Source of the DNA: Leucoraja ocellata
Lineage: Eukaryota
NCBI GenBank assembly: GCA_036785375.1
Contig: JAWMAR010000093.1
Coordinates: 744,001-808,000 of the forward strand
Direction of reading: 5' to 3'
DNA length: 64,000 nucleotides
Shown in pieces: positions 1 through 64,000 of this stretch. Both the position numbers and the translations under genes were made by a program. Numbering within the stretch: the first letter of the stretch is position 1; every line of letters starts with the position of its first letter. Under the pieces are notes generated by a model that saw only the letters and a list, made by a program, of their open reading frames with translations, did not search any database and had not been told where the DNA came from.

Positions 1-333
1 GATTGTATTCATGTAGGGATCTCACCAATGGAACAATTCCTCAGTATAGTTCTGGACTATTAGCATGGATCACAAGATCAAATTCTGGAGTAAGAAATGT
101 TAATCTTCCAACTTCTGATTGGAAGTGAGAATGTGACTGAAACCATCGACTTTATGTAGAGAAAAATCAGCATCTTTCATTATCAAACTTAATAGGATAT
201 TTTAAATACATTATTCACCTTTAATCTACCCAATAAGGTAATAATGGCACTTTATTCTGAGTTGAGTATATTATCAATATGTTACATTTAATTAAAAATT
301 GTGATTAAAAACTGTACAAAGGACGTATATTAC

Positions 334-380
334 CTGGGCAATCGCTGTTTGTACAATTCCAAACACCACCTCTGCAGATG
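334..380 (-). CDS. OTOGL: OTOGL exon ([15 protein letters not shown])
   Basis: tttgcag acceptor, CAG|GTAATA donor, 47 nt. Confidence 0.9.
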
Positions 381-3300
381 CTGCAAACATTAAACATTCC
401 AGTTTTGTTAAGTCGTGTTAAAATTGAATAATTATGCATGACTTACAATATATCAATAAACCAAAATAATCATGGACTAGTGAGTAGTAAATGGACAAAA
501 ATATTGAAAGTCTGTAAAACAATTAAGCATTACTCACTTAAAAGCTGCTAAACAATTAAAAGATAAATCTGTGCCGCTTTTTATTTTTATAACCATATAA
601 CCATATAACAACTACCGCACGGAAACAGGCCATCTCGGCCCTTCTAGTCCGTGCCGAACACTTACTCTCCCCTAGTCCCATCTACCTGCACTCAGACCAT
701 AACCCTCCATTCCTTTCCCGTCCATATACCTATCCAATTTATTTTTAAATGATAAAATTGAACCTGCCTCCACCACTTCCATTGGAAGCTCATTCCACAC
801 AGCTGCCACTCTCTGAGTAAAGGAGTTTCCCCTCATGTTACCTCTAAACTTCTGTCCCTTACTTCTCAAGTCATGTCCTCTTGTTTGAATCTTCCCTACT
901 CTCAATGGGAAAAGCTTATCCACGTCAACTCTGTCTATCCCTCTCATCATTTTAAAGACCTCTATCAAGTCCCCCCTTAACCTTCTGTGCTCCAAAGAAT
1001 AAAGACCTAACTTGTTCAACCTTTCTTTGTAACTTATGATTTTTCAAATTACAGTATGCTGTTTTCTGTGCTGAAACATACCACATATTGCAGCCCTCCT
1101 GTAAGTGAGATCCTATTGGGTAGGCGGTGCCATGATATACACATGGACAATCAGACATAGATATACAAGTTCCATTTTCCATGACAAGTCCTAAAAAACA
1201 ATTAGAAAAAATGCACACAAAATAATTCCGTTGTCTTAAAATGACATGGTGAATTGGAAACATAGAAAATAGGTTCAGGAGGAGGCCTTTCGGCCCTTCG
1301 AGCCAGCACTGCCATTCATTGTGATCATGGCTGATCGTCCCTTATAAATAACCCGTGCCTGCCTTCTCCCCATATCCCTTGATGCCACTAGCCCCTAGAG
1401 CTCTATCTAACTCTCTCTTAAATCCATCCAGTGACTTGGCCTCCACTGCCCTCTGTGGCAGGGAATTCCACAGATTCACAACTCTCTGGGTGAAAACGTT
1501 TTTTCTCACCTCATTCTTAAATGGCTTCCCCTTTATTCTAAGACTGTGGCACCTGGTTCTGGACTCACCCAACATTAGGAACATTTTTCCTGCATCCAGC
1601 TTGTCCAGTCCTTTTATAATTTTATATGTCTCTATAAGATCCCCCTCATCCTTCTAAACTCTAGTGAATACAAGCCTAGTCTTTTCAATCTTTCCTCATA
1701 TGACAGTCCTGCCATCCCAGGGATCAATCTCGTGAACCTACGCTGCACTGCCTCAATCACAAGGATGTCCTTCCTCAGATTAGGAGACCAAAACTGTACA
1801 AAATCCTCCAGATGTGGTCTCACCAGAGCCCTATACAACTGCAGAAGAATTGTGATGGGAATTCTGCAAAAATATCCCTGTGTTCATGTATAGTTGCTAA
1901 ATGTTTGACCCCAAGAACAATGACGAGTGCAAGCACATGCCAAGTAAGTTACTTCCATAAACCACACTACACTGTGCTTCTCTGCACTGGAGTAAATTTG
2001 ATAGAGGTACTAAAAAGGTTTTTGTATGATTACATTCCAATTACCTTCAGTCTAATAAAAAGCTATTTGGCTTGTCTTTATTGTTCATTCGATCTTTTAT
2101 TAAAGTATAACAGCAAAACATGAAATGCTAAAATTCACATCAGCTTCATTAACATCCAGAAGTGGGTGGAAATGATGAAAAAGCTATAAATTGCATAAAA
2201 ATGTATACGTGTGTTGCAAAACAAAATGTGCCAAAATTCTATCTTGGCCAGGCAGCATTTTAGAAGAAACATCTTTAAAAATAGTGTTTCCTTAAGAAAG
2301 TTTCTTATATATTTAAGCATGCAAACCAGATAGAGTTTGATTAAAACAGTTGAAGATGCATTCATCAAAAAACCATTGCAGTGTCAATCTACCATTACTG
2401 AGAGAAACATGAATAGGACTTTTAAAATTTATATCGAACACGTTATGTTTCTGAATTAAATAGAACTATATTAGTAAGGTTCCAAGAATATTTATGATAA
2501 TATTTCAAAACTATTATACCATTCCTTATGCCCAAGATTTATATTTTTAAGCTTTTCAAAGGCTAGTGCAAAAAGGTAGAAACTGCCTATAGTGTTTAGA
2601 TCATTCTGAGGACATACTCAGTTCTGAGGACAGTCCCAAATTCACGTATAATATTTTCTCAATTACAAACATCAAGTTGAGAACGACTTGGACTTTCTGT
2701 ACTGTATTTGACAAAATACAGATCCATCCAATTTATTAGAAACTCAAGACTCCATTGTGTATTTTTACTGCTTTAAGTTTTCAGCTGGGATAAATCCTAC
2801 ATATGAAAGCGTAGAGTGGAGTTTATAGCATAGAGTGCATTTAAATTAAAACTGCAGCTTCTCCCTGACAGTATTGAGGCAATAAAGTCACCAACACTAA
2901 AATAATGCTACATCTTTTGAGAGATGGAAAATTTGAAATAAATCCTCCTAGTTAATGTTACCATTGCATAATATTACTCATGTGAATTCAATCTCATAAC
3001 TTGTCCTATGGCAAGTTCATTTATGCCTCTAAATACATTTAGAGAGCAGTACAATGATACAATGGGAATTTCTCCCAACTTCAATACCAGATATAGGCAA
3101 GTGAAGTACTTGGAAAGAGATTGTTCATCACATTGAAAAACAGAAACTTTATTTTTAAATTGACATTAAAAAACTAAATGAATTTCTCACCATCAGGGCA
3201 GTAACAACCATCCAGGCAGTGTAGGCTACTCCCCAAACACTCCTTTTCAAATGTGCAAGTCGGTGGGCAGCAGCTAATACAGTCGCGATGAACAAAACTA

Positions 3301-6300
3301 TCTTCACACTGATTAACTGAAATATAACAAAGGTTCAATCCAAATGTTTTGATTCAGCACAATTTGCAGAGAAGAAAGCATTTTTTTAAAGAAGAGGATG
3401 ACTGATTAGCTTATATTGAAGTTGCATGTATCACTACAGTGTAAAAATGAATTTTGTTATTATGAGTAACGGTAATGCAAGTGAAATGGTGCACAATTCA
3501 TCTATTTTTTGTCTTTATTATATAGACATTCTTCCTATATGAAATATCAATCAATCTCTGCCATAGAAATATTAATTTGGTGTTATCTTGGGAATGTGTT
3601 TCCAAGGTGAGATAGTTTGTAGTGAAAGTGATTTATCAAACTATTACAATGATTTCATAATGTATTCTCAAATGAATTGTGGCAAAGTGGATACACATTT
3701 GAAGAGGTTAAACCATCAAACTCTTGCTATTGCCTGAGCTTGTTACAATTAATTGTGTTACAAAGCAGATACATCACTTGCCACTTTGCCCTACAGCATC
3801 ACTGTGTCCATCCAAACAGATGCACAGTTGGTTTCCCAACATTAAAGCTAGAAATCAAGTGTTCACCATTATTTGGCAAATTACTAAAGATTTAAGGAAA
3901 GATCCACCCATGAAACACCTGATTTACAAATTAACCTTTCAAAACAGTGCACACAGTTCGGTCCCAGAACAAATAATCCTCAAATCAAGACAGTGGACCC
4001 ATATGTCTGGGCCTGCGGTGACAGAGATTCAGTGTTGGTCAAACCAAGAAAACTGAGGAGTGATGAATATTAGTCTTCAAACTACAGCAACGTTAAGTGT
4101 ACCTGAGCATTGGTGTTAGTGCTTGGCTGTTGCAAGGCACTGGAGGGTGATTAAAACAGACTACATTGTGGGACCTGATTACAACTGCAGATAGAGAGTT
4201 CAGATGACTCCTCAGCTCATCACCAATGATGAAACAAAAAGGGCTGGAGTAACCTAGCAGGTCAAGCAGCCTCTTTGGAGGACATGGTTAGGTAGTGTGT
4301 CCTGTCTGACCTGCTGAGTTACTCCAGAACATTGTCCTTTACACACATTTCTAGAATCTACAGTGCCTTGTGTCTTCATGGCTGATGCTTTTTGGTAGAT
4401 TGTTTCCACGGGACCCCCAAAGTCCCACAAATTTAAAGTCTGGACAATCACCTCACATTGAGGTGCCCAAACCATGCCCCAAAAATTGTTGCAAGGTATT
4501 ACAAATTAAATCCCACATACATTAAATTAAAGGATTAGGGAAAATCTACTCCTTTTACAAACAATCCACACTTTCTCTGCAATACTCTCCTTGTTCAATG
4601 GATCATGGAACTGTTAGAGGTCATATTTTGTTTGTTGTTTTCAAAGTCAAAAGCAATTACGTCTAAAATAACAAAAAAAAACAACTTACTGCAAGCAGGA
4701 AAATCATCACTCCAATCTGTTAAGGGATTGCCTGCATGAGCACATGCCCTGGCATATTCTTTTAAGGCACGGCATTGAGTTTCAGTGTCATCCACCCTGT
4801 GCAACGGAACAATATGCTAACTCACCAGTAATTTGAATATTTAAATTTGTAATAAATTTGGTTACAAAAGGAGCACTTACTTGCACAGATCATTAATACA
4901 GCTGGCGACATATGAATTCGGCTGGACATTTTCACGACAAGTAAAAAATGGGAAACCAACCAGTACTTCACATTTTGCAATGATATCCTGAATTAAATTG
5001 AAAAGAACCACACAGAATAACTATTCCGCAATATATTTTTCAAAACACCTGCACAGAAATTATGATTGTAATTTTCATATCACCTAGTTGTCAAGTCATA
5101 TGTTGTGATCAGACTGTCGATTGTAAAATGCAAAGTAAATTCGCCATATATTGTTAGGTTTTTGGAGTGAAATCAAGCAACACATTTTCACTCGAAATGT
5201 TGTAAAATTGGGGCAAATTAAATTTCACAACCAAAAAATTTTTAATACCTTTCTCATAGAAACATAGAAACATAGAAGTTAGGTGCAGGAGTAGGCCATT
5301 CGGCCCTTCGAGCCTGCACCACCATTCAATATGATCATGGCTGATCATCCAACTCAGTATCCTGTACCTGCCTTCTCTCCATACCCTCTGATCCCCTTAG
5401 CCACAAGGGCCACATCTAACTCCCTCTTAAATATAGCCAATGAACTGGCCTCAACTATCTTCTGTGGCAGAGAATTCCACAGATTCACCACTCTCTGTGT
5501 AAAAAATGATTTTCTCATCTCGGTCCTAAAAGACTTCCCTCTTATCCTTAAACTGTGACCCCTTCTTCTGGACTTCCCCAACATCGGGAATAATCTTCCT
5601 GCATCTAGCCTGTCCAACCCGTTAAGAATTTTGTAAGTTTCTATAAGATCCCCCCTCAATCTTCTGAATTCCAGCATGTACAAGCCGAGTCTATCCAGTC
5701 TTTCTTCATATGAAAGTCCTGCCATCCCAGGAATCAGTCTGGTGAACCTTCTCTGTACTCCCTCTATGGTAAGAATGGCTTTCCTCAGATTAGGAGACCA
5801 AAACTGTACGCAATATTCCAGGTGTGGTCTCACCAAGACCCTGTACAACTGCAGTAGAACCTCCCTGCTCTTATACTCAAATCCTTTTGCTATAAATGCT
5901 AACATGCCATTTGCTTTCTTCACTGCCTGCTGCACCTGTATTCCTACTTTCATTGACTGGTGTACAATGACACCCAGGTCTCATTGCATCTCCCTTTTCC
6001 TAATCGGCCACCATTCAGATAATAGTCTACTTTCCTGTTTTTGCCACCAAAGTGGATAACCTCACATTTATCCACATTATACTGCATCGGCCATGCATTT
6101 GCCCACTCACCCAACCTATCCAAGTCACCTTGCAGCATCCTAGCATCCTCCTCACAGCTAACACTGCCCCCCAGCTTCGTGTTATCTGCAAACTTGGAGA
6201 TGTTGCATTCAATTCCCTCATCCAGATCATTAATATATATTGTAAATAGCTGGGGTCCCAGCACTGAGCCTTGCGGTACCCCACTTGTCACTGCCTGCCA

Positions 6301-9300
6301 TTCTGAAAAGGACCCGTTTACTCCTACTCTTTGCTTCCTGTCTGCCAGCCAGTTCTCTATCCACATTAATACTGAACCCCCAATACCATGTGCTTTAAGT
6401 TTGTATACTAATCTCTTATGTGGGACCTTGTCGAAAGCCTTCTGAAAGTTTCTAATACAGTATTTATTTCTCTTCTTAATTCTAGCTACCTTTGTCATCG
6501 TATTAATCTCATAAATGACATAAACATATCAAAACCCCACAGTATAATTAACGCCAGTGCTGCAATTGAAATATAAACCACAGAATCATAGATATTTACA
6601 GTAAATAAGGCATTTAGGCATTTCAGTTTAGTATTTGAATGCAGTTTTTTCATAAGCAATTAATTCCTATTCAAGATTTTAGAGTCCCACGCATTTGCAA
6701 TGATAGAGTAATACAGAAGGCACTAACGTTAATTTCTGCTTCTTTGTGCCGACATGGACTAGGGAAATCAAATGGAACAGATTCACATGGGGAATCAAAG
6801 GGAGATTGTGACATCCAACTGTTTCCAAAGACAGCTACATCCTCAGTCACCATATCTGAAAAAATGATATGTGTGTTACAGAAGGTTAATATAATGCATT
6901 CTATTTTACAATGAGGAGGGTCACTGAAAATACTGATGGACTCTCTTTCATGGCCATATATGCTTACTGTACACTGAGCCTGTGATAAAATCCGCTGACA
7001 CTATGAAATCTTTAAGATCTGTGGACCCAAATATACATAGGTCAAGGTTATTTAAAATGGTTCCAAAACGTTTGACATGTCTGAACTTATTAAGCACTGC
7101 TATTACACAGATGCACACTAAATCAAATATCTAGACCAGCACTTCTCAACCGGGGTTCCCTAGAACACTCGGGTTCCGCGAGAGGTCTCCCCCCCCCCAC
7201 CCACCCTCAAGGTTAGTTCTTCTGTTTGCCTTTGCTGCAGTTTTGAACAAACATTTAGATTTTTGGGGTTTTTTGCAATGTCAATAACTTGAGAAAAACG
7301 TGAATTATTTTTTGCTTAAACCAGTTAGCAGAAAAATATATTATGCTTGCCTTATGAACTATAAGTTTATGAAAGAGAAAGAAAGAGATTAATAAATATA
7401 TAATAATTTTTATGTAGGAGTTCCCCGAGACATGAAAATTATTTCAAGGGTTCGGCAAGGGTAAAAAGGTTGAGAAACGCGGATGTAGATCTTCAAAATA
7501 AATGTATAATACTAAACTAGAATTTACATTTATATATTAAAAAAAGATCATTCCACAGCTATATGTTTCTACAAGATCCCCCCTCATCCTTCAAATTCAA
7601 GTGAATACAAGTCCAGTCGACCCATTATTTCATCATTTGTCAGTCCCGCCAACCCGGGAATTAACCTGGTCAACCTACGCTGCATTCTCTTAATAGCAAT
7701 AATGCCCTTCCTCAAATTAGGAAACTAAAATTGCACACAATACTCCAGGTGCGGTCTCACCAGGGCCCTGTACAACTGCAGTAGGACCTCCTTGCTCCTA
7801 AACTCAAATCCTCTCACGATGAAGGCCAACATGCCGTTAGCTTTCTTCACTGCCTACTGTACCTGCATGCTTACTTTCAGTGACAGATATACAAGCACTC
7901 CCAGGTCTCGTTGCACCTCCCCTTTCACTAATCTGACACCATTCAGATAATAAACTGCCTTCCTGTTCTTGCCACCAGTGGTTAGCCTCACATTTATCCA
8001 CATTATGCTGCACTGCCGTGCATCTGCCCACTCAACCAACCTATCCAAGCCACCCTGCAGCCTCATTGTATCCTCATCACAGCTCACACTGCCACCCGGC
8101 CTTGTGTCATCCGCAAACTTGAAGATGTCACATTTAATTTTCTCGTCTAAATCATTAATTGTAAACTGTGTCATATTGTAAATAACTGGGGTCCCAGCAC
8201 TGAATCTTGCGGCACCCCACTAGTCACTGCCTGCCATGCTGAAAAGGAACCATTAATTCCTACACTTTCCTTCCTCTCTGCCAACCAGTTCTCTATCCAT
8301 GTCAATACCCTACCCCCAATACCATGTGCTCTAATTTTGCATACTAATCTCTTGAGTGGGACCTTGTCAAAGGCTTTTTAAAAGTCCAGATTCACCACAT
8401 CCATTGGCTCTCCCTTATCCATTCTACTTGTTACATCCTCAAAAAATTCCAGAAGATTTCATGATTTCCCCTTCATAAATCCATGCTGAATTTTCCCGAT
8501 CCTGTCACTGCTTTCCAAATGCGCTGCTATAACATCCTTAACAATCGCCTCAAGCATTTTCCATCACTACTGATGTAAGGCTAACTGGTCTATAATTCCC
8601 CATTTTCTCCCTCCCTCCTTTCTTAATGTGGAGTTATATTGGCTACCCTTCAGTCCATAAGAACTGATCCAAAGTCGAGACAACACTGGAAAATGATCAC
8701 CAATGCATCCATGATTTCTAGACCACCTCCTTGAGTACTCTGGGATGCAGACCATCAGGCCCTGGGGATTCATCTGCCTTGAGTCCCAACAGTTTACCCA
8801 ACACCATTTCCTGACTAATGTGGATTGCCTTCAGTTATTTCCTCCCACTAGATCCATGATCCCGTAGTATTTCTGGGAGATTGTTTGTGTCTTCCTTAGT
8901 GAAGACAGAACCAAAGTACTCGTGTATCTGTTCTGCCATTTCCTTGTTTCCCATTATGAATTCACCTGTCTCTTCCTTTTACATATCTAACGAAGCTTTT
9001 AGAGTTTTTATATTCCCCGCAAGCTTTCTTTCATGATCTTTCCCCCTCTCTTAATTAACCCCTTTGTCCTTCTCTGTTGAGTCCTAATTTTTTTCCATTC
9101 CTCCGGTTTGCTCCTTCCTCTGGCCAATTTATATGTCTCTTCCTTGAATTCAACACTATCTTTGATTTCCCTCCTTAGCCACGGTTGAGCCACCTCCCAC
9201 ATTCTATGTTTTCACCAGACAGGGATGAACAATGTTTGGAGTTCATCCATACGGTCTTTAAATCTTTGCCTTTGCACCTCCACAGTCAACCCTTTAAGTA

Positions 9301-12300
9301 TAATTTGCCAGCCTTTCATAGCTAATTCCCGCCTCACACCTTCAAAGACTCCTTCCTTTAAGTTCAGGACCCTAGTCTCTGAATTAGCTGTGTCACTCTC
9401 CAACTTAATGCAGAATTCCACCATATTATGGTCACTGTTACCCAAGGGGCTTTGCACAACAAGATCGCTAACTAATCATTACACTATGTTTAAGAAGGAA
9501 CTGCAGATGCTGGAAAATCGAAGGTAGACAAAAGTGCTTGAGAAACTCAGCGGGTGCAGCAGCATCTATGGAGCGAAGGAAATAGGCAACGTTTTGGGCC
9601 GAAACCCTTCTTCAGACTGATTACACAATACCCAGTCTGGGATGGCCTGCCCTCAAGTCGGTTCTTCTACATATCGGTTTAAAAAAACATCCCATGTACA
9701 TGCCAGGAAATCCTTCTCCTCAGCGCTGCTACCAATTTGGTTGGCCCAATCTATATGTAGATTAAAATCACTCATGATAACTGCTGTACCTTTGCTACAC
9801 ACATCCCCAATTTCCTGCTTGATGCTATCCCCAACCTCCATACTGCTGTTTGGTGGTCTGTATATAACTACTGCTGTTTGGTGGTCTTGTTTACATGCAA
9901 AAGAGTAAAGCGTAACAACGCATTTGATCTTCAGGCTTCTATTCCAGGCCTCATCTACCCTCAAACGCGGACAGAAAAATATCCCTGGCCCAAGTCAGAG
10001 ATAAACAAGGCAGTTACTCTGATATCCATCCCGCAATTTATACTTCAAACAACATTCCTAAAATAGATAACCTGAGCATTTATCTCATTAAACCGGCAAA
10101 TATTTCTGTACAAAAAATTTGCACTAATATTTTTCTATGTAATCAAGGTATCAGTTGCAATGTTCTTCAATTCCTGGGATGCACTTCATGTGCTTATGAA
10201 GGTGCCATGTTAATGGAAATATTTCTTCCATGTTATAGCAGGTGGTGTTTATAGGTATGTTACAAAACCTACCTGAATCGCCATTGGGAATCTGCCCACA
10301 GCCAGGTCGGCGATTTTGGCGCTGTTTGGAGGGGGCGGGTTTAAAACGCGATTTTTACTAGGCTGTACTAATCGCAGATGTTCAGCCTAGTAAATCATTA
10401 ACGAAAAATCGCTGCAAGACCCGGTCGCAAAAGGTATTATTAGTTTTATAGGCCTCGATAATATAGTTCTAATAGTTTAAAAATACTCTCTGATTCCGCA
10501 ACATCTCGCAGCCCCAGGGTTTTATAAAGCAAACAATTAAAGGTATGTACCTTATTTTTACATTAAATGGGGCATATATATAACCCTATATATCAAGTTA
10601 TCTATAGCGAATAGTTCATTTTGGGCTTTTTATATCCCGCAGTATTTTTCTCGGCATTTGAGGGCACTAATCCAGCGCGCTGTCAACATCCTAAACCAGC
10701 GCGTTCCACATGAACCCACTAGAAAGCCGATTTAAATGGGCATTTATTTACAGCAATTGAACACTAAATTCCTTCCATTTGGCCTATAAATTAATGTAAA
10801 TTAGATATAAAAATCATGTTATATTGTGAATTATTTGTGAATAATCTTTGGACACTTAGGCTATTTAAAAATGTTAATCTTTCCTTAAGAAATGGGCCTT
10901 TGATTATCCAAGATCACAGCTTTTTTGTAATGTCCATTGAAAATCAATAGGGAACAAGATGCTAATTTCCGAGTATGAAAATGGCCATAACTTTTTTAAT
11001 ACTTGAGATATGAAAGTGAATTTGGTGTCAAATTAAACTTATTGTTATGCTTTATCTGATGGGATAAATTGCAGACTTGATTTTTTAAATCTCAAAATTT
11101 TGTAACATTGCTAGTGTTTAGCTATACTCATGCAAAGCACAGACCTATGAACATGGATCCCCTCAAGACATATTGGGTTACGGGTGACGACACAGAGAAT
11201 ATTTCGAGCTGGAGGTGGGATACAGAGGAGATAATTGATTCATTTCATGAAACAAAGTCTGTGAGAACCGAGACACATATTTGGCAAGACATGTCAAACT
11301 TCAGTAATAAAATTGCGGACAATTTCATGGAATGTATGGTTTTCTGGATGAACACGTTGAGGAACTAACCAGTGGGAAGATCTAGTATTGAATAAGACAA
11401 AACCAAACCCAACTCTGCTTTTCGAAGTCGTAAATAATGGGAAATGAAGAGGAGTCCACATAAAGACGGAGGCAAAAGTCTATCATGGTATCACTGGGGA
11501 GACTAGATGTAATAATCTTGCTGGAGAAAGTGGGATGGTCAGCAATAGAAATACAACCTTCAGATGCCCTCAAGTGCAGCTAGGATGATGTGATGTAGCA
11601 CTGCAAGGCTTTTGCTAAACCAATCCTGGAAGCAAAGTACTTAGCATGGGGTGGGAGATTGCAACCTTCACGTGGTCCGCCCTGTTTCGACAAATGCAAT
11701 CAACCCGGTGTGCACAATCAAATAAGATCAAATAGAACAAGTTGTCCTACAACTTTAGGCTGTGCACGCCATACGCAAGAAGTACTTAACACTATTCCCA
11801 TTTTACAAATGTACAAAGGCACAACCTACAAGCAATACCAAGACATTTTAAGAATCCCATTAAATCAGCCTATTGCGAAAGTTTCTGTCTTTTAAACAAA
11901 TGTTCTTTGACTATTTGAGGAAAGAGATATCAATGATATCTAGATGAACTATATTCACATTTCACATCTTAATTCATACAGTATGCTGCCCAATACTTGT
12001 AGGGGATTTGTCGTTCCACAATATGATCTCTTTTAGCCTACAGATATCAGACCAGTTACCATAATTCTGAGATATTGTTTATGCCCAGGAAGAACTAAGT
12101 ATTTTTTATTAAAAATACTATATATATATATTTATTTATTTAAAGCCACTGTTTTAATTGCTTTCAAACATCTCAATGTTCTAATTTAGCAATATCATGA
12201 TTTAAACTTTTTTTTCATGTGCTTATAAAACCAGAGAGTAAAACAGCTAAAAACGCGTTTCTATTAATGGTGGGTGAAATTCCATCTTGATGCCTGCCCT

Positions 12301-15300
12301 TCATACATCACTGACCTCAAGGCTTTCTCCTGCACTTTCCCCAAATACTGGGATCAAAACCTTAGTCACTATCAGGCTATGTTCTGCTTAAAGACAGAAA
12401 GGAAGTGATTAAAACTCCTGGCTATACATCCTTTGTGAATAAAATGCAAATCATGGAGTTTTTATAAACAGGTCAAAAGTACAAGTCTTCCACCATCACA
12501 AATTTCCTAGCAGCCAACTCAAGCGTAATCACTCAATTTGTGTTTATCTTCTGTGAAAAGTGTGTGGATGCAACCATGGGCATTAAGAAAGGCAAAGATA
12601 ACTAAAAAAACATTACTTACTATAGCTTGCATTTAAATCATCAGACATATCTCCATTGTAGTTACCACATAGACCACAAGGTTTGCCTTTGTGTTCCTCT
12701 GTGAGCTTAATATAAACACCAGAGAGCCCATCCCATGCCAAGGAAAATCCAAATGTCGTTTTCACAAGTATATAATCAGCAAGACGTTCAAAGAATGCGT
12801 GCCCGATTGTCTGAGGCAAAAGCAATCTGAAAGAAAGATATTAAAACATTTACAGTAATTGTATAAGAATCATAATGCTAATTAATTTAAAGATTTGCAG
12901 GCATTACAATACTCTTTGTAAACACACACTTCCTCTGAAGATGCATTTGGTAAAATCTACATCTTTTTATTAATATCAAGATACTCATTTATTAATCCAA
13001 TTAAAAACATTCACTGATCCCTGTACCATCTCNNNNNNNNNNNNNNNNNNNNNNNNNNNNNNNNNNNNNNNNNNNNNNNNNNNNNNNNNNNNNNNNNNNN
13101 NNNNNNNNNNNNNNNNNNNNNNNNNNNNNNNNNNNNNNNNNNNNNNNNNNNNNNNNNNNNNNNNNNNNNNNNNNNNNNNNNNNNNNNNNNNNNNNNNNNN
13201 NNNGTAAAAGAGAGGAAGCAACTTGAGATGCAGAATCTCAAAATTGTTGGTACGTCTCGTTTGCCTTCCTCATATGAGTGAATGCTGCTTTTTAGTAGAG
13301 GATGATCGAGAGCTTGTTACGGGCGGTCACAGTAGCGCAGCGGTAGAGTTGCTGCCTTACAGCGCTTGCAGCACCGGAGACCCGGGTTCGATCCTGACTA
13401 TGGGTGCTGTCTGTATGGAGTTTGTAGGTTCTCCCCGTGATCTGCGTGGGTTTTTGCCGAGATCATTGGTCAATTGGTTAATTTTATTATATAGTACTGT
13501 AAACCCTCTTTATAATGAACTATGGGGGAGGTGGGGAGGGGGGGGGGGGGGGGGGGGGGAGTAGAATGGTGTCCGTACTAACTGATTAAGGAATTATCAT
13601 TTTAGGTAGCACAAACAAAGAACTGCAGATGTTGGTTGATAGGCAAAAGAACACAAAGTGTTGGAGAAACAGTAGGTCAGGCAGCATCTCTGGAGAACAT
13701 GGATAGCTGTTGTTTCAGGTCAGGACCCTTGGTTCTTGGTCTCCTGGTCCTCCAAAAATATTCCAAATGGAATTTAAACAGGAGGTGGGGGAGGGTGGAC
13801 CTAAGCAAAAAAGGGTTCTTCAGACTGAGTCAGTCTGCTAAGTTATTCCAACACTTTGTGTCGTTTCACCTTAAAGCTAGGTGCCGATACTGTTAGTCTG
13901 CACCAGCGAGTTCATCTTCTCCAACTGGTTCACCATCATTTTGACGAGGCTGTTGTAGCGGCTCACATTGCAGACCATGGCTGATAACTATTTTTACAGG
14001 CCGCTGCCACCAACAGCATATGCACTGTCAGTGTGGGGCTCCCTCCCCTCTCACCAGCTGCCACTTACTTCTGTTGACCATCACTTTGTCCACTCCACCC
14101 TCCACCGCTGCCTCCTCTTCCTTCTCCTGTCGCTTTGTCCACTCTGCCACTCCTCCTCCTCCCCCACAGTCGCCAACATCTTCCAAGGTGGAGTATGTCG
14201 GCAACTCCGGGAGAGAAGGAGGAGGTGACGATGGAAGGGGGGGGGGGGGGGGGGGGTGGGAGGGTGAAGACAAAGGGTGGACAACGTGCCGGCCAACAGG
14301 AAGAAGTGGCAGCTGATGAAAGGGGAGGGATCCCAATGGTGACAAAGTGCACCCTGTCTGTGGTGGCAGCCTGAAGAAAACGTTGTCAGCCAAGGGCTAC
14401 AACATGAGCCACAACCACAGTGGCGTCAACCTGACTATGCAGCAGCTGGTGAAGAAGGCCTCACTGGTGCACCTTGCGAGCTGGGCATGATGCCAGTAGC
14501 GAGGGCTGTAAGCGGGTGGGGAGACAGTGCCAGCGTGTGTGGCGTTGGAAGTGCCAGCCGTCCGCTATAACCGAAATCCATTACCAAGACGTTTGTTAAA
14601 ACAAAGGTTTACTGTATAATAGAAATTTGCTTCCGTCGTTGTTTTCGCTAAGATATGCACCTGATTCGTCCTTTTGTAACTGAATGACCAAGAATCGTTA
14701 TTTCCTCTTCGTTTGAAAAAAACAAGCTTAAAGTCCTCGAGCAAGAGTACGGTGAAGATGTGCATTCTTCATTGTTGTGGACCTGAATAAACAGAAGCAA
14801 AACAGTGAGATAAAGGCAACTTTGTGACGTGATTAATGAGTGGTCAGTGCACGCCGTTAATTCATACCTCCACCATATACCGGGGCTCCGTTGTCCGACA
14901 ATCTTTTGCAAGAACATAAGAACATTTTCCAGGAAAATAAAAGTAAAGGCCATCGAAAGTCTCAAAATGGTATTGCCCCCATGACTTGCATGTTCCCGCT
15001 ATGTCCACTCCAAGATTTGGAACTAAAGAAATTTAAAAAATAAAATGTTTGATTATGATTAATTTTTGATTATGATTATTTCTGGCCCTATTATTTCTTG
15101 GATTGAACAGTTTCCCTGAGTGCAAGTGGCACAAATAATTAATTCAGACACACCCATTAAACAAACAACCACCAATAAGTAAATTATATAAATACATTAA
15201 GTTATAAAAACAAAGACATAAATATAACTGGGCTGACGTGACGAAAAAAATATTTTTACTAAACTTAAACAAATTATAGGTAAAGGAGTCTATTTTTTTG

Positions 15301-18300
15301 GCTTCAGGAAATTGTAAACGTTTAGTTTAGTTTAGAGATACAGCGCGGAAACAGGCCCTTCGGCCCACCGAGTCTACGCCAACCAACAATCCCCACACAT
15401 CGAAACTATCCGACACACTAGGGATAATTTACAATTATACCAAGCTAATTAACCTATAAACCTGTACGTCTTTGGAGTGTGGGAGGAAACCGGAGCTCCC
15501 GGAGAAAACCCATGCAGATCCCGGGGAGAACGTACAAACGCCGTACAGACTGCACCCGTAATCAGGGTCGAACCCGGGCCTCTGGTGCTGTAAGGCACCA
15601 ACTCTACTGCTGCGCCACTGTGCCGTCCCTTAAAGTTCTTCTATATCTCCAGAACGTACTCTGCACTGACCTGTCTGACAACGGCTCCCATTAGCCTGGC
15701 GCTCCCTGCAGTCACATTTATCATCCCGACTGCAAAAGCCCCCATTGAGGCAATCATGTGAACAAACACCTGGAAGTTCAAAGAAATTGGTTATATTGCA
15801 GAAATGGTCACGAAATAACACAAAATCAAGATAAATACCAACATCCCAGATTATTTCTATAAATTGCTTAAAGTGTTTGGCAAATCAGATAGCATCTATA
15901 TAAAGAGAAAGAGAGTGTTCAGGTCAATGATCTTCCACTTCAAACTAAGACATGAACTCTGTTTCTTCCTCACAGATGAGCCTCGACCAGTTTAGCATTA
16001 CCAGGTAGTGACAAGGAACTGCAGATGCTGCTTTATGCGAAAAGACACAAAGTGCTGGAGTAACTCAGAGGGTCAGGTAGCAACATGATCTCCAGAGATG
16101 CTGCCTGACCTGCTGAGTTACTCCAGAACTTTGTGTCTTTTTGAGTGTTATCTATACTTTTTGTTTTTTATTTCACTCCTGAAGAATTTGCCATTATGAG
16201 TTAGATAATGCCCCGAGACTTAGAAGACCAAAATAGTCCACTCCATTAGTTTCTTCTAATATTTCTAAAAAAAAATTCAGTATAATCTTCTGAATTCTGA
16301 GGAAGATAAACCTGATTTCTACAAGTTCCCTTCATAATAGGAGACTAGCACCATCTCTTCCTTCCAATCATTAAACTTCACTGATGATACACAGAATTGC
16401 CCACAGATGTTTGGTAGTGGTTTAAACAGGACTTTGCATATTTATGAGAATAAATACAATCCCATGAATTTTAATTGATATATTTAATGCACACATAATT
16501 AAATAAATAAATCGTAGTCTGAGAAGACTATAGGGCTTTAACTTAAAGTTGATTTTGGCTGTCACGAGAATGAAAGGCTGAATAACCTCCTTCATTGCAA
16601 CTCCTTTCCATGATTCTATGTCTTTGTCATGATATTTGTTTCGAAGCTTCAAAACATCTCATTTGAAAAAACATTTATAATGTTAAAAATAATCTGTTTG
16701 ATGCTGTATTTCATTTCATACATGCAACTTGCACATCAGTAATATAACTGCTAACTTTTAATTGACACATTTAGTTCCTTCCAAATATTAAAGGATATTT
16801 AATGTTAGAGTCATGTAATTGGTTCTACCTAGGCAGATGTACCGTCAAAATAATCAATGTCCAGGACAAGCACAGAGAAGGAAATCAAATGTAGAATAAA
16901 TTGCTCCTCTTCCCACAGCTACATTACACCAGTCTTCGAGGAAAAGTAAAGAATATCATTCAGGACTTGACCATTTGTCTTTTCCACCATTTAGTGAGGC
17001 AATGGCTGATCTGTGATTGAACTTCACAAACTTCATAACTTTTGGCATGTCCTTTATTATATTGGTTAACATTAATCTATAAATCAGTGAGTTAAAATTA
17101 GCAATTCATCAACATGTACTGCACTTTGCAAAAGGTGGTTTTAAACTTCTACCATCGTTTGCGTGAGGGTTTGGTTTTCCTGCACTAGTTTCCTCAACCA
17201 AAATGGTTTCTCACGATGTTTCAGGTAATTTATTTTATTGTCTTGAAAACTTAGGTGTAATTACCACATTTTTGTAAATCTATGGAATATAAACTCAATT
17301 TATGTAATCTGCAATTTAACCATTGGGTCCAGATATAACTCCAGTAATTCTGTGTTATGCTAGATGATCTACATATAGTCCGGAGCTCTCCTTTTTTTCC
17401 CGAAATCTTTTGGAGGAGCAGTTCTACTCATGTTTTTATTGCTGACAAGCATTTCCACCTTTGCAGAAATGCCAAGTTGCTGTTTGTGGCTGTGAAAGTA
17501 CGTGCCTATCCATTCCAGTCTAACTCAGAGAGGTAATGATCAGAGGTTTGTTTCTCTGAAAGAACAAGTCATTTGAGCTTGACAACATGTGAAATGTAAC
17601 TGTTAGCTAAGCAGTGTTAACCATGTCAGAAATTATTTTGTGGAACTTAAAAGACTTATAAACGGTATTGAACAATCTATAGCCGACGAAAATGTCAGAT
17701 GGAATTTTCGCACTGTGTACACATTGTATATATTTATTACTTGGACAGGGGCCACAGAGTGGCACGGGTGGGGGACTGTTTGGTGAAATTTGACAAATGT
17801 AAAAATATTGTACTGGAAACGTTTGTATAGTCTCTGAAATTGTCGGATGAATTTTGTTTGTTTGAATGGTTCAGGAATTGTATATATTTATCAATTGAAT
17901 AAAGTCTATTTTGAAATTTAAAAAAACACAAAAAAAACCATGTCAGAAATGTTCCCTTTGCCCTTTCCACCATCTCCACAATGCAAAAGTAATGTTTTCT
18001 CTCACTTTTCTTTGCATATTGACTGTCGTCATGTCGTTTATTTGTCACATACGCGTACAAGATGTGCAGTGAAATGAAAAATGTGTCTCTCTGCCCACAG
18101 ATTCTGCCTGATCTTCAGAGAATTTCCAGCATTTTCCATTTTTATTTCAGATTTTAAGCATCTCGAATTTTTTGATTTGCAAACAGAAGTTAAAATGTTG
18201 TCAGGTCTTCCTCGTAACTCTCTTAAGTTTTTGAAGTTCCCTCAGTCTGTTTAGATAAGAATGAGAGATGCAAAGTGCTGACTGATGCCATGAAGGAAGC

Positions 18301-21300
18301 ATTCAGGTGGCGGGGAGGGGGGAGGAGAAGCAAACAAGAATACATTGGTACATGTAGCTACAATAGTGACACTTAAAAAACATTTGAACACATACATGGC
18401 TGGGAAAGGCTTGGATGGAGAGGAGCAAGAGGATTAACTTGCTTAAGCAACATAGTGGGTATGAATGAGTTGGGTTGAAGGATCTATTTCTATGCTGCTT
18501 CACTTTATGACTATGTGACTCTCAGAAGAGATAGAGAGTACAAATTTAAGAATAAATCAGGATATAAGATGTTATATCAAAGGGCACAGAATTCAAAACA
18601 AAACAGATGAACTGCAAATAGAAATGAGTTTGATATGGTAGATTTACAGATACAATACTACAGGGGGATGGAGATATGGACCTGAATAGAAGAAGAGTGT
18701 ACGGCATTTAAGGACAGGAAGTTAGGTAAAGGTGGATGAATGGTTTTGCTGATTAATTATGGTGTCCGTGCAGTTGAGAAAGGTTACCCAAATTGAAGAA
18801 ACCAGGGTCAAGAAGTGGTTTGTGTGGATGGGAAATAATAAGTACAATTCACGTAGGAATGATTCAGGTTTAAAATAACCACATGTAAGGCATGAGCAGA
18901 TGGAAGAAATGGGAGGAGCTTGTCAAAAGGTGTTGCAAAAGCCTTTTAAGATTTTAATCTTTATAGAGACAAGAAAAATTAGATGCTGTCTAGATGAGGA
19001 ATTAATAGAATGTTGGTAGGATGTTTTCTTAGAGTCAGCTAGGGAGTAGGCCAAAATGAACTATTGTGTAATGGACTAAGGATTAGCTAATAACCTCATC
19101 AAGAAGTATCTCAGGTAACAACAATATTAGTATGGATGAATTTTGCATTCAGTGTGAGGTAGCAAAGAACGGTTTCAATATAAGTACTTTACTTCGAAAG
19201 AAGGGTTCTTATCAGGAGCATTGAAATAGAGTTAGCTAAAGTGACCTGGCGGTTTAAGTTAATGGATCATTCGATCAAGATGCACAGGCGGACATTTTAG
19301 AGTGTCTTTCAAAATACACAGACTTGATACATTCCAGTGACAAAGCAGATTTGAGCAGTCGAGTACAGCCCGTACTCCTGTTCCTAGTTAATATGTTCAT
19401 ACAAAACAGTGGTAAATCTAGAACTGAATTCAAATTTTCGCATGCACATTTAATCACATAACTCTCTTTAGTTTTACTACATAAACAGAACAATATGAAA
19501 TTCATATATCAGCGTGCAATAGCTCAAAAACAACATGAAAATAATGATTGTTTTCTGTCATACCTTCAGAGTATGTAGAATTGTAGGTTAAACTTGGCTG
19601 TTGCACAATAGATGCACTATGATCCTGTAAAGAATATAAAAAGTATGGTCAATCAGAGCATTGTGACTGTGTAATATCTGGAGCGATGATTTTCATCTTA
19701 CAATGTAGCCTGGTTCAACTCCTAATGCCCCTGTCCTACTTAGGAAACCTGAACGGAAACCTCTGGAGACTTTGCGCCCCACCCAAGGTTTCGGTGCGGT
19801 TCCCGGAGGTTTTTGTCAGTCTCCCTACCTGCTTCCACTATCTGCAACCTCCAGGAACCGCACGGGAACCTTGGGTGGGGCGCAAAGTCTCCAGAGATTT
19901 CCGTTCAGGTTTCCTAAGTGGGACAGGGGTACAATGAAACGTCCATATTTCCATGCGTTTAAATTGGTTTGCAAAATGTTTGACTTTTAGCAGTTACAAA
20001 TTTTAATCCAACATTGTTCAGCATTTAAAAAATATAAATGGTTGTTTCAAATTGGCACAATATTCAAGTTAAAGTAAAAGCTTCTGATTAAAGAAGGTGG
20101 ATTTGGTTTGCAATAAAACCTCTTAAGTGGTATAGCCACATACGCTGGGGGGCTTCATAAGTCAATCCACAGTAGCATCTTAGGAAAAAGTCACTTTGAT
20201 GGCCAAATCTAATACTATTCAAATAATTAAACTGATCTTGCAGGAAAACTAAAACAACAAATGAAAATATAAGGCAGGTATGTAGTAGATCAGAACAAGA
20301 AAGAATTAAGATAATAAATTCAAGTACAAATGACTGTAAGAACCAACTTTGAATCGCATATCATTAACCTTTTGTTTTCTTATTCAAACTGTGTGGTAAT
20401 CACAGAATTTTGTTTTATTTCTGACATCCTTCATACAGTTTTAATATAATCTATATAAACGTTGGGACCTCATGCCTCAAATGTTAAAAGGAGCAACGAA
20501 AATGGGGGGAGTAGTGGAGAAGGAGAGGGTTTTGTAAGAGGTTCATGTGCACCTCCTCTAACCTCATCTACTGTAACCGATGTTCCTGATGTGGCCTCCT
20601 GTACATTGGGCAGACCAAGGGTAGATTTGGCAACTGTTTCGCCAAACACATGTATTTGGTGCTCCAAGGCGTACTGGATCTCCTTGTTGTTAACCATTTT
20701 AACTTCCCTTCCCATACTAAACTTTCTAGTCCTGGACCTCCACCATTGCCAGAGTGAAGCCACACACAGTGGGTGAACAGCATCTCAGATTCCGCTTGGA
20801 ACCCAATGGTATGACCATTGAATTCTCCAATTCCAAGTAATCTCCCAGAACCAACAATCATTCCAACAATTATTCAAACTAATAAAACATCAAGTACAAA
20901 GAATGATTACAATAACCGCAATTTCAATTTTATTTTATATTTTGTACTTTAACTTAAAAAAAATTAAACTTACCTCATGCACCTTGCTTCATCCAGAATT
21001 TTAAGTCTATTCTTACAATTGTGAAACAGCCTGAATCAATTGCAACATATACCAGTTTATAAATTAATTTGAATGGTGGCATTTCATCATAGGAAAAGAT
21101 ATTTGATTTCAGATGGCATTTCCAAATAACAGAAAATTAGCAACCAAGTGTTATTAAAAATCCCTGCATTGAGCAGAGGTACTGAAACTTCATCTTTTAA
21201 AGCTTTTATTGCTGCAAGCAACACAAAGAGTTCTTTGTGGCGACAGAATAGTTTTAGAGTTCACTTTCTATTACACTTTAGCATACCTCTACCGCTAGGA

Positions 21301-22207
21301 GATTCCGTTTCTGGAGAACTGCATCAAATCTGCTCCTGTGGGGGGAAAAAAAATAGCATTCAATACCTCGAATTCTTCTTCAAAAATACACGATACTTGG
21401 CTTGGAGTGTTAGAATTAAAAACTGTCACATTCCGCTATTTAATTCTACTGCAGCTTCTCTTAAAATTAAAGTCAACAGCTTTGTGACTTGCCTTTTTGA
21501 TTGGTTTTGCCCAGGGCCCGTGGTTTCACAATGAGATCCTGTTAAAACGATATGAAATATTTGGTTAAGTCCCTTCTGACCGTGTAAACTAAATCAGGTT
21601 AAGCTAAAACAGGTTGATTCCCTGTTAAATTACAAGGTCTTAAGCATAAGATTTTCACAAAGGCTTAAGAGTTGTATTCTTTGAATATAGCCAGAACATT
21701 GCAGATTTATGAAGGAGACCGTGCATTGCAAATCCACCAGCAATCATTGGTATCATGTTTAGAATGGAACAACGTTTTTCGGAGATATATTGGAACGAGG
21801 CGTATTTGTTTCACTGGACATTATTTTCCTTTGCGCCACTATACTGACTGAGACATCCTTGAAAATATTTCCAGAATTTCATTCACATTGCGTTTCGCAT
21901 TCACAGTTCAAATTAAATCAAGTACTTTGTGGTTAGCATTTAATGAAAGCAGGCAACAAGGAAAATAAAGCATGCGTGGGTAAGTCTGAACTTAGCTTTC
22001 CAATCATTAAATCCGTTTCCTTTACACTCTATATGTGCACAATGCTGGCTCGCACGCATTTTACTGCTAAAGCAAATGGTTCCAGAAACATATCTAGTTG
22101 TAAAAGATACTGCAGCGTACGCACTTACCTTGAAATAATTGAAGAAGTGAATAAAAGACGAACACACTCCAGGGGACCATGAATTTAAGTTTCCGAGCTA
22201 TGTTCAT
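334..22207 (-). CDS. OTOGL: Otogelin-like protein, 5' part (signal peptide, EGF-like, VWD1, C8, TIL); gene continues beyond the left edge
   Basis: 14 phase-compatible exons joined by hand: 22129-22207, 21493-21538, 21287-21335, 19564-19624, 15671-15769, 14868-15022, 14661-14782, 12621-12826, 6728-6855, 4881-4987, 4690-4796, 3191-3316, 1082-1190, 334-380 (1441 nt, open frame). The translation [16 protein letters not shown]...[14 protein letters not shown]...[31 protein letters not shown]...CGLCGNYN...[22 protein letters not shown] closely matches vertebrate OTOGL as I recall it. Confidence 0.93.
588..1032 (-). mobile_element. CR1/HER1-type LINE 3' fragment
   Basis: ORF 672-1019 [20 protein letters not shown]...TRGH...FTQRV is the CR1 ORF2 C-terminus; 8-nt tandem tail. 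Confidence 0.9.
1082..1190 (-). CDS. OTOGL: OTOGL exon ([35 protein letters not shown])
   Basis: ttttttag acceptor, GTATGT donor. Confidence 0.93.
1257..1848 (-). mobile_element. CR1/HER1-type LINE 3' fragment
   Basis: [10 protein letters not shown]...[12 protein letters not shown]; catagaaa tail. Confidence 0.9.
3191..3316 (-). CDS. OTOGL: OTOGL exon, TIL domain ([39 protein letters not shown])
   Basis: atttcag acceptor, GTGAGA donor, TIL cysteine pattern; absent from the ORF track. Confidence 0.94.
4690..4796 (-). CDS. OTOGL: OTOGL exon, C8 domain ([35 protein letters not shown])
   Basis: gcacag acceptor, GTAAGT donor, EYARAC motif. Confidence 0.93.
4881..4987 (-). CDS. OTOGL: OTOGL exon, C8 domain ([35 protein letters not shown])
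   Basis: aattcag acceptor, GTAAGT donor. Confidence 0.92.
5256..6449 (-). mobile_element. CR1/HER1-type LINE, 5'-truncated (RT to 3' tail)
   Basis: [29 protein letters not shown] motifs; frameshift near 5950; (catagaaa)3 tail. Confidence 0.95.
6728..6855 (-). CDS. OTOGL: OTOGL exon ([34 protein letters not shown])
   Basis: ttttcag acceptor, GTTAGT donor, FGNSW motif after VWD. Confidence 0.92.
7137..7482. mobile_element. hAT-Charlie-like MITE
   Basis: Termini CAGCACTTCTCAACC...GGTTGAGAAACGCGG; imperfect 8-bp TSD ATCTAGAC/ATGTAGAT fits the NTCTAGAN target preference. Confidence 0.7.
7560..9872 (-). mobile_element. Degenerate CR1 LINE (endonuclease + RT remnants), interrupted at 9488-9619
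   Basis: [26 protein letters not shown] (APE domain); FADDT (RT); many stops. Confidence 0.88.
9488..9619 (-). mobile_element. Penelope pLTR-derived short insertion nested in CR1
   Basis: Same sequence as the 3' end of the Penelope copy at 48200-48337; imperfect TSD attacactat/attacacaat. Confidence 0.75.
10252..11113. mobile_element. Non-autonomous DNA transposon, 16-bp TIRs, 7-bp TSD
   Basis: TIRs TAGGTATGTTACAAAA / rc TAGCAATGTTACAAAA (14/16); GTGTTTA duplicated at 10245-10251 and 11114-11120. Confidence 0.75.
12621..12826 (-). CDS. OTOGL: OTOGL exon, end of VWD1 ([31 protein letters not shown]...CGLCGNYNG)
   Basis: tttcag acceptor, GTAAGT donor, CGLCGN motif; matches ORF 12613-12825. 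Confidence 0.95.
13033..13203. other. Assembly gap (171 N)
   Basis: Run of n in an OTOGL intron. Confidence 1.
13321..13465 (+). mobile_element. HE1-like V-SINE 5' fragment
   Basis: tRNA-like head (agcgcagcggtagag...gggttcgatcc) plus V-core tgtatggagtttgtaggttctccccgtg. Confidence 0.8.
13861..14016 (-). pseudogene. Decayed linker histone H1-like globular-domain fragment (left arm)
   Basis: [45 protein letters not shown] ends in the H1 wing motif LVQTKGxGASGSFK with a small deletion. Confidence 0.7.
14354..14472 (+). pseudogene. Decayed linker histone H1-like globular-domain fragment (right arm)
   Basis: [40 protein letters not shown] versus H1 consensus [38 protein letters not shown]; one frameshift. 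Confidence 0.7.
14661..14782 (-). CDS. OTOGL: OTOGL exon, VWD1 ([33 protein letters not shown])
   Basis: ttattcag acceptor, CAG|GTGCAT donor, 122 nt, in phase. Confidence 0.92.
14868..15022 (-). CDS. OTOGL: OTOGL exon, start of VWD1 ([31 protein letters not shown])
   Basis: ttctttag acceptor, GAG|GTATGA donor, VWD signature TFDG. Confidence 0.93.
15320..15629 (-). mobile_element. HE1-like V-SINE, near full length
   Basis: tRNA head at 15550-15629, V-core, CR1-like tail with (gttta)n. Confidence 0.9.
15671..15769 (-). CDS. OTOGL: OTOGL exon, EGF-like domain ([33 protein letters not shown])
   Basis: cttccag acceptor, CAG|GTCAGT donor, EGF cysteine spacing. Confidence 0.92.
17634..17935 (+). 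mobile_element. 5'-truncated L1/Tx1-like 3' end
   Basis: 15-bp TSD AACCATGTCAGAAAT (17619-17633, 17936-17950); AATAAA and an A-rich tail. Confidence 0.7.
19564..19624 (-). CDS. OTOGL: OTOGL coding exon 4 (61 nt, [20 protein letters not shown])
   Basis: Acceptor ttctttacag; donor AAG|GTATGA; phase 0->1 open frame bridges the flanking exons; poorly conserved sequence. Confidence 0.7.
19726..19931. mobile_element. Palindromic PIF/Harbinger-like MITE
   Basis: ~85-bp near-perfect inverted arms (TGCCCCTGTCCTACTTAGG...CCTAAGTGGGACAGGGGTA); TAA/CAA flanks. Confidence 0.8.
20540..20840 (+). mobile_element. Penelope GIY-YIG endonuclease remnant
   Basis: [27 protein letters not shown]...HFN...EFSNSK*. 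Confidence 0.8.
21287..21335 (-). CDS. OTOGL: OTOGL coding exon 3 (49 nt, [16 protein letters not shown])
   Basis: Strong acceptor tttttttcccccacag; donor GAG|GTATGC; QKRxLLA resembles human RQKRALLAAQ (recalled). Confidence 0.82.
21493..21538 (-). CDS. OTOGL: OTOGL coding exon 2 (46 nt, [16 protein letters not shown]) with a GC donor
   Basis: Acceptor ttttaacag; donor AAG|GCAAGT; the only candidate found that gives the required phase 1->2 with an open frame. Confidence 0.7.
22129..22207 (-). CDS. OTOGL: OTOGL first coding exon (signal peptide) [26 protein letters not shown]
   Basis: ATG at 22207; donor AAG|GTAAGT; upstream acceptor tttacagcag; resembles human MNIVRKLNLMIPWSIF (recalled). 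Confidence 0.88.
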
Positions 22208-23544
22208 TTCAATAGATTTCTGCTGTAAACGAGGAAAGGAAAGATTCATTCCAATCAACGGGATTTCAATGTCATTTTAGACCAATTGGTTTACCAATTT
22301 TTACATGTTCCTTGTTTACAAAGAAATAAAGAAGGCGAAGTATCGGTTACAATTAAATGCTCAACTCCTTGTGGCGACGTTTGGCTGTGCCTGGGCGTTC
22401 ATTTGCAATGTGTGCTAGAATGGAACAAAGTGGGTTTGTTATCGGAAGCAGATGAAGGAGTGACCTCGTGGATACACTGTAACTCTACTCAATTCCTTTG
22501 GTTCACTAAATTACGCAAGCTATATAAAACAACCCTTGCTTGTCCATCGCAGGTGTAAACCAAAGTAATGCGTGAAATGATCTATTAAGAACTCGCAGTT
22601 GAGATTAATCCATCTCTATTCTTACATCGAGATGGTGAATTCAAAAATCCTCATGACCTTTTACGTTTTCAATGGAAGATACCTAGATAGAGAAGATCTC
22701 ATGTCGGAAACCTGTGGGTACTGTAGCAGTTCTGAGCTGACAGCGTGGGTTCTCCGCGCCTTGTCTGATCAGAGATCACAGAGCTCGAACGTGTTTCCAC
22801 CTTAGTTTGCAAAAGAAAATTGCCGAAGACGCCCAACATAAATTCTGCAGCATCATATGCTTGAATAACACATTGAATCGTTTGCTTTTGTTGAGTTACA
22901 GATTAATGTGGAACATAATCTCACTGCTCTATCACTGTATATGACGAGTCACCCCATTGAACTTTCTCAGACCCCTGCACATGTCCATTGGTGGCCAAAG
23001 TTTAACAGAAACAAGGACTTCTATATTGCATCCCAAATTTTTAATATACATGTACTGTAATATAAATTCCGTTATCAGACTCCTGAACAGTCATCCCATA
23101 AGCGATGGTGTAGTCCAAATCTCTCAACCTATCTTGTTGCAGACATTGGATTTTTGTCCCTGCAATTGTAATGCTACAAAGCTGTAAACTATATTCTGCA
23201 TTCTGATATTTTTCTCCTTGCTCTGCCAGTTGTACGTGTGTATGGCGTGATTGGTTCCGTCATAGTATTATCTGAATTAATTGGATAGCATGTAAACAGA
23301 ATTGTTTCTCAGTATATACGACGATAATTAAGAATACCAAAACCATCTTGAGAATGTGTGTTGATAGATCCTTAGGAATGGCCTGACAGGTTAATGAAAT
23401 TGCTAAACAAAATAAGCATATGGCTTAATTGACATTATAACTAAATTAAAAATATTAAGAAGATTCGCAGTTTTTTGAAATGCACTCATAGTGTCATACA
23501 ATACAAAACAGGTTATTTGGCCTGGCATGTCCATGCCAGCCGTC

Positions 23545-24620
23545 AATAGACAAATAGACAATAGGTGCAGGAGTAGGCAATTCTGCCCTTTGAGCCAGCA
23601 CCACCATTCAATGTGATCATGGCTGATCATCCCCAAGCAGTACCCCATCAAGTGTCTATCATGCTTCTCACTGTTTCCAACACTTGGCCCACAGCCTTCA
23701 CTACCAGGTGTTCCAAGTGCTCATCCAAATACTTTTAAAATCCTGCAGCAGTTAATGCACACACCTGATTTTATACAGCATGTTCTATATTTCAACCAGA
23801 AGTCATGGTGGAAGAAGATATGCTAGTGCTTATGCAGCTTTTAGTTAAGCATGTGAATATATAGGGGAAGTGAGGGATATGGAGCTTGTTCAGGATGACG
23901 GGATTAGTTAAGTAAGCATCATGTTCATCATAGGCTTAAAGGTCTGTTCTGAACCAATGACCCTCAGGATGTAAAAGATTCTTCTTGAGTCATCTCTAAA
24001 TCTCCTTTCCCTTACATGAAACCTATGCCTTCTCGTTACACACAACTCTGCCAACAGTTTCACACCATCTAAGCTATCTAAACCCCTCATAGTTTTAGAT
24101 AGTTCAATCAGATCTCTCCTCAACCTTCTACACTCCAAGGAAAACACGCCCACCCTATCCAATCTTTCATCGTAGCTGAAACCTTCTATCTCAGACTACA
24201 TTCTGGTAAAGGCCAACCGCACCCTCTGCAGTTCAACCACGTCCTTCCTATGTTGCGGCAAATTGAACTATTTGCAATATGATACTCCAAATGTGGTCAA
24301 AACTATGTTTTAAACGGTTCGTACCAAATTCTCTCTGTTCTTGCATTCAATGCCACAGGTTAAAGACAGGTTCCCAAATCCCAACTTAGCTGGTTTGCTT
24401 ACCCTCTGGGAGGAACCTCTTGTGGTGCACCTCATGGACTTTCAATCACAACAACTCCTGACCATCATCCTCTGGCTCCTTTCACCCAACCAATTTTGGA
24501 TTAAATTTGCAAATTCCCTTGGGTCTGAGGGATTTTACCTTCAGTAGCTGTTACCCATGTAGGATCTTGCCAAAGGACTCACTAAAGTCCAAATAGACTA
24601 CAACTGTATTACCCTCCCGG
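23545..24620 (-). mobile_element. Degenerate CR1 fragments
   Basis: FSLECRRLRRDLIELSK...TRRHRF; CR1 tail at 23545-23650. Confidence 0.7.
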
Positions 24621-26699
24621 ATGACACTTAGAAACTTCTTCAAACTCAAAGATCTTCTCTGCCTGTTATCCCAACCATATCTAACAACATTTATTTCACT
24701 AGAAATAACTGAATTATATTTTGGTCATTCATATTTGCATAGGCCAAGTAAGTTGTTATTTGAGGCAACTTAAATGGAGCATTGCATCGAGGAATAACTT
24801 TTGATTAGGGGAGGCTGAATCCTTCGCATTAAAAATATTAAGAAGATTCACAGTTTTAGGCGGCACGACACAAATAGGCGGCACGAATTGAGTCATGGTG
24901 ATGGCACATTCAAAATAATGATGCCTATGACTTTACAGGACTCCCGCCGCGGAGGACCTCTAGTTTCTGGTGTTTTGCTAAAGGCTCCCGATTCAGAAGT
25001 TGATGGCGAGTACTGGTACCTCAAACGACCTATCCAGAACGAGCCAACACGCTGAGTTATCCTTTGGTGTTAACTAGGAAAACACATGGATTCTACTCAA
25101 TCAGATGTGAAGACCATTGGAGTGCCATGCCGACCTGGCCGATGACTTGTGTATGAAGGAACTACAGATGTTGGTTTAAAGCGAAGATAGACTATCAGCC
25201 TGAAGACGGGTCTCGTCCCGAAATGCCACCCTTTCCTTTTCTCCAGGGTTGCTGCCTGCCCCCCTTAACATCATTCTTTGGTTGACCACAAAATTCCAAT
25301 TTTTCCAAGTCCTAGCCCCATCGTTGTGCTTTGGGCCGTTCCTGATATTTCGTTTAGAATTTGAAAGGAACATAAATTAATTCTGGACTTGTTCCTGAAG
25401 GATTGTCTTCCTTCGTTTGCTTAAAAATGTACATTATTTCGCATTATCGCAAGACCAATTTCCCGTTTTGAATAAAAGCTTTGTTTCAACCCAGTCTTCG
25501 GTAAAACGCATTTTACGTGCGCAATGTACGTGCGTTAGTTCCGAATCGGGTTTCTCTTTTAAAAATGTAGTTACTATCAGATCTGGGAATAAATATGTTT
25601 TTATTTATTGTGCGAATAATTTTCAAATGGACTAAAGTAACAAACTAGACAACATTGGAGCAAGCAAATTAAAAACTCTGGCATTTGAAACCCGCCTTTC
25701 AATATCCCATCAAAGTAGATAGAATGGCAAACATTAACCAGACCTCCTGCAAAACGGAGTTTAGATTAAACGAGGTTCAACCGTGGAAGAATGTTCTGAA
25801 GAAGGGTCTCGATCCGAAACGTCACCTATTTCTTTTCTCCAGAGGTGCTGTCTGACCCGCTGAGTCACTCCGGCTTTTTTGTGTTTATCTTCTGATGTAA
25901 ATTGGGTCATCGCACATCCCAACATCTTGTTTGACAGAATTGTTTGCATTTAATAATCGTGTTTGCTGTAAGTTGTCGAGAATTTCCATCCAGTTAGAGA
26001 CAACTTTTGGATCATTTTACCTGTCCTTCACGAGGCTGAGCGAGGCTTTGTCAGAACGAACAATCTCACCTTTAACTGAAGGTTGAACTTTCGTCACTTT
26101 CTTTGTCAAAAAAAGACCTTTTTCATTCAAATGATTATTTTGTCATACGTTTCCTTTCCGTCACTGATTGTTCAACAATACTATTCGTGATTAACCCGAT
26201 TCTAAACACCTCTCTGCCAATGTTATTGCCTGACATTCAGGGCCTCTCGAGATATACTGTATTGGGCAAGTGTTGCCATTGTTGCCATTTGCACATTGGA
26301 TGAGAACGAGTATGAAGGATGCAACTGATGAATGACACGAAGTGCTGGAGTAACTCAACGGGTCAGGCAGCATCTCTGGAGAAAAAATGGATTGCTGATG
26401 TTTTGGGTTGTGTCTATTTTTGGTATAAACCAGTAACTGCACATCGTCGTTTGACATGAAGGATACAACGAAGAGTCTCGACCCGTAACGTCACCATTCC
26501 TTCTCTCCAGAGATGCTGCCTGTCCCGCTGAGTTACTCCAGCTTTTGTGCCTATGAAGGACACAACTGACAGTTTTAAACCAAATCCAAACGTTTAAAAC
26601 CTGATCAAAATTTTGTTTTGTTGTGTTAAAATATATTGGAACGCACAAATGGAAGCGTCCCAATATATTTACAATTTAGGATATTTACAATTTACGAAA

Positions 26700-26975
26700 A
26701 TATAACTGCATCACCTTGCATTCCCTCTCTCTCCATTCCTCCCCTGGTCTGGGAGGAATGGCGACCAGTCTGGTTGTTCCTAGATTACCTTCTATCATTG
26801 TATGACTAGTTGTCAGCTTCTCCTGGCTAACAATTGATCTATTCTACATTTTACTTGAACCTCGTCCTCTTTGATGTCTCGTTTTCACACCTTACTATAT
26901 ATCTGCGTCTCCCTCTTCCCTGACTGAAGACGGGTCTAGACCCGAAACGTCACCCATGAGTACTTCAGCACGTTT
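26700..26975 (+). mobile_element. Penelope pLTR fragment with intact hammerhead-like core (26924-26951)
   Basis: Pyrimidine-rich pLTR followed by CTGAAGACGGGTCTAGACCCGAAACGTC. Confidence 0.7.
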
Positions 26976-27736
26976 CTCTGTTGTATCACCGCTGCTCGTA
27001 ATACAAATTTTAATCACTAATAGTTTCGTGGCTGATTAACTTTGTCTGGGGAAGTGGAAAATGTGACATATTTTTGTGTTCGAAGTATATTTTTTGTTTG
27101 CAATTGGTTAACCTAAATTAGTCACTGTGACACGAATGATAGTCAAAAGATGGAACGCACTTGTGGAACATCGCATCCCCATCTAAAGTATGTCTAACCC
27201 CTCTTGTTGTTGTACACAAAAAGCTGGAGTAACTCTGCGGGTCAAGCAGCGTCTCTGGAGAAAATGAATAGGTGACGTTTCATGTCGAGACCCTTCTTCA
27301 GTCTCGGCCCGAAACGTCATCTATTCCTTTTCTCCAAAAATGCTGAGGTATTCCAGCATTGTGTGGCCATCTTCTGTTTAAACCAGCACATGCAGATGTT
27401 ACTATTTTACTCTTACTCTTACGTAAGAAAGGTTATGAATATAAATCAGACCTTATTTTCTGAATATAGCTCTGGTTTTATTTTTCATTGCACTTACTTT
27501 ACAGTCTTGGAGCGGGACGTACAGCTGGCAACACTCGAGTGCCATTGTCCCTGTAAATTGCACAAAGTTCTCGCCTTCCTCTAACACCAACAGCCTGTGT
27601 GTAGGGTGCAACCTGCCCTCTGCCTCGGTTGCAATTTAATAGGTGATTGAGCGGCTATCAGTTTTCAATATTTAAAAGAGCTCAGAGGTCAAACGCCCTT
27701 TTGGTGTCTCAACGAATTAGTTTATAACCATTTACC

Positions 27737-28100
27737 ACGAGAACATAGACCAGTTCAGTCCAGGAACAGGCCCTTCGGCCCCAATGTCCTTGCCGAACAT
27801 GATACCAAATGAAGCTAATGCCCTCTAGTCTTTGACATTTCCATCCTGGAAAAAAAAGGTTGTGACTGTCTACCTTATCTGTGACTCTCATAATTTTATA
27901 AACTTGTAACAGTCTCCCTTCAACATTCCAAATCGGTTCAACCACTGGTTATAGCTAATACCCTTTAATCCAGGTAACATTCTTCTGCACCCTCTCTAAA
28001 GCCTCCACATCCTTTATGAAGTGGGCGAAGCGAACTGCAGACAATATCCCAAATGCAGCCTAACCAAAGTTCATAAAGCTGCATCATGACTTCCCGACTC
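27737..28100 (-). mobile_element. Degenerate CR1 3' fragment
   Basis: LLQVYKIMRVTDKVDSHNLFFP; caggcccttcggccc tail. Confidence 0.7.
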
Positions 28101-28519
28101 GTATAGAGATTGGCGAAGTACGTGAGTGGAAGCAATGTCTAGTCAACATGACTAGTCCCGCTATCTCAAATGTCCTCATTGGTCAACACCTGACGCAGGA
28201 GTTATTTGGCCACTTCAGCCTTTTTAATTTAAAATTAAAATCGTGTCTGCAGCGAAGGTGCGAATATTTTGACATTCTACCCCTTAAGATGATCCAGGCC
28301 TGTTGGGAGATTTCTATCAACATCTCTGATCAGATGCATTACTTTGACCTAGTGGCTCAATTGGGTTTTTTTTTTGTTATGGAGCGATAAAGATGTTGAC
28401 CCAGCAACAAGGAAGAAGTTGCGATGTATCCATAACGGGTTGGCGTTTATATGGGTGGGGGGTGAGGTCAAACAACCCAGCCAGGGACACTTGCAAGTGT
28501 GCAGCGCCCTTGCAATCCA

Positions 28520-28780
28520 TTGGATACCGTAGCTGCTCGACAGTGAATGAAATTATTTTGAACTGCAGAAGGTATTGTAAGAAACGCAGCGTCTGATGTG
28601 TGCACGACAAGCTAAATACAATGATTTGAATAACTCAAGTCTTTCTGAGCCAATTGACGAGGCCTTGTTTTGAAAGTTGTTTCCAAATGGCGATACCTCA
28701 AATAATGCAGAGCTTCCACAATTCTACCTCTGGAGTGCCAGTCTGTGGCTTGGACTTTTGAAAATGAATGACTTAGAGCA
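28520..28780 (-). mobile_element. Old Deu-core SINE-like relic
   Basis: acctcaaataatgcagagcttcc...ctggagtgccagtctg resembles the SacSINE1/DeuSINE body as I recall it; heavily diverged. Confidence 0.35.
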
Positions 28781-29078
28781 CGCACCACATTAATTTTACA
28801 TTATAATGCGCTCGCCAGCTAATCTCCACATGGTGTTATAGTTAATGTCAAATAACGACCAAATGACCTACATTGTCGAGGAAAACAAAGTTATAACTCA
28901 CAATGTGTGATTGGAATAGTCTTGTGCACAATACATCAATTTCGGCTTAGGTGGCTGCATCCCCAGAAACAGCACGGTCTTCTGTCTCAGAGACGCGACC
29001 GCTTAAAATGATCCATTTGTGGTAAATCGACACAACCAGTCTCAGCACATGAAGTCACAAATTAAAACAGAAACCTAC

Positions 29079-29245
29079 CTGGTTGTGTCCGATATGTCTC
29101 GGTTTGGCGCTGGCGTATTTAGGACCCGTCTAGATGTAGGACGCCTTTGTAAGGACGCAAAGCAATCTCATTAGAACAAACTCCTCAAGTGAACCAGCTT
29201 CACCAAAGACGCTACAGTGACAGGAAGACTCTAAAGCCTATATAT
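29079..29245 (-). promoter_or_regulatory. Candidate OTOGL promoter and non-coding first exon
   Basis: On the minus strand, a TATA-like TATATAGG at ~29237-29244 is followed ~160 nt later by the donor CCAG|GTAGGT at 29078; locally CpG-rich. The first coding exon has an acceptor, so an upstream exon is required. Confidence 0.45.
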
Positions 29246-31019
29246 TAAACCTTAACATGTTACTGTTTTCTTCCGCTTTAAACTGAAGTCGTGCCGTGCG
29301 GTGTCTGTAACGACAGGAGGGACAATACTGCGCTTGTTTCACGTTTTACACTTCAGATCTTCTACTGTAACAATCATTTATGACATTGCCAGTGCCTCGT
29401 ATGGATATTAAAAATGGTAAAATTAAAAGTCCATATCTATAAAGGTTGCATCGAAAGTTTAAATAATCTAATGGAGGTCCGTCCTTGGTGTTTGTTTGTT
29501 TCTACGTTTTATCCGTTTAGAGAGAGCGCTCAATAGCGCGGCCAACCACTGTTTTCGATGTTTTTCTCTCAAATCACCGCAGGTTATATAAACAAAGACT
29601 GAACGAGAGAACCCAGAAATACAACTGCGGGAAATTAGAGATAACATCGGTTAATGTATGCAAAACGTCAGCGGATTGGGATCCACATTCCTGTTGTCAG
29701 ATTGGTTGTGGATTTCGCACGTTGGTTATATTTTAAATTGCTAATCGACAGACGCGTCTTGTGTTGTACAGAACCTCTCCCCCTCCTTGTTTCCGTACAA
29801 ACATTGATGAACAATCCTTCACAAAGTCAGGACTAGTTTATATTCCCGGGATTACGAACTGCTCGGGAGGTGTAGGTCGCAGCTACAAAACGAGAAACCT
29901 CAAATATGATCCAAATTAATAATTCAACATATTTTTAAAAAATAGCTAAAACTTGCTACGGCCCTGTATCTACTGACATAAATTTCACGGCTCACCTACT
30001 ACACTTGCTAATTCCTATAATGATTATATATTAGAATATAATAACAGCCACATTAACAACCTCCCGATACATACCATATAATCGATATATAATCTCGGAT
30101 AACCTGTGTCGGAAATAGTTTTGTGAAGCGGCCAACTATTCCTTCGCTCCATAGATGCTGCTTCACCTGCTGAGTTTCTCCAGCATTTTTGTCTACAAAC
30201 TATTTCTATTAAGCGCGTTCGATATGCAAAAGTATCTTCATAAACAATCTATCAATTAAATGGTTTGGGGTGTTTTGTTATACACCGCAATCTTAAAAAT
30301 TCTACAACTCACCGCGACCTAGAAATTAGATTTTAATCTCTGTATAAATGCTAAATACACGCTGCCAATAATATTAGCTCAAAGGCCTCAAAGAAATGTT
30401 TCAAAGTTGAAGGAGGACTGAAGTGAACCAACATAAATGACAGCGCGGCGCTTTATAGACAGAAGCGCCTGCTCAAATAAGATCTGTGTGGAGCTGCGGG
30501 AAGAGTTAGCAGATGTGGTTGCTCTGGTCATTGGAAGGAGCGTCGATCGTAAATATGATTTTTCCAAACAACCAAATGTGTGGGAATCTTGGTGACAATT
30601 GTCTTCCTCAGAGCAGTATCGGGCCAGAATAAACAAGTGCTCCAAATCAAAGACAATTTGGACTTTCTGTACTCACCTCTACACAATGCGCTCCGACCGC
30701 TCAATGAACGTTGAAAGTTACACCTAAATTCCAACACACGCTAAGAACGGATAAATGTGCGATGCGCACTTGAATTACACATCAATGTGTCGAGTCCAAT
30801 TTTCAAATGCGCATGATTTCATCGAGAAATTATTCTTGGTGTAATATGATTCGGGTCAGATCCAGTGCACATGATGTACCTAAATGTGTCTTTATGCACA
30901 TGTTCATGCAATTCTAGGCAATGCGTCTGTCTACACGGTACCTTGCAATCTGGCAGCTCCTTCCAAATGTGACTCTGCAAAAAAAGGTACACGTGTACAT
31001 CATGTCAGTAAAAATTAGA

Positions 31020-32815
31020 GTGTAGAAACAAGATACTGCAGACGCTGGCTTACAAAAATAACAACGTGCTGGAGTTCAGGGGTCAGGTAATATCTCTAGA
31101 GAACTTGGATATATGACATTTCGGACCTGGAGCCTTATTCAGTCTGATGGTGGGGTGGGGTGGGGGGGGGGGGGGGGGGATAGAGAAGGGGGCAGACCAA
31201 AGCCTGACAGGTAACAGGTTGATACAGGCGAGGGGTTTTGTTGATAGCCAGGTGGTTGGCGAATGGCCAGATGAAAAGGGAGAAGGTGCGAGACAAAAGG
31301 ATTGAAGAGCATTGAATTGTGAAACTAAAGGGAGGGATGTAGGTGGAGGGGAGAATAGATGCGAGTCCAGTTGGGACACAGGGGAGTGGGGTGATGGGGT
31401 TGTGGGGGAAGAAGGGCGAGGGAAGTTGTCGCTACCTAAAATTGGAGAATTCACTGTTCATACTGTTGGGTTGTAAGCTACCCAAGTGGAATACGAGGTG
31501 CTGTTCCTCCAGTTTGCGTATGGCCTTGCTCTGACACTGGAGGAAGCACAGGAGAGAAAGGTCAGTATGGGAATGGGAAGATGAGTTAAAATGGTTAGCA
31601 ATTGGGGATTCCAGTCGGCCATGGTGGAACGAGCACAAAAGCTTGGTGAAACCGTTACCAATTCTACACCTGGTCTTGCAGTCGTACAGGAGGCCAAATT
31701 GGGATCACCAGATGCAGTAGATTAGGTTAAAGAAGGTGCACGTGGACATGTCTCAGCTGGAAGGACTGCTGGGTCACTGAATAGAGGTGAGGAAGGAGGT
31801 ACAGGGGCAAGGGTCACATCTCCTGTGCTTGCAGGTAAAGTATCTGCTGAGTGGGAAAGGATGAGTGAACCAAGGAGCTGCAGAGGTAGCAGTCTCTGTG
31901 GAAGATTGAAAGGGATAGCAATGGGACGATGGGACTGGTGGTGGGATCACATTGGAGGTGACAGAAAGAGGGGAATTTTGGTTTCGTTTAGAGAAACAGG
32001 CAGTTCGGCCCACATGGTCCGCACCAACCAGTGATCCCCACACATTAACACTATCCTACACCCACTAGGGACAATTGTTTTACATTTACCAAGCCAATTA
32101 ACCTACAAACCTGTACGTCTTTGGAGTGTGGAAGGAAAGCGAAGATCTCGGGAAAAAAACCCACGCAGGTCACGGGTAGAATGTAAAACTCCGTACAGAC
32201 AGCACCCGCAGTCGGAATCGAATCCGGGTCTCCTGCGCTGCATTCGCTGAATGCAGAGGCTGGTAGGGTGAAAGGCGAGGTCCAGGGGAACTATTCTTGT
32301 TCCACCTGGGGAGAGTGAGAGCAGAACTAAGGGATACAGAGAAGATGCAGGTAAAGGATCCATTTATAACAGCAGGGGTGGAAGCCATGTTTACCAAAGA
32401 ACAAGGATATCTCGCGTGTCCTAGAATGTCTTGATAGGTGGGAGCTGGTAGGTTTGTAGTAGATATCAGTTGATAGTCTGTCCCCTGTGATGGAGGCAGA
32501 TAAATCAAAAAAGGGGAGAGTGTCAGAGATAGTCCAAGTGAATTTGAGGGGTGGGTGGAAGTTAGTAGTAAAGGTAATGAAAGGGGGCAGTCCCGATGCA
32601 GTTCTCGATGTAGCTGAGGAGGAGTTGCGGGATGGTGCCAGTTTACATTTCGAACAAGGCTTGTTCAATGTAACCAACAAAAAGGCAGGCATAGCTGGGG
32701 CCCATGGCTGCACCTTTAACTTGGAGAAAGTGAGTGGAGTGAAAGGAGAAGTTGTTGACGGTGAGGACAAGGCCATTAGGCGAGTGTTATCATAGTGACA
32801 TTGATTGGGTCTCTG
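31020..32815 (-). mobile_element. Penelope-like retroelement remnant (RT C-terminus, GIY-YIG, pLTR), interrupted by a V-SINE
   Basis: FTTNFHPPLKFTW...LPFFDL...TDIYYKPT (RT) and PIANHFNSSSHS...RKLEEQHLVFHLGSLQPNSMN (GIY-YIG C-terminus). Confidence 0.85.
31980..32245 (-). mobile_element. HE1-like V-SINE nested in Penelope
   Basis: acaaacctgtacgtctttggagtgtgg core shared with 15320-15629. Confidence 0.8.
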
Positions 32816-32825
32816 TACAATGATT

Positions 32826-34157
32826 GATTCAGATTCAGATTCAATCTTTATTGTCATTGTGCAGTGTACAGTACAGAGACAATGAAATGCAGTTAGCATC
32901 TCACCCAGAAGAGCGAACATAGAATAATGAACAATAAATAAATATATATATATATGTACATACAGTTGTAGTAGTGCAATTTTTCTGGGGGAAGGAGTGT
33001 CCGGGGGGGGGGGGGGGGGGGGGGGGTGACTGGCAATCACCGAGGTGCAGAGTTAAATAGTGTAACAGCTGCAGGGAAGCTGTTCCTGAACCTGCTGGTC
33101 CAGCAACGGAGAGACCCACAGCACCTCCCGAATGGGAGGAGGGTAAACAGTCTGTGGTTGGGGTGAGAGCAGTCCTTATCGATGCTGCGCACCCTCAGCA
33201 GACATCGCTTGCTTTGGACAGACGCAATGGAGGGGAGCGAGAAACCGGTGATGCGTTGGCCAATTTTCACCACCCTCTGCAGTGCTTTCCGGTTGGAGAC
33301 AGAGCAGTTGCCATACCATACTGTGATACAGTTGGTAAAGATGCTCTTGATGGTGCAGCGGTAGAAGTTCACCAGAATCTGAGGAGACAGATGGACCTTT
33401 TTTAGTCTCCTCAGGAAGAAGAGACGCTGGTGAGCCTTCTTGACCAGAGTTAAGGTATTGTGGGTCCAAGAGAGGTCATCGGAGATGTTGACCCCAGAAA
33501 CCTGAAGCTGAAAACACATTCCACCTCCATCCCGTTAATATGGATGGGGGTGTGCATGCCGCCCCTAGACCTTCTGAAATCCACAATGAGCTCCTTGATC
33601 TTCTTGGAGTTAAGGGCCAGGTTGTTGTCAGCGCTCTATGCTGCTAGGAGCTGGGCCTCCTCCCTATAGGCCGACTCATCGTTGTTGCTGATGAGGCCAA
33701 TCACCGTTGTATCATCTGCATACTTGATGATGGTGTTAGTACCATATACAGGTGTGCAGTTGTAGGTGAAGAGGGAGTAGAGGAGGGGGCTCAGCACACA
33801 GCCCTGTGGAATGCCGGTGTTCAGGGTAAGGGTTGAAGTGGTGTGCTTGGCTGACCTAACAGACTGGGGTCTGTTAGTTAGAAAGTCCAGTATCCAGTTG
33901 CAGAGGGAGGGGTCGATGCCCAGATCGCTGAGTTTGGTGATCAGTTTTGAGGGGATGATGGTGTTAAATGCTGAGCTATAATCGATGAACAGCATTCTCA
34001 CGCAGGTGGCTCTGTTGTCGAGGTGGGAGAGGGCGGAGTGAAGTGCCGTTGAGATGGCATCCTCTGTACTCCTGTTCTTGCGGTAGGCGAACTGATAGTG
34101 GTCCAGTGTGTGAGGTAGGCAGCCTTTCAGGTGTGCCAGGACCAGCCTCTCGAGACA
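32826..34157 (-). mobile_element. Rex1/Babar non-LTR retrotransposon, 5'-truncated
   Basis: [15 protein letters not shown]...[13 protein letters not shown]...[13 protein letters not shown]...KYADDT; KKAHQRLFFLRRLKK; (TGAATC)n tail. Confidence 0.92.
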
Positions 34158-34289
34158 TCCTGCTGGGGGATGGAGGTGTAAAAGGACTGGACGTCCAATA
34201 AGTGATGTTAGATCCAATTGGTTCCAGCCAGTTCCACAAGCCCTTAAACTTACTTGCACATTAAAAATTTGGTCCATCCAGCCTAGAAA

Positions 34290-34573
34290 GATCCTTCGGT
34301 CCACTGTCTATGCTGACCATTGATCACCTGTTCATACTAATTCTGTTATCCCACTTTCTCATCCACTCACCACACACTCAGGGCATTTTATAGAGGCCAA
34401 TTATCCTACAAACTCACGTTATTGGGATGTGAGCGGAAACCAGAGCGCCGGGAGGAAACGTGTGCGGTCACAAGGAGTGTGCGCAAATCCACATAGACAA
34501 TTCACACGGTCAGGATCAAACCCAAGTCTGGCGCTGTGAGACAATAGCTCTACCAATTGCGCACGGTGCCACC
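34290..34573 (-). mobile_element. Diverged V-SINE
   Basis: tRNA-like head near 34510-34573 and V-core similarity. Confidence 0.65.
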
Positions 34574-34964
34574 ACATTTGTATCGTACTTCCCCAGCTTC
34601 TTAAATGCATGTGTAGTAATTGCCTGAACTTCTCCATGCAGTAACATATTTCAACCACAACCTATAAAGTGGATTTAATGTTTTAATAAAAGTTTAAAAC
34701 TTCATTACCGTTGGATTTGAGCTTCTCAATTTATGGTAATTGAGATAAACGGGTGTAAGAACGCAAGATGTATTTGGAGAAGTAAGGCTGTAATAAATTC
34801 AACATGAGCAGCTGGGGCAACACAATGGTAAGATGGTTACTACAATGGCCACAATTTCCGAGTCCCAGGTTTGTTCCTGACCTTAAGTGCTATCCATGCA
34901 GTTTGTACATTCTCTCTGCAGCCACTTTGGGCCTCTAGTTTATTCCCACATAAGGCCATAAGGT

Positions 34965-36052
34965 AAAGCAAATTCAGAGTAGTATTAGCCCATTCGGCCC
35001 ATCAAGTCTACTCCGCTATTCAATCATGGCTGGTCTATCTCTCCCTCCTAACCTCATTCTCCCGCTTTCTCCCCTTAACCCGACACCCGTATTAATCAAG
35101 AATATATCTATCTCTGCCTTCAAAATATCCATTGACAATCTCCACAGCCTGCTGTGGCAAAAAATTCCACCGATTCACCACCCTCTGACTAAAGCAATTC
35201 CTCCTAATTTCTTTCTTAAAGGAACGACTATGACCTCTAGTCAAAGACTCTCCCACTAAAGGAAACGTCCTCTCCACATCCACTCTATCCAAGCCATTCA
35301 CTATTTGGTACGTTTCAATGAGGTACCCCCTCATTCTTCTAAATCGAGTACAGGCCCAGTGCCATCAAACACTCCTTATAAGTTAACCCATTCATTCCTG
35401 GGATTATTCTTGTACACCACCTCTGGACCCTCTCCAGGGCCAGCATATCCTTCCACAGATATGGTGCCCAAAAATGAGCACAATATTCCAAATGCAACCA
35501 GACCAGCGTCTTCTAGAACCTCGACATGACATTCCTGTTTTTGTATTCTAACTCTCTTGAAATAAATGCTAGAATTGCGTTTGCCTTCTTTACTACCAAT
35601 TCGACCTTGCAGATTAACTTTTTGGGAATCCTGCATCAGTACTCCAAAATCCCTTTGCACCTCAAATTTCTGGATTCTCTCACCATTTAGAAAATAGTCC
35701 AGGCCTTTATTCTGCCTCCCAAAATGAATGCTTCACACTTTGCTTCATTATATTCCATCTGCCACTTCTCTGCCCACTCCCCCACCTGCAGTCCTTACTT
35801 TCTCTGCACTACCTGCCCTTCCACCCATTTACGTATGGTCCACAAACTTCACCACAAAGCCTTAAATCCCCTCATCCCAATCATTAATATACAATGTGAA
35901 GAGTAGCAGCCCCAGCACCGACCCCTAGAGAACCAGAAAAAGCCCCCTTAATTGCTACTCTTTGCCTTCTGCCATCCAGCCAACCTGCTATCTGCCCTTT
36001 GATACCATGGGCTCTCATCTTCCTTAGCAGCCTCACACGTGGGACCTTATCC
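34965..36052 (-). mobile_element. Degenerate CR1 LINE
   Basis: RGYLIETYQIVNGLDRVDVER...FSQRVVNRWN. Confidence 0.8.
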
Positions 36053-38261
36053 TAGTAACATGCCCTTGGGACACATCATGGACATAATGAGCTGAATTAC
36101 CTCCATCAGTATACAGTATTTCCTCTTCAAGAATACTAGAACAAAGCAAGCTTCCCCTTGCCTTTATCCACATCCCAACCCACCAGTTACCATATTGAAT
36201 CAATCAACCTCCACCACTTTTAGGTAGACAAACATGCTGGAGAAACTCAGCGGGTGAGGCAGCATCTACGGAGCGAATAAATAGGTGACATTTCGAGCCG
36301 AGACCCTTCTTCAGACCGTCTCCATCACTTTTAGCATACTCAATAAGATTCCACAACGAAAGTGACCCTGGTCCAATCTTGCATCTCCATTACAATCTAA
36401 CTTTTTTCATACTTCTCTATGCATGAGCAGGAAATGCAACATCTATAATTTGGTTTTACTTGCAAAATCCCAGTATCCAGGGACAAACATCCCCTCCTCA
36501 AGAAGCAGTAATTCACTAATACACATTCCAACCTAGTGCACTATCTTCAAACACAATGTACTCTTTTCCACATTGCAGACAACCAGTTTTGCACAGCACC
36601 CATATTAGGTCTACACGTTTGGGGACAGGTCCATCCAAGACAGCAAGAAATCGGAGAATTGTGGATACAGCCCAGACCATCAATCAAACCAACTTCCCTT
36701 CCATGGACTCCATCCACACTTCACGCTGCCCCAGCAAGGACACTTCTTTTTTTCCTGTCCCATTAGGCAAGCACAGATGTGCGAAAACGCATACCTCACG
36801 ATTCACGTTTCTTCCCAGCTGCTATCAGGCAACTGAACCATCCTACCATCAATTTGAGTGTTCCTGACCTACCATCTACCTCATTGAAGACCCTCAACTA
36901 TCTTTAATTTAACTTAATCTTGCACTAAACTTCATTCCCTTTATCACGTATCTGTACTGTGGACACTTGATTGCAATCATGTAGTTTCCACTGGATGTAT
37001 AGCATGAAACAAAAAAAGCTTTTTGTTGCATCTCCGCTCACGTTACAATAAATAAGGCCTTTAATTCTCACTCTGCATGCATTCTAATCTCTCCAGCTTT
37101 GGCATCTTCCAGTACTACAGAAACCCAATCAAAAGAACAGTACTTCATCTACTAGCTGACTACCTGCGGGATGCAATTTGAATAATGTCATTTGAATAAT
37201 CACCCATTGAAGTTTGTTAGACCGGACTAGTTCTAATGAGACAACAGTGTCTCTCCTCATGGCATTTCCAACAATATGTTCCGCATTTGTTAAAAGCAAT
37301 TTTCCTCTCGTATAACAAGCCTCACCACCCTCTCAGATGGCACACATAAGGCATCTGGATTCTCTTGGGCTTCACCCTCAGACATCCCTTCTTGGCACTC
37401 AAAAGCAATTGCTTTCACCGGGTACTCCAAATCTTATTAAAACTCGCCATCCTAAAACATTTACTTCCCCTCCCCACCCTCAGATTCATTCGCTGTTTGC
37501 AGGTGGATGTGTCCGGATCAAGCTGTCAGTGGAGTGGACCGCTGCAGGACCTAACGCAGCCTGGGTATAAGATTGGACATGATCTGCAGCGGCCCAGCAA
37601 CCCTGCAGGACAATGACATCACCTGGCACGACCCACCCCTGCAACTCCAACCCAGTGCCGCCACCAAACAACAGGCTTTTAAAGCAAAGTTAAGACACTA
37701 ATATTTTTAACAACTCTGAAATCGAAAGGTACAAGATGGCACCAGAAACATGGCTGCTCGTTACTACCTCAGTGTAACCTATGATTGTTACTCTATTGTA
37801 CTCAAGTATGATTTTGCTCATGCGTCCTATGATTTTTATCAAACTGCAAAAAAATAATTTCACTGCACGTCAGTACATGTGACAATAAAGTAAAATTGAA
37901 CCATTGAGATGCTACTTGGCCTGTATCCAGTATCTATTGTTTACTTCTAGAATCAGTAGAATTTTTCATTTAATGGAATGGTTCTTCTGAAAGCAAACTT
38001 ATAAGAATTTAGATTAATTGAGAAACTTATTCCCTGAAATTTAAGATTGGTTCCACTGGTATCCGTGGATGGGTCATTTGTAAAGATAATTAAAATTGCA
38101 TCATGTGATCATTTTAAACTTCCACAATTGAACATTTAAAAACTCAAGTATTCTTATAACATTTCTGTTATAGAAAAGAAAAATCAGGTTTCAAACATGT
38201 GTTTTGTTTCCCTTTGTACCCCAATAACCTGTTATCAGTGCTCATGTATCTCTATAATTTG

Positions 38262-38477
38262 AAGGTAGACACAAAATGCTGGAGTAACTCAGCAGGACAG
38301 GCAGCATCTCTGGAGAGAAGTTATGGGTGACGTTTCAGGTCAAGACCCTTCTTCATAAGGTCTCAACCCAAAACGTCACCCATACCTTCTCTCCAGAGAT
38401 GCTGCCTGACCCGCTGAGTTACTCCAGCATTTTGTGTCTACCTTCGATTTAAACCAGCATCTGCAGTTCTTTCCTAC
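38262..38477. mobile_element. Fold-back Penelope pLTR mini-element
   Basis: ~85-bp inverted arms; 12-bp TSD CTCTATAATTTG (38250-38261, 38478-38489). Confidence 0.85.
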
Positions 38478-38883
38478 CTCTATAATTTGTTGTATGTCAC
38501 ATTTTCCATTCTTTTGTCTTTTCCTCCATTATGTTGCATTACTGCTCCTGTTTGAGCATTAATTCACCATTTAAAACTACATTTCATATCATATTCTGGC
38601 AGTTTACCCTGTTCATACAGCTCTCTGTGATTTGTATCAGTTCCATTGCCATCACTCAACTATACTTGAAAGCTAGCACTTCCACCCACTTTGGGAGAAC
38701 TCATATCTTAATGGCAAATTTCAAGGGCAACTCATTCCCATTAATCAATGGGACAATAATTAAAGAAACCAAATTTAAATGTTCACCTAAAGAGTTTAGA
38801 ATTACGTTTCTTCATGTAACAGACTGTTAAGGTTTGCAATGCCCCCCAGATAAAACCAAGAATGCAAATTCATTTTAAAAAGA

Positions 38884-39192
38884 GCGGCATGGTGGTGCAG
38901 TGGTAGAGTTGCTGCCTTCCAGCTCCAGAGACCCGGGTTATCTCGACTACAGGTGCTGTCCATACGGAGTTTGTACGTTCTCCCCATGACCGTGTGGGTT
39001 TTCTCTGGGTTCTTCGGTTTCCTCCCACACTCCAAAGACGTACAGGTTTGTAGGTTAATTGGCTTGGTGTCATTGTAAATTGTCCCTAGTGTGCGTTGGA
39101 TAGTGTACTGTATGTTACTATACGGGAATCGCTGGTTGGCGTGGACTTGGTGGGCCGAGAGCCTGTTTACACGCTGTTTCTCCAAATTAAAC
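38884..39192 (+). mobile_element. HE1-like V-SINE, near full length
   Basis: gcggcatggtggtgcagtggtagag head, V-core, CR1-like tail. Confidence 0.88.
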
Positions 39193-39363
39193 AAATATTT
39201 TGAAGAAAAATTTAAAGAGGTGGGAACAGAAAGACAACCCAGGGATTAGAGCAGCACTTTGTAAAAATCTACAACCAAATGACATATTAACCAATACAGT
39301 GAAACAGATCATCACTTTATAAGAATATTTTAAAGATATAAAATTCTATTTGACAATTAGATG

Positions 39364-39369
39364 TTTATT
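39364..39369 (-). terminator. RPS16 polyadenylation signal AATAAA
   Basis: tttatt on the + strand, 23 nt past the stop codon; a short 3'UTR is typical of ribosomal protein genes. Confidence 0.8.
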
Positions 39370-39392
39370 TGCCACAAATCAGAATAAAACAT

Positions 39393-46900
<7,508 letters not shown>

Positions 46901-47000
46901 GTTCCTAAAATGGAAACAAAAAGGGAAACAAAGTCAGAGGGGCCACAGAAGGCGGTGGAGAACCTCTAAGAGTCCCGCATCGGCAGAGCGCGACGTTCAC

Positions 47001-47026
47001 CTAGTGCAGCGGCGGCGGAAAGAGGG
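47001..47026 (-). promoter_or_regulatory. RPS16: RPS16 non-coding exon 1 with 5'TOP/TCT initiator (CCCTCTTTCC)
   Basis: The minus strand reads ccctctttccgccgccgctgcactag|GTGAAC; intron 46905-47000 ends in ttttgtttccattttAG, 4 nt before the ATG. Confidence 0.8.
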
Positions 47027-47157
47027 CGCGCGGGGTTTCCCACACGGCAAATCAGGGGCTGCTTTTACGACATCCATCCGGTCGACGCAACTCGCTTTAC
47101 GGCAGTTCCGGCTGGTCAGGTTTTCATTGGTAGTTGACATGTTGTTGTCATGTGTAT

Positions 47158-49077
47158 AGGGGGGGGGGGTTGCACGAAAGGTCACTGGGTCATAGGGCCA
47201 AAGGGCTCGACGCACGGAGCCGCTAAATCCAACTGGAGGACATCCGTCACTTCCGGTATATGTTATTAATGCAAGAAACGCGTACTTTCCTACCTGTTAA
47301 AAACCGCCAAAATGTTGATTTTTTGCGCTGTAAAAAATTGTGGATTACACAAAAAAGCTGGAGAAACTCAGCGGGTGCAGCAGCATCTATGGAGCGAAGG
47401 AAATAGGCAACGTTTCGGGGCGAAACCCTTCTTCAGACTGATCGGGGGCGGGGGTGGGCGGGGACAAGAAAGGAAAAAGGAGGAGGAGCCCGAAGGCTGG
47501 GGGATGGGAGGAGACAGCAGGGGGGCTGAGGAAGGGGAGGAGACAGCAAGGACTAACAAAATTGGGAGAATTCAATGTTCATGCCCGCAGGATGCAGACT
47601 CGCCAAACGGAATATGAGGTGCTGTTCCTCCAATTTCCGGTGCTGCTCGCTGTGGCCATGGAGGAGACCCAGGACAGAGAGGTCGGATACGGAGTGGGAG
47701 GGGGAGTTGAAGTGCTGAGCCACCGGGAGGTCAGCTTGGTTATTGCGGACCGAGCGGAGGTGTAGGGGATGGAGTCCTTACAGGAAGCAGGGTGGGAAGA
47801 AGTGTAGTCCAGATAGCCATGGGAGTCAGTGGGTTTATAGTGTATGTCGGTCAGAAGTCTATCACCTGCAATGGAGATAGTGAGGTTGGGCGATCGTTTC
47901 GCCGAACACCTCCGCTCGGTCCGCAATAACCAAGCTGACCTCCCGGTGGCTCAGCACTTCAACTCCCCCTCCCACTCCGTCTCCTCCATGTCCACAGCGA
48001 GCAGCACTGGAAATTGGAGGAACAGCACCTCATATTCCGTTTGGGGAGTCTGCATCCTGGGGGCATAAACATCGAATTCTCCCAATTTTGTTAGTCCTTG
48101 CTGTCTCCTCCCCTTCCTCAGTCCCCCTGCTGTCTCCTCCCATCCCCCAGCCTTCGGGTTCCTCCTTTTTCCTTTCTTGTCCCCGCCCACCCCCACTCCC
48201 GATCAGTCTGAAGAAGGGTTTCGGCCCGAAACGTTGCCTATTTCCTTCGCTCCATACATGCTGCTGCACCCGCTGAGTTTCTCCAGCTTTTTTGTGTAAC
48301 CTTCGATTCTCCAGCATCTGCAGTTCCTTCTTAAACAAAGAATTGTGGAAGTCGGGGTAAGTGTGAGAGACATGTACCCAACTTTAGAATTCCAAAAGTG
48401 AAGCGAAATGAAGGTAAAGAGAAGCGAGAACTGAAGGGACAACAGCAGCTAAAGTGCTTGGTAAACATTGGCTGTGCAGATATCGGAATTGAAAATATTG
48501 GGAATTATCGCGTTTGCTCACTGCATTTCATCAACAGTAAGGCATTATTTGTGGGGAGTTTTTATTCCTTTGGTATCTAAAAATTCTCAGAAGTGATGAA
48601 TCTGGCTGTAAATGTTTCTTAAGATGAGTTTTCATTTTGTATGTAAAAACCCACGAGAACCATGGGCGATTTAAAAAAAAAAATTACAGCCAGATTTATC
48701 ACTTCTGAGACTTTTTAGATGCCAAAGGAATCAAGAAAAAACACAAATACGGCCTTAGTTGATGAAATGCAGTGAGCAAACGGCCAATGTTAGCCAAGCA
48801 CTCTGGCTGTTGTTGTCCCTTCAGCTCTCGCTTCTATCTACCGTCATTTCTCCTCACTTTTGGAATTCTGAAGTAGGCTAAATGTCTCTCATGCTTATCC
48901 CGATTTCCATAATTATTTACAGCGCAAAAATTGACAATTTCAGCGGGTTTTAACGGGCCCGCTACGCTGGAAACAATGGTAAGTGCCTACTTGCAGTTCA
49001 TCGCGTGTACTCCAGTTGGAGTAGTGTAGCAACAGTACGGGTCATGGGTCGTGACCCGACTGCCGTGAAACCTCCCT
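47158..49077. mobile_element. Fold-back non-autonomous DNA transposon with THAP-domain remnants on both arms (ISL2EU/Harbinger-group-like)
   Basis: AT|AGGG..GGTTGCACG ... CGTGAAACCTCCCT|AT termini; long imperfect inverted arms; THAP C2CH peptide restored after removing the Penelope insertion. Confidence 0.75.
47345..48340. mobile_element. Penelope insertion with inverted pLTR arms
   Basis: TSD AATTGTGGA (47336-47344, 48341-48349); arms 47345-47763 and 47906-48299; RLGDRFAEHLRSV...PVAQHFN (GIY-YIG) and TDIHYKPTDSHGYLDYTSSHP (RT). Confidence 0.9.
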
Positions 49078-50347
49078 ATTGAGCTACAGTGAAAATAGGG
49101 TTTGTGTGTTGTCCAGGCAAATCATACAGGCATGAGTACAATCAAACCGTACATGTAAACAGAAAGGAAACCGAGCTCAGACCATAGATAGACACAAAAA
49201 GCTGTGGGTCAGGCAGCATCTCCCTGGAGAAAAGGAATAGGCGAGACCCTTCAGACTGAGAGGAGAAAGGGAAATGAGAGATACAGTCGATGATGCAGAG
49301 AGATAGAACAAATGAATGAAAGATATGCAATAAAGTAACAGTGAGAAAGGAAACTGGCCACTGTTAGCTGTTTACTGGGTGAGAATGATTACAGATGATG
49401 AGATTCAACAAGACGACTTTGAAGCTGGTCAACCATAGAGTTACAGTAAAAGTGCATATTAAAAAAGTGCAAGGGCTGAAAACAAAGTAGATTTGAGGAT
49501 AGAGAATTCCATCTTCATCGTACGAGAGTTTTGTTCAGGACACTGATAACTGCAGGGAGGATATGCCCTCCACCTGTTATATATTTAAACTAATATACAG
49601 AACAATTGAGGGGAGATGAGAGGATAAAAATCACCCAGTGTCGGGGGTCCAGAGTTAATTGTCAGGAAGTATGTTAAAGGCAGTAACACTCAAAACACAT
49701 TGCAAACAAGTCGACCATTCAGTTCTGTAACTGCCAGTTCCAGGTGCAGCAGTGGACCAGTTTTAGTCCCTCGCATCTGTCTCTTAGCATATAATGGATA
49801 CTCTCTCCAATGTTCATCAACTCTCCTTTAATTATTTTGCCAATCCCACACATTTTTGCGGTAATCAACCAACCTACCAGCATATTTTTGAGATGGGAGA
49901 ATGCCGAACACTCAGAAGAAGAATGATGTAAAGTCCAGAGTTCCAGTTGCATCTCACATCTCAAACATTTGGAGGTTGGCTGGCTAATTGGCCACTCTAA
50001 ATTGTCCCCAAATGTACAAATGAGTGGTGACATCTGTTGGGAAAGGGAGGAGGACTAATGGGCTTAGTGGAGGAAATAGGTGCTTGATGGTCAGCAGAAC
50101 TCTGTGATTCTATTGACTTTGTAATAGTACATTTAAAAAAATGCAACCATTATGGTGATTTCAAGCATTAAATAGATTAGATAAATCGCATTAGCAACAG
50201 TAGCATTGTGGCATGAGTTTGTAGAGTGTATGCAGGGTGATTTCATTGAATAATCAGGTTAATGTGATTTTAGATCTGGTATTTTGTATTGAAACACAGA
50301 TTAATTGGGGATATAATGGGGAAAATCCCTTGAGAGAAAGATCACAT

Positions 50348-52421
50348 TGTGGCGCCTCCCAAGGGTCAGGCCATTCCCACTATCAAACCCCTCGGCACAG
50401 GAATGGTTGAGTCCAGAGGCGGCCCTTAGGTAGGGGGATATAAGGCAAGGGTTGGGGTGCCATCTTCCTCTTGCAGACTCCTCTGATGACAAGGACACTA
50501 TTAAAAATACCTCCCGAAGCACCTGGCTCCTCGCCTTCATTTCGGGACGATCACCCCACATTGGTGACTCCTGACGATCCATTGTCGTCATGATGGAGAC
50601 AACCGCCCGTCCTTCCACCTCAAAGGCCGACCCGGCCCTGTCTTGACGTGGTCTCTGTGAAGTTACCCACCTTCTGGGCCGCACGTCTGATTTCAGCAGG
50701 TGGAGGCCCAATTCCAGCTGCGGGGCGTTACAGCAGGTGACACCCGCTGCTACCTGGTGGGGGCCCTCGACCAGGACACGGCCGGAGAGGTTACACAGTT
50801 CCTCGCAGCCGCCCCGGCCACCGAGAAATACATCGGCCTTAAGGAGCTTCTGCTCCAGGTTTATGGGTTCAGCTGGATGGAGCGGGCTGCCGGGCTCCTT
50901 CATATGGAGGGCCTAGGCGACCGGCGGCCATCAAGCCTCCTGAACAAGATGGTTGCGTTCCTGGATGGGCACACGACGTGTTTGATGTTTGAGTACACCT
51001 ACCTGCATCTGCGGCCGGCCTACATCCATCTGCAGCTCATGGACGCCTCCTTCGCCGACATCCGGGCCCTCAGCAGGCGCGCTGACGCGCTGTGGACGGC
51101 GCGCCCTGATGACGTCACTCCGGCAGCTCCGGATTTCCTCCGGTGGGGCGGGGGAAGCTGTGGAAGGAGTGACAGCGGCATCCTGGAGGCCGGTACAATC
51201 ACCCCCCCCCGCAGGCATGGCGAGTACTGCACCTGCAGTCCAGCACCAGCAAGCTCCAAGCGCCACCAGCAGGAGGCGCTGGTGCTATTACTACCAGCGC
51301 TGGGGTGATGCAGCACGTCAATGCCATCAGCCGTGCACGTTCCCGGGAAATGCTGGGGCCGGCTGTCAACAGTCCCTGCGGCGGCTGGCCAGATTCACTG
51401 CCTCTTCGCCTGGGATTGGCGCTCCGGGAGCTGCTTCCTCATCGATACCGGGGCAGAGCTGAGCATCCTGCCCCCTTCGCTGGCAGACATTCGTTCCGGT
51501 AAACGGGGGCCCGTCCTCACCGTGGCGAATGGCAGCCCCATCCGCACGTATTGGGTTCGCATGGTCCCGATCGTGTTCGGCTCCTGCCATTTCTCGTGAC
51601 AGTTCACTACCGCTGATGTCTTCCAGCCGTTGCTCGGTGCCAACTTCCTCCGGGCGCATTCCCTCCTGGTGGAGCCGATCACGCTGCGATTGGATGAGCC
51701 AGTGGGACGCCCCCTGTCGTCCGTGGATTCCTGCTTTGCTTGGGTCTTGGCCGTGTTCCCGGACATCCTTACCCCACAGTTTTGGTCATCGACCCCCAGT
51801 CACGGGGTCGTTCATTTCATACAGACTACCGGACCACCTCTCCACGCACGAGCACGCCGACTGCCGTTGGATAAGCTATGTTTGGCACGGCAGGAGTTCC
51901 GCACGATGGAGTCCTTGCGGATCGTCCGCCTTTCAAACAGCCCATGGGCGTCCCCACTCCACATGGTCCCTAAGGCAAGCGGGGTCTGGCAACCTTGCAG
52001 AGATTAGCGGCCACCCGGTTCTCTTTCCCCTGTAGCGGATGGAGGGGGTGTATTCTGATATGTACGCCAACGTCCGCTGCTGTCGTGCGGACCAGGGGTC
52101 GGAAACCTTCGCCAGGGCGAATGGGAGCGGCTTGTGGTCTGTGTAGGCGGTGAACGGGCGGCCCTCCAGGAAGTAACGGAAGTGGCGCACTGCCAGGTAC
52201 AGAGCCAGGAGCTCGCGATCAAAAGCGCTGTACTTTGTCTGGGCGCGGTTGAGGTGCTGGCTGAAGAAGGCCAGGGGCCGCCAACCCCCGTCCGTCAGTT
52301 GTTCCAGCATGGCACCAACCGCCGACTCCGAGGTGTCCACCATAAGGGCAGTCGGGGCATCTTCCCGCGGGTGCACCAGCAGTTCGGCCCCAGCAAGGGC
52401 CTCCTTCGTTGCATTGTGGAA
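50348..52421 (+). mobile_element. Gypsy LTR retrotransposon remnant: 5' LTR, PBS, gag, protease, RT start, inverted RNase H piece
   Basis: LTR TGTGG...CCACA (50348-50560); PBS TGGTGACTCCTGACG (tRNA-Trp-like); gag Zn-knuckle-like WCYYYQRWGDAARQCHQPC; protease FLIDTGAELS; SPWASPLHMVPK; minus-strand YSAFDRELLA...TDHKPL. Confidence 0.92.
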
Positions 52422-52469
52422 TTTGGAAGGTGAGAAGCCTGGATCTGAGACCAGAGTCCCAAGCTTAAG

Positions 52470-53905
52470 CAAGTGTCAAGAGTATTTATTTGTCATATGT
52501 ACCGGCAACCGAACAATTAAATCCCTACCTGCTGCAGCTTTACAGAGCCATTAATGCAATGACACAAAAATAAAGGTACAATACTCAGAAATACAATAAA
52601 TTAATAATAATACTTGATAGCCAGACTATAAATGCAAAACTGAAGTATGTAGTGCAACAAAAACAAAAAGGCCACAATAATGGGTGCTGGGGAAAAGCTG
52701 TTCCTGGACCTGGAGGTCATGGTTCTCAGGCTCCTGCACCTTCTTCCTGATGGTAGTAGAAGGATGTGAATGTGGTCATCAATGTGTTGGGCCCAGGACA
52801 AATCTTCAGAGAGTCGGAGGGAATCTTCAGATGCACGTGATGAGCCAGGGCTAAGCCCACCAGCAGTCCCGGGCTCGCACGCCGCGGACCGAGGACAGGG
52901 GACCCGCACACTAGGCCCGCTTGCCCATGGTGGACTCTGAACTCAGCCCCGATCCACCACCATTGACAGGCGGGCCATGCAAGCAACCGCCAAGAACGAG
53001 GAGGGCTGCCGGGAGCAACCATTGAGTGTGGAGTGGCTCACCAAGAGCGAGGTGGACCGCTGAGAACTAGCTGGTGAGGGGCAAGTAGAACCAAGTGGGA
53101 CCCGATGGGGTTTGTCAGGAATGAAGGGGCGACCCAGACTCCCTCCTAAAGTCTGAGCCATAATTTTCCATTATTGGTCCAAGACTGGCAGCATCATCAG
53201 TGAAATCAAAGTCAGCATGGGAACTGTGTCTGGCTATACAGTCATGGGTATAGAGTGAGTAGAGCAGGGGGCTGAGCACACAGCCCTGAGGTGCTTCTGT
53301 GCTGTGTGTGTCAGGAGGAAGTGTTGTTGACGAGCTTGATGATCTAGTTGCATAGGGATGAGCAGTGACACAGTTCCTTGATTATGATAATAATTCTAGA
53401 GGGGATCGTTCGCTCGTGTGTAGCTCGCTGTTGGCTTCTGTCATCGTCCGACAGGTGGCCCAACGCATCACAGAGTGCATCGTGTCGTCCTTTCCAGGGA
53501 TCGCCATGAGGAGGCTTCTGTCATGATCTCCCTGGAGGGGATGATGGTGTTGAACACCAAGCAGTAGTCGATGAACAACAGCCTGACAAACATGTTCTTA
53601 TTGTCTAAATGGTCCAGAATGGAGAGCCAACAAGATCGCATTTGTCTGTCACTCTATTCTGGCAGTGGGCAATTTGTTGTGGATCCAGGTCCTAGTCAAG
53701 GTAGAAGTTGATATGCGCCATAACCAACCTCTCAAAGCACTTTATCACTGTGGATGTTAATGCCACCAGTTGGTCACCATTAAGGCATGTCATCTTAGTC
53801 TCCTTGGACACTGGTATTATTGATGTCCTTATAAAGCAGTTGGAAACATTGGGCCTTAATAATGAGAAGTTGAAGATGTTTACAAAAACTGCAAGCAATT
53901 GGTCC
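52470..53905 (-). mobile_element. Degenerate Rex1/Babar LINE fragments
   Basis: VALTSTVIKCFERLVMAHI; LLPSGRRCRSLRT...RNSFSP. Confidence 0.75.
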
Positions 53906-54069
53906 AATCTGATTGTATGCGTATTATCTGTTTACCACTTGTGTTGCCACTTTCAGGGAGTTGGATGAAGTTGACTGAGAGAATAGATTGAAGGTTAAGA
54001 AAGTAGATAGGGCAGTGGGGAACACTTAAGGAGATACTTCTTAAAACACAGATATGGTATAGAAGTGTG

Positions 54070-54635
54070 AAGTAAATTGTCTACAAGAAGTCATGTTGCA
54101 GGTGTAATAAACTTTGGTTAGGTCATGCAGTATTTGGAATGTGATTAGGTCACATCTGGTATTACAGGATGTTGAGGCTATGGAGAGGGTCGAGAAGAGG
54201 TTCACGTTACCCGATTAGAGACGAGTAGCTTTGGGAAGAGGTTGGACAAACTTGGTTGTTTTCTCTGGAACATCAGAGGCTGTGGGGCGAACTGATGGAG
54301 GTTTCGAAAATTATGAAACGTGCAAGAAGGGTGGATAGTCAATAGTCTCTTTCGCAGGTTGCAAACGTCAAATATCAAGGCACGGTGTGAAGGTGAAAGG
54401 GGATTAGCTTAAAGAACATTTACGCTCACAGTGGTAGGTGCCTGAGCGATGCTGTTAGGGGAGGCAGTGAAAGCAGAGATGATAGCAACATTTAAGCAGC
54501 ATTTAGAATTAACATGAAGGGGCAGTGCATGGAGAGATATAGATCATGTGCAGGCAGATAAGATTAGTTTAATTTGGTATCAAGATTGGCACAGACATGT
54601 TAGACTGAAGGCCCTGTTCCTGTGCAGTAATGTAA
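54070..54635 (+). mobile_element. Degenerate CR1 3' fragment
   Basis: Traces of the LDKLGxFSLE motif and the CR1 tail. Confidence 0.65.
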
Positions 54636-54994
54636 CATGGTCCTTATTATTTGGATTTGCATATTGCTGACAAAGCAGGAATTTATTGTCCATTCCTCAT
54701 TGTCCTTAAGAAGGGGGAAAAGTGGGTGGAAAACCACCTTCAATTGCTGTGGGGGGTGGGGGGGGGACACAATTTCTCCATTCCTATATTAAGGAAAATG
54801 CAATGGTTAAAGGAGAAAACAAAAATCACTTAATCTCAGAGACACAAGGATAATTGGGACAAAACAGTTATGACTGGTTTGGAGCAGATATCAAAGGTAA
54901 AGACAGCAAAGGAGAAATGAAATGCAAGGTGCAGTCACCTGGTTTAATTAACATGTGCTGGTTTCCCAGATTTACTCCTTTCACACAGGATGTC

Positions 54995-55275
54995 AGTTTA
55001 CTTTAAGGATACAATGTGGAGACAGGCCCTGTGGCCCACTGATTCCCCACTGACCAATGATCACCTGTACACTGGTTCTATCCTACACACTATGGACAAT
55101 TTACGGAGGCCAATTAACCTACAAGTCTTTGGAAGGTGGGAGGAAACCAGAGCACCCGGGAAAAACCTATGGGGTCACAAGGAGATTATACAAACTCCAT
55201 TCATACAGCACCCATAGTCAAGATCGAACCTCGCTCTCAGGCACTGCAAGACAGCAACTCTTCCACTGCATCGTT
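54995..55275 (-). mobile_element. Diverged V-SINE
   Basis: ggccaattaacctacaagtctttggaaggtgggaggaaacc core. Confidence 0.7.
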
Positions 55276-56191
55276 GCTATCAATCAATCAATCAGATTTA
55301 TTCATGACATACATAATAAAGTGCAGTGAAATGCACTTGCTAAAAAGTTAAATTATCGGAAGTTGCACAAGGGCAGTTGGGACAGCATATTGAACAAGAC
55401 AAAACAACTGCAGGATTAATCCACGTGTATGTTTTAGGATATCTAATCTTACAGTTTGAAAAAACTATTTTAATTGCAGACATTTCTAAACTCAGGGGTG
55501 ATGTAGGTTGGATGGGCTCTATTTCTGCCAAGGCAGAGCTCTTCCTGCATGGGGAAATAATAGTGCCCAGCATATTGTAGCAGTTGAACATTTTAGATGG
55601 TTGCTGCTGTTTGCCATGTCATGGTTGTCATTATGTTTATCAGACACTCTCTAGGGCATAGGGTGTGTGTGTGTGTGTGTGGGGGGGGGGGGGGAGATAG
55701 GAATAATCAATAATCTTAATGTGTGTGAACTCAGCTATCAATTGTTTGATGTTCCTGATATTCAATTCTTCCCTCTTATTTTTTAATATCTCCCATTCCA
55801 GAATGTCTCCATCATCTAGTTGTTGTGATGGTACATCAGGAACCACTTATTTTGTGTTATCGTCCAGTGTCTCCACAGAGTGCCCGTCTGCATGGGAAAA
55901 GGACCAGCAAAATCCTAACTCGCCCTAGCTTGATTGGAGGACCAGCAGCATTGTTACTCACCCTGGCTAGATTGGAGAAGAACCGGCAGTATTGTTACGT
56001 GCCCCAGCTAGATGGGACAAGGATCAGCAGAGCTTTGCCAATAGTCAAGAATTTACATCTCTCATTTGGTATTGTAATTAGATACATAGATAATAGGTGT
56101 CGGAGTCGACCGTTCAGCCCTTCAATGTGATGATGAAAACACCTCATGTTAAGCCCAACCAGTACATTTGCCTTCTCCAATCTCTCATCTA

Positions 56192-57822
56192 CAGTGCCCT
56201 CCATAATGTTTGGGACAAAGACCCATTATTTATTGATTTGGCTCTGTACGCCACAATTTGAGATTTGTAATAGAAAAAAAAAATACATGTTGTGCATTGT
56301 CAGATTTTATTAAAAGGTATTTTTATACTTTGGTTTCACCGTGTAGAAATTACAGCTGTGTTTATACATAGTCCCCCGCATTTCAGGGTACCATAATGTT
56401 TGGGACATATGGCTTCACATGTGTTAGTAATGTCTCAGGTGTGTTTAAATGCCTCCTTAATGCGGGTATAAAAGAGCTCTTTCCTCCAGTCTTTCCATCA
56501 CATTTGGAAACTTTTATTGCTGTTTATCAACGCGAGGACCAAAGTTTTGCCAATCAAAGTCAAAGAAGCCATTGAAACCGAGAACCAAGAATAAAACTGT
56601 TAAGCGATGTCAGTCAAATCTTAGGCTTACCAAAATCAACTGTTTGGAACATCATTATGAGAGCACTGGCGAGCTTAGTACACGCAAGGCCAAGGAAGAC
56701 CTCCACAGCTGATGCCAGAAGAATTCTCTTTACAATAAAGCAAAATCCTCAAACACCCGTCTGACAAATCAGAAACACCCTTCAAGAGTCAGGTGTGGAT
56801 TTGTCAATGACCACCGTCTGCAGAAGACTTCATGAACAGAAATACAGAGGCTACACTGCAAGATGCAAAACCACTGGTTAGCTGGAAAAATAGGATGGCC
56901 AGGTTACAGTTTGCCAAGAAGTACTTAAAAGAGCAACCACAGTTCTGGAAAAAGGTTGTGGACAAATGAAACTAAGATTAACATAGAGTGATGGCAAGAG
57001 CAAAGTATGGAGGAGAGAAGGAAGTGCCCAAGAACCAAAGCATACCACCACATCTGTGAAACAGTGGTGGGGGTATTATGGCCTGGGCATGTATGGCTGC
57101 TGAAGGTACTGACTCACTTATCTTCATTGATGATACAACTGCTGATGGTAGTAGCATAGCCAATTCTGAAGTGTATAGACACATCCTATCTGCTTAAGTT
57201 CAAACAAATGACTCAAAACTCATTGGGCGGCAGTTCATTCTACAGCAAGATCCCAAACGTACTGCTAAAGCCACAAAGGAGTTTTTCAAAGCTAACAAAT
57301 TGTCAATTCTTGAGAACCCAATTGAGCATAAGCATGCCTTTTATACGCCGAGGAGAAAACTGAAGGGGACTAGCCCCCAAAACAAGCATAAGCTAAAGAT
57401 GGCTGCAATACCGGCCTGGAAGAGAATCACTTGAGAAGACACCCAGCAGCTGGTGATGTCCATGAATGGCAGACTTCAAACAGTAATTGTATGCAAAGGA
57501 TATGCAACAAAATACTAAACATGACCACTTTCATTCACATGACATTGCTGCCTCCCAAAGTTTATGGTGCCCTGAAATTTGGGGGGGGGGGGGGGGGGGG
57601 GGAAGAGACTGTATAAACACTGCTGACAATTCTACATGGTGAAACCAAAATGTATAAAAGGCCTTCATTAAAATCCGATAATGTGCAATTTAACCACGTG
57701 TGGGAGCCAATAGAACTGCCATTATAACATGTGATTTTTTCTATTACAAATCTCAAATTGTGGAGTACAGAGGCAAATAAATAAATGATGGGCCTTTGCC
57801 CCAAACATTATGGAGGGCACTG
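56192..57822 (+). mobile_element. Tc1-family DNA transposon, full length, defective transposase
   Basis: TA|CAGTGCCCTCCATAATGTTTGGGAC ... CCAAACATTATGGAGGGCACTG; ~220-bp IR/DR termini; transposase remnants (GGG-MAWACMAA) with stops and frameshifts. Confidence 0.92.
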
Positions 57823-60800
57823 TGATGTGATGGCATTAACTCTTTATTCTGCAGGGATCACATGCTCTGGAAAATAAAGCATTTCCACATCAATTGAAAT
57901 CGTTAATGGATTACCAAAAGGAATGAAACTGTTTAACAAACATTTTGTCATTCAGATAAACACGATTCTACATGAAGCAAAGGTCTTCTCCAGCATTTCA
58001 GATAGTGCAATCTGCACACATAGTCCCCAAGAACCTGCTGATGCCTGTGCACTGTATATTTAGGGGAACTTGTAGATTTGATGTAGTTTCCAGCCACCCA
58101 CCCTACCTCACCTGTTCTTTTCCCTTATGTGCAATATTACAGAATATGCTACACTCATTTCTGTTCTTTTGATCTTACAATTTCCCCATATTGGAGCTGA
58201 CAACTGCATGTGTATGAAAATGGCCCATGTGGACTGGCCTGTGTAATTGCAAACTTTGGTTACCAGGTGGTGCTGCAGCATCTCTTCACAAAATGCTCCA
58301 AAATTGTTGCACAGTACCTAGTCCTTATTCCAAAGTTGAGATGTAATCCAAAAGTGAGGTTTAAAAAAAGTTAAAATATATCTTTCTTAGCAAATTATCT
58401 ATTAACTTTTAATTGAATTGTTCAGATTTAATCTTTGTAATGATAAAGAGTCTCACATGCACATTCCATGAGCTTTGTTGCAGCTGTAAATTAGGGAGCG
58501 AGCCCAGTTAATGCATGCATTCCAGAGAGCAGCCTGCTGAATGGATGTTTGAATAGCAGAATAACATGCACCTGTGGGGTGTGTAGAAGTTAGGTTAAAA
58601 ACCTACAATATTTTCACTAATTCAGAACGATAAAATAAATTCAGGAGACTTAGGATGGTCAGCACTGATTCTTACTACTAAAATAATACCTGTGATGAAG
58701 CCACATTTTTATTGGTGTGGTTCAAGGAATCAAAAGCGATTTTCTCAAATAATTATTTTCAGGCACTTTGCGTATTGCAATATTATACAATATAGAAATA
58801 GTGGAGATAATGAAGAGGATGTAGGATGATACCAACAATGTGATGGTTTTGTATCAGGAAATAAAAATGCAAAGAGCAGTTGTCTTTGAGCAAAGGCAGC
58901 TGAAGCCCAACAGAATAGATGATTTAAAAAAATAAAAATAAATAAATAAAAATGCACTTGTGTAACTCGGGTCATGCAGCATCTCTGGAGGGAATAGATA
59001 GGTGACAGTTTGGGTCAGGACCCTTTCTCAGACCCAGTAAAGAGTAAAATTTGGCTCCAAAAACACTTGGGTATACAAAACATCTGTGTAGATACATTTT
59101 GGCTTAAGTAGTGGGTGGTCTGGTTTCCATTAAAATAAAGTAATTAATTGCATAGCCAAATCTTATAAAAACTATTAATTTTACTTTGAATGCCAATTGT
59201 TTTTAAAGTTAGTCCGCTATACTATGTACTGCGATTAAACCACGCATTTGAAAAAAAAATCAATAAAACTGCAGACACGGAAAATCTGAAATAAAAAGGG
59301 AATGTTGAGAAATCCTCATAGATCAGAGCATTTTCAACATTAAGGGAAACTTCAAATTTTCATTTAAAACTGAAGGAATATTCCAATAATATCCGAATAA
59401 GGTCAGATATTTAAAAAAAATGTGTTTATTTTAATACAGGGTATTCCAAATGCAATAATAGCTAGACAAATCTCATTTACATTGGAAATTGGTTCATTAA
59501 TATTGGGAATCAACCTTCTGAAGTGGGTTCATTTTTAAAATCCATTTCAAAGCAGATTTCCAACTGAAGCCTATTACTTTTCAGCAGGAAGATAACAAAA
59601 TAAATGCCTGACACAAAAATGTGTCGGACATGTCAGGCTTATGGTACATAGGTATTGGAAAGGGCAAAATACATATCATCAGAATTAACAACATTACATG
59701 CATAGCTGCCATATTTGGCATCATTTCATTCTGGGAGCTACCTCTAAGAATGCAGAAATAACAATATTCTCAACTTGAAAAGAGGCCCACTCTTTCTATT
59801 GGATGATGCCAACATTAAGACTCTACATTGTTTATTGTTAGTGGTGCAAGTGAGGGGGGTGTGTCGCAAGATTGAAAGACTCAAACTTCAAATTGTAAAG
59901 TAGTTTATTAAATAAGTGCAAGGTTTAAATTAAGCCATCATATATACACAATCTCAAAAATACAGTCAAGGGCACTTAAATCATCTTTGGAAAAGGCATG
60001 ATCTCAATTCAAAAATCCACCATACAAGTGCCTCAAATCTGAACCATCCTAATAATATTGTTTATACAAATGGTTATCCAAAGTGCATAATTTACTTGTT
60101 TAAAAAAAAAGTGAAAACAGTTTCAGACTGAAAATACAGGATTTGTAATCAGTAATGCAATAATGATGTGCAAAGTTTTGAGCCCCTGCATTCAATGGCA
60201 AATCAAATGTGCATGATTACTTACTGAAGGATTAACAAATACACCAGGCAAAAGGAAGATCTTAGTCATCAAGCATTGCTCATTAAACTTCTTCACTAGT
60301 GCGCGTTAAACTTAGGCTTCTACCCTAGATGCATTGTGTCAATTATATACTAACCATTTATGCCAGTGGAAAAAAAAACCAGCTTAGTCGCAGTTTGTTT
60401 GCCCTTCAGATAATTTACATTGCTTCAGCATACCACTCAGAATTTTAGTTTGCTCTTTTAACCATATAACTATCAAGCAAAGCCTTGCACAACACAGTTG
60501 GAATAATCAACAATATGTAAAACAAAGTAATAATTTTATCCTTGAATACAAAGACAAGATATTCTGATAGTTTATACAACAGTGCAGGATACAATGAAGT
60601 GGTTAGTTTGTGTAAAACTGAACAATATGCCAGCACTTGATAGACAAAGGCATTTTGATAGCCATGTGGCAGATAGTGGATAGTGGATAATGCTGTGGTT
60701 CTGGCAGTATTTTGTGAGCAATCATGAGCTACCGAGTCAGATCCCGATGTTCAGCTGGGAAGGAAAATGTGCAAGAACACAGATCCAGCAGGTTTGATAT

Positions 60801-62638
60801 CATCCAGAAGTGGGAGACTCAAAATCCCTCAGTGCAATTTATCTAAACTGTCACTTGAAAGTAATCATTTCATGCCTGTGGAATCCGGTTTTAAAGACAG
60901 AATTCTGAACCATATGGATATTATACTCTTGAAGCACATCAAGCGTAATAGAAAAATTAAGGGCGCATTTCCCCTTTGATAATGAATAATGCATATTGGA
61001 AATAAACTTGACAAGATACCAATGTGACGGAACAAAATCACTTATTTTCAAGGATGCAAGGAAATGGGGAGGTCAGAGGAATAGTCACAGCCAAAAAACT
61101 AAGAAATCTTGTAGCCCTGGAAACAGTGGAGGTCAAGTCTGTTTATGACCTTTGGTTGGTAATAAAAATAAAATCAGCTGGGGTAGAACAGAAATAGTGC
61201 CATTGTGCCAAAAATTATATCATTGTAGAGCATTTAATACTGGAGTGTTTGAACTCAAAGACAAAGTCTCAGATTAATTTGCTTCACACCAGTCTGACCC
61301 AAGTGTCAATAGAAAATCCCATTATTCTTCATAGTAAAATATTCTGTTCCCTTTTGAGACAGGGAATGAAAAAGAGAATAAATTTAACATGGAACCAAAT
61401 TTGAGTGTTTGATCAATTATTTTCCTTCCAAGCATAGTGAAAATTCCAGCACAGTGGAACTGAACAGCCCTCATCAAATTTCTGCTGTTTATAGGTTATT
61501 CCATTATCTTTACAGTGAGGTTTGTTCGGGAGTTACATGCAAACTGAACTATTAGCACAAAGATCATGTTATGGTGTTCAGATACAGGAACTTAGTTTGA
61601 AACGTCATACAATACCCACCAGATGACAGCCAGTGGCTACTAGCCGGCAGATAACAATTCACGCAAGCAACCCAGAAGCTTAAACTGTCTGATTTGGGTC
61701 ATATCTCATATGAGAAATTTGTGCATTCTTTCCTTGAAATTAAAGACAATAATTCTTGCAAATAAATAGTGGTGCTGCAACAGAACTAACAGTATTAAAA
61801 AATGCCTGAATTACATTTCCAGTGGGCTTTTTTTACCATTATGTAATATTTCAGAGGACGGGGATGAATCTGTGATCGGAAAGGAGGAGAAAAACAATAC
61901 AATTTCTCACAATTTAGATCTACCCCGCAGAAAAGGAAGGTGCATATCATAAATAACAAACAGACCTCATACAATTTTATGGAAGAGCTTGGTTGCAGTG
62001 GGTCCATGATGGAACATTAGCCTTGGGTCAAATCTGTACCTAAAATACAAAATACCTTGTTAAATTGCATAACGATCCAACAAAGTGTCATTAATGTTAC
62101 CAGGATAGGCACCATAAAAAGCATTCAGCATACATGGATGAACAAGGTCCTTCACCTCTTAGTTTAGTCAAATACAGTAGCAGAGTTAGTGTGCCTGCGT
62201 TTGTTTTCAGAGGTTTTACCTGCTATTTTGGCCTATTAAAATTGTAATGTCTCAGTTTGTTGGGAACTGGCAACTATGCTGAAAAGTACAAGAGCTAGAC
62301 CAAAGTGGAATATCGTGAAGAAAGTTTACTTTCAGGTACTGTAACATATCAAGTAGCAAAGTGGAAATCCACAATGTAAAAGGGAGGGGAGAATCTGACA
62401 TTTGCAATGCAGGCCACTAGGGAACTCATACAGAATAGTTTCATGGAAAATTTGTCGACAAAAGTAGATATTGAGGCAGTAGGAAAATGAAAAATTTCTC
62501 ATGGAAACTGCATCCACTTTCAAAGCATGAAGGTACGATGTAAATATCTAATGAAACTATGACAGTTAAGATAAGCAGTTATCTGCAGTCAGGAAAATAG
62601 TTATATTCTGCAACAGATTAGCTCTCAGATTACATATA

Positions 62639-63845
62639 CAGGGCCCTCCATAATGTTTGGGACAAAGACCCATCATTTATTTATTTGGGGCATAGACCCT
62701 ATCACTTATTTGCTCCACAATTTGAGATTTGTAATAGAAAACAAAACATGTGGTTAAAGTGCACAGTCAGATTTTTTTTAAAGGGTATTTTTATACATTT
62801 TGGTTTCACCATGTAGAGATTACAGCTGTGTTCATATATAGTGCCCCCCTCCTCCCCCCACATATCAGCGCACCATAATGTTTGGGACACATGGCTTCAC
62901 AGGTGTTTGTAATGGCTTGTGTGTTTAAATGCCTCATTAATGCAGGTATAAAAGAGCTTGCAGCACCTAGTCTTTCCTCCAGTCTTTTCATCACCTTTGG
63001 AAACTTTTATTGCTGAGGAAAACATGAGGACCAAAATTGTGCCAATGAAAGTCAAAAAAGCCATTAGGAGACTGAGAAACAAGAATAAAACTGTTAGAGC
63101 CAAACATAAGGCTTACCAAAATCAACTGTTTGGAACATCATTACGAAGAAAGAGCACTGGTGAGCTTACTAATCGCAAAGGGACTGACAGGAAGACAATG
63201 AAGACATCCACAGCTGATGACAGAAGAATTCTCTCTATACTAAAGCAAAATCCACAAACACCTGTCCGACAGATCAGAAACACTCTTCAGGAGTCATGTT
63301 TGGATTTGTCAATGACCAAGCCTTCATGAACAGAAATACAGAGGCTACACTGCAAGATACAAACCACTGGTTAGCTGCAAAAATAGGATGGCCAGGTTAA
63401 AGTTTGGCAAGAAGTACTTAAGAGCAACCACAGTTCTGGAAAAAGGTCTTGTGTACAGATGAGATGAAGATTAACATATCAGAGTGATGGCAAGAGCAAA
63501 GTATGGAGGAGAGAAGGAACTGCTCAAGATTGAAAGCATACTACCTCATCTGTGAAACAGTGGTGGGGGTGTTATGGCCCGGGCATGTATGGCTGCTGAT
63601 GGTACTGGCTCACTTATCTTCATTGATGATACAACTGCTGATGGTAGTAGTATATTGAATTCTGAAGTGAATAGACACATCCTCTGCTCAAGCTCAAACA
63701 AATGCCTCAAAACTCATTGGCTGGCAGTTAATTCTACAGCAAGACAATGATCCAAAACAAACTGCTAAAGCAACAAAGGAGTTTTTCAAAGCTAAAAAAT
63801 GGTCAATTCTTGAGTGACCATCATTCACCCAATCTGAACCCAATT
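62639..63845 (+). mobile_element. Second copy of the same Tc1 family, 3'-truncated
   Basis: TA|CAGGGCCCTCCATAATGTTTGGGAC; KTSTADDRRILSILKQNPQTP; LQQDNDPK; ends after the SPNLNPI motif. Confidence 0.9.
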
Positions 63846-64000
63846 TGTTAATATTGGCCAAAGTAGAGATACAAAAAATGGAGGATCATTGAATCTGCAG
63901 AACATGTTTGGTCAATTTCTGTGTAAAGCTGAAAGCTGCAAATCAGTGCCAGGAAGTCTAGGTCCTAGATTGAACTATCAGATAAGGTGAGGTCCAGATG

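Follow-up and report, generated by a model that had tools for sequence, protein, structure and literature searches.

A multicopy TA-flanked TIR element encloses a folded-back linker-histone gene fragment in the skate Leucoraja ocellata

Gene-capturing TIR elements of animals have been described as Pack-TIRs by Tan et al. (2021), who report four multicopy families in 100 reference genomes, one example having three copies (PMC8277862). TcMariner-type elements were frequent carriers (115 of 370), and the pipeline required at least 90% identity to a unique parent (PMC8277862). According to a term search of the supplements, the elephant shark has 0 Pack-TIRs and skate is absent; the word 'hairpin' does not occur in the main text (PMC8277862). 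In plants, Pack-MULEs capture gene fragments at high copy number, and young, parent-like copies are reported to yield more siRNAs (PMC5861414). Members of the pogo/Tigger group are described as having a TA target site and TIRs of at most 40 bp, those of Tigger measuring 8-33 bp in general and 18-23 bp in Chondrichthyes (PMC7386202, PMC9219625). Finally, the Nmy and Tmy hairpin RNAs of Drosophila simulans, directed against the protamine-derived Dox genes, come from expressed and genetically required siRNA loci (PMC10292708).

The element described here lies in the skate Leucoraja ocellata, within a window of 64,000 nucleotides (assembly GCA_036785375.1, contig JAWMAR010000093.1, positions 744,001 to 808,000), to which all coordinates without a locus name refer. 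Like a Pack-TIR, it encloses host non-TE sequence copied by repeated transposition; unlike the Pack-TIRs as presented by Tan et al., its family occupies 590 or more places, its coding cargo is folded back and its closest parent is apparently dead (PMC8277862). It agrees with described pogo/Tigger elements in the TA and in its 25-bp TIRs, and differs from them in that no transposase or partner was found for it in our searches and its interior is host-gene cargo. High-copy capture is common to plant Pack-MULEs and the skate family, but the latter belongs to another superfamily and kingdom, and its cargo forms an internal inverted duplication. As in Nmy and Tmy, the inverted repeat is homologous to a sperm-chromatin-type gene, but the skate family is dispersed and decays freely. 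The family works like a multicopy Pack-TIR with an unusually high copy number, a coding cargo in fold-back form and a donor apparently lost. We consider it very probable that it is an old, non-autonomous TA-flanked TIR element in which the 5' half of an H1-like gene is frameshifted and duplicated as a fold-back, and which was likely spread in trans by a pogo/Tigger-type transposase and is likely neutral today. The first-pass annotation of the window knew of no description of such a case. Gene capture by animal TIR elements is already on record as Pack-TIRs (PMC8277862), whereas no prior description of the skate family was found in the literature; Repbase and Dfam lay outside this search, and an unnamed repeat entry is possible.

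Structure of the element within an OTOGL intron

The window copy is a single copy of a non-autonomous TA-flanked TIR element, 1,118 bp long (13497-14614); its parts are listed in Table 1. The first-pass annotation had described an imperfect palindrome of about 570 bp at 13899-14471 between TA-flanked TIRs, and all of these features are present. Over 195 nt, the two arms of the palindrome (13899-14093 and 14277-14471) show 72% complementarity, the protein readings quoted for both are found where they had been placed, and both TIRs are directly bordered by TA. An inner stem (14150-14185 with 14189-14224) closes the palindrome on a 3-nt loop. The two consensus TIRs match at 22 of 25 positions, and the TIR motif is found at 718 places in the assembly, against 0 for the control.

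Between the left subterminal region and the left arm lies part of a repeat that is self-complementary and very common; this fragment accounts for about 165 nt of the element, and we take its core on the minus strand to be Penelope-like, resembling a minimal hammerhead. An Rfam scan of the window region and six further loci found no hammerhead, minimal forms possibly scoring below the models; its output consisted of generic miRNA-hairpin matches below threshold. The same repeat, with its hammerhead-like core and a presumed Penelope origin at both sites, also occurs at 16011-16143. In the window copy alone, the fragment is split by an insertion of 85 nt, which we regard as a separate repeat because part of it recurs upstream of locus L055 and in L132. 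Contigs of the DNA runs X1 and X3, possibly from the source sample, cover the window copy in pieces with 1-6 differences, which argues against an assembly artefact.

The annotated location in an intron of OTOGL is borne out: three OTOGL proteins place two successive exons on the minus strand, at 14788-14660 and 12828-12616, to both sides of the element, which is therefore intronic. A search with a flanking exon gave 49 matches among 53 candidates, mostly named OTOGL or otogelin-like. The intron measures 1.8 kb and is mostly occupied by the element, with the splice donor about 46 nt away. The element and the neighbouring OTOGL exons are bracketed by a very abundant SINE-like repeat, present in two inverted copies (13317-13462 and 15497-15633, 85% complementary).

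Table 1. Positions of the element's parts, of the adjoining OTOGL exons and of related loci elsewhere in the assembly
Feature	Position	Strand	Remarks
TA target-site dinucleotide, left	13495..13496		TA at 18/28 distinct left ends across copies
Left TIR, 25 bp	13497..13521	+	family consensus CAGTAAACCCTCGTTATAACGGACC
Left subterminal region with G run	13522..13613	+	common to a sister family with identical ends and another interior
Fragment of very common self-complementary repeat	13614..13863	-	interrupted by an insertion in the window copy
85-nt insertion	13731..13815		window copy alone; splits the repeat fragment
Left arm, H1-like 5' coding fragment	13864..14185	-	donor codons about 7-113 plus a few extra bases
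3-nt loop, fold-back centre	14186..14188		near donor codon 7
Right arm, inverted copy of the left-arm fragment	14189..14472	+	ends earlier at the 3' side; same deletion
GC-rich tail, poorly conserved, and right subterminal region	14473..14589	+	subterminal region from about 14558
Right TIR, 25 bp	14590..14614	-	
TA target-site dinucleotide, right	14615..14616		TA at 12/22 distinct right ends across copies
OTOGL exon directly upstream of the host intron (in transcription direction)	14660/14661..14788	-	protein mapping and GT donor
Following OTOGL exon (VWD domain), on the downstream side of the intron	12616..12828	-	protein mapping
Broken 3' remnant of P0010-type H1 gene	L150 1430-1990 (G000:C3037 about 72380-72940)		
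Second-family derivative loci	L066-L077 (e.g. L068 811-1995)		
Parent-like loci of the second family	L227 1401-3731; L251 1254-3687		

Dispersal of the family and its probable transposase

A search with the palindrome returned at least 106 matches (40 of 1,368 candidates scored). A motif of 25 letters from the junction where the repeat fragment meets the left arm, searched with at most 2 mismatches, is found at 590 places in the assembly, 63 of them exact, against 0 for the control. Since the motif recovers 9 out of 38 copies that had been located independently, this number scales to about 2,500, while a Poisson estimate from the 63 exact places gives about 1,600. The element is likely to occupy roughly 1,500-2,500 places in the assembly; near-identical pairs are common there, and the haploid copy number is lower accordingly. 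Near-identical loci occur in pairs on many contigs (e.g. C435, C314 and C395), and the two members often mirror each other on a single contig; this pattern suggests haplotigs that were retained and inflate counts.

Whether the TIRs and the cargo travel together was examined from both sides. Among 30 loci picked by the junction alone (haplotig pairs included), the left TIR is present at 21 and the right TIR at 10; one or both are present at 25, both together at 6, and 20 loci extend well into the right arm. Nine of 30 loci picked by the TIR alone carry the H1 arms; several others possess both ends and the repeat fragment around a different interior. The flanks of 82 loci not picked by TIR differ from one another, and both ends are present at 20 of them (duplicates included). 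Counting distinct ends only, 28 left and 22 right ends with differing flanks are available, and TA borders 18 and 12 of them, respectively; the remainder mostly show TG, CA, TC or TT. TIRs and cargo are present together at many unrelated sites. The proposal of a Pack-type TIR element bearing an H1-like gene piece in fold-back form is upheld in this respect: the cargo is multicopy, enclosed by both TIRs and mobile, not a local insertion. A sister family (L125, L126, L131, L132, L133, L139) has the same TIRs and repeat fragment and another, GC-rich interior without an H1 match.

The element had been called Tigger-like. The TIR length of 25 bp and the TA at the ends of copies that have diverged by 13% fit this label, but the autonomous partner was not found, so that the assignment stands as a resemblance. 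The search covered 70 of 104 DDE_1 matches, with 24 further candidates unscored, and no autonomous element with matching TIRs lies beside any of the 70. Judged by TIR length and TA alone, a pogo/Tigger-type transposase likely acted in trans. Elsewhere in the assembly, a cluster on G000:C373 (58465-325695) comprises at least 10 long open frames of 599-681 aa that encode DDE_1 domains and lack TIRs of the type sought; it looks as if domesticated genes of Tigger origin had expanded there, and similar clusters occur on C207 and C258.

The linker-histone cargo and its donor gene

Pfam hmmscan with PF00538, a check set beforehand, matches neither arm, and the window is absent from the 78 PF00538 matches of a genome-wide profile search; four other element copies reach 18-20 bits against the cut-off of 22.4. 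We attribute the miss to decay and deletion. Pieces of the H15 domain are found in the left arm (a helix piece at about 13880-13996) and in the right arm (about 14371-14472). A frameshifting deletion of about 34 nt has removed about 11 aa from both arms, and no intact globular domain is encoded. The stretch 'LSVVAA/LKK' spans this deletion in both arms, which corrects the first-pass annotation.

Both arms align with an intact host gene that bears PF00538: identity is 83% across 101 nt for the right arm (E 1.6e-24) and 73% across 108 nt for the left. An H1 profile built from 21 H1 proteins, the donor clade being left out, scores 17.7 and 10.9 bits on the window arms, with a maximum of 1.6 in 200 shuffles, and 26.2 and 38.7 bits on the consensus arms. 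Hence the H15/H1 identity proposed for the arms stands as clear homology, both at the nucleotide level and by the non-donor profile, but not as a recognizable domain: the PF00538 cut-off is missed and the domain is broken. By these comparisons, the cargo descends from an H1 gene. A search with the donor protein yields at least 145 matches, mostly short, with stops and spread over many contigs (150 of 1,580 candidates scored); element copies thus produce false H1 matches.

The first-pass annotation had spoken of a fragment captured twice, which is not supported. The consensus derived from 17 copies (1,042 bp) has arms that are identical at 253 of 277 positions (91%) overall and at 185 of 195 (95%) in the core, and both arms bear the same deletion of about 34 nt relative to the host paralogs. 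Because both carry this frameshifting deletion, we favor one capture followed by fold-back, and the identity of the consensus arms likewise points to a single capture and subsequent inversion.

The closest intact protein is the Rhinoraja 'histone H1.5-like' protein P0010, to which the consensus left arm is identical at 51 of 54 aa, compared with 45 of 54 aa for the best paralog of the own genome; cargo and P0010 also have the N-terminal tail in common. In the protein tree, the arms, P0010 and a Hypanus protein fall unresolved within a batoid group (90/90, with an unsettled bootstrap). For one host H1-like gene, the named homologs belong to Rhinoraja, Amblyraja and Leucoraja, as expected of a skate genome. 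A sister paralog is labelled spermatid-specific H1 or protamine-like by Atlas with high confidence, a prediction that we treat as a lead only. Loci L055/L056 were the first candidates for the donor and were dropped, since the P0010 type matches better and shares the N-terminal tail. The divergent genes L159-L166 on G000:C435 were ruled out as well. These form four pairs; they are intronless genes derived from H1 with open frames, their globular domain is truncated and degenerate and escapes PF00538, and they carry a histone-type 3' stem-loop.

No intact ortholog of the donor was found in the host assembly, where whole P0010 reaches at most 107 bits (150 of 1,580 candidates scored). Its C-terminal part finds a 3' remnant alone, on C3037 (28 of 28 candidates scored). 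The remnant contains one stop and one frameshift and keeps what we take to be a histone-type 3' stem-loop; its 5' half, roughly the part carried by the element, is missing and is also absent from the 40 kb upstream. Contigs of X1 and X3, again possibly from the source sample, cross the truncation over 780 nt with zero differences. Among the matches listed (17 of 970 candidates), there is no P0010-type protein from Amblyraja or Leucoraja. Taken from these sequences, the donor gene appears to be dead in the host genome. The cargo is of host, non-TE origin and its source is not flanked by TIRs; the host H1-like loci L060-L065 lack the element ends. The best DNA match given above lies below the 90% identity to a unique parent that Tan et al. 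required (PMC8277862); that value serves to select young cases and sets no bound on the mechanism.

The H1-like clade has been captured by two unrelated TIR families, since a piece of the sister H1-like gene of the L055 type is carried by another family, small and of Tigger type, whose DDE_1 parent element is present in the genome. Its cargo comprises promoter, 5' UTR and N-terminal codons; the parent TIRs are found at 10 of 40 loci, and its motif at 13 places with a sensitivity of 10 of 12 known loci.

Fate of the hairpin and competing explanations

In the OTOGL pre-mRNA, the window copy would give an imperfect hairpin that would then leave with the spliced intron. The host-transcribed strand is predicted to fold at -349.7 kcal/mol (z -18, with 0 of 100 shuffles as low) and the consensus element at about -600 kcal/mol; the window copy has a paired run of 27 bp, G-U pairs allowed. 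The intronic position and this strong predicted fold agree with the long hairpin that had been expected from OTOGL transcription, but there is no sign that its pairing is kept up. Our maintenance test comprises 36 distinct two-armed copies, left after 15 duplicates had been dropped from 51; given a thousand or more copies, a few functional ones would escape notice. Identity between arms is 0.738 within a copy and 0.729 between copies. Derived changes common to both arms number 106 versus 95.7 +/- 8.0 expected, a value reached by 217 of 2,000 permutations, so that the test for upkeep of pairing by selection or conversion is negative. CpG sites have diverged from the consensus by 34-35%, other sites by 13%. 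The window copy does not stand out by its arm identity, which ranks 13th lowest of 36, and the centre of the hairpin is mostly lost in 6 of 20 copies. The copies decay freely, and the hairpin is likely neutral or dead cargo today. Two small runs, presumed to be RNA, barely touch the arms and give evidence neither way.

These figures bear on the proposal that the window copy, or some copies, work today as a hairpin-RNA locus whose small RNAs act against H1-like transcripts. The predicted fold is what such a locus would need, paralogs of the donor clade are intact in the genome, and hairpin RNAs do silence protamine-derived genes in D. simulans (PMC10292708). A match of 21 nt to the paralogs L055, L062 or L065 is nevertheless kept in the 195-nt arm core by 0 of the 36 copies; the window copy retains not even 12 nt, whereas the consensus arms share perfect matches of 24-28 nt with L055. 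Arm co-evolution is without sign in the 36 copies, and in the window copy G-U pairs show no significant bias toward the transcribed strand (18 versus 11, p 0.26). OTOGL, moreover, is known chiefly as an inner-ear gene, whereas the donor family is predicted, by the Atlas lead, to be of spermatid type. With arms that decay independently, the dsRNA or small-RNA role suggested at the outset is not supported so far, and we judge such a locus quite improbable. A past role is also unlikely, if slightly less so: during its spread, the element would have placed a near-perfect germline hairpin of about 280 bp, homologous to the H1-like gene, in a thousand or more sites and in host transcripts, and small RNAs or methylation could have silenced the donor in trans, which then died in rajid skates. 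A broken 3' remnant here and an intact gene in Rhinoraja are what invite the idea. We rate it low because the 13% decay may predate the split from Rhinoraja, which retains the gene, and because close paralogs survived; fishes of this kind are reported to evolve slowly (PMC8303890). If true, a vertebrate transposon would have killed its own cargo's parent gene in trans, in an H1-like clade raided twice by TIR elements.

Two further explanations concern the nature of the element itself. Movement as a Penelope-type retro-element, with incidental TIRs, could draw on the 165 nt or so of very common repeat, whose core we presume to be of minimal-hammerhead type. Minimal hammerheads are carried by Penelope-like elements (PMC6155905), but homology between the skate copies ends exactly at both TIRs with TA outside, by which this mode is largely refuted; the repeat fragment is internal and common to the sister family without H1, and Rfam gave no hammerhead match in the window region and six loci. 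We regard it as highly improbable. There is next to no chance that an H1 pseudogene of local origin, or a fold-back artefact of the assembly, merely sits inside a MITE here. The failure of PF00538 on both arms and the many near-identical mirrored pairs of the assembly might hint at this, but they have to be set against 590 junction matches and 36 distinct two-armed copies, against an arm difference of 28%, which an artefact would not produce, and against short-read contigs that cover pieces of the window copy.

We therefore return to the TIR element with captured cargo, whose history may have run as follows. A small TIR element would have acquired the common-repeat fragment, presumably before the histone piece because the sister family keeps the same ends and fragment with another interior. 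It would then have taken up codons 7-113 or so of an H1-like gene orthologous to the Rhinoraja 'H1.5-like' gene, probably by template switching or gap repair. The deletion of about 34 nt would have destroyed the frame, and the piece would have folded back around the 3-nt loop. From such a master, copies may have spread to roughly 1,500-2,500 places of the partly duplicated assembly until activity ended and free decay set in.

The family shows that a captured coding fragment can be dispersed in hairpin form by a vertebrate TIR element, to sites numbering in the hundreds or thousands; in animals, such large-scale spread of a gene piece after capture has rarely been reported. It represents an old case of a kind that a pipeline built on young parents overlooks, and the element has preserved the 5' half of its donor, a gene apparently dead in the host genome. 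Because two captures from one H1-like clade occurred independently, intronless genes open in the germline may be capture hotspots.
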